Of a DNA stretch of 40,623 nucleotides, positions 1 to 40,623 are shown piece after piece. The stretch is from a virus, in IMG/VR virus record IMGVR_UViG_3300031178_000001, one strand, 5' to 3'. Within the stretch, counting starts at the first letter, position 1. Every line of letters starts with the position of its first letter. The translations under genes were made by a program, and so were the position numbers. The notes under the pieces were generated by a model. That model was given only the letters and a program-made list of their open reading frames with translations, was not told where the DNA came from and did not search any database.

Positions 1-127
1 AGGTAGCTGCTCCGCCAATGCGCAAAATGGTCGCCGTAAACGGTTGGAGGTTTCCGCATCTGTGACATTTACAGAGCCATAACGCTTGCCCCCGCTCGTT
101 CGTCCCGGCACGCTCAATCACTTCGAG
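1..127. repeat. Terminal direct repeat, identical to 40497-40623 (circularisation overlap)
   Basis: Base-by-base reading: aggtagctgctccgccaatgcgc...caatcacttcgag occurs at both ends. Confidence 0.95.
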
Positions 128-355
128 ATCGCCGAAACGCCGCCCGGACAGGTCGAGAGCATTCGCGGGCGTCCGCTTTCGCAGGCACCCACAGGACTTT
201 TTTCTGCCGGTAAGCAGTTGGCTTCTCGTGGCGACAGTGGTCTCGCCGCATGAGCATCGGCAGATATATGCCTTCTCTTTTCGCACTTTCTCTGGCGATT
301 CCTCGATGACCTCGAGCTCGCCAAACCGTTGGCCGGGTTCAATCGATGCTTTCAT
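1..355 (-). CDS. 5' part of a junction-spanning gene: DNA-binding protein with two Zn-ribbon repeats plus an AP2 domain (223 aa in total; continues 40623->40180)
   Basis: The ORF is open at the window edge, so it is absent from the ORF track. ATG at 355 overlaps the upstream stop (ATGA). Hand translation: MKASIEPGQRFGELEVIEESPEKVRKEKAYICRCSCGETTVATRSQLLTGRKKSCGCLRKRTPANALDLSGRRFGDLEVIERAGTNERG..., which runs in frame into the listed 40180..40617 ORF. Confidence 0.75.
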   Translation of the reverse strand, partial: MKASIEPGQRFGELEVIEESPEKVRKEKAYICRCSCGETTVATRSQLLTGRKKSCGCLRKRTPANALDLSGRRFGDLEVIERAGTNERGQALWLCKCHRCGNLQPFTATILRIGGAAT

Positions 356-744
356 CCCACGATCCCCACTACCACTGCATCTACAATCCGGATCTCTCCG
401 GGGTCCAGCATCCCGTCGTTGTCCACCCGGTTTCCGGCAATGATGACTTGCCGGGAGCCGTATGCGCGGTTCTGGGCGATGGCCTTCTCGATCTTCTTGG
501 CCAGCTCGGCCGGATCGTCGATGTAGTCCGCCCAAGTGGCGGCTGTCGTGCAGCACGTGCCGCCCGCCTTCTCGCCGTCCTCGCCGTGCAGATCGTAGGT
601 GGAGCAGTCATGCTCGACGTCCCACTCGTACGATTCTCGGCAGGTGTCGCCTACGCTGTATTCTTCGTCCGGGCAGAGGGCACGAACGCCGATATAGGGC
701 CATCCCTCGTCGATCAGTTGTTGCGCCAGTTCCATGTATTTCAT
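352..744 (-). CDS. Hypothetical protein, 130 aa (first gene of the minus-strand accessory cassette)
   Basis: GGAGGA RBS upstream of the ATG at 744. Its stop overlaps the next start (ATGA). No family recognised. Acidic, Cys-containing centre (GGTCCTTAATW). Confidence 0.7.
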   Translation of the reverse strand: MKYMELAQQLIDEGWPYIGVRALCPDEEYSVGDTCRESYEWDVEHDCSTYDLHGEDGEKAGGTCCTTAATWADYIDDPAELAKKIEKAIAQNRAYGSRQVIIAGNRVDNDGMLDPGEIRIVDAVVVGIVG

Positions 745-777
745 CGTTCATTCCTCCGTTTCGCTCTTTCTGACTCC

Positions 778-823
778 ATTATATCAAAAAGATTGTGCAA
801 TACAAGCGAACAGTATGCGAACA
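778..823 (-). promoter_or_regulatory. Candidate promoter of the minus-strand cassette with upstream direct repeats
   Basis: On the minus strand: extended -10 TGATATAAT (778-786) and -35 TTGTAT (800-805) with a 16-nt spacer. Two GCGAACA direct repeats (806-812, 817-823; 11-bp period) lie just upstream of the -35. Confidence 0.45.
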
Positions 824-853
824 AAATGTGAACTTTTCAAATATCGACAAAAC

Positions 854-958
854 TGGTATAATCCAATCAAGCCGTATGCGGAAGCACCGCTGCGGCCCTT
901 ATTATGCTTGCATACCGAACACCCATTCGCATATAATACGGATACAAACACTTGTTCG
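854..958 (+). promoter_or_regulatory. Candidate plus-strand promoters with two near-consensus LexA (Cheo) boxes
   Basis: Extended -10 TGGTATAAT at 854-862. Second promoter: TTGCAT (908-913), 18-nt spacer, TATAAT (932-937). CGAACACCCATTCG (917-930) and CAAACACTTGTTCG (945-958) each differ by one base from CGAAC-N4-GTTCG. Confidence 0.4.
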
Positions 959-971
959 GGGTGTGGTCCGT

Positions 972-1166
972 ATGCACAAGTATATCGGCCGTCGCGTCGA
1001 GATCATCTACCAGTCCGCTGACGGCCGCCTGACCCAGCGCGTGGTGCGCGTGCTGGGCGTGCAGGATGACGTTGTGCGGGCGTTCTGCGAAGCGTCCGGC
1101 GCGCCGCGGACGTTTCGGGTCGAGAACATTCTGGCTGCGCTGCCGGTGCGGAGGAGGTCGGCGTGA
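972..1166 (+). CDS. Small beta-rich protein, 64 aa (possibly WYL/SH3-like)
   Basis: Internal ATG at 972 of the 795..1166 ORF; the longer form would run across the promoter elements. Sequence MHKYIGRRVEIIYQSADGRLTQRVVRVLGVQDDVVRAFCEASGAPRTFRVENILA. Family assignment is from memory only. Confidence 0.55.
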   Translation: MHKYIGRRVEIIYQSADGRLTQRVVRVLGVQDDVVRAFCEASGAPRTFRVENILAALPVRRRSA

Positions 1167-1345
1167 GGCGTTGGCTCGGCCCAATCGAGACCTGCACCTG
1201 CAAAGCCCTCATGCGGCCGCGCTGGACCCGTGACCAGTGGCCGCAGGCGTATGTGTGCACGCGGTGCGGGCGGCCGGTGCCGGGGTATGAGCGGATGTGG
1301 ATGGAGAGGCAGAGGGAGATGGAGAAGGGAGAGCAGCGCGGATGA
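1163..1345 (+). CDS. Small Cys-containing (CxC...CxxC) protein, 60 aa
   Basis: GTG start overlaps the preceding stop (GTGA). Followed directly by an intrinsic terminator. Confidence 0.45.
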   Translation: MRRWLGPIETCTCKALMRPRWTRDQWPQAYVCTRCGRPVPGYERMWMERQREMEKGEQRG

Positions 1346-1365
1346 GCCCGGCTGCTCTCCTTTTT
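1328..1365 (+). terminator. Rho-independent terminator
   Basis: 10-bp stem GGAGAGCAGC/GCTGCTCTCC followed by TTTTT. Confidence 0.75.
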
Positions 1366-1369
1366 CGAT

Positions 1370-1387
1370 TGCCCACAACGTGCCCAC
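1370..1387 (+). repeat. 18-bp direct repeat copy 1 (TGCCCACAACGTGCCCAC), candidate integrase arm site
   Basis: Matches 1523-1540 in 17 of 18 positions. Each copy is itself two TGCCCAC heptamers at 11-bp spacing. Confidence 0.5.
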
Positions 1388-1412
1388 GGTAACACCGTGT
1401 AATGGCGTGTAG

Positions 1413-1447
1413 CGACAAGAAAAGAATGCCTAAAATTCGGCATTCTT
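1413..1447 (-). terminator. Terminator downstream of int
   Basis: 9-bp stem AAGAATGCC/GGCATTCTT (1422-1447). On the minus strand it is followed by TTTCTT. Confidence 0.55.
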
Positions 1448-1522
1448 GTGAATTCACAGGTAACCTTTGTTTATTTAATAGACAAACAAGGGTGCTTGTA
1501 GGGCGCGGGATTTCGGCGATTT

Positions 1523-1540
1523 TGCCCACAACATGCCCAC
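1523..1540 (+). repeat. 18-bp direct repeat copy 2 (TGCCCACAACATGCCCAC)
   Basis: See 1370-1387. This copy abuts the int stop codon. Confidence 0.5.
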
Positions 1541-1545
1541 AGGGG

Positions 1546-2799
1546 TCAATCAAGCGAGAGGTATGGTCCGAGGAGACTGTCCAGCTTTTCAACGTTCGCC
1601 CGCCGGCGCGCCTCGGTGACGTGGAGGTAGACGCGGCGCGTCACAGCGTCCGTCGAGTGGCCGAGCTGTTTCTGGATGTCCTCCAGCGACGCCCCGGCCT
1701 CAGCCGACAGGCTGGTGTACGTGTGCCGGAGGCTGTGCGGCGTGATCGATCGCGGCAGGCCGGCGAGATCAAGCAGGCGCGCCAGATCAGCCTCGAAGGT
1801 GAGAGGGTTGAGTGGGTAGCCGGGGTATCGCTTGTACGAGACAAAGGCAAAGTTCCGTTCCCGGTAAAACTTTTCACCGATCAGGAGCCGGAACGCTTTC
1901 ACATCGCGGAGCTGTGCGTCCAAGATGGCCGCGACCGTCCGGCTGATGTCAACGGTGCGGATCGAGGATCGATTTTTCGGCGTCTCAAGCCGGTACGCGC
2001 GGATGCCTTGCCGATGGTACAACGTGGCAATCACCCGGATCGTTCCGCGCCGCACGTCGACCCGCTGCTCCTCGAGCGCGCACAGCTCGCCAATTCGCAG
2101 GCCGGTGTTGGCGAGTATGATGATAGCCCTCATCGTCTGGCGCGCGCCGAACGCCTTCGCCGGGTCAGACAGGCTTTCCGCATACTCCTTTGCGATGCGG
2201 ATCAGACCGGCGAGTTGCTCTTTCTCGAGGTACTCCGGCAGCGGCTCGTCCTCTCCGCGCTCGAGCATCTCGAAAGACGGTCGCATGTTGGGTAACACTG
2301 CACCATCGGTCGGATTGGTACGGACAATTCCCATTTTGACCGCGATATGGTAGAGGATTCGCATTGCGGAATGTGCGCCTCGGATCGCGCTTTCGCCGAG
2401 GTTGTGGACGTCCCGGAGATCCAACAGATACTGCTGGTACTGAGTCGGTGTAATATCCTTGAGTCGCCGGCCGGCGAAGGCGATCCGCGCATATTTGAGG
2501 TTGGAGCGCATCACGTCGACGGTGTTCTGCTTGAGCTGCTTCGCCCTCGCATGCAGCTCGACCCCCTTCTCGGCCCACTCGGTAAACAGTATGTTCTCCT
2601 CATCGACAAATGTCCCCTCGAGCAGTTGCGCCTCGATTTTGATACCTTCTCGATATGCTTCCTGGGGCGTCGGAAAGGCCCGCGTCTCCTTTTGCTTCCT
2701 CCGGACTGTCCCATCCGGCTGCGTGGTCGGGACGCTGTATCGGTATGTGTATCCCTTCCCGCGACGCCGGACTTTTGGCGGCAGCTTTTCTTTTGACAT
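1546..2799 (-). CDS. int: Tyrosine recombinase / phage integrase, 417 aa
   Basis: C-terminal catalytic motifs are present: ...TGLRIGELCAL..., HSLRHTYTSL and LGHSTDAVTRRVYLH. N-terminal SAM-like/arm-binding region. Next to the repressor. Confidence 0.93.
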   Translation of the reverse strand: MSKEKLPPKVRRRGKGYTYRYSVPTTQPDGTVRRKQKETRAFPTPQEAYREGIKIEAQLLEGTFVDEENILFTEWAEKGVELHARAKQLKQNTVDVMRSNLKYARIAFAGRRLKDITPTQYQQYLLDLRDVHNLGESAIRGAHSAMRILYHIAVKMGIVRTNPTDGAVLPNMRPSFEMLERGEDEPLPEYLEKEQLAGLIRIAKEYAESLSDPAKAFGARQTMRAIIILANTGLRIGELCALEEQRVDVRRGTIRVIATLYHRQGIRAYRLETPKNRSSIRTVDISRTVAAILDAQLRDVKAFRLLIGEKFYRERNFAFVSYKRYPGYPLNPLTFEADLARLLDLAGLPRSITPHSLRHTYTSLSAEAGASLEDIQKQLGHSTDAVTRRVYLHVTEARRRANVEKLDSLLGPYLSLD

Positions 2800-2839
2800 A
2801 CTGTATCCTCCTTTTTCATTAATTTACTTTCAAGATTTT

Positions 2840-3469
2840 TCACAGTATTGTGACGACTTGCACAGCTCTGCCGATAATTCGTGCCGGGTTGTCCGGAGTG
2901 ACGATTATCGGTTCGTACTCCGGGTTGTCAGGGAGCAGGATCAGCAGATCGCCTTGCCGCTTGACGCGCTTCAGTGTCGCCTCTTCGTCGCCGTTGACTA
3001 GGATGGCCGCAATTGCTCCGTTTTCTACATCTGGTTGTTCGCGGATCAGGACGAGCGAACCGTCCGGGATCGTCGGTTCCATACTCTTGCCCTTAGCGCG
3101 AAGATAAAACAGTTCACCGGCCGGGAGCCGTTCCGGCGATTCATATACATATTCACTTATATTTTGCTCCGCGAGGATCGGTTCTCCGCACGCGATGGTC
3201 CCCAGCACGGGGATCGGTACTGTTCTCGGTCCTGCGGGGGCGAGGTTCGAAGGACGTTCCTCGGTCAACATAGATTTTGGCACATTAAAGAAATCCGCCA
3301 TCTTTTGAATCTTGTCAATTCTCGGATACTTATCGCCGCTCAGCCACTGTGACACCGCCGAATCGCTCACCCCGATGTGTTCGGCGAGTGCGCGCTGGTC
3401 AATTCCTTTACTTTCCAATAACTTTTGAAGGTTTTCAGCCAAAACTTCACGGGCGCTTTTCTTAAGCAC
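2840..3469 (-). CDS. CI/LexA-like repressor (XRE HTH + S24 peptidase), 209 aa
   Basis: N-terminal HTH (QRALAEHIGVSDSAVSQWLSG). C-terminal S24 motifs GKSMEPTI...LKRV. GTG start with a GGAGGGG RBS. Confidence 0.92.
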   Translation of the reverse strand: MLKKSAREVLAENLQKLLESKGIDQRALAEHIGVSDSAVSQWLSGDKYPRIDKIQKMADFFNVPKSMLTEERPSNLAPAGPRTVPIPVLGTIACGEPILAEQNISEYVYESPERLPAGELFYLRAKGKSMEPTIPDGSLVLIREQPDVENGAIAAILVNGDEEATLKRVKRQGDLLILLPDNPEYEPIIVTPDNPARIIGRAVQVVTIL

Positions 3470-3485
3470 TATCCATCCCCTCCAA

Positions 3486-3571
3486 TGTTTATATTATAAA
3501 CAAAAAGTGAAAAAAGTAAACATTTATTTTTTACTTTAAGTGTTGACAATTAACTTTAAGTGAAATATCAT
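3486..3571. promoter_or_regulatory. Immunity switch: divergent promoters and operators O1/O2
   Basis: Plus strand: TTGACA (3543-3548), 17-nt spacer, TATCAT (3566-3571). Minus strand: TATAAT (3493-3498) and TTTACT (3515-3520). ACTTTAAGT palindromes at 3533-3541 and 3553-3561. An extra 8+1+8 palindrome TGTTTATATTATAAACA at 3486-3502. Confidence 0.7.
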
Positions 3572-3610
3572 TGTGGTACAACACATGGAGCAGAGAGGTG
3601 GTGATACTGG

Positions 3611-3814
3611 ATGACTGTACAGCTTACGCTCGAAGCTCTGAGGGTTAACGCTGGTTTTACGCAACAAGATGTAGCGGATAGACTCGGTGTTTCGCGCTTT
3701 ACCGTCATGAAATGGGAAAGCGGCGAAGTTAAGCCGAAGGAGCTTGTGATCTACGCGCTCGCGAAACTTTATGACGTCGATATTGACGTTATAAAGGTTC
3801 CTTCGTCTGCATGA
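3611..3814 (+). CDS. Cro-like XRE-family HTH protein, 67 aa
   Basis: HTH FTQQDVADRLGVSRFTVMKWESG. Divergent from the repressor. Confidence 0.85.
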   Translation: MTVQLTLEALRVNAGFTQQDVADRLGVSRFTVMKWESGEVKPKELVIYALAKLYDVDIDVIKVPSSA

Positions 3815-3816
3815 AT

Positions 3817-3829
3817 TTACTTTAAGTAA
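3817..3829. promoter_or_regulatory. Third operator copy O3 (perfect 13-bp palindrome TTACTTTAAGTAA)
   Basis: Same core as O1/O2. Lies 3 bp after the cro-like stop codon. Confidence 0.55.
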
Positions 3830-3845
3830 AGTGAGGCGGCGGAAA

Positions 3846-4130
3846 ATGGAGCAAGCAATCAACGCAATTCGCAGCATCTTGCTCCTGATCCCGGAAGATC
3901 AGCGGCAGGATGTCATCCGCCAGCTCAGCCGAGAGGTGGGTGCCGTGCAGAGCGACGTGCCGCGCATGTACACGGATCATGAGGTGGCAGCTCGGTATCA
4001 GGTGCATGTGCGGACAGTGCGCAACTGGATTACCAGCGGGCGGCTGCGCGGTTGCCAGATCGACCGGTACTGGTATTCGCGGGCTGATTGGCTGGATGAG
4101 TTTGAACAGAAGGAGGTGACCACCGCATGA
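3846..4130 (+). CDS. HTH_17/excisionase-type DNA-binding protein, 94 aa
   Basis: ATG 3846 with a GAGG RBS. Motif MYTDHEVAARYQVHVRTVRNWITSGRLRG. Confidence 0.65.
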   Translation: MEQAINAIRSILLLIPEDQRQDVIRQLSREVGAVQSDVPRMYTDHEVAARYQVHVRTVRNWITSGRLRGCQIDRYWYSRADWLDEFEQKEVTTA

Positions 4131-4351
4131 CTCCAACCATCACATTCATCGCCCGCCTCATCCACCGGCAGACCGGCGTCGCTTGTCACGGCACATTTGA
4201 GGCCCCGCTCGACCCGGCCGACGCGCTGATTCGGGCGCACGAAAAGTACGGAGCGACGCACCGGATCGTGACCGTCTATCCCGAGGCGCAGCACCTGCGG
4301 GTAGGCTGGCAAATGAGACTGGCAGACGCGAAGATGGAACCGGAATTGTGA
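4127..4351 (+). CDS. Hypothetical protein, 74 aa
   Basis: ATGA start/stop overlap with the upstream gene. Confidence 0.6.
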   Translation: MTPTITFIARLIHRQTGVACHGTFEAPLDPADALIRAHEKYGATHRIVTVYPEAQHLRVGWQMRLADAKMEPEL

Positions 4352-4368
4352 AGGGAGGTGACCAGTAA

Positions 4369-4605
4369 ATGAGCTACATTGCAAGAGCGTTCCGCGCCAT
4401 GCCCGCTCTGCGCAATCCCGCCCGTGGCACGCGCCCCCGGAGCCGCAGCGTCAATGCCCCGTACCGGCCCGGCACGCTCGGCGTATCCTCTGTGTCCGAG
4501 GCGATCCACCGTGACTACGGCGCGATCCTGAGTCGCCGGGAGCGCCGGCAACTGGCAAGGCGAGGCGGGCCGGCATTCCGCCCCTACTATAACGATGTGA
4601 GGTGA
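4369..4605 (+). CDS. Hypothetical basic protein, 78 aa
   Basis: GGAGGTGA RBS upstream. Confidence 0.55.
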   Translation: MSYIARAFRAMPALRNPARGTRPRSRSVNAPYRPGTLGVSSVSEAIHRDYGAILSRRERRQLARRGGPAFRPYYNDVR

Positions 4606-4611
4606 TCAATC

Positions 4612-4875
4612 ATGCCGAAGTGGTACGGCCTCGCCTGGTACCGGGACCAGAAAGGCGAGCGCAAGTCCATCATCATCCGCGACATCGCAGCCGAGCACCG
4701 GCATGAAGCCGAGCGCGAAGTGCGCCGGGTGTGCTGGAGCCGGGGATATCGTTTCGAGGGTGTGTATCCCGTCCGCCCGGAGCGCTACCAGCAGCGGAAG
4801 AAAGGCCGGCAGAAGCCGGCGCAGTCCAACCTGTGGTGGAAGCGGCGCCCGGCGGAGGAGGAGGCGACCCAATGA
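4612..4875 (+). CDS. Hypothetical protein, 87 aa
   Basis: GAGGTGA RBS. Basic C-terminus. Confidence 0.6.
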   Translation: MPKWYGLAWYRDQKGERKSIIIRDIAAEHRHEAEREVRRVCWSRGYRFEGVYPVRPERYQQRKKGRQKPAQSNLWWKRRPAEEEATQ

Positions 4876-5045
4876 CCACTCACGACGAATACCGCGCCGC
4901 CCTCGACGAGCTGAGGGCCGCACAGGCGCAGTTCGATGCGGCCGATCCGGACCGGGTAGATGAGGCGGTGTACCGGCTGCGGGCCGCTGAGCTCAGGGTG
5001 TCGGCGGCGATCCGGGCGTTGAGACAGCAGAGGGTTGCGGGGTAA
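4872..5045 (+). CDS. Hypothetical helical protein, 57 aa
   Basis: Internal ATG of the 4731..5045 ORF, overlapping the upstream stop (ATGA). Confidence 0.5.
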   Translation: MTTHDEYRAALDELRAAQAQFDAADPDRVDEAVYRLRAAELRVSAAIRALRQQRVAG

Positions 5046-5554
5046 TGGCCGTGCGCAACCCATACGACTGGTATATCACGCCGGAAGAGTACGAGACGGC
5101 CGCGGCAAATGGCATATCGCGTAATCTGCTCGAAACCCGTATCCGCAAATATGGGTGGCCGAAAGAGCTCGCCATGACCAAGCCGCCGAGGAAGTGGTCG
5201 AAAATCCCGCGCGAAATCGTTGAGCTCGCTCGTCAGAACGGGATACCACGCTCAACCTTTTATTGGCGCGTACACATCGGCTGGGCGCCGGAGCGCGCAG
5301 CGACGGAGCCGGTCGCGGATCGAGCGGAGCGCGTCAGACGGGCACACGATGCCCGACGAAAGATTCCCGCCGATATTATCGATCTCGCCGATCAAAACGG
5401 AGTCAAGTACACGACGCTCTGGAAACGGATCAATACGCTCGGATTGGACCCAATGACGGCCGCCACGACGCCGGTCATGACGAAAAGCGAGAGTGGGCGG
5501 CTGGCCAAAGCGAAGCGAGAAATCGTACACAAATGGATATTTGCGAGGAGGTGA
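5045..5554 (+). CDS. DNA-binding protein with three tandem HTH repeats, 169 aa
   Basis: Repeats ANGISRNLLETRIRKYGWPKELA, QNGIPRSTFYWRVHIGWAPERA and QNGVKYTTLWKRINTLGLDPMTA. Confidence 0.65.
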   Translation: MAVRNPYDWYITPEEYETAAANGISRNLLETRIRKYGWPKELAMTKPPRKWSKIPREIVELARQNGIPRSTFYWRVHIGWAPERAATEPVADRAERVRRAHDARRKIPADIIDLADQNGVKYTTLWKRINTLGLDPMTAATTPVMTKSESGRLAKAKREIVHKWIFARR

Positions 5555-5561
5555 CCAGATC

Positions 5562-5705
5562 ATGACCAGAGCCCAGAGAATCCGCACCTGTGGCAACCTG
5601 ATGCAGCTGATGTGCTGCGCTCAGTCGCCGGCAGCTCGGCGGGTGTACCGGAAGCAGCTTGAGCGGACAGCAGCACGCTTGAAAGGAGGTGACACTGCAT
5701 CATGA
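5562..5705 (+). CDS. Hypothetical protein, 47 aa
   Basis: ATG 5562 after a GAGGAGGTGA RBS, inside the 5493..5705 ORF. Confidence 0.45.
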   Translation: MTRAQRIRTCGNLMQLMCCAQSPAARRVYRKQLERTAARLKGGDTAS

Positions 5706-5839
5706 GCGACACGCACCGCATGGTCACGGTAGTCTGCGACGGCGACCGCCGGCCGAACATCACGCGCGAGCTGCTGACGGTCGAGGATTGCGATCGGGCG
5801 CACGCCCAGAAGGTAGCAAAAGAAAAAACCGCCCAATGA
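5702..5839 (+). CDS. Hypothetical protein, 45 aa (below the ORF-track cutoff)
   Basis: ATGA overlap with the upstream stop. Hand translation MSDTHRMVTVVCDGDRRPNITRELLTVEDCDRAHAQKVAKEKTAQ. Confidence 0.35.
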   Translation: MSDTHRMVTVVCDGDRRPNITRELLTVEDCDRAHAQKVAKEKTAQ

Positions 5840-5927
5840 GAGCGGCCAGCGTCCACCGCGGCAACGGTGGACAAATGAATCAGGATTCAGTCCCATCATA
5901 CCACAGGTGGGGCGGGAAGGGGAAGAC

Positions 5928-6284
5928 ATGAACAACTATATGGGAGACGGCGCATACCCGCGCCATGGTACGCACACGGTCGAGATATCGCTCCAGTGGA
6001 GCGATTACAAAGGGATGATTATCGTCCAGGTTAAGGGCAACGTGATAGGCGCCTCGGTTATCGACTCCGCATTGGTTTCCCTTGTTGACGGCGATTTTCA
6101 GCCGGATATGAGCCTTGGGCAGAATCATAGACACGTCGTACCAATCAGCAGCGGCACGGAAGCCGGATATGTGAAGTATTACAGACTTTTCAATGCGTCC
6201 GGCGACGAGTTGCAAATCGATTTCGACGACATCGCGGATTGCATCATCGGCGTCCAGATCGTCGGATGGGAGGCGAGCGACTGA
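5928..6284 (+). CDS. Hypothetical protein, 118 aa
   Basis: ATG 5928 with a purine-rich RBS (GGGAAGGGGAAG). Confidence 0.6.
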   Translation: MNNYMGDGAYPRHGTHTVEISLQWSDYKGMIIVQVKGNVIGASVIDSALVSLVDGDFQPDMSLGQNHRHVVPISSGTEAGYVKYYRLFNASGDELQIDFDDIADCIIGVQIVGWEASD

Positions 6285-6694
6285 TGGCGGACAAAGTCAA
6301 GCTGCCGCGAGAAGTGGCGGAGGCGTTGGAGAAGATTTTGAAGGACGAACCTGATCTTGATAAAGATAGACAATTCATTGTGTGGAACTCAGCACATGCA
6401 CCTAACAAATTTGATAGCGGACCATGGGGTGTTCTGTATGATTTCGTAGGTTCGGGGAACATCTTCCTTCTGGCCGACGCCCTCCGCTACGGCTACGAAG
6501 TCGAACTGGAGCCGATCACGGTCACCATCACGCCGGAGATGCAAGAAAAAATCACCCAATATTACGCAAATCTCGACCCCAACACGCAGGAGGACGCCTT
6601 TGACCGGGAATTTGTATTGGGCGAGCGTTCCGGCGTCAGATTCACACTCAAAATGCTCGGCATCACGATCCCCGGCATCCCGTCGGAAGGATGA
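6284..6694 (+). CDS. Hypothetical protein, 136 aa
   Basis: ATG 6284 shares its A with the upstream stop (TGATG). Confidence 0.6.
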   Translation: MADKVKLPREVAEALEKILKDEPDLDKDRQFIVWNSAHAPNKFDSGPWGVLYDFVGSGNIFLLADALRYGYEVELEPITVTITPEMQEKITQYYANLDPNTQEDAFDREFVLGERSGVRFTLKMLGITIPGIPSEG

Positions 6695-6717
6695 CCGTCA
6701 ATTAACCGGTACAAGGG

Positions 6718-7629
6718 GTGGAAGTCTTGAAAATCTGTTATCGGGAGATCAATTTCCGGCCTGACAGTCTGGCGCTGATTGAACAGGTAAACGGCATCAT
6801 CGACGAATACCAGCGCATGGGCTATTCGCTCACGTTGCGACAAGTCTATTACCAGCTGGTCGCCAGAGACATCATCCCGAACAACGAGCGCAGTTATAAA
6901 AATCTCGGCAATTTGATCAATGACGCACGCCTTGCCGGCCTTATCAGCTGGGAAGCGATCGTTGATCGCACGCGGTACATTCGGAAGAACAGCCACTGGG
7001 CTGGTCCCTCTGAGATCGTATGGGCGGCTGCAAATCAGCTCTTTTACGATCGTTGGGCTGACCAGGATTATTATGTCGAGGTTTGGGTTGAGAAAGACGC
7101 GCTTGTCGACGTTGTCGGTAAGACCTGCGAAGAACTGGACGTGCCCTACTTCTCGTGCCGTGGATACGTCAGCCAGTCCGAAATGTGGACCGCTGCTCAG
7201 CGGTTGCGCGACAAGGCCGACGACGGGAAGGAGATCGTCGTCCTCCACCTGGGCGACCACGACCCGAGCGGCATCGACATGAGCCGGGATATCGAGGAGC
7301 GGCTGAATCTCTTCGAAGCATATCCGACTTTCCGGCGGATTGCTCTGAACATGGATCAAATCGAGGAATACAGCCCGCCGCCGAACCCGGCGAAACTGTC
7401 CGACAGCCGCGCAAGGGACTATATCAGCCGACATGGCTACGAAAGTTGGGAGCTCGATGCCCTTCGCCCGGAAGTAATCGATGAGCTCATCCGCGAGCAC
7501 GTCTACGAATTCCGTGATCCGAATCTCCTCGATGAGATCGTGGAGCGCGAAGAGCGCGACAAGGAACTGCTCAAGAATGTGGCGCGGAACTGGAGAGACG
7601 TTGAAACCAAATACCGAGCGGAGGACTGA
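6718..7629 (+). CDS. Top6A/Spo11-like protein (5Y-CAP + Toprim; 'Mini-A' type), 303 aa
   Basis: LTLRQVYYQLV matches the CAP-domain catalytic-Tyr motif. VEVWVEKDAL matches the Toprim Glu. HLGDHDPSGIDM matches Toprim DxDxxG. Confidence 0.6.
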   Translation: MEVLKICYREINFRPDSLALIEQVNGIIDEYQRMGYSLTLRQVYYQLVARDIIPNNERSYKNLGNLINDARLAGLISWEAIVDRTRYIRKNSHWAGPSEIVWAAANQLFYDRWADQDYYVEVWVEKDALVDVVGKTCEELDVPYFSCRGYVSQSEMWTAAQRLRDKADDGKEIVVLHLGDHDPSGIDMSRDIEERLNLFEAYPTFRRIALNMDQIEEYSPPPNPAKLSDSRARDYISRHGYESWELDALRPEVIDELIREHVYEFRDPNLLDEIVEREERDKELLKNVARNWRDVETKYRAED

Positions 7630-7634
7630 CCGCC

Positions 7635-7886
7635 ATGCCGCAGCTCAAGCCCAAAATCACCCTCGAGCTCGACGGACAGGAGGCCGCCATCATCGGCAGC
7701 GCGCTGCTGGAGCAGGCGGCCCGGTGCCGGGACGAGACGCGCGCCCGGCTTAACCAGTTGATCGCCTCGAAGGTGTATGAGGCGCGGCGGCGGCATCATG
7801 AGGCGGCTGCCGCGATATTGACTCAGCGCTATTTCGGGGAGGGATTGAGACATGCCGAACATCACCACACCGGCCCGGGACCTTGA
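7635..7886 (+). CDS. Hypothetical protein, 83 aa
   Basis: ORF in the operon. Overlaps the next gene by 35 nt. Confidence 0.5.
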   Translation: MPQLKPKITLELDGQEAAIIGSALLEQAARCRDETRARLNQLIASKVYEARRRHHEAAAAILTQRYFGEGLRHAEHHHTGPGP

Positions 7887-8160
7887 GGTCGACCTCGCAA
7901 TCTGCGAGGCGGCCACGCCGGGGCCGTGGATGGATCATAAGGAGCATGACCTTTGGCGAGAAGTACGCGCCAACCACTCTATGATTGCGGATTGCTTGAC
8001 TGATTCAGACGCCCGATTCATCGCCGAAGCCCGCACCGGCTGGCCGTATGCAATCCGGCGGGCGCTGGAGGCGGAGGCCGAGGTCGACCGGCTGCGCAAC
8101 GAGTTGAACATCCTGCAGGAGCAGCTGGAGCAACGGGGTGTCAGCCGCATTGAAAAGTAA
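7852..8160 (+). CDS. Ead/Ea22-like protein, 102 aa
   Basis: AICEAATPGPW motif followed by a C-terminal coiled coil. GGAGGG RBS. Confidence 0.55.
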   Translation: MPNITTPARDLEVDLAICEAATPGPWMDHKEHDLWREVRANHSMIADCLTDSDARFIAEARTGWPYAIRRALEAEAEVDRLRNELNILQEQLEQRGVSRIEK

Positions 8161-9409
8161 AGTCCAACTCCTCCCGCACCAAGTCCAACTGCTTGAACAA
8201 ACCAAAGACAAGTCCCGCGTGGCCTATTACGCATCGATGGGACTTGGGAAAACCTTCATCGCCGGCGAAAAACATCGACAGCTCGGTTATCCAATCGCCC
8301 TGGTCATTTGCCAGAAGTCGAAGATCGATGACTGGGTCAAGCACTTCGAAACCTACTACGACTACCCGGTGATCGTGTTCGACTCACAGAAGGTCGATCA
8401 ACTGCCTGATAAGTGTGTCCTGGTCATCAATTACGACAAAGTTTGGCGCCGGCCGGAGCTGCTCAAACTCATGAACTACACGCTGATCCTGGATGAGTCC
8501 AGCTACATCGCCAACGAGTCAGCGAAGCGTACCAAATTCATCATGAAACTCCGGACGACCAATGTGATTCTGCTGTCCGGCACGCCGACAGGCGGGAAAT
8601 ATGAGCAGCTTTGGACGCAAGCAAACCTGCTTGGCTGGAAAATTTCAAAGGACCTTTTCTGGAAGCAGTATATTGAAACCGAATGGATTGAGGACCCGGG
8701 AGGGCACAAGACACAGGTCATCACCGGTTACAAGAACGTCGACCGGCTCAAATCCAAACTACGAGAATATGGCGCAGTATTCATGACCGATGAAGACGCG
8801 GGCATCGAGCTTCCAGAGAAAGTGGACACCGTGGTCAGCGTCCGAAACACGAAAGAATACAGCCGATTCAAGCGCGAACGCATCATAGAGATCGACGGGA
8901 AGACGCTTATTGGAGACACAGCTCTTACCAAAATGCTTTATCTCCGCCAGCTAGCCGGTTTGTACAATCCGGGGAAATATGAAGCGCTGCAGGATTTGCT
9001 CGAATCCACCGGTGACAGAGTGCTCGTCTTTTATAATTTTCGTGCGGAGTACGAACGGATCCGCAAGATTTGCGAAGAGCTTGGAAAACCGATCAGTACA
9101 GTCAACGGAGACGAGAAAGACTTGACTGCTTTTCAGGAGCAGGAGGAATCGGTCACGCTCTTACAATATCAATCCGGAGCTCTCGGGCTCAATCTGCAGC
9201 TGGCCAACAAGATCATCTATTTTTCCCCGCCGCTGGAAAGCATTTTGTTCGAGCAGTCGCAACGGCGGACCAGACGAATCGGCCAGTCCAGGACGTGTTT
9301 TTATTGGTACCTGGTCACCAAGGGAAGCATCGAAGAGCAGATTTACGAAACGCTGAAGCAACGCAAAGACTTCACGGACAAATTGTTTGAGGAGGTATAC
9401 GATGCCTGA
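8138..9409 (+). CDS. SNF2-family DEAD/H helicase, 423 aa
   Basis: LLPHQ, MGLGKT (motif I), LILDESS (motif II), QSQRRTRRIGQ (motif VI). Confidence 0.88.
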   Translation: MSAALKSKVQLLPHQVQLLEQTKDKSRVAYYASMGLGKTFIAGEKHRQLGYPIALVICQKSKIDDWVKHFETYYDYPVIVFDSQKVDQLPDKCVLVINYDKVWRRPELLKLMNYTLILDESSYIANESAKRTKFIMKLRTTNVILLSGTPTGGKYEQLWTQANLLGWKISKDLFWKQYIETEWIEDPGGHKTQVITGYKNVDRLKSKLREYGAVFMTDEDAGIELPEKVDTVVSVRNTKEYSRFKRERIIEIDGKTLIGDTALTKMLYLRQLAGLYNPGKYEALQDLLESTGDRVLVFYNFRAEYERIRKICEELGKPISTVNGDEKDLTAFQEQEESVTLLQYQSGALGLNLQLANKIIYFSPPLESILFEQSQRRTRRIGQSRTCFYWYLVTKGSIEEQIYETLKQRKDFTDKLFEEVYDA

Positions 9410-9710
9410 ACAACAGTTACAGCTCGTTGACCGAAGGGCGCAAGCGGTGATCAAGAAATTGCACGGCTTGGAAGTTCGTTTCCAAAAGCTGAGCGAACAG
9501 CGCGAACTGCTGAAAGAACAGCTGCGCGAAGTGATGGCCCGAAACGACATCAAGAAGATCGACACCGACGATTTTACCATCACATACGTGGATGAAACGG
9601 TGACACACCGGTTCGATAGCGCCAAGTTCAAAAAGGATCATCCGGAAACGTATGAACTCTATCAGAGCCCGTCCGTCGTGAAAGCTCACGTAAGATTCAA
9701 GCTGAAATGA
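9402..9710 (+). CDS. Hypothetical coiled-coil protein, 102 aa
   Basis: ATG 9402 after a GAGGAGG RBS. Confidence 0.6.
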   Translation: MPEQQLQLVDRRAQAVIKKLHGLEVRFQKLSEQRELLKEQLREVMARNDIKKIDTDDFTITYVDETVTHRFDSAKFKKDHPETYELYQSPSVVKAHVRFKLK

Positions 9711-10108
9711 GAGAATCGCAGTTTCAAAGCAGAGTTTTAGATTTTCTGCGGAGCCAGGGCATTTACTTCATCAAGTATTGGGGCGGCGGCCGATTCACTC
9801 GCGCTGGCGTCCCGGACATCATCGCTTGCGTGAACGGCATTTTCATCGCGATTGAGCTCAAAACCGAAACAGGTCGGGTATCGAAACTGCAGGAATTCAA
9901 CCTGGACAAAATCCATGAGTCCGGAGGAATGGGTTTGGTGCTCCGGCCGGCTGATTTCCCAACTTTCCAAAAATTCATACGGGAGGTGAAACGGTGCAAT
10001 ATAGCTATTCCCGAGTATCCACCTTCAAGCAATGCCGGCGCCGGTTTAAGTTCCAGTACATCGACAAGCTCAAGACGGTCCCGGACCAAACCGCCGACAG
10101 CGCACTGA
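9707..10108 (+). CDS. VRR-NUC domain nuclease, 133 aa
   Basis: GVPDIIACVNGIFIAIELKTETGRVSKLQ matches the D...ExK core. The last ~38 codons overlap the next gene and look low-complexity. Confidence 0.75.
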   Translation: MRESQFQSRVLDFLRSQGIYFIKYWGGGRFTRAGVPDIIACVNGIFIAIELKTETGRVSKLQEFNLDKIHESGGMGLVLRPADFPTFQKFIREVKRCNIAIPEYPPSSNAGAGLSSSTSTSSRRSRTKPPTAH

Positions 10109-11613
10109 TTGTCGGGAACGCAATTCATCTCGGCATCGAAAAAGACACCAGAACAATGCTGGATCATTATTTCAGCCAGTTCTATGTCATTACGGATGAG
10201 CAAATCAACGAAGCCATCAAGCTGGAAATCGTACTTCAAAAGGTGAAAGTGCTGCTGGACGGGGTCAACATCCTGCATCACGAATACAAAATTGATTTTC
10301 CAGAGTTCACCGGAATCGTTGATTTGATTATCGACAATGGTGACGGGACTGTGGATGTCTTGGACTTCAAATATTCAAATAACGTCGATCGTTATCTGGA
10401 ATCCGGACAACTGCACATTTACAAATGGTATTTGGAACGTGCCGGGTTTAAGGTGAATCGTCTTGGATTCATCTTTATCCCGAAAATCACAACGTCCGGG
10501 AGATACGCCAAATTGCGTCAGCGGGAAGGAGAAAGCTTATACCATTTCCGCGAGCGAATCAAAGCAGCGGTCCGAGAAACTGAGATTCAGCTAATTCGAG
10601 TTGAATACGACGAATCCAAAGTCCAGGAATACTTCGCAGACATTGAAAACATCGAAGCCGCACTGCAATACCCGAAAAATGTCACAAAACTGTGTGACTG
10701 GTGTGAATATAAAAATTTTTGTTTGGAGGAGATTGACTATATGATTCTGCCCAAAAATGAACGCCGGCCTGTGACAATCAACACGACGCCCGACATGTGG
10801 CTGTATGGAGACAGCTACTCCGGAAAAACCGTATTCATGGACTCTTTCGACGATGTACTCATGATCAACACGGACGGCAACATCGATCACATCAGTTCGC
10901 CAGTCGTCCGGATCATGGACACGGTGAAAGTTGAAGGTCGGCTGACAACGCGAATTTTCGCTTGGAAAAACTTCCTCGACGTGATCACGGAGCTGGAGAA
11001 AAAGCAAAATGACTTCAAAACGGTCGTGGTCGACCTGGTGGAAGATCTCTGGGAGCACTGCCGGCTGTACATGTATGACAAACTCGGTATCGAGCACGAA
11101 CATGATGCCGGCTACGGCAAAGGTTACGACATGGTTCGGACAGAGTTTCTTTCCAACATGAAACGGCTGAAAAACTGCGGCTACCAGCTGGTGTATATCA
11201 GCAAGCTCGCCGTGTCAGAGATCACGCAGAAAAACGGCGCCAAGATCACTACGTTCAAGCCTAACATCAATGACAAAGTGGCCAATGTCCTGGCCGGCAC
11301 CGTCGACTTGACGGCCATGGTCGTGGCTGACGGTGATGAACGGTATCTGAGCTTCAAAACCTCACCGTACATTTTCGGTGGCAGCCGATACAATTTCGGA
11401 GTTGACCGGATTCCGCTGAACCGGGACGAATTCGTCAAAACGCTGACGGCTGCGCAGAAAGGAAAAGCCGCGGCAAAGGTTGAAACAGCTGAGTCCGAAA
11501 AAACCGAAACGGAAACTCCGGCTAATGATGCCGTTCGGGATTCGGCACCGGTTGACACCCAACAATCGGAAGCCGAAGAACAAGCTTCCCGCCCGCGCCG
11601 TCGTCGCGCCTAA
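9994..11613 (+). CDS. Fusion protein: Cas4/RecB-like PD-(D/E)XK nuclease + AAA_24 (Sak4/RecA-like) ATPase, 539 aa
   Basis: N-terminus YSYSRVSTFKQCRRRFKFQYID..., IVDLIID...LDFKY and Cys cluster CDWCEYKNFC. C-terminal half has the Walker A motif LYGDSYSGKT. Acidic tail. Confidence 0.75.
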   Translation: MQYSYSRVSTFKQCRRRFKFQYIDKLKTVPDQTADSALIVGNAIHLGIEKDTRTMLDHYFSQFYVITDEQINEAIKLEIVLQKVKVLLDGVNILHHEYKIDFPEFTGIVDLIIDNGDGTVDVLDFKYSNNVDRYLESGQLHIYKWYLERAGFKVNRLGFIFIPKITTSGRYAKLRQREGESLYHFRERIKAAVRETEIQLIRVEYDESKVQEYFADIENIEAALQYPKNVTKLCDWCEYKNFCLEEIDYMILPKNERRPVTINTTPDMWLYGDSYSGKTVFMDSFDDVLMINTDGNIDHISSPVVRIMDTVKVEGRLTTRIFAWKNFLDVITELEKKQNDFKTVVVDLVEDLWEHCRLYMYDKLGIEHEHDAGYGKGYDMVRTEFLSNMKRLKNCGYQLVYISKLAVSEITQKNGAKITTFKPNINDKVANVLAGTVDLTAMVVADGDERYLSFKTSPYIFGGSRYNFGVDRIPLNRDEFVKTLTAAQKGKAAAKVETAESEKTETETPANDAVRDSAPVDTQQSEAEEQASRPRRRRA

Positions 11614-11648
11614 TCAATAAAAAATTCAAAAAGGAGAACTGATCAACC

Positions 11649-12107
11649 ATGACTCAATCCATTTGGGAAAAATTCGACCAAGCGATCGACACGAAAGCAC
11701 TGAAAGAAGATGTCAAAGCTGCTGCGGAAAACGGCGGCGGGGAGTACCGGGAAGTCCCGGTCGGAAAATATGAAGTAAAAATCACGAAGCTGGAACTCGC
11801 TGAAACCAAGGACGGAAAGCCGAAAATGAGCTGCTGGATGCAGATCCTGGACGGCGAGTACAAAGGCTCGTATATCTTCTACAACCAAGTGCTGCATACC
11901 GGCTTCGGAATTCACAACGCCAACGAATTCCTGCGCAGCCTGGACAGCGGAATTGATGTCCAGTTCGAAAACTTCAAACAATACCACGAGTTGCTTTTGG
12001 ACATCCACGAAGCGATCGACGGAAAGCTGGAATACGCGCTCGAGTACGGCGAAAACAGCAGAGGGTACAAAACCTACAAAATCGTCGAAGTGTTCGACGC
12101 GCAGTAA
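11649..12107 (+). CDS. DUF669-like protein (SSB-like role in this type of module), 152 aa
   Basis: VPVGKYEVKITKLELAETKDGKPKMSCWMQILDGEYKG pattern. Positioned after the AAA_24 gene. Confidence 0.6.
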   Translation: MTQSIWEKFDQAIDTKALKEDVKAAAENGGGEYREVPVGKYEVKITKLELAETKDGKPKMSCWMQILDGEYKGSYIFYNQVLHTGFGIHNANEFLRSLDSGIDVQFENFKQYHELLLDIHEAIDGKLEYALEYGENSRGYKTYKIVEVFDAQ

Positions 12108-12162
12108 AACGGGAAGAGGGGATTCGGACACGGGTCCCCTCTTTCAAAAATGGAGGAAGTCA

Positions 12163-12717
12163 ATGGACATCAAGCCAATTGAAACCCGATATAGGGGATA
12201 TCGTTTTCGGAGCCGGCTGGAGGCCCGATGGGCCGTGTTTTTCGACAATCTTGGTCTGAAATGGGAGTACGAAAAGGAAGGTTACGACCTAGGGAATTTG
12301 GGTTATTATTTACCGGACTTTTGGGTTGAAAACCTTCATGATCGTTTTGGCCGCCGCGGCATGTTTGTTGAAATCAAAGGCCATCAAGCAACCGATCTTG
12401 AAATCGAGAAATTGGCCCGTTTACTGAAACCCGGTGAGCATGCTGCCATGTTGGACGAAGGAATGAAACCATTTGGACCTTACGGCGACGAAAACGAATT
12501 TTTGGAAGTCTCCTGGCACAATGGTGGAGTTGGTATCGATCTGCCAATGGTTTTCATGAAATGTTACTCCTGCGGCGCCGTCAAATATGAATTCGCGGAA
12601 CAAAATTATTGCGTTTGCGAATTATGTGGAAGCCCTGCTGATAACGACCATCCGGCCATCATACGGGCATACGAAAAAGCATTATCTGCTCGATTTGAGT
12701 TTGGTGAGTGCGGATGA
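12163..12717 (+). CDS. TnsA/Hjc-like PD-(D/E)XK endonuclease with C-terminal Zn ribbon, 184 aa
   Basis: ATG 12163 with a GGAGGAAG RBS. FRSRLEARWAVFFDNLGLKWEYE...YLPDFWV...VEIKG. CYSCG...CELCG. Confidence 0.65.
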   Translation: MDIKPIETRYRGYRFRSRLEARWAVFFDNLGLKWEYEKEGYDLGNLGYYLPDFWVENLHDRFGRRGMFVEIKGHQATDLEIEKLARLLKPGEHAAMLDEGMKPFGPYGDENEFLEVSWHNGGVGIDLPMVFMKCYSCGAVKYEFAEQNYCVCELCGSPADNDHPAIIRAYEKALSARFEFGECG

Positions 12718-14435
12718 TTTTCTTCGATGCTGAGGTCTTTCGTTTCGACTGGATGTTCGTATTTATGGACACCGATTCCAAAACCACAACCGAAATTGTG
12801 AATGATCCGGACCGGTTGAAACAGTTTTATGAAGACCACAAAAACGACATCTGGGTCGGGTACAACTGCCGGCATTATGACCAGTATATCCTGAAAGCCG
12901 TTCTTTGCGGCTTCGATCCTTGGAAAGTTTCGGACTACATCATCAACCAAAAACAAGCGGGCTGGACCTACAGCAATATGTTCCAGAAGATTCAGCTCTA
13001 CCACTTCGACGTGATGACAGACAAAAGCAAAGGTTTGAAGCAGCTCGAAGGCTTCATGGGGTCCAACATTCGGGAAACCTCGGTGCCATTTGATATTGAC
13101 CGAAAACTCACCGACAAGGAAATCACCGAAGTTCTCGCGTATTGCCGGCACGACGTCGAACAAACGATGAATGTGTTCATTGAGCGGATCAAAGAGTTTG
13201 AATCTCACATGGCACTCATCAAAATGTTCAAACTACCGCTGTCATATTTGTCCAAAACCAAAGCTCAGCTGGCCGCGGTGATTCTGGATGCCCGCAAGCA
13301 AGAGCGTCATGACGAGTTCGACATCCGGCTGCCTGACACGCTGCGGATTGAAAAGTATCAACACATCGTGGACTGGTACTTGGCTCCAGAGAACCGGGAC
13401 TATGAAAAAATACTGAACGTGGAGGTCGCCGGCGTGCCGCATACATTCGCTTGGGGCGGCCTGCACGGTGCCCGGAACAACTATCAGGGAGAAGGTGTGT
13501 TTCTCTCGGTTGATGTGGCCAGTTATTACCCGGCCCTGATGATTGAGTATGGTTTCCTAAGTCGGAACGTCGCGGATCCGAACAAATTCCGGCAAATCCG
13601 GGACGAGCGGCTGCGCTACAAAGCCGAGAAAAATCCGCTCGCGAATCCGCTGAAAATTGTGATCAACAGCGTCTATGGCACCATGAAAGACAAATATAAC
13701 CCGCTCTATGATCCGCTTCAGGCCAACAACGTATGCGTCGGCGGTCAACTCCTGCTTCTGGATCTGATCGAACAACTGGAGCCCGTGGTCGAGCTGATCC
13801 AGTCCAACACAGACGGACTGATCGTTCGGATCCCGAAACGTGAGAACGTCGAAATTGTGCATGAGCTCTGTGCAGAATGGCAGGCCCGCACGCGGATGGT
13901 ATTGGAGTTTGAAGTATTCTCACGAATCTACCAAAAAGACGTGAACAATTACATCATCGTGAAGAAGGACGGCAGTTACAAGTCAAAAGGCGCCTACGTG
14001 AAGAAGCTGGACCGTCTTGACTATGATCTGCCAATCGTGAACAAAGCGGTTGTGGAGTATTTTGTTCACGGTACGGATCCGGCGGAAACGATCCAAAACT
14101 GTAACCGCCTGATCGAGTTCCAGAAGGTCGTCAAGGTCAGCGAGAAGTACGGTTACGCGCTGCACGGTAACAGACGACTCTCGGAAAAAGTGCTGAGGGT
14201 GTTCGCTTCCCGCTCGCATCTTGATCCAGGCGTTTACAAGGTAAAATCCGATGCTGAACGGCCGGAGAAAATTGCCGGCACTCCGGAGCGGTGTTTTATC
14301 GAAAACGGCGATATCCGGGAAGCGCGAATTCCGCGAAAACTGGACAAGAACTGGTATATCGAAACGGCCCGGAAACGGATCACGGATTTCTTGGGTGAGT
14401 CTGACGATGCAGAACAAGTGGAATTTCTGTTTTAG
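12714..14435 (+). CDS. Compact family-B DNA polymerase with 3'-5' exonuclease, about 573 aa
   Basis: Exo I FFDAEVF, Exo II GYNCRHYD, Exo III YCRHDVEQ. Pol A DVASYYPALM, Pol B KIVINSVYGT, Pol C SNTDGL. ATG 12714 overlaps the upstream stop; GTG 12708 is the alternative start. Confidence 0.8.
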   Translation: MIFFDAEVFRFDWMFVFMDTDSKTTTEIVNDPDRLKQFYEDHKNDIWVGYNCRHYDQYILKAVLCGFDPWKVSDYIINQKQAGWTYSNMFQKIQLYHFDVMTDKSKGLKQLEGFMGSNIRETSVPFDIDRKLTDKEITEVLAYCRHDVEQTMNVFIERIKEFESHMALIKMFKLPLSYLSKTKAQLAAVILDARKQERHDEFDIRLPDTLRIEKYQHIVDWYLAPENRDYEKILNVEVAGVPHTFAWGGLHGARNNYQGEGVFLSVDVASYYPALMIEYGFLSRNVADPNKFRQIRDERLRYKAEKNPLANPLKIVINSVYGTMKDKYNPLYDPLQANNVCVGGQLLLLDLIEQLEPVVELIQSNTDGLIVRIPKRENVEIVHELCAEWQARTRMVLEFEVFSRIYQKDVNNYIIVKKDGSYKSKGAYVKKLDRLDYDLPIVNKAVVEYFVHGTDPAETIQNCNRLIEFQKVVKVSEKYGYALHGNRRLSEKVLRVFASRSHLDPGVYKVKSDAERPEKIAGTPERCFIENGDIREARIPRKLDKNWYIETARKRITDFLGESDDAEQVEFLF

Positions 14436-14448
14436 AGGGGGGATTCGC

Positions 14449-15267
14449 ATGCCTGGCAAACGACCCGGAACAAAGAACTGGACGAAAGAGGAAATCGATT
14501 ATCTGCAGGCGAGCTGGGGAAAAGTCAGCATCAAAACAATTTCCAAGAATCTTGGGAAATCGATTGAAGCAGTAAAACTCAAAGCCCAACGATGCGGCCT
14601 TGGCGATGCTCGGTTTTCTTATGACGGAATAACCGTCAGTCAGTTGATGAAGGCGCTGGATAAAAGCTATTCGGCGGTGAATACTTGGATCCGGAAATAC
14701 GGAATGCCGGTCAAAAGGAAGGTTTTTGCGAAGTCTGCCCGCGTGAAAGTAATCACCTTTGACGATTTTTGGGAGTGGGCCGAGCAGCACAAGGAACTGC
14801 TCAACTTCTCCAAGATGGAGCCGGGCACGCTTGGGCCCGAGCCAGAATGGATGGTTGAAAAGCGGAGAGCCGACATGATGCGTTCGCAAAAGACGAAACG
14901 TGCTGTTCCCTGGACGCCATCCGAAGATCAACAACTGAAGCAGATGGTGCGAATGTCTGGTATGACCTATCCCAAATTAGCCGCCCATTTCAACCGATCG
15001 GAAGGTGCAATCAAGCGTCGGCTCTACGATTTGGGAATCAAATTGCGTCCAGAACGCCTGGAAAACCACATCAAATACACGCCGGAAGAAATTCGCAAAC
15101 TGGCGATTATGGCCCAGCAAGGATACGCCTGTGAGACCATCGCGCGGGAGCTCGGAAAAAGCGCCCTGGGCGTCCGTGGGAAGCTCGAGCGGATGGGATT
15201 TGACTTCAAGCGGCGGGAATTTCGGGATATCGGTGTGCTGTGGGAGCTGACAAGAAAGGTGAATTGA
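14449..15267 (+). CDS. DNA-binding protein with three Myb/SANT-like repeats, 272 aa
   Basis: ATG 14449 after an AGGGGGG RBS. Repeats WTKEEIDYLQASWGK..., WTPSEDQQLKQMVRM... and YTPEEIRKLAIMAQQG.... Confidence 0.6.
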   Translation: MPGKRPGTKNWTKEEIDYLQASWGKVSIKTISKNLGKSIEAVKLKAQRCGLGDARFSYDGITVSQLMKALDKSYSAVNTWIRKYGMPVKRKVFAKSARVKVITFDDFWEWAEQHKELLNFSKMEPGTLGPEPEWMVEKRRADMMRSQKTKRAVPWTPSEDQQLKQMVRMSGMTYPKLAAHFNRSEGAIKRRLYDLGIKLRPERLENHIKYTPEEIRKLAIMAQQGYACETIARELGKSALGVRGKLERMGFDFKRREFRDIGVLWELTRKVN

Positions 15268-15277
15268 CAATTTCTGT

Positions 15278-15357
15278 ATGTCTGAATTGCGCAAAATACC
15301 CCCGAAAAGTGCGCAAGATTGCGCAGAAATCGACCCAAAACTGCGCAATTCAGACAT
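15278..15357. repeat. Nested palindrome with four TGCGCA motifs
   Basis: 16-bp perfect inverted repeat ATGTCTGAATTGCGCA (15278-15293) / TGCGCAATTCAGACAT (15342-15357). Inner TGCGCAAGATTGCGCA (15310-15325). Motif spacing 22-10-22. Confidence 0.8.
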
Positions 15358-15404
15358 GTAAAAATGGGGTATTTCAGGACAAATTCCCGTGAAGGGGTGA
15401 AACC

Positions 15405-17285
15405 GTGAACGACGACATTTATGAATATTTATACCGCGGATTCATCCAGTTGAAAGATAAAGAGGCGATTGAAAAATTCAAAGACAGAGACGATCTCTCA
15501 ACTTTCAACACGGTACGGCGGTACGCCGGATATGCGGGGGTTTTGGCGCCAGGCGTTCTTCTTGTCGATGTGGACGATTTCGAAAAATCAGAAATCGTTT
15601 TGCGAATGGTCGATGATCTCAACATTCAATGCTGTGTCGTTGAAACCGGCCGCGGGAAACACTTCCTGTTCCGGGATCCGGACCTGCCCAGCAATAAAAC
15701 CAAGACGAACACCGCGATCGGAATTACCGTCGACATTAAGCTCGGAACCCGCAATTCCTATCAAGTGCTCAAGCATAACGGCGTGAAACGGCCCTGGATT
15801 CGGAGATCTGAACAAGTTGATACGCTGCCGTTCTGGCTCATGCCGATCAAACACAACACGGATTTTTCAAAACTTGGTGAAGGGGACGGCCGCAATCAGT
15901 CTCTCTTCAATTATATCCTGACACTCCAGGGCGCCGGATTCACGAAGGAAGAGATTCGGGAGACGATCCATCTGATCAACAAATATATTCTCCCGGATCC
16001 GCTTCCGGAGCGCGAAATCAATACCATCCTGCGGGATGAAGCGTTCAAGAAACAGTCGTTTTTCAAGGGCTCAACATTTCTGCATGACCGGTTTGCTCAA
16101 TATATCATGCGGGAGAATCACATCATCAAAATCGACAACGTGCTGCATGTATTCAAAGACGGTGTGTACAGCGATCGAGTTCAGGACATTGAAGCCGTGA
16201 TGATCAAGCATCTGCCGCAGCTGAATCAGGCGAAGCGGCGCGAGACACTCGCCTATCTCGATATCATCGCGGAAAATCAAGATCCGGCGCCGGCGAATCT
16301 CATCGCGCTTGAGAACGGCATCTATGATCTGAGCTCCGATAAAATCATCGACTTTAGCCCGGACATCATCATCAAAAACCGGATCCCGGTTACATTTGAT
16401 CCGGATGCTTACGACAAAACGACCGATCAAACGCTGAATAAGATCAGCTGCGGCGACAAAGAGGTCAGAGCATTGCTGGAAGAGATGATCGGGTATCTCC
16501 TGTTCAGGCGTAACGAGCTGCGGAAAGCGTTCATCCTGACAGGGACCGGGCAAAACGGGAAGTCGACGCTGCTCGATATGATCAAACATTTTCTCGGTCC
16601 GGACAATTACAGCTCGCTGGCACTCGAAGAACTCGGGCACCGCTTCAAAACGGCTGAAATTTTCGGGAAGCTCGCGAATATCGGAGACGACATCGACAGC
16701 GAGTATATTCAGTCGAATGCCGTCTTCAAAAAACTGGTGACCGGGGAAACCGTGAACGCGGAGCGTAAAGGCAAAGATCCGTTCGAGTTCAACAATTATG
16801 GAAAACTCATCTTCAGCGCGAACGAAATGCCGCGGATCAACGATCGAACGGACGGCCTGATCAGTCGATTGATTATCATCCCATTCAACGCGAAATTCAC
16901 GGCCCAGGACCCGGATTTTGATCCGTTCATCAAGGACAAGTTGCTTACGGATCGCGCAATGTCATATTTACTCAATCTCGGTCTGACCGGCCTGAAACGT
17001 GTCCTGCAGCGGAAGCAATTTACGATGCCGGAAGTGGTACGACAAGAAATGCAGCTCTATGAATCGATCAATAATCCCGTACTCGCGTTCATCGAGGATG
17101 GCGGAAAGATCGAAAACGAGCCGACAAAAGATGTCTATCTCAAATACAACGCCTGGTGTCATCAAAACGGACTTCGTCCGCTCAGTCAAATACAATTCAG
17201 CAGGGAGGTGTGTAGGAAGCTCGGAATGGAAACAAAAGTGATCCGGGTAGATGGAAAACTGAATCGTATATTTATACAAAATTAA
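15405..17285 (+). CDS. Bifunctional primase-polymerase / D5-type helicase (P4-family primase), 626 aa
   Basis: AEP motifs LLVDVDD...GKHFLF. Walker A GTGQNGKST. GTG start with an AAGGGGTGA RBS. Confidence 0.85.
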   Translation: MNDDIYEYLYRGFIQLKDKEAIEKFKDRDDLSTFNTVRRYAGYAGVLAPGVLLVDVDDFEKSEIVLRMVDDLNIQCCVVETGRGKHFLFRDPDLPSNKTKTNTAIGITVDIKLGTRNSYQVLKHNGVKRPWIRRSEQVDTLPFWLMPIKHNTDFSKLGEGDGRNQSLFNYILTLQGAGFTKEEIRETIHLINKYILPDPLPEREINTILRDEAFKKQSFFKGSTFLHDRFAQYIMRENHIIKIDNVLHVFKDGVYSDRVQDIEAVMIKHLPQLNQAKRRETLAYLDIIAENQDPAPANLIALENGIYDLSSDKIIDFSPDIIIKNRIPVTFDPDAYDKTTDQTLNKISCGDKEVRALLEEMIGYLLFRRNELRKAFILTGTGQNGKSTLLDMIKHFLGPDNYSSLALEELGHRFKTAEIFGKLANIGDDIDSEYIQSNAVFKKLVTGETVNAERKGKDPFEFNNYGKLIFSANEMPRINDRTDGLISRLIIIPFNAKFTAQDPDFDPFIKDKLLTDRAMSYLLNLGLTGLKRVLQRKQFTMPEVVRQEMQLYESINNPVLAFIEDGGKIENEPTKDVYLKYNAWCHQNGLRPLSQIQFSREVCRKLGMETKVIRVDGKLNRIFIQN

Positions 17286-17506
17286 TGTATAAATATACAT
17301 TTATGGGGTGTTACAGATGTTACGGATCGTTACAGATGATTTTTGAACATCTGTAACAGCTAGACTCATTGATACACAAGGGATTTTAAGGATTTGTTAC
17401 AGATGTTACAGATGTTTTCAACTTCTTATATAGGAATCTATCAGACGTACACACACGCGCAAATAATATAAATATATATTTATTATTTATCTGTAACATC
17501 TGTAAC
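17284..17506. repeat. Iteron array plus AT-rich tract (candidate replication origin or regulatory region)
   Basis: GTTACAGATG at 17310, 17329, 17396 and 17405. Degenerate TTACGGATC at 17320. Inverted CATCTGTAAC at 17348, 17488 and 17497. AT-only run about 17461-17490. Palindrome AATGTATAAATATACATT at 17284-17301. Confidence 0.75.
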
Positions 17507-17636
17507 AAGGAAATATTTTACAGGAGATGATTGAGATAGATGAAACCCATCGCACGATACGCACCAGCCGCCGAGTCAGCAGCGAGACCGGTTCGGGAAG
17601 GTTTTCTGGAACCGCCGAGAAAGGGGACGAATCGGA

Positions 17637-17972
17637 ATGACTGAATACCTGAGCAAGAAAGCGGTGTTGGAACACATTCGACGCGAAATTGGCATAACAG
17701 AGTGGCAACGGGATGCAGTAATGACAAGGTACATGAAGGAGTTTCACGGCGGGGCAATACGTGCGTTGCAGAATCTTGAGCACGCTATCCAATCCGGCGC
17801 ATTTGACGCTAACGGCGAAGTCCAGCGGTTGAAGGTAGCGTTGGCTAAGGCTAAAGGCTGGATCAAATATTTCGTATATATCGGCCAGAACATTGAACCT
17901 GAAATGGAGAAAAAGGCGTTCGATGAAATTGACGAAATTCTCTCCGGGGCGCGGGATGGTGGTCTATCATGA
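17637..17972 (+). CDS. Hypothetical protein, 111 aa
   Basis: First sizeable ORF after the iteron region. Confidence 0.6.
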   Translation: MTEYLSKKAVLEHIRREIGITEWQRDAVMTRYMKEFHGGAIRALQNLEHAIQSGAFDANGEVQRLKVALAKAKGWIKYFVYIGQNIEPEMEKKAFDEIDEILSGARDGGLS

Positions 17973-18076
17973 CCTTCGGTCAATGGATATGGCGAGCGCA
18001 AGGATGGGTCATACGGAAGATGCGCTGGTTGAAGCGTGAGATCGAACGGATGGAACGGGAGGAGATGGGACGATGA
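17969..18076 (+). CDS. Hypothetical micro-protein, 35 aa (below the ORF-track cutoff)
   Basis: ATGA overlaps at both ends. Hand translation MTFGQWIWRAQGWVIRKMRWLKREIERMEREEMGR. Confidence 0.35.
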   Translation: MTFGQWIWRAQGWVIRKMRWLKREIERMEREEMGR

Positions 18077-18330
18077 AGTGCGAAGTGTGTGACGGTCGCG
18101 GAGGATGGTATGACGGTATCGGACCAAATGCGGAGCCGATATCTTGTGAGATTTGCGGCGGTCTGGGTGAGATCACAACATACCTCTGCAAACAATGCGG
18201 CCGCCCGGGGGAGCTGCGGGACAACCAGACGTACTGTGAGCACTGCGGCCCGGGCGTGGAGCTGGTGGCGGCGCCGGATGAGGCGAGCGTGTACGGGATG
18301 GACTGCCGCAGCGGGAGGTGTGAGGGGTGA
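18073..18330 (+). CDS. DnaJ-type zinc-finger (CxxCxGxG repeat) protein, 85 aa
   Basis: CEVCDGRG, CEICGGLG, CKQCGRPG, CEHCGPG. Confidence 0.65.
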   Translation: MKCEVCDGRGGWYDGIGPNAEPISCEICGGLGEITTYLCKQCGRPGELRDNQTYCEHCGPGVELVAAPDEASVYGMDCRSGRCEG

Positions 18331-18509
18331 TTTACAAGCAGCCGAAACCCGGCGACAGATACCGGCCCATTGTCACGGTACTCAAAGTGAAAAAGAGTGT
18401 TCCGACCATAATCCGCGTCTCCGGGCGGGAGTACGTGCTGCGGACGCCGGATCAGTTCAACCAAAGAAGACAGGGGGCGGTGAAGCGTGACCGAACAACA
18501 AGCCATTGA
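18327..18509 (+). CDS. Hypothetical protein, 60 aa
   Basis: GTG start overlaps the upstream stop (GTGA). Confidence 0.45.
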   Translation: MIYKQPKPGDRYRPIVTVLKVKKSVPTIIRVSGREYVLRTPDQFNQRRQGAVKRDRTTSH

Positions 18510-19092
18510 GCTCCTGAGCCAATACCGCCAGAAACAGGCCCGGCTGCAGGTGCTGTCGACGTACAGTGTCGGCGCCGGCATCACGATCAGCCGGCTCAAT
18601 GAGGACGACCACCTGCAGGAGCTGCATCGCCGGCTGCGCGGTCTGCCGAGCTACCTGTACCTCAGCGCGAAAGAGCAGCAGCTTGAGAGCGTGGCTCACG
18701 CGTACCTCACCCGGTACCCGGCCGGCACCCGGGCGCAGCTGGCGGCAGTGCCGCGTGAGGGCGCGGACGAAGAGGACGAGCAGCTGCTGCGGGAGCTGCG
18801 GGCGAAGATTCGGAAGGTGATCGCGGCGCGCGGCTGGGACGTGCGCGATGACATCGACGCGGTGCTGGACAGACTGACCGAGTATCAGGACCTTCGGGCG
18901 GAGATCGAGCGGGTGGACACGGTGCTGGCGGCGCTGGAGAATTACAAGCCGGATCTGGCACGGGTGCTGCGGCTGCGGTACGTGGAAGGTAAACAACCGT
19001 CTGAGGTAGCCGCGGAGTTAAAGATCGCGGAGCGCACATTCCGGTCCTGGCAGAAGAAAGCTGAGCAGGAATTTGCCCGACTCGCAGGGTGA
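18487..19092 (+). CDS. Late-gene regulator with sigma-70 region-4 type HTH (ArpU/RinA-like role), 201 aa
   Basis: C-terminus DLARVLRLRYVEGKQPSEVAAELKIAERTFRSWQKKAEQEF. Located immediately upstream of the packaging module. Confidence 0.6.
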   Translation: MTEQQAIELLSQYRQKQARLQVLSTYSVGAGITISRLNEDDHLQELHRRLRGLPSYLYLSAKEQQLESVAHAYLTRYPAGTRAQLAAVPREGADEEDEQLLRELRAKIRKVIAARGWDVRDDIDAVLDRLTEYQDLRAEIERVDTVLAALENYKPDLARVLRLRYVEGKQPSEVAAELKIAERTFRSWQKKAEQEFARLAG

Positions 19093-19093
19093 T

Positions 19094-19168
19094 GCCGAAA
19101 ATATACCGGAAATGTGCCGGAATTATGCCGAAGAAAGGCCGGACAAGCCGAAATTTGCGTGCTAAAAT
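19094..19168 (+). promoter_or_regulatory. Six helically phased (A/G)CCGRA repeats followed by an extended -10 (candidate late promoter)
   Basis: Repeat starts at 19094, 19105, 19116, 19127, 19138 and 19147 (spacing 11, 11, 11, 11, 9). TGCTAAAAT at 19160-19168. Confidence 0.5.
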
Positions 19169-19505
19169 GGTAGTGTCGAAGTCGTGTATCCAAAGGATGA
19201 CGACGCATCTCGCCGCATCGTCTGCGCACTCTGTCCACGGATGGCGTGCAGGACGATATCCGGAGCGGCGGGAAAGCGGCACAGCGTACCAACCGGGAGG
19301 GAACCGCGAGGCAATTCCCGGACGCGAGTGCCGCAATATAGCTATTATGGTCGCCGTCCGGATGGACGGAATGCCCTGTCGAGCCGAAAGGCTACGTGCC
19401 ACGTAGCTTATGTGGGGCGATATGGGGCGGGAATATGTGGGAACCCATGCCATGTACTAGGGGGCTAGGGCACAGCGCTTGAAGGGGTTAGGGCGCGACC
19501 ATTAA

Positions 19506-19621
19506 GGGATGCGGTGGCGGAATAGGTAGACGCTATGGCGTGAGGTGTGAACGACTCGACCTGAAATCGAGCACCGGCGCGGAGGCACACCATGCAGGGT
19601 GCAAATCCCTGCCCGCATCCC
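19506..19621 (+). ncRNA. Non-canonical tRNA-like element (116 nt)
   Basis: 9-bp acceptor-like stem GGGATGCGG/CCGCATCCC. D-arm GCG-GAATAGGTAGA-CGC. T-arm GCAGGG-TGCAAAT-CCCTGC. A 59-nt branched domain replaces the anticodon arm. No encoded CCA. Confidence 0.45.
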
Positions 19622-19636
19622 GAACACGACAATGTC

Positions 19637-19658
19637 AGAGCCTTGGGCTCTTTTTTTT
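19637..19658 (+). terminator. Strong rho-independent terminator 24 nt before the first late ORF
   Basis: AGAGCC-TTG-GGCTCT followed by a run of 8 T. Confidence 0.8.
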
Positions 19659-19681
19659 ATTTACAAAAAGGAGTGTGAACA

Positions 19682-19972
19682 GTGAATGAATTCATCCTGA
19701 CAAGACACGCCTTCGAACGCTACTGTCAGCGGGTCGAGAGGACTGAGCGCAACGAACTGGTTGAGCTGCTCCGGCAGCACGCAGAAAGACCGACGCATAA
19801 AAAACGCGGTTATATCGAGCTGGCCGGTGTGTGGTGGAGGTATGGCATGCGTGACAACACGATGATCCTTTATACGTGCTATGGCCGGCATCATATCGAC
19901 TTGCCCGCTGCGATTCGGTGGGCGAAGCGAAAGAAAGACCGCATCAACCTGGGAGGGGGTGAAGCACGATGA
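19682..19972 (+). CDS. Hypothetical protein, 96 aa
   Basis: GTG start with an AAAGGAG RBS. N-terminus LTRHAFERYCQRV. Confidence 0.6.
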   Translation: MNEFILTRHAFERYCQRVERTERNELVELLRQHAERPTHKKRGYIELAGVWWRYGMRDNTMILYTCYGRHHIDLPAAIRWAKRKKDRINLGGGEAR

Positions 19973-20379
19973 CGGACGTTCTCGCGGGCGCAAACGTTGA
20001 CAATTACAAGCCGACGGCGAAGGAGAAAAAACTGATTGACGTCTTGTGTGATCCGGCGCACCGATACAAAAACATCACCCAAATTTGTCAAGTGGCCGAA
20101 ATCAGCCGCGAGGCGTATTACAAGATGTTCCGCAAGCCTCAATTTGTCGCCTATTACAACCGCGTGCAATTTGAGGTCGTGAAGCAGAACATTGCGAAGG
20201 TGCTGGCCGCTACAATCGAATTCGCGATTTCTGATCCGAAATGCCATCAGGATCGGAAGATGCTGCTTGAGATGGGGAACATGTACACGGAAAAGGTGAA
20301 GCAGGAAATCACCGGAGAAGGTGGCGGCCCGATTACGGTTGTTTTCAGCGACAAGATGAAGCCGCCGGGTGATGCGTGA
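19969..20379 (+). CDS. terS: Terminase small subunit (putative), 136 aa
   Basis: HTH ITQICQVAEISREAYYKMF. Coupled directly upstream of terL. Confidence 0.65.
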   Translation: MTDVLAGANVDNYKPTAKEKKLIDVLCDPAHRYKNITQICQVAEISREAYYKMFRKPQFVAYYNRVQFEVVKQNIAKVLAATIEFAISDPKCHQDRKMLLEMGNMYTEKVKQEITGEGGGPITVVFSDKMKPPGDA

Positions 20380-21830
20380 TGAAGATCGTCATTCCGTACG
20401 AACCGCAACCGCGGCAACAGCTTTATCACCAGACAACGAACGTTGACGAGCTGCTTTATGGAGGCGCCGCGGGCGGCGGAAAGACCGAAGCGACCATATG
20501 GGACGCGCTTTATTACGGTCTGCAATATCCGCAGTCGCGGCAGATTATCTTTCGCCGGAAGTTCCCGGACCTTGAGCGCTCCATCATCGCGAGGACGTTG
20601 CAAGTTTACCCTCCGGAGCTGGCAAAGTATAACGCATCAAAGCACATCTGGACGCTGGCAAATGGTTCTATTATCGAGCTTGCGGCATGGGACCATGATG
20701 ACGATTACCTCAAATACGCCGGCGCGGAATATGACGTTGTTCGCTGGGAAGAGTTGACCCAATTCAAGGAAAAGTGGTACAAGCTCATGCTTTCCCGCAT
20801 CCGGGGCGCGAAGCCGTACCCGCGTTTCGTTAAGTCGACGACAAACCCGGGCGGCGAGGGGCACGCGTGGGTAAAAAAGCGGTTTATCGACATCGGGCCG
20901 CCGGAAAGGGTGCATGTCGTACAGGAGACGACGGACGACGGCGATCCGATGTATTACCCGGCCGATCATCCGAAAGCCGGGCAACCGATTGTGTCCCGAC
21001 GCATCTTCATCCCGGCGCGCGTCAGCGATAACAAGAAACTGATGGAAGTTGATCCTGATTATGTGGCCCGGTTAATGAGCTTGTCGGACAAAGAGCGCAA
21101 GCAGCTTCTCGAGGGCGACTGGGACACGTTTGCAGGCCAATATTTCGAAGAATGGAGCCGGCCGATTCACGTCGTCGAGCCGTTCGAAATCCCGCGCGAA
21201 TGGCGCAGATACCGGGCGCTGGACGAGGGATATACAGACCCCTTCGTCTGCCTATGGATCGCCGTTGACCGGCAGGGTTTCGCCTATGTATATCGTGAGG
21301 CGGTTCGCAAGAAACTGCTATCCCGCGAACAGGCGCAGCTCGTGAAGCAGCTCACCGGCGATGAAGTCATTGATTATTCCGTCGGGGATACGTCGTTCTG
21401 GAACAAGTCGAAGGTCGATACGAACGAATCGCCGGCCGAAATCTTCGCCAAAGAGGGCGTGCCGCTGATCCAGGCGAACAAGGAGCGCGTCAACGGCTGG
21501 AAACGTCTGCGCGACTGGCTCAAACCGATCGAAGTGGTCGACCCGGTGACGGGCAAAACCTACACGACCGCAAAGCTGCGGGTGTTCTCGACGTGCATCC
21601 AGACCATCGAGGCGATTCCGGCCATGATCCACGACGATCACAACCCCGAAGACGTGGCAGAGCACGAACTTGATCACGTCCCGGACGCGCTGCGCTATTG
21701 GGCGATGAGCCGGCCGTCGCCGGCGAAGCCTGAACCGCCGAAGCATCCGACGGAACGCGAAATGGTGCAGCGGCACATCGACAAGCTGGACCGCATGGCG
21801 AAAAGGCGAAAGGTGGAATATCTCGGATGA
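20379..21830 (+). CDS. terL: Terminase large subunit, about 483 aa
   Basis: Walker A YGGAAGGGKTEA. Walker B-like VVRWEELTQF. C-terminal nuclease-type acidic motifs. GTG 20376 is the alternative start. Confidence 0.9.
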   Translation: MKIVIPYEPQPRQQLYHQTTNVDELLYGGAAGGGKTEATIWDALYYGLQYPQSRQIIFRRKFPDLERSIIARTLQVYPPELAKYNASKHIWTLANGSIIELAAWDHDDDYLKYAGAEYDVVRWEELTQFKEKWYKLMLSRIRGAKPYPRFVKSTTNPGGEGHAWVKKRFIDIGPPERVHVVQETTDDGDPMYYPADHPKAGQPIVSRRIFIPARVSDNKKLMEVDPDYVARLMSLSDKERKQLLEGDWDTFAGQYFEEWSRPIHVVEPFEIPREWRRYRALDEGYTDPFVCLWIAVDRQGFAYVYREAVRKKLLSREQAQLVKQLTGDEVIDYSVGDTSFWNKSKVDTNESPAEIFAKEGVPLIQANKERVNGWKRLRDWLKPIEVVDPVTGKTYTTAKLRVFSTCIQTIEAIPAMIHDDHNPEDVAEHELDHVPDALRYWAMSRPSPAKPEPPKHPTEREMVQRHIDKLDRMAKRRKVEYLG

Positions 21831-22075
21831 TCACGCTGTTTGTGACCGCGTTTCTGGTGCAGGCGGCTTTTTTTATTGCCGCGATACTGATTGACCGGCA
21901 TCTGTGGCGCCGGCACATCGAAGCGAAGGAACGCGAATGGGCGACCGAACGAAAGGACTTGCTCGACCGTATCCAGGCGCCGAACTTCGGTGAGTACACG
22001 CGGAAAGCGCTGCTGGAGAAGAAACTTGAGCAGCCGCCGGACGAGCGGGAACGCCCGCCGGAATTTATCTCATAG
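21827..22075 (+). CDS. Small membrane-anchored protein, 82 aa
   Basis: N-terminal TM segment ITLFVTAFLVQAAFFIAAILI. ATGA coupling. Confidence 0.55.
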   Translation: MITLFVTAFLVQAAFFIAAILIDRHLWRRHIEAKEREWATERKDLLDRIQAPNFGEYTRKALLEKKLEQPPDERERPPEFIS

Positions 22076-22089
22076 GGGGACGATGACCC

Positions 22090-22527
22090 ATGAAACTGTT
22101 CGAACTGTGCATTGGTGATCTGCGCCGCCTGGTCTCGGCGGAATCTGCGGAAGAAGCGCGCCGGATCGGCCAAGACCCGACGAAGCACCCGGACATCCAC
22201 TTCATGCCGTTTGAGGTGCGGGAGTTCGTATTGCCGGGTTACGTGATCACGGTCACGCCGGAGGCTGACGTACAAGCGCGGGAAGATGCGCCGCCGGATG
22301 ATCCGGAAGCTCCTGACGAACGCGAAGCGCTCAAGGTATGGCTCACAGAACGCGACATCGAGTTCAAGAAGAATTGGAGTACGGAGCGGCTGCGCGAGCT
22401 CGTGGAACAGGCGAAGGCTGCGGAGTCGGAATCTGATCCGGATGAACCGAATGAACCGGAAGAACCAGCGGAACCGGGCGAATCGGAAGAACCGAATGCA
22501 CCGAGCGACCCTGACGCCTTGTTCTGA
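22090..22527 (+). CDS. Acidic protein with HeH/SAP-like motif, 145 aa
   Basis: EALKVWLTERDIEFKKNWSTERLRELV followed by a Pro/Glu-rich tail. Confidence 0.55.
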   Translation: MKLFELCIGDLRRLVSAESAEEARRIGQDPTKHPDIHFMPFEVREFVLPGYVITVTPEADVQAREDAPPDDPEAPDEREALKVWLTERDIEFKKNWSTERLRELVEQAKAAESESDPDEPNEPEEPAEPGESEEPNAPSDPDALF

Positions 22528-22561
22528 TATTGCGCGCCGCACCTGACGGCGTGGGGGTGAG

Positions 22562-24550
22562 ATGTTGAAACTGTTCAAGAAAAAAGGTCAGGACTCCGTG
22601 CAGTTCGTGATGGAGCGCTTCGAGGAGTCCGAGGACTGGCACGTTCTGCGGCAAATCCAGATCAACCGCGCCTTTTACAACAGCCGGCAATGGATCAGTT
22701 GGGACCGCGTCAATAAGGTCGTTTATGTGCCCGAGCTGCGCCCGGGCGAGCGGCGCCTGACGTACAACAAGATCAAGCCGGCCGTCCTGACGCTTTTGGC
22801 GAAACTCTGCAAAAACCGCGTCAAGCTCGAGGTAAAACCGGATACCAACGACATCGAGCGGATCGAGGTTGCGAAAGCCGGCCTGAAATTCCTGACCTAC
22901 CAATGGCAGGAAGACGACATGGACGCGAAGACGCGCCGGCTGAAGTTTTATATGCTGGTCGACGGCATGCCGAGCTTGAAGGTCTACGTCGACAAGTCGC
23001 AGGGGGCTGACCTTGCCATTGACGACGATCTGGTCGCAGAACTGGCAAAAGAGGCAGGCATCGAAAACATCCCGACGAAGGCCGGAAAGATCGTGACGAA
23101 GGTCGTGGATCAGCTCTCGATCTACTATGACCCACTGGCCGAATCGCCCGAGGAAATCCGCTGGGTGATCGAGCGGCGGCCGGTTGACGTTGATGAGATC
23201 GAGGCCGAATTCGGGAAGAAGGTCGAGACCGAGGGCAACATCATCATGCGCAACAGCTTCTACCCGGACAGCCTCGGCCAGAAACCGCGGCATTACCCGA
23301 ATCATGCCATGGTCTATGACTATTGGGAGTTGCCGTGCAAGCAGTATCCGAAGGGCCGCCGGATCGTTGTTGCAGGCGGCGTCGAACTGCTTCATTCCGA
23401 GGACCCGGGCGAATTTCCGTATATCTTCTTCCCGGCCGTCCCGGTTCCAGGATCGGCCATCGCAACCGGCCTTGTGACCGACATGACGACGCCGCAGAAG
23501 TCGTACAACATCAAGCGGACGGCCGAGGCGCGCATCCTCGAAGAAATGGGCAACCCGCTTTGGCTCAAGCCGGAAGGCAGCGTCGACGACGAGGACCTGA
23601 TCAACGAAATCGGCGGCATCATCACTTATACGCCGTTCGGGCAACTCAAGCCGGAGCGCGTGCAGGGCGCAACCGTGGACAACGGATGGCAGAACGCCAT
23701 GGAGCGCGACGAGGCGGACATCGAAGACATTTCAGGCGCGCATGAAATCAGCCAGGGCGCCGCGCCGCGCGGAAACAACACGCTCGGCGGGCTGCAGCTC
23801 CAAGTCGAGCAGGACGAAACCCGGCTCGCGATTCTTGTGCAGTCCTATGAGGACGGCATCAAGAAGTGGGGCGAGAAGGTGCTGCGCCTCGTCCAGAAGC
23901 ACTTCCCGGAAGAACAGCAGCTCTCCATCGTCGGCGAGAACGGCGAGATCGAGGCGTTCGCGTTTGCCGGCGCCGATCTGACCGGTGGCGAAGTGGTCGA
24001 CGTGGTGCCGGGCAGCTCCATGCCGACGCTGAAAGCTGTTCAGGACCAAAAAATCATGAACATGTGGTCTGCCGGCATGTTCAACGACCCGGAGACGGGC
24101 CGACCAGATGTGCGCCGTGTCGTCCGCATGCTCGGCGAGTCGATCGCAACACAGTATTTCGACGACACCGAGCAGGACGAGAACAAGGCGCTGATGGAGA
24201 ATCGGACATGGCAACAGCTTTTTTCGGACCCGGACTTGGCGGAAATGCTGTTGGCCTACCAGAAGGAAATGCAGGCGTATCAAGAGGTCATGCAGCAGGC
24301 GCAGGCGCAGGGTATCCAACCGCAGGAGATCAATCCGCCGCAGCCGCCGGTCAAACTTCCGGTTGTCCGCGACTTCTACGACCACGCCGTGCATATCGCG
24401 GCGCACAATCGGTTCAGGAAAACCGACGATTACGATCGTCTGCCGCCCGAACTGCAGGCGATCATTGACCAACACGTCGCCGAGCACGAACGATGGCTGG
24501 CTGCGAAGAAGCAGCAAATGGCCGTGCCGGCGCAAGTTCCAGTTCAATAA
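22562..24550 (+). CDS. Portal protein, 662 aa
   Basis: Size and position between terL and the scaffold gene. Confidence 0.8.
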   Translation: MLKLFKKKGQDSVQFVMERFEESEDWHVLRQIQINRAFYNSRQWISWDRVNKVVYVPELRPGERRLTYNKIKPAVLTLLAKLCKNRVKLEVKPDTNDIERIEVAKAGLKFLTYQWQEDDMDAKTRRLKFYMLVDGMPSLKVYVDKSQGADLAIDDDLVAELAKEAGIENIPTKAGKIVTKVVDQLSIYYDPLAESPEEIRWVIERRPVDVDEIEAEFGKKVETEGNIIMRNSFYPDSLGQKPRHYPNHAMVYDYWELPCKQYPKGRRIVVAGGVELLHSEDPGEFPYIFFPAVPVPGSAIATGLVTDMTTPQKSYNIKRTAEARILEEMGNPLWLKPEGSVDDEDLINEIGGIITYTPFGQLKPERVQGATVDNGWQNAMERDEADIEDISGAHEISQGAAPRGNNTLGGLQLQVEQDETRLAILVQSYEDGIKKWGEKVLRLVQKHFPEEQQLSIVGENGEIEAFAFAGADLTGGEVVDVVPGSSMPTLKAVQDQKIMNMWSAGMFNDPETGRPDVRRVVRMLGESIATQYFDDTEQDENKALMENRTWQQLFSDPDLAEMLLAYQKEMQAYQEVMQQAQAQGIQPQEINPPQPPVKLPVVRDFYDHAVHIAAHNRFRKTDDYDRLPPELQAIIDQHVAEHERWLAAKKQQMAVPAQVPVQ

Positions 24551-24643
24551 CCGGGCCGTTGGTGGGAGTCCAGCGGCCCATTCTACCACCATTCCGCGGG
24601 CGTTGAAATCGTCTCCGCCGCCGGGAGACAAGGAGGATGCTAT

Positions 24644-25441
24644 ATGGGTGACCATCTGATTCTTGATCTGCAACTGTTCGCGGAGGACGAAGCAGTTGCA
24701 ACGGGCGTGGAAGACGCTCCCGCCGCCGGGGAGCAACCGGAAGCCAGTGAAGGTTCTGCGAACCAGACGGGCGTTGATGAACAGGCTGCCGCCGAGCCGG
24801 AAAAGCAGAACAACTTCGAAAAGGCGTTCGCGAAGCGGCTTGCCGCCGAGCGCTCCAAGTGGGAGAGCGAGCTGTCCGATAAGCTCAAGGACTACGAGGC
24901 GCACAGGCGGGTCAGCGAGTTCTTCCAGCAGTACAACGGCATGGACCTGAACGCGCTCATGGAGCGCATCGAGCTCGAGCAGCTCAAGCAACAGGCCGAG
25001 CAACAGCAGGTTCCTGTCGAGGTCATGCGCCGCATCCAAGAGCTTGAGCAAAAGGCTGCGCTGGCCGAACAACTGGCTCAGCAGCACGCTCAGGCCCAAT
25101 GGGAGAAGACGTATCGCGATGGGCTGGCCGCCTATGTCCAGGGCAAGGAAGACGCTGACCCGGACGCAATCACGAAATTCCTCGTCGACAACGGTATAAG
25201 CGTTGACCCGAACGACATGAACAAGGCGTTCGACCTGGCGTACAAGGCGATCCAGTTCGAGAAGCTACAGCAGCAGCTCGCCAGCGCTGAGAAAGACGGC
25301 ATGAAAAAGCTGATCGGTGCGAAAGGCAGCATTCCCGCGAATGTCGGTTCGTCCGGACAAGGGCAAGTTTCCAGCGGGACGCCGAAGACATTCGCAGATG
25401 CACGGGCGCGCGCAATGGCGCGGCTCGGCGCCACAGAATAA
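24644..25441 (+). CDS. Scaffolding protein (DUF4355-like), 265 aa
   Basis: N-terminal LDLQLFAEDE motif. Gln/Glu-rich coiled coil. Precedes the capsid gene. Confidence 0.75.
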   Translation: MGDHLILDLQLFAEDEAVATGVEDAPAAGEQPEASEGSANQTGVDEQAAAEPEKQNNFEKAFAKRLAAERSKWESELSDKLKDYEAHRRVSEFFQQYNGMDLNALMERIELEQLKQQAEQQQVPVEVMRRIQELEQKAALAEQLAQQHAQAQWEKTYRDGLAAYVQGKEDADPDAITKFLVDNGISVDPNDMNKAFDLAYKAIQFEKLQQQLASAEKDGMKKLIGAKGSIPANVGSSGQGQVSSGTPKTFADARARAMARLGATE

Positions 25442-25462
25442 TGATTCAGGAGATGATGCGAA

Positions 25463-26644
25463 ATGGCATTCGATCTGTCCGCCGCAAGTGCGGTTCTCAA
25501 GGAAGATTACCTGGGCCCGGTCCGGGAACAACTGAATAACGACAATCCGGTCATTCAGAAGCTGGTGCAGAACAAGCAGCAGGCAACCGGTAAACGATTC
25601 TATGTGCCGCTGCATATCGGCCGGAACAGCGGCGTCGGGTATCGCGCGGAAGGCGCGCCCTTGCCGCAAGCCGGCAGCCAGAAGTACAAGGAATCGACGG
25701 CGAACTGCGCGTACCTGTACGGCCGCATCGAAATCACGGGGCCGACCATCAAAGCCATGAGGAACGACAAGGGCGCATTCATCCGCGCCGTCGAATCCGA
25801 AATGAAGGGCCTGCTGCGCGACCTGAAAGACCAACGCGCGCGGGCACTTTTCGGCAACGGCACGGGCATGCTGGCGAAGTTCGATGCTAACTCCAACACC
25901 AACACGCTCACAGTCGACAAGGTGAAATACTTCCAGGTTGGCATGATCATCGACATCCTGCAAAGTGGCGGCACGCCTGTCGCGACTGGCCGGACCATCA
26001 CGAACATCGACGAAGGAAACAAGACCATCACGATCGACGGCGCCGCCGTGACGACGTCGAATACGGACATCGCGGTTGTGACGGGCGACTACAACGTCGA
26101 AGCGATGGGCCTTGGCGGCATCATGGACAGCTCGCTGACGCTGCAAGGCATCAACCCGGCCACCAACCCGTGGTGGAAGCCGAACAGAATCGCGAACAAC
26201 GGTACGCCGCGCGCGATTTCCCAGCAACTGATGCGGCAGGCCGTCGACCTGTCGGAGATCCGGGGCGGAAAGGTCGACTGGATCACGACGTCGTATGGTG
26301 TGCGGGCCGCGCTCGAGGCGATCATGCAACAAAACGTGCGGTACGTCCGCCCGATGACGCTCGAAGGCGGCTTCAACGTGCTGGAATACGACGGCATGCC
26401 GATCTTCGTCGACCGCTACCACGAGTCGAACCGCATGTTCTTCCTCGATTCGTCCGAACTGGACCTGTACCAACTGTCGGACTTCGAGTGGATGGAAGAC
26501 GACAAAGGCGGCGTGCTGCGGCCGAAGTCCGGCTACGATGCATACGAGGCGACGATGTTCTGCTACGAAACGCTGGTCACGTACCGCCGGAACGCACACA
26601 CGGATCTGGCAGACCTGCAAGAGCCGGCCGGTTACATCGCCTGA
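25463..26644 (+). CDS. Major capsid protein, 393 aa
   Basis: Position, size and the following terminator. The family itself was not verified. Confidence 0.8.
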   Translation: MAFDLSAASAVLKEDYLGPVREQLNNDNPVIQKLVQNKQQATGKRFYVPLHIGRNSGVGYRAEGAPLPQAGSQKYKESTANCAYLYGRIEITGPTIKAMRNDKGAFIRAVESEMKGLLRDLKDQRARALFGNGTGMLAKFDANSNTNTLTVDKVKYFQVGMIIDILQSGGTPVATGRTITNIDEGNKTITIDGAAVTTSNTDIAVVTGDYNVEAMGLGGIMDSSLTLQGINPATNPWWKPNRIANNGTPRAISQQLMRQAVDLSEIRGGKVDWITTSYGVRAALEAIMQQNVRYVRPMTLEGGFNVLEYDGMPIFVDRYHESNRMFFLDSSELDLYQLSDFEWMEDDKGGVLRPKSGYDAYEATMFCYETLVTYRRNAHTDLADLQEPAGYIA

Positions 26645-26659
26645 TCGGTTACAGCACAG

Positions 26660-26690
26660 GGAGAGCCCCGAAGGGCTCTCCTATTTCTTT
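26660..26690 (+). terminator. Rho-independent terminator after the capsid gene
   Basis: 9-bp stem GGAGAGCCC/GGGCTCTCC, loop CGAA, then TATTTCTTT. Confidence 0.7.
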
Positions 26691-26710
26691 GCATATGGGG
26701 AGGGAAAATC

Positions 26711-27058
26711 GTGGCGCAGTACGACATCCACAGCATCGAGGATCGCCTGCAGGCGATCGACCCGCGCATTGTACGAATTGACTTCAACCATGCCCGCGAG
26801 CGGCACGAAATCATCGCCCGGGACAACCACGGAGCCGAGTATATCGCGTTCACGGTGCCGTGGGGCGAGCTTGACGCGCGGGCGGAACGCGAACTGTACC
26901 GGATCCGGCCGGAACGCATGAACCCGTTCGAGGAAGTCCGCCGGGCCGAGGAACGCAAGCAGCGGGCCGAAGACAAGAAGATCCACGACATGGCCACCGA
27001 TCTGGTCGAGAACATCCAATCTTCATTCCGGCACAAGCCGAGTCGGTCGATTGAATGA
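26711..27058 (+). CDS. Hypothetical virion-module protein, 115 aa
   Basis: GTG start with a GGAGGG RBS. Confidence 0.6.
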   Translation: MAQYDIHSIEDRLQAIDPRIVRIDFNHARERHEIIARDNHGAEYIAFTVPWGELDARAERELYRIRPERMNPFEEVRRAEERKQRAEDKKIHDMATDLVENIQSSFRHKPSRSIE

Positions 27059-27078
27059 CGAAACGGGGGTGACGCATC

Positions 27079-27669
27079 GTGAACCTGCGCGACCTGAAAG
27101 ACCGGGTCTTCCAGATGACGAACGGGATTTACCGCGATCAGGAGCACATGCGCGTGCTGGTGAATCAGGCGCTGATCGAACTTGCGAAGGCTGCGAAGAT
27201 TCAGTCGACGGCGACCATCACGACCACGCCGGGCGTCGGCGAATATCCGCTGCCGGCCGACTTCAAAGAGGCAATCAGCCTGCTGGAAGGCACGCCGGAC
27301 AATCCGGTCATGGAATGGCGGCTGGTTGATCCGATGTCGCCCCTCGGAGGCTTCGCGATTTATAACGGCCAACTGATCATCAAGCCGACGCCGTCGGATT
27401 CCCGGACGCTGACGCTTTACTATTACGCCTACCCGGCGGAGCTCGTCAGCGACACGGACGATCTGCCGATCGACGACCGGTATGGGTATGCGATCGCGGC
27501 GTATGCGGCGGCCATGATCCTGTCGCTGCCGGGCATGGAGGGTGTGAGCCAAGGAATGATCGACCGTTACTTCCGGTTGTTTGAGGATGCGAAAGCGCGG
27601 TTCGTCGCCGACATGCAGCGGAGAAACAAGAGGACCACGGTCCGGAAGGTGGTGGATTGGTGGGTATGA
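27079..27669 (+). CDS. Putative head-tail adaptor/connector protein, 196 aa
   Basis: Position only. GTG start. Confidence 0.45.
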   Translation: MNLRDLKDRVFQMTNGIYRDQEHMRVLVNQALIELAKAAKIQSTATITTTPGVGEYPLPADFKEAISLLEGTPDNPVMEWRLVDPMSPLGGFAIYNGQLIIKPTPSDSRTLTLYYYAYPAELVSDTDDLPIDDRYGYAIAAYAAAMILSLPGMEGVSQGMIDRYFRLFEDAKARFVADMQRRNKRTTVRKVVDWWV

Positions 27670-27848
27670 AGACGTATCAATTCACCTGTTGCGTGCGGAT
27701 CGAGGAGACAGGCGATCTGATGCCGATATACGGCCTCGTGACGCCACCTGTGACGGCAAACACTCCGACCGAGGCAATGTACCACCCGGACACGATAGCC
27801 TTTCTAACCCTGCACAAATGCAGGGTTTTTGAACTCATCAGGCGGTGA
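27666..27848 (+). CDS. Hypothetical protein, 60 aa
   Basis: ATG 27666 overlaps the upstream stop (ATGA). Confidence 0.45.
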   Translation: MKTYQFTCCVRIEETGDLMPIYGLVTPPVTANTPTEAMYHPDTIAFLTLHKCRVFELIRR

Positions 27849-27852
27849 TCGA

Positions 27853-28491
27853 ATGCATACGTGGAATGCAGGCCAAATCCTGACCGTCGTCCGAACGGTA
27901 AACAAGATGGACATCGACTATTTGGGTCCAGACCAGTCGACGCAGGATCAGACATTGATCCAGTTCATGAACGTCGCACTCTGGAAGCTGGCGCGCCTCA
28001 TGTACAACACAGAGATCAGCGACGTGCTGACCGTCTCCGGCGATGGACCGGTCACATTCCAAAAGGGGCAGGCTGCCATTACGAACATGTTCGAGCCGCT
28101 GCGGATCATCGACGTTAACACGGGGTCCGAAATGCCGAAGCGTCCGGCTTACACATCCGCGCGTGGATGGTACTGCGAAGCACCGAATCGCAAGATCGAC
28201 ATCCGCGGGTTCACCGGAGATTTCGAGCTGCACTATATCCGTTACCCCCGGCAAGTCACGAAGTCAGACGATCCGGTCGACTGCCCGGAATCCGGATATC
28301 ATGCGCTTATCAACGAGATTTCGGCGCAAGTGAAGCTGGTCAAGAACTTCTACGAAGAATCCTCCGCGGCAGCAGGAAACGCACAGGCCGGATACCCGAT
28401 GGTCACGCAGGCAGCCATTTCGGCGCGCGGGCCGTCTTCCGGCGGCAATCCGCCGTCGTTCCGCGACGTCGACAAGGCAAGGGGTGGTTGA
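27853..28491 (+). CDS. Putative second adaptor/tail-completion protein, 212 aa
   Basis: ATG 27853. Similar motif order to 27079..27669. Confidence 0.45.
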   Translation: MHTWNAGQILTVVRTVNKMDIDYLGPDQSTQDQTLIQFMNVALWKLARLMYNTEISDVLTVSGDGPVTFQKGQAAITNMFEPLRIIDVNTGSEMPKRPAYTSARGWYCEAPNRKIDIRGFTGDFELHYIRYPRQVTKSDDPVDCPESGYHALINEISAQVKLVKNFYEESSAAAGNAQAGYPMVTQAAISARGPSSGGNPPSFRDVDKARGG

Positions 28492-30064
28492 TGTGCCAGG
28501 CGGAAAGCAACAGGCCGTCGTCTTGAACCTGAGCGTGTCCGGCGGGATCAACACCGTCGCCCAGCCGACCGCGCTCGCGGAGAACCAGGCGCGATATCTG
28601 CTGAACGGCGTGCAGCCGGCCGGCAGGCTCGGACCGTGCGCGAAGCGGCCGGGAACAATCCCGGTCACGACATCGCCGCTGTCGAATCCGATCCGCTGGA
28701 TTACGGTTTACCGGACTGGCGCGGATGATCGCATCCTCGTGACCGCCGGCAACAAACTGTACCGTCTGAACGGCACGGCGCTGCAGGAAGTCTCCGGCAA
28801 TCTGAACAGCGCCGACATCTTCGACGTCGACTTCACGGACGGGAACAGCCAATCGCGGAAAATCATCGTCGACGGCGGCGCGATCAAGGCGTATAACGAC
28901 GCCACAAACACGGTCGCCGCGATCACACCGGCGCCGGACGATCCGAACCCGAACCCGCCGAACGTTCTGAGCGACCTTCACACGAAAGGCATGAAATACT
29001 GTTTCAGCTATCAGGGCCATGTGTTCGTGAGCGACGGATCGGATACTTGGTGGTATTCGAAGCGGTACACATTCGACTACTTCCCGTCTGTCCAGTGGGA
29101 GCGGTGGGTACGCGATAACGACTACATGCAGGGGCCGGGCGTGGCCTTTGACAACGTCCTGATGCTGCCGATGCGTCGCGGGTGGGGCATCTTGTTCGGC
29201 AGCTCGTTCGACGATTTCGTCGGTAACCAGTTCCTGAACACGCGCGCCGGTGTCGTCGCGCCGCGGTCAATTGCACGGTTGACCTACCCAGACGGTCGCC
29301 AGACGATCGCGTATCTGTCCGATGACGGCGTGTATGAGATATACGATACGCAGCTTCTGGACACCGGCTCCCGGAGATATTCAACGCGGTCGATCTCCGT
29401 GGACAAGATCGACTTTGATGCTCTCGGGTTGACCGAGCAGGAGAAAGAGGCAGCGGTCGGCTATTTTGACCCGCGCACGAACTTGTATCTGATCCGGTTT
29501 AACCGGGGTGCAGAACGTCTCTGTTACGCCTACGACACGCGCAACAGCGAATGGTATCCTTGGACGAACATTCGGGCAGCCGGCTTCGCGCGGAGCGGAC
29601 CGAACCTTTACTTTGCAGGCGAGACGGGACATCTGCACAAATTCGACTCGACGCTCGGCAGCGATTGGGATGATGCGAACAAGACGACCGGAACGCCGGT
29701 CGAATTCGTGCGAATATCCGACCTGATCGCGCTGGAGAAGACCGGCAAGATGAGCGTATTTGACGAGCTGATCATCTTCGCCCGCCAATATGCCACGAAG
29801 TCGAGCCTCGACGTTCATGTTGTGTTCTATTCGTCCAAGGTCGAAGTCGATCAGGCGCTGCGAAATCAATTTTTCACATGGGACGTTACGGCGTGGGATG
29901 AGGCGGCATGGGCGAATCTCGATTACACCGACCTTGTCAGCGCGCCGAAACCGCTAATTTTCTGCAAGACATCGTATTTTGCACAGATCATAGTCAAGAA
30001 TGATCGGGACGAACTCTGTGAAATCTACGACATGGCGTTCAAGGGACGCCTGTCGGGTTACTGA
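28484..30064 (+). CDS. Putative tail hub/nozzle-like protein, 526 aa
   Basis: Size, position upstream of the fibre gene, and repetitive beta-rich sequence. Start may be GTG 28493. Confidence 0.4.
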   Translation: MVDVPGGKQQAVVLNLSVSGGINTVAQPTALAENQARYLLNGVQPAGRLGPCAKRPGTIPVTTSPLSNPIRWITVYRTGADDRILVTAGNKLYRLNGTALQEVSGNLNSADIFDVDFTDGNSQSRKIIVDGGAIKAYNDATNTVAAITPAPDDPNPNPPNVLSDLHTKGMKYCFSYQGHVFVSDGSDTWWYSKRYTFDYFPSVQWERWVRDNDYMQGPGVAFDNVLMLPMRRGWGILFGSSFDDFVGNQFLNTRAGVVAPRSIARLTYPDGRQTIAYLSDDGVYEIYDTQLLDTGSRRYSTRSISVDKIDFDALGLTEQEKEAAVGYFDPRTNLYLIRFNRGAERLCYAYDTRNSEWYPWTNIRAAGFARSGPNLYFAGETGHLHKFDSTLGSDWDDANKTTGTPVEFVRISDLIALEKTGKMSVFDELIIFARQYATKSSLDVHVVFYSSKVEVDQALRNQFFTWDVTAWDEAAWANLDYTDLVSAPKPLIFCKTSYFAQIIVKNDRDELCEIYDMAFKGRLSGY

Positions 30065-30075
30065 GGTGATGCCAA

Positions 30076-31251
30076 ATGGCCCAACTACCCGCGGACAGAA
30101 CAAAGCTGAATGCGGCTGTCGCAAACCAACAGCCGTCCATCGTCGCATCCGCGCAAGCGAACCGCGAGGCGCTGATCGAGGCGTATGATACGATCGACAA
30201 ACTTTACGACTTCACGTCCGGGCTTGTCGCGGGGAACATCCTCCAGCCGTACCCGTTCGGCCTCTACCGCAACGCCATCATCAACGGCAACTTCGATGTG
30301 TGGCAGCGGGGGACGAGTTTTTATAATCCGATATCCACCAAATTCTTATGCGACCGCTTTTTCGTCCAACATAGTATAGAGGGGTTTCCAAACATCACGA
30401 TCAGCCGGCAAGGAATCACTCCCGGGGATGTACTCGGATCTCGGTATTGCATGCGGATAGAAACTGACGGTCCGGGGTCTAATTTGGGGAATAACAGTTT
30501 CTACACCATCCGCCAGAAAATCGAAAACGGTACGCGCTTGTTGTGCGGAGACGGTAGGAAGGTTACGTTCTCGTTTTGGGCCAGATCATCCATTCCCGGG
30601 AAAAAGATGGCTGTCAACCTGAAGCAAAACTATGGTACTGGTGGATCGCCAACTACTGAGGAAGAATTGGTTGGGAAAGTGTTCGATTTAACCTCGACAT
30701 GGACGAAATTTTCCGTCACCTTCACGACCAACACGCTCGCGAGCAAAACGTTCGGCACGAACCAAGATGATACGCTCATCTTGGTTTTGTGGATCCAATG
30801 GGGTACTAATTTCGTATCTCGCTTTGGGGGTTCGGCTGCTGAATCTTTTGGAGGCGCTGGGTATATTGAAATCGCCCAAGTCCAACTGAATGCCGGCGAC
30901 GTTGCCCTGCCTTTTCAGCCGCGCCACTATACGGAAGAATTTGCATTGTGCCGCCGGTACTGCCAAGTGTACGGATATGGCGTGCCGGGAGTCTGCCGAG
31001 AAACAACTGCTGTGACGCTTTTTCTTCCGGGGGTCAACATGAGGGTGACACCGACAGTCCAACTGCTCAAGACATCAATCCAGATATACGATGGGGTCAC
31101 GGCGTATGTTAGCACAAACTCTACAGCCATCCCCGGTCTCAGAGACGACAACGGTTTGGCAGTTAGGCTAGACGGGTTTTCCGGTCTGACTGTCGGGCGT
31201 CCTATGGTCCTGGATGACGGGCGCGTTATCCTGCTGGACGCCGAACTGTGA
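30076..31251 (+). CDS. Tail fibre / receptor-binding protein, 391 aa
   Basis: NAIINGNFDVWQRGTS jelly-roll-type motif. Followed by XkdW/XkdX-like genes. Confidence 0.65.
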   Translation: MAQLPADRTKLNAAVANQQPSIVASAQANREALIEAYDTIDKLYDFTSGLVAGNILQPYPFGLYRNAIINGNFDVWQRGTSFYNPISTKFLCDRFFVQHSIEGFPNITISRQGITPGDVLGSRYCMRIETDGPGSNLGNNSFYTIRQKIENGTRLLCGDGRKVTFSFWARSSIPGKKMAVNLKQNYGTGGSPTTEEELVGKVFDLTSTWTKFSVTFTTNTLASKTFGTNQDDTLILVLWIQWGTNFVSRFGGSAAESFGGAGYIEIAQVQLNAGDVALPFQPRHYTEEFALCRRYCQVYGYGVPGVCRETTAVTLFLPGVNMRVTPTVQLLKTSIQIYDGVTAYVSTNSTAIPGLRDDNGLAVRLDGFSGLTVGRPMVLDDGRVILLDAEL

Positions 31252-31269
31252 ACTATGAGGAGGTACGAA

Positions 31270-31593
31270 ATGGACGGATATAAGCACTACATCCGTATTA
31301 ACGAGGCCGGGATCGTGATCCACGGCTTTTCTGATGCGTTCGAGCAGCCGCAGGAAGGTGACATCCTCATCCTTGAGGACGGGCCGCGTCACTTCCACCA
31401 AGTTTGGCCGTGGCCGATTGTCAATGAACGCGGTCAGTACATTTCGCGCTGGATCGACGGTAAGCGGGTCGAGCGGTCGCAGGATGAACTGGACGCCGAA
31501 TGGTCCCAGCGGCCGCCGGCTCCGCCGACGATCGAACAACGACTGAAAGTCATCGAGGAATTGAACCTCGGCATTCTCTTAGGGGGTGTGTAG
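31270..31593 (+). CDS. XkdW-like tail-associated protein, 107 aa
   Basis: ATG 31270 after a GAGGAGG RBS. Position between the fibre gene and the XkdX-like gene. Confidence 0.45.
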   Translation: MDGYKHYIRINEAGIVIHGFSDAFEQPQEGDILILEDGPRHFHQVWPWPIVNERGQYISRWIDGKRVERSQDELDAEWSQRPPAPPTIEQRLKVIEELNLGILLGGV

Positions 31594-31596
31594 AGG

Positions 31597-31746
31597 ATGA
31601 TGGGCGAAGCAGCGAAGAATTTTCTTCTGTCCATGTGGCTCCAATGCCGTTTGACCGAACAACAAGTGGAACTCGCCTTTCAGCTCGGACGTATTACTGA
31701 ACAGGAGCGCGATGAAATTCTCAATACACCGCGCCATTGCGAATGA
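31597..31746 (+). CDS. XkdX-like small protein, 49 aa (below the ORF-track cutoff)
   Basis: Hand translation MMGEAAKNFLLSMWLQCRLTEQQVELAFQLGRITEQERDEILNTPRHCE, which fits the XkdX pattern (W..g.lt.eqv...v..g.IT.ee..eI). Confidence 0.5.
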   Translation: MMGEAAKNFLLSMWLQCRLTEQQVELAFQLGRITEQERDEILNTPRHCE

Positions 31747-31750
31747 TTTA

Positions 31751-31769
31751 TGGTAGAATATACCTACCA
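31751..31769 (+). promoter_or_regulatory. Extended -10 (TGGTAGAAT) embedded in an inverted repeat TGGTAG/CTACCA
   Basis: 31751-31759 and 31764-31769. Lies 33 nt upstream of the protease ATG. Confidence 0.4.
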
Positions 31770-31791
31770 ACACATGAAGAAGGTGGAAGGA

Positions 31792-32589
31792 ATGCGGCGG
31801 AAACTCTCATTCCTGATCGCTCTGTTCTTATTCGCGCTCAGCGCGACATACGCAAGCAGCGCGGGAGGTCAATTCGTCAAAGTGTTCGTCAATGGCAAAC
31901 AGGTACAGTCTGGCCAGATTATCGACGGATCGACGATGCTGCCGCTGCGCGCCATCGCGGAAGCGCTGGGCGCGTATGTGGAATGGGACGGTAAAACGTA
32001 TTCGGCGAAGATTATCACGCCTCAGACGGGCGCACAGGAGCCCACAGAAGGGCTTACGCTGGCGGAGCTGAACGAGATCGGAAAGTCGGTGCCGATGATC
32101 TATGCGCTGGACGCGGCCGGCCAGCCGTTCGAGCAGGGGTCGGGATTCATATATGGCGATCTTCTGATCACGAATTATCACGTCGTCGACGACAGCGCTT
32201 CGCTCCGGGTTCACTTTGGCGGTAAGGTGGAGACGGTCAAGACGGAACTTATTATCAACAATCCGGATGCCGATCTCGTTGCGGTCAGACTTTCCGGTTA
32301 TCCTTCACTGAAACTAGCGAGCGCCGAGCCGAAGAAGGGCGATAAGGTGTACGTGCTCGGGCACCCGGATCAGCGATTTACGATCAGCGAGGGAACTATT
32401 CAATCTGTTTTGGAGTTCGACGGTGAATATTCGGCAATAGTTAGCGATGCTGACGTATCGCCCGGAAGCAGCGGCGGTGTTATGATCAATGCATCGGGTG
32501 AAGCGATCGGGATCGTTCGCGGAGGATATGGAGGCTATAGCAACGCGCTACACGTAAAGCATCTGGTCGAAGAAGCGAATAAGATTTAA
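31792..32589 (+). CDS. Secreted trypsin-like (S1) serine protease with copper-amine-oxidase-N-type stalk domain, 265 aa
   Basis: Signal peptide MRRKLSFLIALFLFALSATYASSA. Stalk motif IDGSTMLPLRAIAEALGAYVEWDG. Catalytic triad contexts TNYHVV, DADLVAV and PGSSGGV. Confidence 0.8.
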   Translation: MRRKLSFLIALFLFALSATYASSAGGQFVKVFVNGKQVQSGQIIDGSTMLPLRAIAEALGAYVEWDGKTYSAKIITPQTGAQEPTEGLTLAELNEIGKSVPMIYALDAAGQPFEQGSGFIYGDLLITNYHVVDDSASLRVHFGGKVETVKTELIINNPDADLVAVRLSGYPSLKLASAEPKKGDKVYVLGHPDQRFTISEGTIQSVLEFDGEYSAIVSDADVSPGSSGGVMINASGEAIGIVRGGYGGYSNALHVKHLVEEANKI

Positions 32590-32596
32590 CCGGAAG

Positions 32597-32626
32597 GGGC
32601 GCCTGTTCAGGCGCTCTTTCTATATT
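32597..32626 (+). terminator. Rho-independent terminator 1 after the protease gene
   Basis: 8-bp stem GGGCGCCT/AGGCGCTC, loop GTTC, then TTTCTATATT. Confidence 0.65.
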
Positions 32627-32638
32627 CGACACTAAGTC

Positions 32639-32671
32639 AGAGCACCCCCGAAAGGGGGCTCTTGCTATATT
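32639..32671 (+). terminator. Second hairpin, GAAA-capped (terminator-like)
   Basis: AGAG(CA)CCCCC-GAAA-GGGGGCTCT then TGCTATATT. The 15-bp tail repeats the tail of terminator 1. Confidence 0.45.
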
Positions 32672-32684
32672 CGGGGGTGTTGAA

Positions 32685-34592
32685 ATGGCGACGAATACCG
32701 TCAAAGTGAAATCTGTAACGGTAACGAAACCCGGATCGACTACACCGGTTCCGCAACCGACATCGGGGCTTGCGGGGATCGGGGAAGCGCTCGGAAACGC
32801 GATCAAGACGAATCAATCTGTACCGAAGCCGGCGACAACTCCGTCTACGAGCACTTCCAATGCAATCCCGCAGCCGACGAGCACGGTCAAAAACGCGGCT
32901 ACATCGCCGGGAACCGCGCCCTCCACCGGTTATGGTGGCGCGACATATGGGACGAACGCCGCGACGAACCGTGCGATCGAAGCGAATCAGGCGAAAATTC
33001 AGGACCCGGCGTTTCGTCAGAGCGAGATCGAGCGGACGCTTCAGGTGATCGCGGAGCGGCAGGCGCAGGGACTGGACACAAGCGAGCAGATGAAGTATTT
33101 AACTAAGAACTTGGGGTACCAAGCTCCTGTGAGCAGTCAAATCCCGCAACCCACGATCCCGCAGCCGATGTCCGTCCCGAATCCGGGGCAGTTCGTACCT
33201 CCGACGCCGACGCAGCAGATTCCGATCCCGCAGCCGACGATCCCGGTGCGCGATCTGGCGGCTATCGAAAAGTACGTCGACGAGCAGATTGCCGCCAACC
33301 TCGCACGGCAGCGCAGTGCCGCGGATCAGGCCATCAATGCGGCTCGTATGACGGCCGGACAACAGCTGCAAGGTCTGCAAACGAGCTACGACCGCACACG
33401 GCAAAACATCGGCGAAAACCGCGCGGTTGAAGACGTGACCAACGCCCGCCGGCTGTCGCCGTTCAGCGGCCGCAGCGACTACGCGCTCGGCATGATCGAG
33501 CAGGAACGGGCCCGGACGGACCGCGAAATGCAGGAAGACTTCCTGACGCGGCAGGCGAACGTGAACCAGTCGCTCGCCCAGCTTGAGAACGAGATCAACG
33601 CCAAATACAAGGCGCTTCAGGATACGGTCGGCGCCGAGCGGCAGCGGCTCATTCAGGAAATCCTCGAAGACGAGCGCGCCTACGAGCTCGCGCTGCGCGG
33701 CGAGAACCGGGCCGACATTCTCGCTAACTCGCAGCTCACGACGGACGAGTTCAACCGGGCGCTGCAATCGTACATGGCGAACCGGTCGGCGTTCGAGAAC
33801 GACCGCGCCTTCGACTGGTCGCAATATCTCGACGTGGTGGACAGGACCGGCAACATCAATCCGAACGTATTGGGCGGCCAGATGTCGACTTACGGCGCGA
33901 ATCCGTATGCTGCACTTGCGGCAACCGGCGGATCGCAGCGGACGTTGCAGGGCCAGGCATTCGATCTTCAAAACAAGCAGGCGAACCTAAATGCCGCGCT
34001 TGCCGTTGGCGAGGCAACCGGCCGGTTGGTATCGCCGCAGGGCGATTGGGGCGGACTGTTCCGTCAAGCGAGCAACCCGAACACGCCGCTTAACCTCGCC
34101 GGGCGCCAGTTCGAAGCAAACGAGCAGCAACGCGCGTTCCAGAATGACCTTGAGCTCCAGCGGTTCCGCGAAAACGTCCGGCAGTTCGGCCTCGAATACG
34201 CGGCGCGGCAGGCCGGCCTCTCGCTTGAACAGGCGCGCCTCGAACTCGCCCGTGACGACAACGCTCGTCAATGGGCGGCGCTTGACTGGCAGATGCGGCA
34301 GGCGGAACAGCAACAGCAAACGCCCCAATACAACGGCGCGTCGATCAATCAGATTGTCGACAGCCTGCGGTCGCAGTACATGGAACCGGTCTTCCAGACC
34401 AACGCGCTCGGCGAACAGGTCAGGGCAGGCGAACGGCTCACGCAGGACGCGGCGAAACGCGAGGACCTGTTCTTGCGGGTTGCGTCGATGGGATTGCCGT
34501 ATGACATGGAAAACCAAGTCATGTTGATGCTCGGCCTGTCTCCGAGCGAGATCAATCTGTTCGACCGGAAATATGGTTTCAATCAACGATAA
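32685..34592 (+). CDS. Large Gln/Pro-rich coiled-coil virion protein (internal/ejection-type, putative), 635 aa
   Basis: Composition and position next to the 1311-aa protein. No enzymatic motif seen. Confidence 0.45.
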   Translation: MATNTVKVKSVTVTKPGSTTPVPQPTSGLAGIGEALGNAIKTNQSVPKPATTPSTSTSNAIPQPTSTVKNAATSPGTAPSTGYGGATYGTNAATNRAIEANQAKIQDPAFRQSEIERTLQVIAERQAQGLDTSEQMKYLTKNLGYQAPVSSQIPQPTIPQPMSVPNPGQFVPPTPTQQIPIPQPTIPVRDLAAIEKYVDEQIAANLARQRSAADQAINAARMTAGQQLQGLQTSYDRTRQNIGENRAVEDVTNARRLSPFSGRSDYALGMIEQERARTDREMQEDFLTRQANVNQSLAQLENEINAKYKALQDTVGAERQRLIQEILEDERAYELALRGENRADILANSQLTTDEFNRALQSYMANRSAFENDRAFDWSQYLDVVDRTGNINPNVLGGQMSTYGANPYAALAATGGSQRTLQGQAFDLQNKQANLNAALAVGEATGRLVSPQGDWGGLFRQASNPNTPLNLAGRQFEANEQQRAFQNDLELQRFRENVRQFGLEYAARQAGLSLEQARLELARDDNARQWAALDWQMRQAEQQQQTPQYNGASINQIVDSLRSQYMEPVFQTNALGEQVRAGERLTQDAAKREDLFLRVASMGLPYDMENQVMLMLGLSPSEINLFDRKYGFNQR

Positions 34593-34607
34593 GGAGGGTA
34601 GGCGGCC

Positions 34608-37600
34608 ATGCCGAGCCGATACGAACAGCTCCAGCAACGCGGGGATGAAGCGAGAAGACGGGTGCTCGAACGCTTGAGCCAACCCGTCACCGCACAGACG
34701 GCGGCCAGCAGCGGCCGCCTGTCTCGTTTTGAACAACTGCAGCAGATGCGCTTGACGCAGCCGATGCAGCAACCGGCAACCACGCAGACGTTGAAGGAAG
34801 CCGCGCGACAAGCCGCGCCCGAACGGTTCGCGCCGGAGCTGCAGCGCGTCCAGGACTTCACACGGCCGCAATTCATCGACAAGTTCCCGCGAACTGAGGT
34901 GAAAGCCGAGACCAAGACCAATACGAAACCGGAGAAGAAAGGATTGGCCGCGCAGGCCGGCGCCGGCAAGTTTACGGAAACGATGTTCGCGATGGCCGGG
35001 GATGCGCTGGACAACCTGACATTCGGACTGACGGACAAACTGACCGATCGCATCGAACGGTACGTCCGCGGCGACCGCGAACGCACGCCGCAGGAAGAAC
35101 AGGCGGCGCAACTGTTCGGCATGGTCGGATACCTGGGCGCTGGCGCCGGGGCATACCGGGCAGCAAGAGGGCTGACGGGCCAGGTCACGAAGCAGCTCCC
35201 GAAACTGGCCGACGACGCCGCGGCGAAGGTGCTCGCCCGGACGAACGCTTCGCCGATCACCGCAGCGACAACACGAATGGCTGCACAGAGCGCAGGGCGG
35301 GCCGCCGGGCACGCGCTCACCGGGGCGACGGCGGGGGCAATCTTCCAGACGCCGTATGAGATCACGGAAGCGGCGTTCGGGAAGAACGACCAAACGCTCG
35401 GCCAGCGGCTCGGCGACATCGCCGAAAGTGCGGCGCTCGGGGCTATTCTCGATCCGGTTGCGGAAGCGTATGTCGGGGCCGTCGGCAACATGCTGCGGCG
35501 CACGCCGAATACTGCGCAACAGGCGCAGACTGCATTACCGACGGCACAAGCGACAGAAACCGCAGCACAATCAGCCGCCCGTGCGTTCGAACCGACGCGG
35601 GCGCGCGTCGAGAAGCGTCCGTCGCTCGACCAGGTGATCTCCGAGATCAGACCGGCCGTGATGGAGCGCATGACGCCGCCGCTGGAAAACCCGCGGGAGC
35701 TGGCGCGGTGGATTCAGCAGAACAGCGGCATCGGCAACCTGTCGCTGAACGAGATCCGGAAACTGCCGTATGAGGACATGCGGCAATTGGCCGAAGACAT
35801 CCGCCGGAACATGAACATCTACGACACGTCCATCGCCGTCGCTCGGGAACGCGGGCATGACCTCGAAAAACTGTTGGCCGGTCCGCGCCGGGTGTCGCCG
35901 GAAGCGCTGCAGCGCGGCCGCGAAACGCTCCGGATGCGTGAGATTGCCGGCGTTCCGCTGGTTCGCTCGCAGGACCCGACATGGGCGGAACGCGCTTCTC
36001 GGATGTCTCGGGCGGAACAGCTCGCCCAGCGGGTAGAGGCGCAACCCGCGCAGGCATCACAGCCTGCACAACCCGCGCTGGCCGCCCGCACGCGGCAGCT
36101 CGAAGAACCGCAACCGGCGCGCGCCGTGGATGACGGCATTCCATTCGCCGACGAGATCGAACCGCCGCAGCCGGAGGAAATCGCGCCGCGCATCCGGGAC
36201 CGCGTGAACTCTTACGCCGACCGACTGATCGCGAGCGCCCGCGCCGAGCTGGTAGCAAGCCGGAACCGTCTCAGTTCGAACCCGGTCGACATCTACGCGC
36301 AGTATGCGAAGATCGGCGCCGGCTACATGCTCAAGGGCGCGGTCCGTCTGGCCGACTTCACCGAGCAGATGGTCCGGGACTTCGGCGAGCAGATTCGGCC
36401 GTATGTCCGCGAAATCTACAAGCGAGCGAAGGATCAATACAAGGTCATCCAAAAGCAGATCGAATCCGAAGAACTTGGCCTGACCGGTTTCGAAGGGCAA
36501 GAGCTGAAAGACCTGTCGACGATCAACCTGAACACGGCAGACGTGTACCGCAACTTCAAGACGGTGTTCGGCCCGCACTATGAGAGCGTGAAGCGAGCCA
36601 TCCTCGATCCGTTCGACGCCGCGAAGGGCGCATACGCCGAGGAGCAGAAGCGGCTCACAGACGCGCTCTACAACGACATCGTGAAGGGGCTCGGCATCAA
36701 GAAGGGATCGAAGGAATCCGCGCTGGTACAGCAGTTCGGCGAGGGCCGGATCACGTTGGATGAGTTGCAGAAGGCGGCGCCGGACAAGTGGCAGAACATC
36801 GTGCAGGCGAACGAATGGTTCCGCCGGCAATATGACGATCTGATCGCGCGGGTGAACGAAGTTCTGGCGAGAATCTATCCGAACCGGCCGGAGAAGCTGG
36901 TTCCGTACCGGAAGGACTACTATCGCCACTTCCAGGAGCTGCGGGGCTGGTCCGGGCTCAAGAATCTGTTCGATACCACGGCAACGCAGATTTCGCCGTC
37001 GCTGTCCGGCATCTCGCCGTTCACGCAGCCGAAGACGAAGTGGGCGAGCTTCAAACAGCGTCGCGGCCTCGGCGAGTTCAAGGACGACGCGGTCGGCGGA
37101 TTCCTCGACTACATCCCGGCGGCGTCGTATGCGATTCACATCGACCCGCACATCAGCGTGTTCCGCAACCTCGCGAAGCGGCTGGCGGAGGATACGGAAA
37201 CGACGCGGAACCTGAACAATTTCATCCGCTACTTGAACAACTTCGCGAACGACCTCGCCGGCAAGACGTCGCCGTTCGATCGCTGGGTCGAAGAAGTCGG
37301 CGGCCGGAAGGCGCTGCATCTGCTCACCAAGGCGAACAACCGGGTGAAGGCGAACGTCATCCTCGGCAACGTGCGGTCGACGCTGTCACAGCTCGCCAAC
37401 ATCCCGAACGGGATTGCGTATGGCGGTATCGACGCCCCGGCCGGCGCGCTGCGGACGATCCAGAGCGTGTTTCAACCGAACGAAGCGATGCAGCGGTCAA
37501 AGTTCCTGAAAGAGCGTTACATCGAAGGCGCGTTCCGCCGCTTCGACCAAAAGTGGTGGGAGCAGCCGCGTCGATTCGCTGAATTCATGATGGAGGCGTC

Positions 37601-38543
37601 CGACCGCATCGGCACGTCGTTCGTATGGAACACGGCGTATGCGAAAGCCATCCGGCAGGGTGTCGCCGATCCGGTGAAGTTCGCGGACGAGCAGACGCGC
37701 CGGCTGGTCGGCGGGCGCGGCGTTGGCGAGCAGCCACTGCTCATCAAGTCTAAAGTCTTCAACCTCGTCGCACCGTTCCAACTCGAAGTGAACAACCTGT
37801 GGCGCGTGATGAAAGACTTCGTTGACGAAAGACGGTTCGGCGCGCTGGTGACGCTTTTCGTTTCGAACTGGCTGCTCAATCAGGCGTTCGAGCGGACCAC
37901 AGGCAGCGGCGTTGTGCTCGATCCGATCGACGCGATTTACGAAGCTGTGACCGCGGAAGACGCCAGCATCCTGCAGCGTGCCGGCCGTGTTGCTGGCGAG
38001 GCACTTTCGAACTTGCCGCTCGGCCAAACGGCCACGCTGCTGTATCCGCAGTACGGCAAAAACGTCAATGGGATGGAACTGCCGACCCGGAAAGAACTGT
38101 TCGGCGACAATGATCCGACGCGCTTCGGCTCCGGTCTGCTGGTCGCCGGCGCCATTACGGACCCGCTGTTTAAATTCGTGCTGCCGTTCGGCGGCAACCA
38201 GCTCAAGAAGACGATCAGCGGCGTCGACGCGCTCGTCCGCGGTGGATCGTACACGGAGAACGTGCTGACGACCGGCGCGCGGATTGAGGAACCGAAGCTG
38301 CGGTTTCCGGTCGAAAGTACGCCACAAAACACCCTTCGCGCGGCACTTTTCGGGCCCTATGCCACATCCGAGGGGCAAGAGTACACCCGTGAGAACAGAA
38401 GGCCGTTAAGTGAGCGTCAAACAAGGGTTTATCAGAACATCGACGATCCGCAGACGTTCTACAGGACGCTGATGGATCAGCGGCGGAGAGAGACAGAGCT
38501 GAAGAAGCTGCGGGAACAGAAATTGAAGGAGCTGACAAAATAA
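34608..38543 (+). CDS. Very large virion protein, 1311 aa (internal/ejection protein or atypically placed tape measure)
   Basis: Longest ORF. AAGGAGGG RBS. Lies after the fibre gene and before the lysis genes. Confidence 0.55.
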   Translation: MPSRYEQLQQRGDEARRRVLERLSQPVTAQTAASSGRLSRFEQLQQMRLTQPMQQPATTQTLKEAARQAAPERFAPELQRVQDFTRPQFIDKFPRTEVKAETKTNTKPEKKGLAAQAGAGKFTETMFAMAGDALDNLTFGLTDKLTDRIERYVRGDRERTPQEEQAAQLFGMVGYLGAGAGAYRAARGLTGQVTKQLPKLADDAAAKVLARTNASPITAATTRMAAQSAGRAAGHALTGATAGAIFQTPYEITEAAFGKNDQTLGQRLGDIAESAALGAILDPVAEAYVGAVGNMLRRTPNTAQQAQTALPTAQATETAAQSAARAFEPTRARVEKRPSLDQVISEIRPAVMERMTPPLENPRELARWIQQNSGIGNLSLNEIRKLPYEDMRQLAEDIRRNMNIYDTSIAVARERGHDLEKLLAGPRRVSPEALQRGRETLRMREIAGVPLVRSQDPTWAERASRMSRAEQLAQRVEAQPAQASQPAQPALAARTRQLEEPQPARAVDDGIPFADEIEPPQPEEIAPRIRDRVNSYADRLIASARAELVASRNRLSSNPVDIYAQYAKIGAGYMLKGAVRLADFTEQMVRDFGEQIRPYVREIYKRAKDQYKVIQKQIESEELGLTGFEGQELKDLSTINLNTADVYRNFKTVFGPHYESVKRAILDPFDAAKGAYAEEQKRLTDALYNDIVKGLGIKKGSKESALVQQFGEGRITLDELQKAAPDKWQNIVQANEWFRRQYDDLIARVNEVLARIYPNRPEKLVPYRKDYYRHFQELRGWSGLKNLFDTTATQISPSLSGISPFTQPKTKWASFKQRRGLGEFKDDAVGGFLDYIPAASYAIHIDPHISVFRNLAKRLAEDTETTRNLNNFIRYLNNFANDLAGKTSPFDRWVEEVGGRKALHLLTKANNRVKANVILGNVRSTLSQLANIPNGIAYGGIDAPAGALRTIQSVFQPNEAMQRSKFLKERYIEGAFRRFDQKWWEQPRRFAEFMMEASDRIGTSFVWNTAYAKAIRQGVADPVKFADEQTRRLVGGRGVGEQPLLIKSKVFNLVAPFQLEVNNLWRVMKDFVDERRFGALVTLFVSNWLLNQAFERTTGSGVVLDPIDAIYEAVTAEDASILQRAGRVAGEALSNLPLGQTATLLYPQYGKNVNGMELPTRKELFGDNDPTRFGSGLLVAGAITDPLFKFVLPFGGNQLKKTISGVDALVRGGSYTENVLTTGARIEEPKLRFPVESTPQNTLRAALFGPYATSEGQEYTRENRRPLSERQTRVYQNIDDPQTFYRTLMDQRRRETELKKLREQKLKELTK

Positions 38544-38574
38544 CCCATAGAGGTTATGATAGTGAAAAACGGCG

Positions 38575-38793
38575 GTGTTGCATGTGGATCGGTGGGAAAA
38601 AGTCCTGCTCATGACATGGTTTGTCGGCGGTATGATTCTAATAGGGGTTCTAAATGCATTTTGGAACGAGGAAGTTTCGTTCTTCTTCGCGATCTTCTAT
38701 CTGTCGTTCTGGATTGCCTTCACATACGGTTTTGTTAAGGGAATGAGGGTAGGCAGGGAGGACGCAGAAAAAGAGTTTAAAGGGCGTCGCTAG
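38575..38793 (+). CDS. Small two-TM membrane protein, 72 aa (start uncertain)
   Basis: TM segments WFVGGMILIGVLNAF and FFFAIFYLSFWIAFTYGF. Adjacent to the holin gene. Confidence 0.5.
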   Translation: MLHVDRWEKVLLMTWFVGGMILIGVLNAFWNEEVSFFFAIFYLSFWIAFTYGFVKGMRVGREDAEKEFKGRR

Positions 38794-38829
38794 ATGCGGC
38801 GCCCTTACTATTTGGAGGTGCATCCTATC

Positions 38830-39231
38830 ATGGAAAACCTGTTTAAAACCATCGTTGCAATCGGCGGCGCGGCCGCCTCTTATCTTTTCGGGGGGTGGTC
38901 GTCGTTGCTTTCGATTCTGCTTACGTTTGTTGTGTTGGATTATGTGACCGGGTTCGCAGCCGCCGCAAAAGAAGGAAAGCTGAACAGCGAAGTCGGTGCA
39001 TGGGGCATCGCGAAGAAGGTCGGCATCTTCGCCGTTGTGGCCGCCGCGCACTTGGTGGATACCGCACTGGGCGCCGCCCACCTTTTCCGAGATGCGGCGA
39101 TATTTTTCTTTCTCGCAAACGAGCTGCTCAGCGTGATCGAAAACGCTGGCCGGATCGGTGTTCCCGTTCCGCCCGTCATGCAGCGGGCGGTGGAAGTGCT
39201 GCGCGGTAAGTCGGAGGGTGATGCGAAATGA
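38830..39231 (+). CDS. Holin (Holin_4_1/TcdE-like), 133 aa
   Basis: ATG 38830 after a GGAGGTG RBS. LDYVTGFAAAAKEGKLNSEVGAWGIAKKVGIF motif. Three TM segments. Confidence 0.8.
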   Translation: MENLFKTIVAIGGAAASYLFGGWSSLLSILLTFVVLDYVTGFAAAAKEGKLNSEVGAWGIAKKVGIFAVVAAAHLVDTALGAAHLFRDAAIFFFLANELLSVIENAGRIGVPVPPVMQRAVEVLRGKSEGDAK

Positions 39232-39950
39232 AGATTGTACTGGATGCAGGGCATGGTCCGAACACACCCGGCAAGCGGTCCCCGGACGGATCGCTCCGCG
39301 AGTACCAGTTTAACTCGGCGGTCGCCCGGTACGTCGCCGACGCGCTCCTGCATGGATATGAGGGCGTCGATATCCTGCTGACGCACGCAGATGATCGGGA
39401 CGTGCCGCTCAAGGAGCGCACGGACAAGGCGAATGCGTGGAAGGCTGATCTGTTCGTTTCGATCCACGCCAACGCGGCCGGCGACGGCGGCTGGAACAGC
39501 GCGCAGGGCATCGAGACGTTCGTCTATGATACGCGCCCGCCAGCGGCCGTCGCGCTCGCCAACGCTGTTCAGCGGCAATTGATCCGCGCCACGGGCCGCC
39601 CGGATCGCGGCGTGAAGTCTGCGAACTTCCACGTGTTGCGCGAGACCCGCATGACGGCCATCCTGATCGAATGTGGGTTTATGACGAACCGTGAGGAGTG
39701 CGAGCTGCTCAAGAGCGACGAATACCGCCGCAAGTGCGCGGAGGCCATCGTCGCCGGGATCGTGGAGACATACGGACTCCGGCCGAAGCAGCCTGCGCAG
39801 CCGACCGTGGAGGGCTGGCGATCCGAGTTTGCGGAGGCGCGTGTGTGGGCGGTCGAGCAGGGCATCACGGACGGCAGCCGGCCGAAGGACACGGTGACGC
39901 GCGAGGATCTCTGGGTGATGTTGTACAGAGCATTCGGCGCCCAGAAATGA
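39228..39950 (+). CDS. N-acetylmuramoyl-L-alanine amidase (Amidase_3) endolysin, 240 aa
   Basis: KIVLDAGHGPNTPGK, DLFVSIHANA, NFHVLRET, ILIECGFMTN. Confidence 0.9.
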   Translation: MKIVLDAGHGPNTPGKRSPDGSLREYQFNSAVARYVADALLHGYEGVDILLTHADDRDVPLKERTDKANAWKADLFVSIHANAAGDGGWNSAQGIETFVYDTRPPAAVALANAVQRQLIRATGRPDRGVKSANFHVLRETRMTAILIECGFMTNREECELLKSDEYRRKCAEAIVAGIVETYGLRPKQPAQPTVEGWRSEFAEARVWAVEQGITDGSRPKDTVTREDLWVMLYRAFGAQK

Positions 39951-39952
39951 TC

Positions 39953-39987
39953 GATCCCCGCTCGGCTATGCGCTGGGCGGGGATTTT
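39953..39987 (+). terminator. Hairpin terminator between convergent genes
   Basis: Stem ATCCCCGC/GCGGGGAT (39954-39984) then TTT. Overlaps the 3' end of the minus-strand HTH gene. Confidence 0.5.
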
Positions 39988-40187
39988 GTGCTTTGGGCAT
40001 ATTCCTCCGCCCGATCTTTCCTCCACAGCGGCCGCCCCTCGAACACAGCGTCCGGCCGGAGGAACTTTCCACGGTAGGTGGGTTTCAGCGCCCGTTGGCC
40101 GGCCAGACTGACGTTCTGTTGGGTTGTTCCGAGCAGACGGGCGAATTCTGCGGCGCCGATGAGGTCAAGGATTGTGTGGTCAGCCAT
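39966..40187 (-). CDS. Small HTH DNA-binding protein, 73 aa (last gene of the minus-strand cassette)
   Basis: ATG 40187 overlaps the AP2 gene stop by 8 nt. AEFARLLGTTQQNVS HTH motif. Confidence 0.6.
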   Translation of the reverse strand: MADHTILDLIGAAEFARLLGTTQQNVSLAGQRALKPTYRGKFLRPDAVFEGRPLWRKDRAEEYAQSTKSPPSA

Positions 40188-40623
40188 TCGGTTCATCCTT
40201 TCGTTTTGCCTTTTCGAGATACGGTCTGTGATACTGCTCCTCAAATGCCTTACGATCCGCGATTGCTTCTGCCAGCGTGCTTCGCGGCGGTCCCCATTTC
40301 CGTTTTCCCTTCACCGATATATGCGCCTCGAAAAACTCCTTACCGTTCCGCATGCGCCGATGCACGCCCTTGATGCCTGTACCGCTGTCCGACCTGACCT
40401 TTTTGGTCAGTAGCGGCACCTGTACGCCGTCAACGGTGTATTTGGTGTCGAGTGCTTGTCTTGCAGCGCGAATGTGATCGTGCTTAGAACACCCGCAGGT
40501 AGCTGCTCCGCCAATGCGCAAAATGGTCGCCGTAAACGGTTGGAGGTTTCCGCATCTGTGACATTTACAGAGCCATAACGCTTGCCCCCGCTCGTTCGTC
40601 CCGGCACGCTCAATCACTTCGAG
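40180..40623 (-). CDS. 3' part of the junction-spanning two-Zn-ribbon + AP2-domain gene
   Basis: Second GRRFGDLEVIERA...WLCKCHRCG...TCGCS repeat, then AP2-type GVHRRMRNGKEFFEAHISVKGKRKWGPPRSTLAEAIADRKAFEEQY. The 'M' at 40617 in the track is an internal GTG (Val). Confidence 0.75.
   Translation of the reverse strand, partial: LEVIERAGTNERGQALWLCKCHRCGNLQPFTATILRIGGAATCGCSKHDHIRAARQALDTKYTVDGVQVPLLTKKVRSDSGTGIKGVHRRMRNGKEFFEAHISVKGKRKWGPPRSTLAEAIADRKAFEEQYHRPYLEKAKRKDEPNG
40497..40623. repeat. Terminal direct repeat, identical to 1-127
   Basis: See 1-127. Confidence 0.95.

Follow-up and report, generated by a model that had tools for sequence, protein, structure and literature searches.

The three minus-strand genes lying between the endolysin and integrase genes of this phage form a coherent accessory cassette, and we consider it reasonably likely that they constitute an anti-CRISPR-type counter-defence operon (an inhibitor island), not a defence system. 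The evidence comes in part from the second gene, g2, which encodes a nuclease-free protein with CapR-type zinc fingers and an AP2 domain, the architecture of the CasPR anti-CRISPRs, and from the resemblance of the locus to a validated acr locus in a Listeria phage. The first gene, g1, is a candidate new inhibitor, and the third, g3, is probably an Aca-like autoregulator. The phage is most likely a temperate phage of Bacillota, infecting Paenibacillaceae or Bacillaceae.

Layout and control signals of the cassette

Since the first 127 bases of the DNA analysed here (the window, 40,623 nt in all) are identical to bases 40497-40623, the phage genome is circular, with a length of 40,496 bp, and g2, which crosses the junction, had been read correctly. 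The features of the cassette and its flanks are as follows, with the promoter, the g1 and g3 open reading frames and the ribosome-binding site of g1 read from the sequence.

778..805, minus strand: cassette promoter, extended -10 with weak -35
744->352, minus strand: g1, 130 aa
355->1, then 40496->40180, minus strand: g2, 672 nt, 223 aa, rebuilt across the junction
1..355, minus strand: g2 residues 1-118, CapR-type finger 1 and most of finger 2
40180..40496, minus strand: g2 residues 119-223, C119/C121 of finger 2, linker helix and AP2 domain (about residues 160-218)
40187->39966, minus strand: g3, 73 aa
39953..39985, strand not assigned: G+C-rich hairpin where the late operon and the cassette converge
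39228-39950, plus strand: endolysin, flanking the cassette
1546-2799, minus strand: int, flanking the cassette, which lies between int/attP (attP at around 1346-1545) and the endolysin

The ribosome-binding site of g1 is a GGAGG at 757->753, 8 nt ahead of the ATG. The stop codon of g1 and the start codon of g2 share a 4-nt ATGA overlap at 355-352, and the g2 stop and g3 start overlap by 8 nt at 40180-40187. All three genes are under purifying selection, with dN/dS values of 0.11-0.23 measured against two relatives (0.15-0.23 for g1 and 0.11-0.17 for g3). The original prediction had described three chained, overlapping minus-strand genes sited between the endolysin and int and running opposite to the late operon, and both parts of this description were confirmed, the first by the reading frames, the overlaps and the purifying selection, and the second by the coordinates of the flanking genes. 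Its view of the genes as a coherent accessory cassette at the lysis-integrase hotspot, with a promoter of its own, is likewise supported.

This promoter has a perfect extended -10 element, TGATATAAT, read directly at 786->778, and it is conserved in the related loci L018 and L130, which bears out the claim that the cassette has its own extended -10 promoter. The -35 element (TTGTAT, 805->800) is weak, which is why a consensus scanner missed the promoter. Lying over the -35 element, at 805->793, is the palindrome TTGT-N5-ACAA, the arms of which are invariant between the window, L018 and L130 while its 5-nt centre varies; it is a candidate operator. The CI operator ACTTTAAGTR is absent from the cassette promoter and is confined to the immunity region, and control of the cassette by CI was rejected on these grounds. 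Without a CI operator the promoter could therefore fire from the prophage too, and the lysogen may plausibly express the cassette, also by analogy with CasPRIB1, which works in the lysogenic state but not when infection is lytic (10.64898/2026.02.23.707548). A cluster of GTATGC motifs at 873-976 was considered as an operator array; the motif is enriched in the window (15 matches against 4.2 expected), but coding regions contain it as well. No significant fold was obtained for the 5'-UTR (z -1.6), and a search of the window against Rfam gave no match.

At its other end the cassette had been said to finish at a hairpin. There is a hairpin at this position (39953-39985), with a 14-bp stem that takes in the final 20 nt of g3, but its T-run lies on the plus strand, where the scanner calls a terminator, so it primarily serves the endolysin and late operon. 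As minus-strand RNA the same element folds at -26.8 kcal/mol (z -2.6) and is followed by a weak U stretch only, with no proper U-tract.

A CasPR-like zinc-finger AP2 protein and its small HTH partner

In the AF2 model of g2 all 223 residues can be accounted for as two predicted zinc fingers, a linker helix and an AP2 domain. The cysteines of finger 1 are C32/C34/C36/C55/C57 and those of finger 2 are C95/C97/C100/C119/C121; beta-beta-beta-alpha units are modelled at residues 14-49 and 77-113, and a three-stranded sheet with a long helix, AP2-like in form, at residues 163-218. The repeats match phrog_374 (E 1.3e-34), while residues 150-217 match phrog_99 and phrog_4578, which are annotated as HNH endonucleases. 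Pfam CapR was detected in 8 of 48 g2 orthologues (best E 7.5e-5), and Pfam AP2 in four of the 48 as well as in two homologues, gp22 of Listeria phage A006 and the CD1801 protein; g2 itself falls below detection with both models. The AP2 signature 'GxKGV...Y.A.I..KGK.....F....AI.AR..AE..Y' is nevertheless present and can be seen in two alignments. The whole g2 model, which is multi-domain (pTM 0.48), had no significant match among PDB folds, and the sequences of g1, g2 and g3 found nothing useful when searched against the PDB.

This architecture is that of the CasPRs (Cas Protein Repressors), a class of anti-CRISPR recently described in a preprint (10.64898/2026.02.23.707548). Encoded by prophages of Bacillota, these proteins bind DNA and silence cas genes, and they include CasPRIB1, CasPRIB2 and CasPRIIA1 (Sanderson et al., bioRxiv 2026, 10.64898/2026.02.23.707548). 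Five cysteines are universally conserved in these proteins (C33/35/37/56/58 in CasPRIB1 numbering; 10.64898/2026.02.23.707548), and the CxCxC-x18-CxC units of g2 match their spacing, which in finger 1 is identical. Like the CasPRs, g2 combines CapR with AP2 without a nuclease domain and sits in a small operon with an HTH protein and small genes at a prophage accessory locus, and its two CapR domains have parallels in the multi-CapR architectures on record for the family. Unlike the CasPRs, g2 has no fused HTH, this function being carried by the separate gene g3, and its orthologues come from Paenibacillus, Bacillus, Fictibacillus and Heyndrickxia, whereas CasPR hosts are Listeria, Streptococcus and Clostridioides. 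The CasPR authors assign membership by BLASTP to CasPRIB1 (QDA75636.1) at E<=1e-4 and >=70% coverage (10.64898/2026.02.23.707548). Here homology was probed by proxy, using A006 gp22, to which g2 is 31% identical over the full length of gp22 (E 3e-17), and the likeness to CasPRIB1 itself is one of cysteine spacing and architecture.

The match to HNH annotations raises the question of whether g2 is instead related to the HNH-AP2 homing endonucleases, which, going by the PHROG annotation, have CapR-type repeats and AP2 domains in common with it. In contrast to these enzymes, g2 and most of its orthologues (213-233 aa) are nuclease-free: we found no HNH or other nuclease domain in g2 and no HNH in the 48 orthologues scanned, and among the 101 homologues found at E<=1e-10, which come from several genera, the prevailing form is of the same length and lacks a nuclease. 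The wider CapR-repeat family is found at no fewer than 503 viral loci, and of 71 relatives scanned four carry HNH_3 and another four DUF2726.

The downstream partner, g3, is a basic HTH protein with weak PHROGs matches to a DNA-binding protein and a repressor, and it matched none of the described Aca families in the libraries searched. Orthologues of the same length (73 aa) follow g2 in L130 and L018, and g3-like or analogous HTH genes follow g2 orthologues in L131, L132 and L002 (about 70 aa) and in L054 (86 aa). A role for g3 as the phage excisionase is unlikely, given the HTH_17-like gene that follows cro at 3831-4130, and is also disfavoured because g3 stays linked to g2 even where the phages have recombinases that are unrelated. 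By analogy with Acr-Aca operons, g3 is probably an Aca-like autoregulator.

The g1 family and its contexts

The 130-aa product of g1 is acidic (pI 4.2) and has no match in Pfam (none at E<=1), PHROGs, PADLOC or NCBIfam. Searches recovered 32 close homologues and 297 distant cluster representatives, and a search for plasmid homologues found none. The protein thus belongs to a phage family that comprises about 300 clusters and is uncharacterised. A structure model and fold search had been put forward in the original prediction as a check on this protein; the AF2 model reached a pLDDT of 87, had no significant match among PDB folds and found two matches in BFVD, both of them uncharacterised phage proteins. 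Across the family R21, S38, W41, D42, D46, D114 and E117 are near-invariant polar residues, with R21, S38 and E117 each conserved at about 99%. Three activities were considered and set aside. An R-S-E ADP-ribosyltransferase would be larger, and g1 has D-x-x-E in place of E-x-E and no ART likeness in Foldseek (probability 0.04 for pertussis toxin); a nuclease acting as the partner of g2 is argued against by the absence of conserved Lys or His and of a PD-(D/E)xK or HNH pattern; and a zinc protein by cysteines that are not kept across the family.

The g1 domain also occurs within much larger proteins. In P0081 (3221 aa) it occupies residues 1184-1298, ahead of ART-PolyVal at 1340-1506 and a C-terminal Peptidase_M23; in P0163 (1348 aa) it is accompanied by LPD3; and in P0067 and P0127, both Phage_Mu_F proteins, it is C-terminal, one such fusion gene being followed by a 69-aa ORF. 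These contexts resemble those of polyvalent and MuF effectors, in that the domain is found in giant proteins with ART-PolyVal, LPD3, a JAB-like motif and Peptidase_M23 and also as a stand-alone phage gene, and the domains of polyvalent proteins and their solo versions have been read as aids to the early phase of invasion (Iyer et al. 2017, PMC5512222). Unlike the polyvalent domains, g1 in the window lies in an acr-like operon, away from structural genes, and no match was found to the LPD models of Pfam, which may hold fewer than all of LPD1-40.

Gene neighbourhoods in relatives answer the question, posed at the outset, of whether the three genes co-occur elsewhere: the order g1-g2-g3 is kept in L130 and L018 and is shuffled in L002 and L007. 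Since the unit is found in L130 with another lysin and with a recombinase of the serine type, it moves as a module. In the window, L018 and L130 g2 is preceded by g1, in L131-L133 by Phage_Gp111, and L002 has both genes; the g2-g3 pair stays constant and the gene ahead of it is variable cargo, in a mirror of Aca anchors with variable Acrs. At non-redundant g1 loci a g2-type neighbour is found in 14 of 33 and a DNA-binding neighbour, by motif inspection, in about 24 of 33, often with a stop/start overlap. In a Robertmurraya prophage a gene with HTH_17 and AcrIC5 domains (Pfam 4.5e-23) follows the g1 homologue and precedes the g2 homologue. At 31 loci the neighbours of g1 homologues are enriched in genes for integrases or recombinases (9) and in endolysin genes (9).

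A probable counter-defence role and its rivals

The closest parallel to the whole locus is the acr locus of Listeria phage A006, which reads gp25-gp24-AcrIIA1-gp22[AP2]-gp21 between int/attP and ply/hol. It shares the position and orientation of the cassette, convergent on the lysis genes and opposite to the late genes, as well as a small divergent gene pair towards attP, and its AP2 gene, gp22, directly follows AcrIIA1 much as g2 follows the small g1. It differs in that AcrIIA1 has no counterpart by homology in the window, where the unrelated g1 takes the upstream place, and in that the HTH function comes from g3, downstream of the AP2 gene. AP2 genes are frequent at acr loci and an AcrIC5 homologue adjoins one (PMC10732046), and an acrIIA3-AP2 operon is on record (PMC12658196). 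The cassette also has the layout of Acr-Aca operons (Aca1-Aca14), in which a strong promoter is followed by variable small cargo and then by a conserved small DNA-binding gene: its g2-g3 anchor takes g1 or Phage_Gp111 as alternative cargo, with genes that overlap and are coupled. Unlike the operators of those operons, the candidate operator here is a short 4+4 palindrome.

The original prediction had suggested a defence or superinfection-exclusion role and a possible new system, with an effector served by two DNA-binding partners and no function readable from sequence. The results point elsewhere. Defence and superinfection exclusion are disfavoured by the lack of PADLOC matches, by the occurrence of g1 in polyvalent and MuF proteins and by the AcrIC5-domain gene beside a g1 homologue; the view of the AP2 protein as a mere partner is not supported, g2 probably being itself an effector, and some function can be read, given its CasPR architecture and a Listeria homologue that adjoins AcrIIA1. 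With the defence reading disfavoured and the acr-type evidence in place, we therefore describe the cassette as an acr or inhibitor island, a known kind of locus that suits it better than a possible new system, and one in which g1 alone is new.

For a counter-defence operon of this kind we infer biochemical activities, targets and expression timing as follows. The strong sigma-A extended -10 promoter would fire once the DNA enters the cell. The small acidic g1 protein would act as a conventional effector that inactivates a component of host immunity, while g2, as a CasPR-family protein, would bind a specific host site, by precedent within a cas or other defence gene, blocking its transcription and keeping host immunity low in lysogeny, and might also act on the cassette's own promoter. 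The small HTH protein g3, translationally coupled to g2, would be an Aca-like autorepressor that damps the strong promoter, perhaps via TTGT-N5-ACAA.

If this is true, g1 becomes a testable candidate inhibitor from a family of about 300 clusters without annotation or a solved structural relative, and one that ties acr-type operons to virion-delivered polyvalent proteins, which could give a role to an unexplained polyvalent-protein domain. The CasPR class, and with it the silencing of host immunity, would be widened to phages of Paenibacillaceae and Bacillaceae and to a split form made up of a two-finger CapR-AP2 protein and a separate HTH. The conserved g2-g3 pair could then serve as an anchor for guilt-by-association searches, and Phage_Gp111, an alternative cargo without a Pfam function, would become a second candidate.

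Several observations count against the counter-defence reading. No known Acr family was found in the cassette with Pfam, PHROGs, PADLOC or NCBIfam, no cassette gene matches a validated Acr or anti-defence family and none of the relatives of g1 is annotated; the family of CapR repeats is huge and includes members with nuclease domains, with g1 present at only 4 of the best 80 g2-type loci; and at 9 of 33 g1 loci no DNA-binding partner is evident. The functional precedent of the CasPRs comes from a preprint (10.64898/2026.02.23.707548). The conserved polar residues of g1, moreover, look more like those of an enzyme or ligand pocket than of a typical stoichiometric Acr. They would fit a bolder proposal, which we regard as possible though doubtful, that g1 founds a fold family not seen before, made up of counter-defence effectors that are catalytic or bind a ligand, with a pocket formed by the near-invariant residues listed above. 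Under this proposal g1 would be deployed both in virion-injected polyvalent or MuF proteins and as an early or lysogenic gene alongside a CasPR-type silencer, and the host immune component or signalling molecule that it neutralises would be a broadly conserved one, not a single Cas protein.

Among explanations other than counter-defence, lysogenic conversion fares best, though we think it unlikely. Here g2 and g3 would repress genes of superinfecting phages, in the way that the CapR prototype from the Vibrio PLE satellite represses phage capsid genes, and g1 would serve as an effector of exclusion or of an abortive response. The moron position beside attR, the separate promoter free of a CI operator, the first reports of CapR domains as repressors of phage genes and the activity of CasPRIB1 in the lysogenic state but not during lytic infection are all in keeping with this. 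None of the three proteins matched PADLOC, however, whereas a 64-aa WYL-like neighbour did match its WYL models; virion-delivered polyvalent and MuF proteins that carry the g1 domain act in the newly invaded cell, not in a resident lysogen; and both the AcrIC5-domain gene that flanks one g1 homologue and the validated acr status of the homologous Listeria locus favour counter-defence.

It is quite improbable that the genes share no function at all, with g2 a nuclease-less relic or relative of HNH-AP2 homing endonucleases, g3 an excisionase-like or other regulator and g1 an unrelated moron. The PHROGs label of 'HNH endonuclease' for the g2 repeats and AP2, the relatives with HNH or DUF2726, a g2 family that far exceeds that of g1 and seldom accompanies it (the 4 of 80 loci above), and the resemblance of g3-like proteins at some loci to HTH_17-type excisionase folds would all suit such a chance assembly. 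Translational coupling on both sides of g2 and purifying selection on every gene would not, nor would the persistence of the nuclease-free form across 101 homologues in several genera, the conserved g2-g3 pairing, the co-occurrence of g1 in shuffled order in distant hosts or the HTH_17-like gene already present after cro.

Finally, it is very unlikely that g1 is a toxin domain restrained by g2 and/or g3 in a toxin-regulator, toxin-antitoxin or abortive module: although its C-terminal place in Phage_Mu_F proteins is the toxin position of MuF polymorphic toxins, one such gene is followed by the 69-aa ORF, its conserved residues are enzyme-like and the cassette has a tightly coupled HTH gene, several homologues have no adjacent partner (L016, L030), the protein is small, acidic and unlike known toxin folds, and g1 stands first behind a strong promoter, followed by genes for DNA-binding proteins and not by one for a dedicated small immunity protein.

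A chained minus-strand cassette and its control region

The window represents a phage genome of 40,496 bp, circular or circularly permuted, its bases 1-127 being identical to bases 40497-40623 (an exact 127-bp terminal redundancy), and the second of three chained minus-strand genes, g2, crosses the artificial junction. The original prediction of a three-gene cassette was borne out by the open reading frames on the circle, by an ATGA (355-352) in which g1 stops and g2 starts, by an 8-nt overlap of g2 and g3 at 40180-40187, and by purifying selection on all three genes (dN/dS 0.11-0.23 against two relatives); the endolysin, holin, int and CI repressor also lie where it had placed them. A GGAGG stands 8 nt 5' of the g1 ATG.

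Features of the window (coordinates, strand, description)
744->352, minus: g1, 130 aa
355->1, then 40496->40180, minus: g2, 672 nt, 223 aa
40187->39966, minus: g3, 73 aa
39228-39950, plus: endolysin
786->778, minus: cassette extended -10, TGATATAAT, perfect match
834-862, plus: promoter-like site, extended -10, of the following gene pair
972-1166, plus: WYL-like stand-alone domain protein, 64 aa (Pfam WYL 1.2e-5; PADLOC WYL models)
1163-1345, plus: CxxC...CxxC zinc-finger protein, 60 aa
1546-2799, minus: int
2840-3469, minus: cI, LexA-like CI repressor
3532-3562 and 3818-3828: ACTTTAAGT(G/A), three copies around the divergent cI/cro promoters, probable CI operators
3611-3814, plus: cro

The cassette's own extended -10 promoter, likewise foreseen, is present as TGATATAAT and is kept in two relatives; because its -35 (TTGTAT) is weak, it was overlooked by a consensus scanner. 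At the -35 lies a TTGT-N5-ACAA palindrome whose arms are invariant and whose centre varies among three close relatives, from which we infer a candidate operator. The hairpin at which the cassette was expected to end does exist (39953-39985) and overlaps the last 20 nt of g3, but its T-run is on the plus strand and it is therefore primarily the terminator of the endolysin operon, with only a weak U stretch 3' of it on the minus strand. In a scan of the window, the CI operator sequence ACTTTAAGTR occurred in three copies in the immunity region and was found neither near the cassette nor in its promoter, which is thus not visibly CI-controlled.

The WYL-like/zinc-finger pair diverges from the cassette and may be part of its accessory island; its analogue in Listeria phage A006, gp26-gp27, occupies the same place. 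Motifs of the GTATGC type cluster at 811-976 (plus strand 813, 874 and 970; minus strand 909-916), within the 5' UTR of the plus-strand genes as well as the divergent control region, and the window holds 15 matches to SGTATGCR where 4.2 would be expected. Tandem repeats of 11 nt, GCGAACAGTAT/GCGAACAAAAT, occupy 806-827. In the related locus L018 (IMGVR_UViG_2199352008_000082), whose g1 protein is 93% identical, a 51-bp deletion aligned to window 825-875 has removed the plus-strand promoter-like site and retained the cassette promoter. Further on, 19-nt direct repeats, TTGCCCACAAC(G/A)TGCCCAC, at 1370-1388 and 1522-1540 flank a terminator-like hairpin (1422-1447) between the zinc-finger gene and int and could be arm-binding sites for the integrase in attP; no tRNA gene is present in the window.

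Likeness to CasPR proteins and readings of the cassette

We consider it reasonably probable that the cassette is a counter-defence (anti-CRISPR-type) operon, in which g1 would be a new candidate inhibitor or effector, g2 a silencer and/or regulator of the CasPR (Cas Protein Repressor) family, and g3 an Aca-like autoregulator. CasPRs are phage proteins with CapR zinc finger(s) and an AP2 domain that silence transcription by binding inside the cas8b or cas9 coding sequences, and they are plentiful in the acr loci of Bacillota prophages, usually beside other Acrs (Sanderson et al., bioRxiv 2026, 10.64898/2026.02.23.707548). One of them, CasPRIB1, was active in lysogeny but not in lytic infection; the lack of visible CI control over the cassette is compatible with similar expression in the lysogen, and also with expression immediately on DNA entry. 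The g2 protein has three modules, namely two repeats of "G.RFG.L.V....(x).W.C.C.CG....(x)..L..G...SCGC" and, from alignments, a C-terminal AP2 signature; in its AF2 model (pLDDT 88) a linker helix accompanies two beta-beta-beta-alpha units, and a three-stranded sheet packs against a long helix. Compared with the published description of the family, g2 resembles the CasPRs in CapR plus AP2 and in cysteine positions, C32, C34, C36, C55 and C57 (with a second set at C95, C97, C100, C119 and C121) against the universally conserved C33, C35, C37, C56 and C58 (10.64898/2026.02.23.707548). While g2 itself is below Pfam detection for both domains, CapR was detected in 8/48 and AP2 in 4/48 of its orthologues. 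Its 101 homologues (E<=1e-10), mostly of 213-233 aa, come from Bacillus, Paenibacillus, Fictibacillus, Heyndrickxia, Caldifermentibacillus and Brevibacillus.

Among GenBank phages, g2 matches AP2 genes of Listeria, Clostridioides and Streptococcus dysgalactiae phages, including gp22 of Listeria phage A006 (31% identity, E 3e-17, whole gp22 aligned). This gene immediately follows an annotated AcrIIA1 in a small operon flanked by int/attP and ply/hol and running opposite to the late genes, a layout exactly like that of the window, small divergent gene pair towards attP included. Published acr loci often contain AP2 genes, one of which adjoins an AcrIC5 homologue (PMC10732046), and an acrIIA3-AP2 operon is also on record (PMC12658196). 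The locus type is already known and g2 is a new member, so that novelty is modest for both.

That the cassette instead protects the lysogen is plausible in that CapR prototypes repress phage genes, and yet we hold it to be unlikely. Somewhat less likely again is a set of unrelated genes, one of them a homing-endonuclease relic: g2 does match the PHROGs family "HNH endonuclease" (phrog_374, E 1e-34), but through its DNA-binding parts only, its model leaves no room for a nuclease, and an HNH domain occurs in one distant match only (338 aa). A toxin module is the least credible alternative.

CasPRIB2 has fused HTH domains that are considered autoregulatory by its authors (10.64898/2026.02.23.707548); here the HTH is a separate gene, g3, to which that role would fall. 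The g3 protein is basic and matches DNA-binding and repressor families of PHROGs only weakly. It need not be the excisionase, since an HTH_17-type gene already stands directly after cro (3831-4130, plus strand, 99 aa); this ORF, whose C-terminal motif (...VRTVRNWITSGRL...) is HTH_17/excisionase-like, is a more probable candidate than g3 for excisionase or early regulator.

Synteny and exchangeable cargo

The 47 loci with g1 homologues, together with the window's own, fall into 33 non-redundant groups. A g2-type protein is adjacent in 14 of these (upstream or downstream, stop and start codons often overlapping), and by motif inspection some DNA-binding neighbour, whether g2-type, small HTH or Zn-ribbon-rich, is present in about 24; the commonest large neighbours within 3 kb of g1 homologues are integrases/recombinases (9) and endolysins (9). 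Gene order varies by host, from g1, g2, g3 in the window to Gp111, g2, HTH, g1 in Fictibacillus and g1, HTH_17+AcrIC5, g2 in Robertmurraya, where the middle gene matches Pfam AcrIC5 (4.5e-23). Seen from g2 the association is less strong: of the best 80 loci of the CapR-repeat family, which is very large (at least 503 viral loci), only 4 hold g1.

The contexts of four g2 orthologues (L130-L133) were inspected. The phage of L130 has g1-g2-g3 alongside a serine recombinase and another lysin, and the unit thus moves as one module; in the other three Phage_Gp111 stands where g1 would be.

Phage_Gp111 (PF07410) genes directly 5' of a g2 orthologue, stop and start overlapping
L131: 4615-5001
L132: 4603-5001
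L133: 4640-4987
L002: 4650-5009

Hence g2 and g3 together form the constant anchor, and the first gene is exchangeable cargo, a logic shared with Acr-Aca loci; guilt by association would make Phage_Gp111 a second counter-defence candidate. In L130 and L018 the gene after the g2 orthologue is an orthologue of g3 and has the same overlap; in L054, L131, L132, L002 and L001 it is a g3-like or analogous HTH gene, about 70 aa long (86 aa in L054).

In gut-type phages, Zn-ribbon-rich proteins (158-422 aa) of a recurrent family stand in for the CapR-AP2 partner directly 3' of g1 homologues (L003-L006, L012, L014, L044, L045, L063). They carry repeated motifs such as 'C..CG..F.GGPRA.YCP.CR' (more divergent in L012 and L044), and some also have an HTH at the N-terminus; Pfam has no match for any of them. 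In L024 the g1 homologue and the HTH gene partnering it precede a 148-aa secreted protein (6674-7117) that looks NucA/NucB DNase-like by eye.

The g1 family and its domain contexts

The acidic g1 protein (pI 4.2) has no match in Pfam, PHROGs, PADLOC, NCBIfam or PDB sequences. Its 32 close homologues, all unnamed or "hypothetical", come from Fictibacillus, Robertmurraya and Caudoviricetes MAGs; a genome contig scan added Paenibacillus, Gorillibacterium, Bacillus and Eisenbergiella, a search of plasmids found none, and an exhaustive profile search brought the family to 297 cluster representatives. The AlphaFold model, a confident one (pLDDT 87), shows an alpha+beta sandwich and a long loop that is conserved; for this model the PDB gave no significant neighbour (top, Rubisco small subunit, prob 0.28) and BFVD two only, both uncharacterised phage proteins. 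Near-invariant across the family are R21, G32, S38, W41, D42, D46, G62, Y95, D114 and E117, while the cysteines are not conserved, a pattern that suggests a pocket or active site rather than a metal cluster.

Domain context gave the most informative result on g1. Most of the family consists of stand-alone proteins of 105-150 aa, but the domain also occurs in larger ones.

Larger proteins with the g1 domain
3221 aa: adjoins ART-PolyVal; C-terminal Peptidase_M23
1348 aa: LPD3 also present
2325 aa
Phage_Mu_F head proteins: g1 domain at the C-terminus

Iyer et al. 2017 (PMC5512222) described such proteins as "polyvalent proteins" and MuF fusions, multi-effector proteins packaged in the virion and injected along with the DNA, and proposed that solo versions of their domains aid invasion in its early phase. 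The novelty of g1 is real: its family, which lacks annotation, connects acr-type operons to the polyvalent and MuF effectors of virions. Several of the fusion proteins carry an "NPYHDxxGRF...PGGG" linker motif and one a JAB-like HxHP...S..D motif, which could be, respectively, sites of processing and a peptidase for it. In the polyvalent-type proteins P0124, P0055 and P0087 the linker, 'NPYHD..GRF(T/A).(A/K)PGGG', is repeated N-terminal of the g1 domain, and P0124 has the JAB-like 'HNHPS......S..D' in addition.

Follow-up and report, generated by a model that had tools for sequence, protein, structure and literature searches.

In phage lambda, late transcription is organised as pR'-6S RNA-tR' under the regulator Q, and a regulator gene, a promoter, a short non-coding transcript and a terminator precede the late genes. 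ROOL and GOLLD RNAs form one large conserved multi-domain fold of about 580–800 nt. tRNA mimics occur as YrlA, the tRNA-like domain of tmRNA, the plant-virus TLS, mascRNA and engineered "tRNA scaffolds". EAR (eps-associated RNA, epsC RF01735) is a processive antitermination RNA of the Bacillales. How temperate phages of Gram-positive bacteria switch on their late genes is understood only in part. The regulators of the Ltr superfamily (RinA, ArpU, LtrA/Sigma70_r4, LtrB/DUF1492, and LtrC) and Alt of TP901-1 are encoded just 5' of the packaging genes. The direct repeats immediately 3' of the ltr stop codon are experimentally demonstrated binding sites (PMC3753634), and the Alt repeats of TP901-1 span -76 to -32 (PMC3152322). 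In phi11 and 80alpha, the mapped start lies more than 155 bp from the RinA site, the terminator was assumed to lie 5' of the promoter, and a triphosphate 5' end was mapped to a point 23–24 nt before terS, well away from the RinA site (PMC3152322). Why the RNA 5' end maps so far from where RinA binds is a recognised puzzle (PMC3152322). Ltr systems can thus differ in organisation from the one described below. The DUF3800-type, skipping-rope and drum motifs are orphan structured RNAs of phage-like regions with unknown function (Weinberg et al. 2017, PMC5737381).

The window, which is the whole stretch of viral DNA analysed here (40,623 nt), has a regulator gene of the Ltr type in the same position. 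The block 19093–19681 behind this gene probably combines the control sequences and the untranslated leader RNA of a Paenibacillus-type phage's late operon, which serves packaging and morphogenesis. The control features are as follows.

18487..19092, plus strand: predicted late-gene activator of the Ltr superfamily (sigma-70 region 4 / DUF1492 type), 201 aa (Pfam, PHROG, AF2)
19093..19155, plus strand: five to six phased direct repeats (T)GCCGRAA, presumed activator sites (sequence, comparison with relatives)
19140..19168, plus strand: predicted late promoter with a weak -35 CGGACA, 17 nt, and an extended -10 TAAAAT with upstream TG (scan and conservation)
19160–19168, plus strand: extended -10 TGCTAAAAT (scan and conservation)

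The Pfam models Sigma70_ECF and r4 cover only the C-terminal part of the predicted activator. The protein matched PHROGs 248, 36 and 79, and the "Q-like" match to PHROG 79 was weak and restricted to the HTH. A sequence search of the PDB gave no match. Foldseek with the AF2 model returned sigma region 4 matches only, confined to about 60 C-terminal residues, and no Q structure. In Paenibacillus and Cohnella, homologues of the protein go under the names sigma-24 or DUF1492, and the closest named phages by this protein are Paenibacillus phages (51–57% identity). A sigma region 4-like domain, homologues named DUF1492, and regulator-specific short direct repeats starting right after the stop codon are all shared with the Ltr superfamily. 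The CCGRA cores start at 19095, 19106, 19117, 19128, 19139 and 19148, with a spacing of 11, 11, 11, 11 and 9 nt. The repeat sequence here differs from relative to relative and changes together with the regulator. In L130, the Ltr protein is 81% identical and the repeats read GAGAAMA, yet the leader is 99.6% identical to that of the window.

Simple promoter and terminator scans alone did not rise above chance, and the promoter and terminator calls are supported by their conservation in relatives. The motif cgTGnTAnnATGrTAnTGTCGrAAG was found downstream of every homologous regulator gene (at least 16 relatives), which bears out the promoter-like start that the sequence-only reading had given to the block. 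Transcription would begin near 19175, as judged from the promoter sequence. Unlike the described Ltr systems, the window has its promoter directly next to the repeats, and a long structured leader and then a terminator come after it; activation is predicted here. A possible second promoter (TGAGATAAT) lies farther downstream in L128, L132 and L086.

The leader ends at a terminator directly before the late genes.

19637..19658, plus strand: intrinsic terminator AGAGCC-TTG-GGCTCT with a 6-bp stem and 3-nt loop (19637–19651) and a T8/U8 tract (19651–19658) (scan, fold)
19682–19972, plus strand: first late gene, 96-aa ORF of unknown function
19969–20379, plus strand: second late gene, terS-like
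20376–21830, plus strand: terL

A strong terminator directly before terS had been claimed. The 6-bp hairpin with eight Ts does end the block, but the hairpin is weak (-7.4 kcal/mol) with its strength residing in the U8 tract, and the 96-aa ORF comes before the terS-like gene. At the homologous position, L107 and L086 have a hairpin of -16.6 kcal/mol plus U5. The RBS AAAGGAG is located at 19667–19673 and the GTG start at 19682. The 23 nt between the U tract and the GTG leave no space for another promoter, as had been noted earlier, so the late genes must be reached via read-through. The promoter-then-terminator layout was also found behind the homologous regulator genes of L128, L132, L134, L136, L144, L201, L202 and L203, and in L202 the RBS follows the terminator by only 8 nt. 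Relatives that have RNA cargo and relatives that lack it show the same order of repeats, promoter, leader terminator and late genes; late expression therefore needs read-through of the terminator, and the cargo is dispensable for it. In some relatives, where activator and promoter are the same, the leader measures only 50 nt and includes a terminator, which also indicates that read-through is independent of RNA cargo. The earlier proposal of read-through is therefore supported by a promoter-terminator pair in at least eight relatives, and its mechanism is a matter of inference.

We propose the following model. The Ltr-type activator, whose sigma region 4-like DNA-binding domain is encoded immediately 5' of the block, would bind the 11-bp-phased CCGRA repeats, five to six in number and located at about -80 to -23, and would switch on the extended -10 promoter. 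Most transcripts would stop at the terminator and yield a discrete non-coding RNA, positioned like lambda 6S RNA. The late genes would be expressed solely by polymerases that pass the terminator. Read-through may be conferred at the promoter by a protein, possibly the activator itself in a Q-like logic, or it may be plain leakage; given the weak hairpin, leakage may suffice without dedicated antitermination. The stretch between promoter and terminator would serve as an expression slot in which such phages place tRNAs, tRNA-like elements and DUF3800-type motifs. The element order, the lack of space for a second promoter and the terminated RNA as a discrete by-product resemble lambda pR'-6S-tR'. 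Unlike lambda, the window has a regulator without a Q fold, a promoter that is probably activator-dependent where that of lambda is constitutive, and a leader with a large RNA cargo; antitermination is a prediction here.

The sequence-only reading had called the block untranslated and highly structured. ORFs on both strands of 19093–19681 gave no Pfam match, and the indels among close relatives are non-triplet (for example, 232 nt are missing from L107), in line with the lack of a credible ORF. The whole block folds with z = -3.87, and none of 100 shuffles folded equally well. The minus strand reached nearly the same value (z = -3.74), so the strand is not given by fold stability alone. The sub-blocks 19172–19275, 19276–19340 and 19350–19435 gave z values of -3.8, -5.1 and -2.5, and the tRNA-like element described below gave -2.3, but 19436–19505 is unstructured (z = +1.1). 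Two GNRA loops, GCGA and GAAA, are present, as had been seen. In a BLAST search of phage records, the sole match to the block was the 5' half of the tRNA-like element. The leader RNA (about 485 nt) is pieced together from separate, independently evolving structured modules, a mosaic rather than one ornate RNA. Its 5' domain and insert comprise these parts.

19173..19206, plus strand: 5' hairpin A of the leader (MFE fold; conserved in L107, L086, L220, L295, L299 and L312)
19208..19273, plus strand: module B, a long hairpin with the invariant apical part CACUCUGUCCACGGAUGGCGUG (z = -3.8 jointly with hairpin A)
19276..19505, plus strand: lineage-specific insert of 230 nt (comparison with relatives, folds)
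19276–19334, plus strand: insert hairpin with a GCGA loop (fold)
19354–19369, plus strand: insert hairpin (fold)
19370–19431, plus strand: DUF3800-VIII-like hairpin of the insert (sub-threshold Rfam match)
19436–19505, plus strand: unstructured G-rich tail of the insert (z = +1.1)

Module B is near-invariant across otherwise diverged leaders. Scans of viral and metagenome sequences found near-identical copies only, and the metagenome matches to its 16-mer were mostly due to chance. RNAalifold found a single compensatory pair, so the structure of module B rests on energy and U-G/G-U pairs, not on covariation. The insert is present only in L126, L127, L130 and L131 (99.6% identity); it is missing from L107 and is replaced by 45 nt in L086. 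No homologues of the insert were found beyond near-identical contigs, and it has no covariation support. The hairpin 19370–19431 matched DUF3800-VIII RNA (RF03075) at 31.5 bits (E = 0.0015 when 1 kb was searched), which is under the family's gathering score, 40.2; five pairs of its outer stem are non-canonical. The leaders of L123 and L133 contain full-score DUF3800-VII RNAs. No DUF3800 protein was found by Pfam among the seven neighbouring proteins scanned. Common ground with the DUF3800-type motifs lies in the type VII RNAs in the leaders of relatives and in the VIII-like hairpin of the window; a difference is that this match is below the family threshold. Other relatives have real tRNAs in the slot between promoter and terminator (L144, L137 and L203). 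In the syntenic Cohnella prophage L153, and also in L077, an EAR antitermination RNA (RF01735, 68.9 bits) lies at this position; in L153 it directly follows an Ltr-type late promoter.

The 3' part of the leader is a tRNA-like element. It had been described as adjacent to the block; such an element does exist, but it lies inside the block.

19506..19621, plus strand: tRNA-Leu-derived tRNA-like element (covarying family; arms reproduced by MFE)
19508–19514 / 19613–19619, plus strand: acceptor
19517–19533, plus strand: D arm
19534–19591, plus strand: 58-nt insert replacing the anticodon and variable arms
19593, plus strand: U48
19594–19612, plus strand: T arm of 6 bp with loop UGCAAAU
19620..19636, plus strand: conserved tail CCGAACACGACAAUGUC joining the element to the terminator (conserved in L107 and L086)

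By eye, part of the tail 19620..19636 appears complementary to sequence at the leader's 5' end. The element belongs to a family found in more than 120 phage contigs or loci, including SPP1, phi3T and phages of Listeria, Lactobacillus, Enterococcus and Geobacillus. In an alignment of 93 sequences, 97.9% of cells were paired, with 217 double changes versus 60 in shuffles, a level reached by none of 500 shuffles. Pairing of the acceptor extends over 7–8 bp and then falls to background. The 7-bp acceptor, the D arm and the set U8, A14, G18, G19 and U48 of tRNA are present; U48 is invariant, the T arm has a 6-bp stem, and its loop reads UGCAAAU in 98 of 124. The D arm and T loop are extremely conserved, whereas the inserts (26–174 nt) in place of the anticodon stem-loop are hypervariable, and the inserts of four related elements could not be aligned reliably. 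Encoded CCA was found in none of 111 members, and position 73 tracks base composition with no conserved discriminator base. Alignment of relatives, which had been suggested as a check, thus gave strong covariation for the tRNA-like family and no such support for module B or the 230-nt insert.

The likeness to bacterial class II tRNA-Leu is close. Its acceptor-proximal GCGG, its U8 and its complete D arm (GCGGAAUAGGUAGACGC) have the same sequence in genuine tRNA-Leu of some bacteria (L154, L158 and L184), whose tRNA-Leu genes contain an exact 23-mer of the element; further shared features are an acceptor of 7 bp, U48, and C56 and A58 in the T arm. Unlike tRNA-Leu, the element has an insert of 26–174 nt where the anticodon arm and the variable arm would be, together with a T stem of 6 bp instead of 5 bp, the loop UGCAAAU and G at position 55. 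Tools for tRNA detection were blank: ARAGORN called no tRNA or tmRNA for the element, and RF00005, the Rfam tRNA model, had no match in the window. The SPP1 copy scored 21.6 bits against the Rfam tRNA model (gathering score 29) and aligned only with 50 nt skipped. With the tRNA mimics, the element shares an L-shaped D-loop/T-loop elbow without decoding function, and with the engineered scaffolds it shares foreign RNA in place of the anticodon arm. It differs in that it is not at a genome 3' end and has no Rfam family match. YrlA has the opposite topology, with its ends at the anticodon stem where those of the element are at the acceptor stem (PMC4201824), and no Ro60 gene context of the element was seen. 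Rfam has no entry for the family, and its members lack annotation in the records inspected. This tRNA-Leu look-alike without an anticodon arm is widespread in phages; no description of it was found in the open-access full text, and an earlier description is possible. The element may be a stable scaffold open to RNase P and RNase Z, which punctuates the transcript or displays the variable insert.

Several other readings of the block were weighed. In one, the block chiefly consists of one or more independent, abundant trans-acting ncRNA genes driven by the late promoter, the terminator is leaky, and there is no dedicated antitermination. Such an RNA would work on factors of the host or of defence systems; it could, for instance, be a decoy for tRNA-elbow-binding proteins. 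The weak hairpin (-7.4 kcal/mol) with U8, the many contexts of the tRNA-like family that are unconnected with terS, and a conserved D arm and T loop with a hypervariable insert, as expected for recognition by a conserved host factor, all fit this idea. DUF3800-type motifs are RNAs that often end in 3' terminators and have an unknown trans function (PMC5737381). However, the terminator is strong (-16.6 kcal/mol) at the same place in L107 and L086, no promoter follows it in L107, and the promoter-terminator pair is retained without any cargo in L128, L132 and L202. We regard this reading as rather unlikely. It overlaps with the leader explanation and does not exclude it; antitermination and an independent ncRNA, which had been put forward as two alternatives, are not mutually exclusive. 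It is doubtful that the 5' domain (19173–19273) is a cis-acting antitermination RNA of the put/EAR type that protects RNA polymerase from the downstream terminator. Its two hairpins follow the predicted start immediately, with a near-invariant sequence among diverged leaders, and a genuine EAR occupies the corresponding position in L153 and L077. On the other side, L128 and L132 have no 5' domain but keep the terminator, the same promoter and regulators of 94% and 81% identity, and L202 likewise lacks the domain. The sequence of the domain is unrelated to EAR, the window gave no Rfam match to it even at E <= 10, and covariation support is lacking.

The sequence-only reading had also pointed to a resemblance to the single large ornate RNAs of the ROOL/GOLLD class. 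The prophage setting, the size of about 0.5 kb, the GNRA loops and the nearby tRNA-type sequence agree with it, but a setting near tRNAs is not specific. Rfam was searched at the gathering score over the whole window and at E <= 10 over 18900–19900. No Rfam family reached the gathering score, and no ROOL, GOLLD (RF03087, RF01998), T-box, tmRNA, Y RNA or EAR was found at either level. The block is about 485 nt and modular. Close relatives do without the middle 230 nt, which does not suit one conserved large fold, and the tRNA-like part of the block is an independent module in many unrelated contexts. Membership is therefore refuted at the covariance-model level, and we give it next to no probability. 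A reading that is only slightly less improbable holds that the conserved elements act as DNA (cos/pac or terminase sites), or that the tRNA-like part is a true tRNA gene with an intron. The position just 5' of the packaging genes and the exact 23-mer in bacterial tRNA-Leu genes would suit it. Nevertheless, compensatory changes with G-U tolerated in the acceptor and T stems of the 93 sequences argue for selection at the RNA level, and in many phages the element is far from the terminase genes. Against an intron stand the missing anticodon stem-loop, the lack of an encoded CCA and of a conserved discriminator base, inserts without intron features and the blank ARAGORN result.

The leader reading can be extended tentatively, at rather long odds, to a joint one in which Ltr activators are Q-like antiterminators and the leader is an RNA expression slot with the tRNA-Leu-derived scaffold as its commonest tenant. 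Ltr activators, loaded at the promoter through the phased repeats, may make RNA polymerase pass the promoter-proximal terminator. The terminated leader would be a general site for phage RNA genes, and its tenant would be a previously unnamed class of L-shaped scaffolds with a hypervariable insert. The scaffold's target in trans would be a conserved factor, of the host or of a defence system, with the ability to recognise the tRNA elbow; alternatively, the scaffold would punctuate late transcripts via RNase P and RNase Z. The recurrent promoter-terminator cassette behind Ltr-type genes provides a concrete, testable model of read-through control. The tRNA-Leu-derived elements form a large RNA family with strong covariation. 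They are present, unannotated, in the model phages SPP1 and phi3T, so their function is accessible by simple experiments. Late-operon leaders also give the DUF3800-type orphan motifs a genomic setting, and the EAR antitermination RNA is extended to a prophage late operon.

The tRNA-like element is not specific to late leaders, and about 12–18% of the elements lie behind an Ltr-type gene. Among 106 loci, the nearest upstream gene was most often of the regulator family (PHROG 36 in 13 and PHROG 248 in 6, counts that may overlap), and the nearest functionally annotated downstream gene was most often an HNH endonuclease or terS. No motif common to the flanks of the elements was found. Hairpin C (GGGAUCGGGGAUAGCCC) accompanies the element only in a subset that includes SPP1. 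Geobacillus phage PK3.5 has the same layout behind a RinA gene.

The block between the regulator gene and the first late ORF is non-coding, because none of the listed ORFs inside it on either strand has a Pfam family and large non-triplet indels distinguish close relatives. The sequence-only reading had likewise seen no credible ORF here, and the promoter-like start, the terminator and the lack of space for another promoter after it were all recovered. The RBS comes at once after the terminator. The features are as follows.

18487-19092, plus strand, regulator gene, 201 aa (sigma-70 region 4/ECF profiles; PHROG 248, 36, 79)
19093-19681, plus strand, block under study
19095, 19106, 19117, 19128, 19139, 19148, starts of CCGRA repeats, directly after the regulator stop codon
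19140-19168, predicted sigma-70-type promoter CGGACA-17-TAAAAT with upstream TG (sequence scan)
19506-19621, plus strand, tRNA-Leu-derived tRNA-like element
19637-19658, plus strand, terminator, 6-bp hairpin and eight T
19667-19673, plus strand, RBS AAAGGAG
19682-19972, plus strand, first late ORF, 96 aa, GTG start

Some details had to be corrected. The terminator had been called strong; its hairpin energy is merely -7.4 kcal/mol. It does not stand directly before terS, since the 96-aa ORF comes first and the terS-like gene second. The tRNA-like element, described as adjoining the block, was found inside it, and the suggested membership of ROOL or GOLLD failed. The block folds better than shuffles overall (z = -3.87 on the plus strand and -3.74 on the minus strand), as do 19172-19275 (-3.8), 19276-19340 (-5.1), 19350-19435 (-2.5) and 19506-19621 (-2.3). 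The description as highly structured does not extend to 19436-19505 (+1.1). The 96-aa ORF gave no Pfam or PHROG match. It is conserved ahead of terS, and its pattern HA-E-Y ... WW ... TCYG ... P-A-WA also occurs in the related loci L132 and L134.

The Ltr superfamily of late activators includes LtrA Sigma70_r4 and LtrB DUF1492 (PMC3753634). We assigned the 201-aa regulator to it on profile, homologue and model evidence. The sigma-70 region 4/ECF matches are confined to its C-terminal third, and each of the three matched PHROGs carries a transcription-regulator annotation. Paenibacillus and Cohnella prophages have homologues that go by the names sigma-24 or DUF1492. In the AlphaFold model (pLDDT 76), only the -35-binding sigma domain, over about 60 residues, matched solved structures, and no Q-like fold was found among them. 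The small ORF 18327-18509 ahead of the regulator has the C-terminal motif PT-I-V-G-EYVLR-PD in common with the C-terminus of the 2495-2899 protein of L153, a syntenic Cohnella prophage; that protein bears a LexA-type DNA-binding domain. This indicates that gene order is conserved on the upstream side of the regulator too.

The CCGRA repeats are spaced by 11, 11, 11, 11 and 9 nt. Most of the 20 homologous loci examined carry a different short repeat at the corresponding place (for example, GAGAAMA, GCGAAMA, GGCGGAA, GAGACAA, GATCGGT, GGGAAAA, ATGCGAS and TGGCAC), and the conserved motif cgTGnTAnnATGrTAnTGTCGrAAG comes after the repeats. The repeat placement agrees with the experimentally shown Ltr binding sites (PMC3753634) and with the repeats of TP901-1 Alt at -76 to -32 (PMC3152322). 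In the related contigs L130 and L131, the regulator is 81% identical and the repeats are GAGAAMA, beside a leader 99.6% identical to that of the window, which indicates that regulator and repeats move as one module. The stretches compared are L130/L131 3001-3700 and window 18487-19180. They place the exchange junction after repeat 5 and before repeat 6, so that the sixth "repeat" at 19148 may be part of the core promoter. We believe that the regulatory frame is a variant of the known Ltr/Alt late-promoter type, and its promoter-leader-terminator order shares the logic of lambda pR'-6S-tR'.

Several relatives also have a canonical intrinsic terminator that separates the Ltr-type promoter from the next gene. 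Its distance from the -10 was 50-51 nt in L128 and L132, 51 nt in L136, 63 nt in L144, 94 nt in L134, 267 nt in L129 (same contig as L107) and 585 nt in L133. By inspection, L142, L201, L202 and L203 have a terminator after the promoter as well, and in L202 the RBS is 8 nt past it, as in the window. Because relatives with the same regulator carry no RNA cargo, these comparisons argue that cargo cannot be required for terminator read-through. In the best supported mechanism, the regulator would switch on the late promoter, and most transcripts would probably stop at 19658, giving a non-coding RNA some 485 nt long. The late genes would need terminator read-through, presumably either conferred by protein at the promoter or by leakage, and the promoter-terminator interval would be a slot for RNA cargo.

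The order in L153 is an Ltr-like gene, four 11-nt repeats, an EAR/epsC RNA with its own terminator, another structured stretch of about 420 nt, a tRNA-like element, and then HNH, terS and terL. The EAR/epsC RNA (RF01735, 68.9 bits) lies directly behind an Ltr-type late promoter, at L153 3349-3462 (Cohnella sp. AR92 prophage) and at L077 755-868. EAR was reportedly described by Irnov and Winkler in 2010 as a processive antitermination RNA. To our knowledge, its known settings are eps and capsule operons and do not include phage late operons. Its presence in L153 gives a precedent for read-through control at this junction. The conserved hairpin ACCGCCGGRUGCUUYCCGARCGGU recurs just upstream of HNH or terS in L128, L132, L086, L153 and L146, past the leader terminator or tRNA-like element. 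Its candidate roles are those of a promoter element, a packaging site or an RNA, and in L128 and L132 the hairpin precedes a possible second extended -10, TGAGATAAT.

The leader is a mosaic of RNA modules. L107 aligns to window 18342-19274 and 19507-19646, with 19275-19506 missing, and L086 has 45 nt in place of the latter. The leaders of L121-L125, reaching about 600-800 nt, have the invariant core of module B (hairpin 19208-19273) in common and pair it with different 5' hairpins, small hairpins and additional domains. The promoter is the same in L128 and L132, where the leader measures only 50 nt. Full-score DUF3800-VII RNAs were found in L123 and L133, and window 19370-19431 gave a sub-threshold DUF3800-VIII match (31.5 vs. 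40.2 bits). Covariation support was absent for module B and for the 230-nt insert (19276-19505). Under the canonical criterion (four G3+ runs, loops <= 7 nt), the sole G-quadruplex motif on both strands of the 40.6-kb window is at 19414-19441 (plus strand), inside the leader, overlapping the 3' side of the DUF3800-VIII-like hairpin; a looser G-run cluster lies at 19459-19492. Real tRNAs occupy the leader position, behind Ltr-type promoters, in L144 (3737-3821), L137 (3708-3789) and L203 (about 3230-3330). They score low against the tRNA model (40-47 bits), and their anticodon or variable region seems to be enlarged by additional sequence; such tRNAs may be intermediate forms that link true tRNAs with the tRNA-like family.

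The tRNA-like element appears to be a new family among tRNA mimics; no description of it was found in Rfam 15 or the searchable literature. Its 5' 23-mer, GCGGTGGCGGAATAGGTAGACGC, matches at least 119 IMG/VR contigs. It also occurs in 55 species genomes (hosts mostly Bacillota, a few from other phyla), where 3 are genuine tRNA-Leu genes and the remainder tRNA-like elements. BLAST with a 31-nt query containing the 23-mer matched 150 phage records, some of them genuine tRNA-Leu genes. Among the matches that carry no annotation are SPP1, phi3T, Listeria B025, and Leuconostoc, Lactobacillus, Enterococcus and Geobacillus phages. The element consists of a 7-bp acceptor (NNN-GCGG), UG, a tRNA-Leu D arm, a hypervariable insert of 26-174 nt replacing the anticodon arm, A-U48, a 6-bp T stem with loop UGCAAAU, and the 3' acceptor strand. 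Neither ARAGORN nor Rfam called it, and the SPP1 copy needed a 50-nt skip at the anticodon arm to reach 21.6 bits against the tRNA model.

Among 93 distinct sequences, 97.9% of cells were paired against 85% in shuffles, with 217 double-change cells against 60. None of 500 shuffles reached the observed values, and slid registers lowered the paired share to 30-55%. With the D stem and GCGG already fixed in the seed, this evidence comes from seven variable pairs. The four in the T stem were partly selected for pairing, since the 3' half was located by at least 4/5 T-stem pairs (two fixed as GG/CC) and rows were retained only if CCGC followed; the three outer acceptor pairs were not selected. No CCA was encoded in any of 111 elements, and no conserved discriminator base was found in them. 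The conserved acceptor, T arm and elbow, the freely varying anticodon region and the missing CCA suggest that the module is recognised by its L-shape. Candidate recognisers would be RNase P, RNase Z, the CCA-adding enzyme or another elbow binder, and the element might either bring about cleavage of the transcript or keep its insert on stable display. Some inserts contain a second T-arm or an entire tRNA; in the element at L019 2666-2830, a complete tRNA is nested in the insert. In L152, L176 and L030 the T loop is interrupted by an additional insert (GGUGAC...AAAUCC), and L031, L101 and L198 carry two tandem copies.

By crude ORF calling, about 80% of the elements are co-oriented with the flanking ORFs, the commonest upstream neighbour was the regulator family of the window (PHROG 36, 13/106; PHROG 248, 6/106; counts may overlap), and the commonest functionally annotated downstream neighbours were HNH endonucleases and terS. 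In Geobacillus phage PK3.5, RinA is followed by a gap holding the element. In SPP1 it lies between genes 9 and 11, where the 2018 re-annotation lists a weak terminator as the sole entry and mentions no RNA element. This non-coding gap (L200 1440-1680; NC_004166 about 6590-6830) contains the hairpin GGGUUCGGGGAUAGCCCGGAC, the tRNA-like element (L200 1497-1606) and a T-arm-like hairpin, the last being the feature given as the weak terminator.

What the first reader, a model, noticed from the sequence alone, without database searches (positions are those of the whole stretch)
19506..19621. tRNA-like cloverleaf with over-long stems and a branched domain in place of the anticodon arm
The element has several tRNA-like parts:
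- a 9-bp acceptor-like helix (GGGATGCGG/CCGCATCCC);
- a type-II-like D-arm (GCG, 11-nt loop GAATAGGTAGA with the GG dinucleotide, CGC);
- a 6-bp T-stem with a 7-nt loop TGCAAAT, where G replaces the second base of the canonical TTC.

Between the D and T arms are 59 nt, not the 17-38 of any normal tRNA. They form a helix (GGTGTG/CACACC) capped by two hairpins. One hairpin (CTCGA-CCTGAAA-TCGAG) looks like an anticodon stem-loop but has C where U33 should be. No CCA is encoded.

Possible identities: a degenerate tRNA, a processing signal (an RNase P/Z site) that releases the upstream RNA, or a tRNA mimic or decoy aimed at tRNA-targeting host defences.
Basis: partly seen in the sequence, partly recalled or inferred. 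Interest (0 to 1): 0.65.

Follow-up and report, generated by a model that had tools for sequence, protein, structure and literature searches.

The report
Phage tRNA-Leu mimic with swappable arm
The element is real and belongs to a large, unannotated family of phage RNAs in Bacillota that keep the acceptor, D and T arms of a leucine tRNA but replace the anticodon arm with a highly variable domain, so they look like tRNA without being able to decode.

Summary
Window 19506-19621 (+) folds as described, and every conserved helix is backed by comparative data.

**Not a tRNA.**
- ARAGORN finds none.
- Rfam 15 has no match.

**A family, not a one-off.**
- About 115 distinct relatives were recovered from viral contigs, and 102 bacterial species genomes carry it, nearly all Bacillota.
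- Cultured phages carry it too (SPP1, phi3T, phiJL-1, ATCC 8014-B2, Leuconostoc and Enterococcus phages). It is unannotated in every listed record.
- Shared features:
  - a covarying 7-bp acceptor stem;
  - a near-invariant GUGGCGGAAUAGGUAGACGC D arm, whose 19-mer (UGGCGG…) is identical to that of canonical phage tRNA-Leu genes;
  - a middle domain of about 8-200 nt, usually closed by a helix;
  - "AU";
  - a covarying 6-bp T stem with loop UGCAAAU.

**Setting.**
- It lies on the gene strand between the late activator and the terminase genes.
- Elsewhere it sits inside tRNA arrays with 1-10 nt spacers.
- It is accessory: 4 of 17 phages sharing the window's activator have it.

**Reading.**
- Best reading: a non-decoding tRNA-Leu mimic, cut out by tRNA-processing enzymes and acting in trans.
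- Its target is unknown. A decoy, a scaffold for the variable arm, and a processing signal all remain open.

The parts
19094..19155 (+). Six direct repeats RCCG(G)AA, starting at 19094, 19105, 19116, 19127, 19138 and 19148 (spacing 11, 11, 11, 11, 10 nt). They lie between the stop of the late-activator gene and the promoter-like site and may be activator-binding sites (inference).
   Evidence: Read directly from the sequence. L017 has an analogous GGGAAAAA repeat array at the same place.
19140..19168 (+). Promoter-like site: CGGACA, 17 nt, TGcTAAAAT (extended -10). Presumed start of the leader or small-RNA transcript.
   Evidence: Consensus scan. The same sequence is present in relatives L001 and L002.
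19205..19278 (+). Long imperfect hairpin ("module B") upstream in the same transcript.
   Evidence: -38.2 kcal/mol, z = -3.7. Conserved at 94-97% identity in L002 and L016.
19276..19334 (+). A second stable hairpin. It is part of a 232-nt block that L002 lacks.
   Evidence: -33.8 kcal/mol, z = -4.5, 0 of 200 shuffles as stable. Indel against L002.
19370..19431 (+). Hairpin resembling the Rfam DUF3800-VIII RNA, below the family threshold.
   Evidence: 31.5 bits against a gathering score of 40.2, E = 0.0017. Above-threshold DUF3800-VII and DUF3800-VIII RNAs lie near the element in L016 and in phi3T.
19506..19621 (+). The tRNA-like element as reported. The family core is 19508-19620.
   Evidence: Covariance model R1 scores 86.5 bits at 19508-19620 and finds a single copy in the window; the window sequence was in the training set. 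Covariation of the core.
19508..19514 (+). Acceptor stem 5' strand (GATGCGG). It pairs with 19613-19619 (CCGCATC). 19620 is the discriminator position (C), and 19506-19507 with 19620-19621 add two local G-C pairs.
   Evidence: All 7 pairs show compensatory changes across 113 cores. Extension statistics.
19515..19534 (+). U8 and G9, then a 3-bp D stem with an 11-nt loop carrying GG, then N26. The 19 nt 19515-19533 are identical to the D arm of canonical phage tRNA-Leu genes.
   Evidence: The 19-mer TGGCGGAATAGGTAGACGC hits both family members and ARAGORN-called tRNA-Leu(taa, tag, caa) genes. It is nearly invariant in alignment A1.
19535..19593 (+). Variable middle domain:
- 9-nt linker (19535-19543);
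- closing helix GGTGTG/CACACC (19544-19549 with 19586-19591);
- hairpin CTCGA-CCTGAAA-TCGAG (19555-19571);
- weak hairpin CCG-GCG-CGG (19574-19582);
- near-invariant "AT" (19592-19593).
   Evidence: L016 has the same acceptor and D/T loops (one T-stem base differs) but an unrelated middle. Closing-helix position statistics. Hairpin shared with L053. Fold.
19594..19612 (+). T arm: a 6-bp stem (GCAGGG/CCCTGC) with the 7-nt loop TGCAAAT, which has G where tRNAs carry U55.
   Evidence: 5 of 6 stem pairs covary, including the extra outer pair. Among non-tRNA hits to the D-arm pattern alone, TGCAAAT was the commonest T loop (22 counted); 7 others showed single-base variants.
19637..19660 (+). Intrinsic-terminator-like hairpin AGAGCC-TTG-GGCTCT followed by T8. 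The next gene's ribosome-binding site and GTG start (19682) follow with no room for another promoter.
   Evidence: Across the family, terminator-like sites lie within 150 nt downstream of 28 of 112 elements, against 27 of 560 control positions.

Best explanation
**Shown**
- Window 19508-19620 is one member of a large family of RNAs carried by phages of Bacillota and derived from class II tRNA-Leu.
- The family keeps:
  - a 7-bp acceptor stem;
  - the Leu-type D arm;
  - the "AU" before the T stem;
  - a T arm, here with 6 bp and loop UGCAAAU.
- The anticodon arm is replaced by a lineage-specific, exchangeable domain, so the RNA cannot decode.

**Inferred**
- In this temperate phage it is transcribed from the promoter just downstream of the late-activator gene.
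- It is the last module of a roughly 490-nt non-coding cassette that ends at an intrinsic terminator.
- Host tRNA-maturation enzymes (RNase P at the 5' end, RNase Z and perhaps the CCA-adding enzyme at the 3' end) excise it as a stable RNA of about 113 nt.

**Proposed**
- It acts in trans through its conserved acceptor and elbow core as a tRNA look-alike that occupies a host tRNA-binding factor.
- The most plausible target is a tRNA-directed defence or toxin that reads the acceptor/elbow rather than the anticodon.
- The 13-bp acceptor/T stack, G55 and the missing anticodon would keep it out of translation.
For: **Identity**
- No tRNA or tmRNA call and no Rfam family.
- Strong covariation of the acceptor and T stems across 113 cores.
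- D-arm 19-mer shared with ARAGORN-called phage tRNA-Leu genes.
- The model scores phi3T, which was not used in training, at 60.3 bits.

**Handled like a tRNA gene**
- 26 of 118 elements have canonical tRNAs within 500 nt, always on the same strand.
- Some elements occupy a slot in a tRNA array with spacers of 1-10 nt: L078, L107, L150, L196, L104.
- In L. plantarum phage ATCC 8014-B2 the element lies between two tRNA-Arg genes.
- Position 74 is T in 53% of elements, and none encodes CCA.

**Acting in trans, and accessory**
- Only 4 of 17 phages with a homologous late activator carry it.
- L001, whose activator is 94% identical, goes from promoter straight to terminator.
- The element occurs in quite different genome contexts:
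  - between gene 9 and gene 11 in SPP1;
  - after the yonN-like gene in phi3T;
  - at the cos end of phiJL-1.

**The core matters**
- About 20 D-arm and T-loop positions are invariant or nearly so, while the stems have turned over completely.
- Minimal members with almost no middle domain exist (L219, 61 nt; L167, 76 nt).

**Not built for charging or decoding**
- Position 73 is A in only 52% of elements, and C in the window.
- Position 1 is G in only 35%.

**Neighbours**
- The same cassettes hold other orphan structured RNAs (DUF3800-VII and -VIII) of unknown function.
Against: - No expression, processing or binding data exist. Every functional step is inference.
- No defence system or partner protein was identified. 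Neighbouring genes are only late activators, HNH, TerS and TerL.
- About 95% of members keep a structured middle domain of 40-200 nt. A pure core decoy would not need one.
- Some members carry large insertions at the elbow itself: in the D loop between G18 and G19, and in the T loop between positions 55 and 56. That is hard to reconcile with a partner that reads the outer face of the elbow.
- Acceptor helices run past 7 bp about twice as often as chance, including in the window. This could hinder RNase P or RNase Z.
- The T-loop conservation is partly circular, because the first collection scan required GGTGCAAATCC.
Confidence: 0.4

Rival explanations
1. **tRNA scaffold for a variable effector arm.** The conserved tRNA-like core only supplies processing, folding and stability, as engineered tRNA scaffolds do. 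The lineage-specific middle domain is the active part, whether an aptamer, decoy or base-pairing module.
For: - Nearly all members keep a structured middle domain closed by a helix at a fixed position.
- Middles are conserved within lineages but swapped between close relatives that share the same flanks: window against L016 and the L. plantarum phages with one acceptor stem and three different middles.
- Some middles contain extra T-arm-like hairpins.
- The hairpin CGA-CCUGAAA-UCG recurs in two otherwise different middles.
Against: - Minimal members without a middle domain exist (L219, L167).
- No middle domain matched any Rfam family.
- The window's middle has no significant complementarity elsewhere in the phage genome.
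- A scaffold role alone does not explain why Leu-specific D-arm bases and G55 are invariant.
Confidence: 0.25
2. **Processing signal ("tRNA punctuation").** The element's only role is to recruit RNase P and RNase Z. Cleavage would separate the neighbouring structured RNAs (19205-19431 upstream) or set the ends of the transcript, as mascRNA does for MALAT1.
For: - In the window it is the last module of a multi-RNA leader.
- In L016 a DUF3800-VII RNA follows it about 70 nt downstream.
- Elsewhere it is packed tightly among tRNAs.
- Its acceptor identity features are relaxed.
Against: - A punctuation mark needs only the shape. It does not need about 20 invariant Leu-type nucleotides or a conserved G55 across hosts from Lactobacillus to Clostridia.
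- It does not explain the elaborate variable domains.
- In some phages the element has no obvious RNA neighbour to release (L002).
Confidence: 0.2
3. **Essential cis-acting late-transcription element.** For example, an RNA that lets polymerase read through the terminator at 19637-19660, in the manner of HK022 put.
For: It sits between a promoter next to the late-activator gene and a terminator that must be read through to reach terS and terL. The activator has weak Q-like and sigma region 4 matches.
Against: - It is absent from 13 of 17 phages with the same activator family, including a 94%-identical one.
- It also occurs in tRNA arrays and mid-operon sites unrelated to late promoters.
Confidence: 0.05
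4. **A real but unusual tRNA-Leu.** Either an intron is removed to restore an anticodon arm, or it is a tRNA pseudogene in decay.
For: - With introns allowed and the score threshold cut to 80%, ARAGORN proposes tRNA-His(gtg) with a 34-nt intron.
- Some linkers keep Leu-anticodon-like strings such as TAAGG or TGAGG: TAAG occurs in 27 of 111 against 7 expected.
Against: - The relaxed call is in a different register from the conserved arms and appears only at a threshold that also yields spurious calls.
- No conserved anticodon stem-loop exists across the family.
- Members of 61-76 nt have no room for one.
- Covariation and the wide distribution rule out decay.
Confidence: 0.03

Closest known systems
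Class II tRNA-Leu, bacterial and phage-encoded
   Same: - 7-bp acceptor stem and U8.
- A 3-bp D stem with the identical D-arm 19-mer.
- G18 and G19.
- A helix abutting the T stem, like a long variable arm.
- A T arm with G53-C61, U54, C56 and A58.
- It sits in tRNA arrays.
   Different: - No anticodon arm.
- A 6-bp T stem, giving a 13-bp acceptor/T stack.
- G at position 55.
- The discriminator is A in only 52% of members.
- G1 in only 35%.
- A middle domain of about 8-200 nt.
- Not called by ARAGORN or by Rfam RF00005.
mascRNA / MALAT1 and MEN-beta tRNA-like elements (Rfam RF01684); MHV68 viral tRNA-like RNAs (own knowledge)
   Same: - A non-decoding tRNA-like fold embedded at the end of a longer non-coding transcript.
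- Expected to be cut by RNase P and RNase Z.
- The gammaherpesvirus case is also virus-encoded and linked to other small RNAs.
   Different: - Those are eukaryotic and Pol II/III based.
- There is no sequence relationship: the Rfam match is 14.6 bits against a gathering score of 42.5 and covers the T arm only.
- mascRNA has no large variable insert.
Bacterial Y RNA YrlA (tRNA-like domain)
   Same: A bacterial and phage-associated non-coding RNA that mimics the tRNA D/T elbow and acceptor and is handled by tRNA enzymes (Chen et al. 2014, PMC4201824, seen only as a search result; details from own knowledge).
   Different: - In YrlA the 5' and 3' ends form the Ro-binding stem at the anticodon-stem position (own knowledge). 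Here the ends form the acceptor stem.
- No Rfam match appeared even at E of 10 or below.
tmRNA tRNA-like domain
   Same: The acceptor and T arms are kept, and the anticodon arm is replaced by another domain.
   Different: - No tag reading frame or pseudoknots.
- The size is about 110 nt, not about 350.
- The third acceptor pair is T-A, not G-U.
- A full D arm is present.
- ARAGORN's tmRNA search is negative.
Phage-associated large structured RNAs found next to tRNAs (GOLLD, ROOL) and the DUF3800 RNA motifs (Weinberg et al. 2017, PMC5737381)
   Same: - Orphan structured RNAs of unknown function in prophages.
- Often next to tRNAs and often followed by terminators.
- DUF3800-VII and -VIII RNAs share the same cassette region.
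   Different: The structures are unrelated, and none of them is tRNA-derived.

Membership tests
Canonical tRNA (ARAGORN; Rfam RF00005) | Detected by standard tRNA finders or scores above the family threshold. | tested here: not met
   - ARAGORN finds 0 genes in the window.
- Rfam gives no hit at gathering score or at E of 10 or below over 18800-19900.
- The minimal member L219 is also missed at E of 10 or below, while a neighbouring tRNA scores 42 bits.
Canonical tRNA (ARAGORN; Rfam RF00005) | 7-bp acceptor stem, U8, and a D arm carrying G18 and G19. | tested here: met
   Sequence. All 7 acceptor pairs covary, and the D-arm positions are invariant or nearly so.
Canonical tRNA (ARAGORN; Rfam RF00005) | Anticodon arm: a 5-bp stem and a 7-nt loop with U33. 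| tested here: not met
   - No conserved arm across the family.
- The window's candidate loop CCUGAAA has C at position 33 and lies inside a branched insert.
- Members of 61-76 nt lack any such arm.
Canonical tRNA (ARAGORN; Rfam RF00005) | A 5-bp T stem with a UUCRANY loop (U54, U55, C56). | tested here: not met
   - The T stem has 6 covarying pairs.
- The loop is UGCAAAU, with G at position 55, in most members found by the D-arm pattern alone.
Class II tRNA-Leu | Leu-type D arm: a 3-bp stem, an 11-nt loop, and the sequence GGCGGAAUAGGUAGACGC. | tested here: met
   The identical 19-mer occurs in ARAGORN-called phage tRNA-Leu(taa, tag, caa) genes.
Class II tRNA-Leu | Discriminator A73, the main LeuRS identity element (established knowledge), together with a Leu anticodon. 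| tested here: not met
   - The window has C at position 73.
- Across the family, position 73 is A in 52%, T in 25%, C in 14% and G in 10%.
- No anticodon arm is present.
Class II tRNA-Leu | A long variable arm emerging just 5' of the T stem. | tested here: inconclusive
   - A helix closes the middle domain 2 nt before the T stem in 70 of 111 members.
- Whether it lies where a variable arm or an anticodon stem would lie cannot be told without a three-dimensional structure.
The family defined here (covariance model R1) | - 7-bp acceptor stem.
- UG plus the Leu-type D arm.
- A variable middle domain.
- "AU".
- A 6-bp T stem with loop UGCAAAU.
- Acceptor 3' strand directly after the T stem. | tested here: met
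   - 86.5 bits at 19508-19620 (the window was in the training alignment).
- Independent members score 60-82 bits.
- All listed features can be read in the sequence.
tmRNA | A tRNA-Ala-like domain with G3-U70, a tag reading frame and pseudoknots. | tested here: not met
   ARAGORN's tmRNA search is negative. The third acceptor pair is T-A, and the element is only 113 nt long.
mascRNA-type tRNA-like 3' element | Match to Rfam RF01684, and RNase P/Z cleavage that releases an upstream RNA. | tested here: not met
   14.6 bits against a gathering score of 42.5. Cleavage cannot be tested with these tools.
DUF3800-VIII RNA (the neighbour at 19370-19431, not the element itself) | Score at or above the Rfam gathering threshold. 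| tested here: inconclusive
   31.5 bits against 40.2, E = 0.0017. phi3T has an above-threshold copy at 44.7 bits.

The most novel reading that the evidence does not exclude
Phages of Bacillota, including the model phages SPP1 and phi3T, carry a previously undescribed class of tRNA-Leu-derived RNAs.
- The tRNA core serves as a conserved handle.
- A hypervariable arm is exchanged between phages by recombination at the invariant D-arm and T-loop flanks. Some members also carry insertions at the elbow.
- The result is a modular RNA cassette system used in phage-host or phage-phage conflict, for example to neutralise tRNA-directed immunity.
Probability: 0.3. Interest if true: 0.9.

Novelty: new variant of a known kind. 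Interest (0 to 1): 0.72.

Why it matters
- tRNA mimicry is known in eukaryotic viruses, in lncRNA processing and in bacterial Y RNAs. A widespread phage-borne family derived from tRNA-Leu with a swappable arm appears to be uncatalogued.
  - It is absent from Rfam 15.
  - It is unannotated in every cultured-phage record listed.
  - Five of the nine full-text literature searches targeted such an element; none of the nine found a description.
- It occurs in genetically tractable systems (SPP1 and phi3T in B. subtilis, and L. plantarum, Leuconostoc and Enterococcus phages). Its processing, partners and phenotype can therefore be tested directly.
- If it is a decoy for tRNA-targeting defences or toxins, it adds an RNA-based counter-defence.
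- If the variable arm is the effector, it is a natural version of the engineered tRNA scaffold.
- In either case it marks the junction between the late activator and terminase genes of Bacillota phages as an island of orphan structured RNAs. It also explains a stretch of SPP1 that has been annotated as a doubtful reverse-strand gene.

Tried and rejected
1. **Miscounted pattern.** My first collection pattern was off by one N. It returned only chance matches in coding DNA (L023-L043), which I discarded.
2. **Intron-containing tRNA.** ARAGORN with introns finds nothing at default or at -ps. At an 80% threshold it gives an implausible tRNA-His with a 34-nt intron in the wrong register. I rejected this because the family has no conserved anticodon arm and includes members of 61-76 nt.
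3. **Direct similarity search.** BLAST of the intergenic region against cultured phages found nothing. The family only emerged from pattern scans.
4. **Antisense target.** The middle domain and the whole leader have only chance-level matches elsewhere in the window. An 8-nt match between the linker and the downstream ribosome-binding-site region is at chance level.
5. **Known motifs in the variable arms.** Rfam found none in 17 loci with large inserts.
6. **Universal linker motif.** TAAG is enriched (27 of 111 against 7 expected) but far from universal.
7. **Conserved partner protein.** Clustering of genes within 4 kb gave only late activators, HNH, TerS, TerL, portal and YopX.
8. **Coding potential.** The ORF 19089-19406 has no Pfam or PHROG match. 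Relatives differ here by indels of whole RNA modules.
9. **Nearest cultured relative.** Bacillus phage PK1 (64% TerL identity) lacks the element.
10. **DUF3800 protein in the window.** None was found among the 20 ORFs scanned.
11. **Literature.** Nine full-text searches and the 2018 SPP1 re-annotation gave no description of this element. Subscription journals are not covered.

Full report
**1. What is at the coordinates**

The window is a temperate phage genome.
- It encodes an integrase and an S24/HTH repressor at 1546-3469.
- The replication module includes a DNA polymerase at 12708-14435 and a primase at 15405-17285.
- A sigma/Q-like late activator lies at 18487-19092.
- A non-coding stretch of about 590 nt follows, then TerS (19969), TerL (20376) and the portal gene (22562).

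The reported element lies in that non-coding stretch.
- the acceptor helix;
- the UG and D arm;
- the helix GGTGTG/CACACC;
- the hairpin CTCGA-CCTGAAA-TCGAG;
- the 6-bp T stem with loop TGCAAAT.

Folding the single sequence gives modest support.
- The MFE is -48.9 kcal/mol with z = -2.3.

Standard detectors see nothing.
- ARAGORN finds no tRNA or tmRNA.
- Rfam 15 gives no match at gathering score.
- At E of 10 or below, the only Rfam hit on the element is a 14.6-bit T-arm match to mascRNA.

**2. Relatives show a family, not a one-off**

Seventeen IMG/VR contigs encode homologues of the late activator.
- Four of them carry the element: L002, L003, L004 and L016.
- L016 has the same acceptor, D-arm and T-loop sequences (one base differs in the T stem) and a completely different middle domain.
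- L001 has a 94%-identical activator but runs from the same promoter straight into a terminator.

A gapped pattern (TAGACG…GGTGCAAATCC) returned more than 120 viral loci.
- 88 showed the full architecture, with acceptor stems of unrelated sequence.

A scan with the D-arm 19-mer alone removed the T-loop bias. It recovered three kinds of sequence:
- canonical phage tRNA-Leu(taa/tag/caa) genes;
- family members, mostly with loop TGCAAAT and a few with single-base variants;
- members with a large insertion inside the T loop.

A strict pattern hit 102 species genomes.
- Nearly all are Bacillota: Lactobacillaceae, Bacillaceae, Paenibacillus, Clostridia and Erysipelotrichaceae.
- At least 58 of these loci contain phage packaging or late-activator genes.

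Cultured phages carry the element, unannotated in every listed record except SPP1, where a doubtful reverse-strand gene overlaps it.
- In SPP1 it lies between genes 9 and 11. It overlaps a doubtful reverse-strand "gene 10" and sits just upstream of a published putative terminator.
- The others are phi3T, phiJL-1, ATCC 8014-B2, and Leuconostoc, Weissella and Enterococcus phages.

**3. Structure**

The core alignment holds 113 distinct sequences (alignment A1; pair counts).
- 98.2% of cells pair, against about 40% for slid partners.
- All 7 acceptor pairs and 5 of 6 T-stem pairs show changes on both sides.
- The extra outer T-stem pair covaries too, so the acceptor/T stack is 13 bp.
- The D arm, the "AU" before the T stem and the T loop are invariant or nearly so.

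One caveat applies. Members were selected for 6 of 7 acceptor pairs and 5 of 6 T-stem pairs at a fixed geometry. That inflates the percentage paired, but not the diversity of pair types.

The middle domain ranges from 8 to about 200 nt.
- In 45 of 111 members a 9-13 nt linker precedes a helix. In 70 of 111 that helix closes 2 nt before the T stem.
- The window follows this pattern: linker UAUGGCGUGA, then the helix GGUGUG/CACACC.
- Some linkers form a small CUUA-N4-5-UAAG hairpin. No motif is universal.

Taken together, the layout reads as a class II tRNA with a stunted or missing anticodon arm and an oversized, variable arm next to the T stem. Whether that arm occupies the variable-arm or the anticodon-stem position is not settled.

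**4. Context**

The element always lies on the gene strand.
- Upstream genes fall in the same PHROG families (248 and 36) as the window's activator.
- Downstream genes are HNH, TerS and TerL.

In the window the order of features is:
1. six phased RCCG(G)AA repeats;
2. a promoter-like site with an extended -10;
3. three strongly structured modules, one of which resembles DUF3800-VIII;
4. the element;
5. an intrinsic terminator;
6. the next gene's ribosome-binding site.

Across the family, terminator-like sites follow the element five times more often than control positions.

The link to tRNA genes is consistent.
- 26 of 118 elements have canonical tRNAs within 500 nt, all on the same strand.
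- Several sit in arrays with 1-10 nt spacers.
- In ATCC 8014-B2 the element lies between two tRNA-Arg genes.

**5. Mechanism**

*Shown:* descent from tRNA-Leu, selection on the fold, inability to decode, accessory status, and co-location with tRNA genes.

*Inferred:*
- Transcription runs from the activator-proximal promoter.
- RNase P and RNase Z excise the RNA. This fits the tRNA-array slots and the absence of encoded CCA, which is common in Bacillota tRNA genes (own knowledge).
- T at position 74 in 53% of members points the same way. As far as I recall, B. subtilis RNase Z favours U after the discriminator.

*Proposed:*
- The RNA acts in trans as a tRNA look-alike through its conserved core.
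- Relaxed A73 and G1 argue against charging by LeuRS as the general function.
- The presence/absence pattern argues against an essential cis role in late transcription.

The persistent, structured and exchangeable middle domain keeps the scaffold model alive. The position at module boundaries keeps the punctuation model alive.

**6. Comparison and novelty**

The closest known things are listed below, with what separates each from this family.

| Known thing | Relation to this family |
|---|---|
| tRNA-Leu | The ancestor; membership fails on the anticodon arm, the T loop and every detector |
| mascRNA-type and gammaherpesvirus tRNA-like elements | Same logic, but unrelated |
| YrlA | Different topology |
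| tmRNA | Fails on size, tag frame and G3-U70 |

I found no description of the family.
- Rfam 15 has no match.
- GenBank phage annotations do not mark it.
- Nine full-text searches found nothing. This library does not cover subscription journals, so prior description cannot be excluded.

I rate it a new variant of a known kind (tRNA mimics). It is of high interest because it is widespread, strongly constrained and present in model phages.

Noticed in passing
window 19094-19155: Six direct repeats RCCG(G)AA at 10-11 nt spacing, matching the DNA helical repeat, lie between the late-activator stop codon and the promoter-like site. L017 has an analogous GGGAAAAA array. They may be activator-binding sites.
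   Followed up: partly
window 19205-19334: Two very stable hairpin modules (z = -3.7 and -4.5) share the leader with the element. The first is conserved in L002 and L016. The second is part of a 232-nt block that L002 lacks. The cassette looks built from interchangeable RNA modules.
   Followed up: partly
window 19370-19431; L016:4948-5037; L355 (phi3T):2863-2928: DUF3800-type RNA motifs, whose function is unknown, co-occur with the element.
- Window: DUF3800-VIII below threshold, 31.5 bits.
- L016: DUF3800-VII at 67.5 bits, about 70 nt downstream of its element.
- phi3T: DUF3800-VIII at 44.7 bits.
- No DUF3800 protein was found among the window ORFs scanned.
   Followed up: partly
L182, L189, L209, L220, L223, L231, L247-L249, L164/L214 (coordinates): A subclass carries a large insertion inside the T loop, between positions 55 and 56. 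It has a conserved entry and exit: GG-UGAC-UAUACGAG…CUCG-K-CAAAU-CC. No Rfam match was found in the four of these loci scanned (L189, L209, L220, L223).
   Followed up: partly
L049, L060, L087, L108, L140, L153: Another subclass carries a 20-75 nt insertion in the D loop between G18 and G19, often starting ACACC-loop-GGUG. Both kinds of insertion emerge at the same corner of the tRNA elbow.
   Followed up: no
L352 (phiJL-1):1458-1517; L017:~3830-3888; L354 (SPP1):~1167-1211; L353:~3113-3200: A second kind of mini tRNA-like RNA without an anticodon arm, with ordinary UUCGAAU-type T loops, sits next to family members.
- The phiJL-1 copy scores 42 bits on Rfam tRNA although it is only 60 nt long.
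- The SPP1 copy is the sequence published as a weak terminator (6780-6824).
   Followed up: partly
L354 = NC_004166.2 6525-6734 (SPP1 "gene 10"): The SPP1 RefSeq record annotates a reverse-strand "gene 10", flagged as in conflict with its conceptual translation. It overlaps the 5' part of the tRNA-like element (record about 6647-6756). That annotation is probably spurious.
   Followed up: partly
L017:3737-3822: In a distant relative, ARAGORN calls a tRNA-Ser with the odd anticodon aga at the position the element occupies in the window (Rfam tRNA 40.6 bits). A hairpin with a T-run precedes it, and a mini tRNA-like RNA follows.
   Followed up: no
L071/L090/L114 against L145: One inner hairpin of the variable arm has its loop sequence inverted between close relatives: AACGTATGT against ACATACGTTT. 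This suggests inversion or recombination within the arm.
   Followed up: no
window 19545-19552 and 19673-19680: The 8-mer GTGTGAAC, preceded by a Shine-Dalgarno-like GAGG or GGAG, occurs at two places: the linker-to-helix junction of the element and the ribosome-binding region of the next gene. The match is at chance level.
   Followed up: partly
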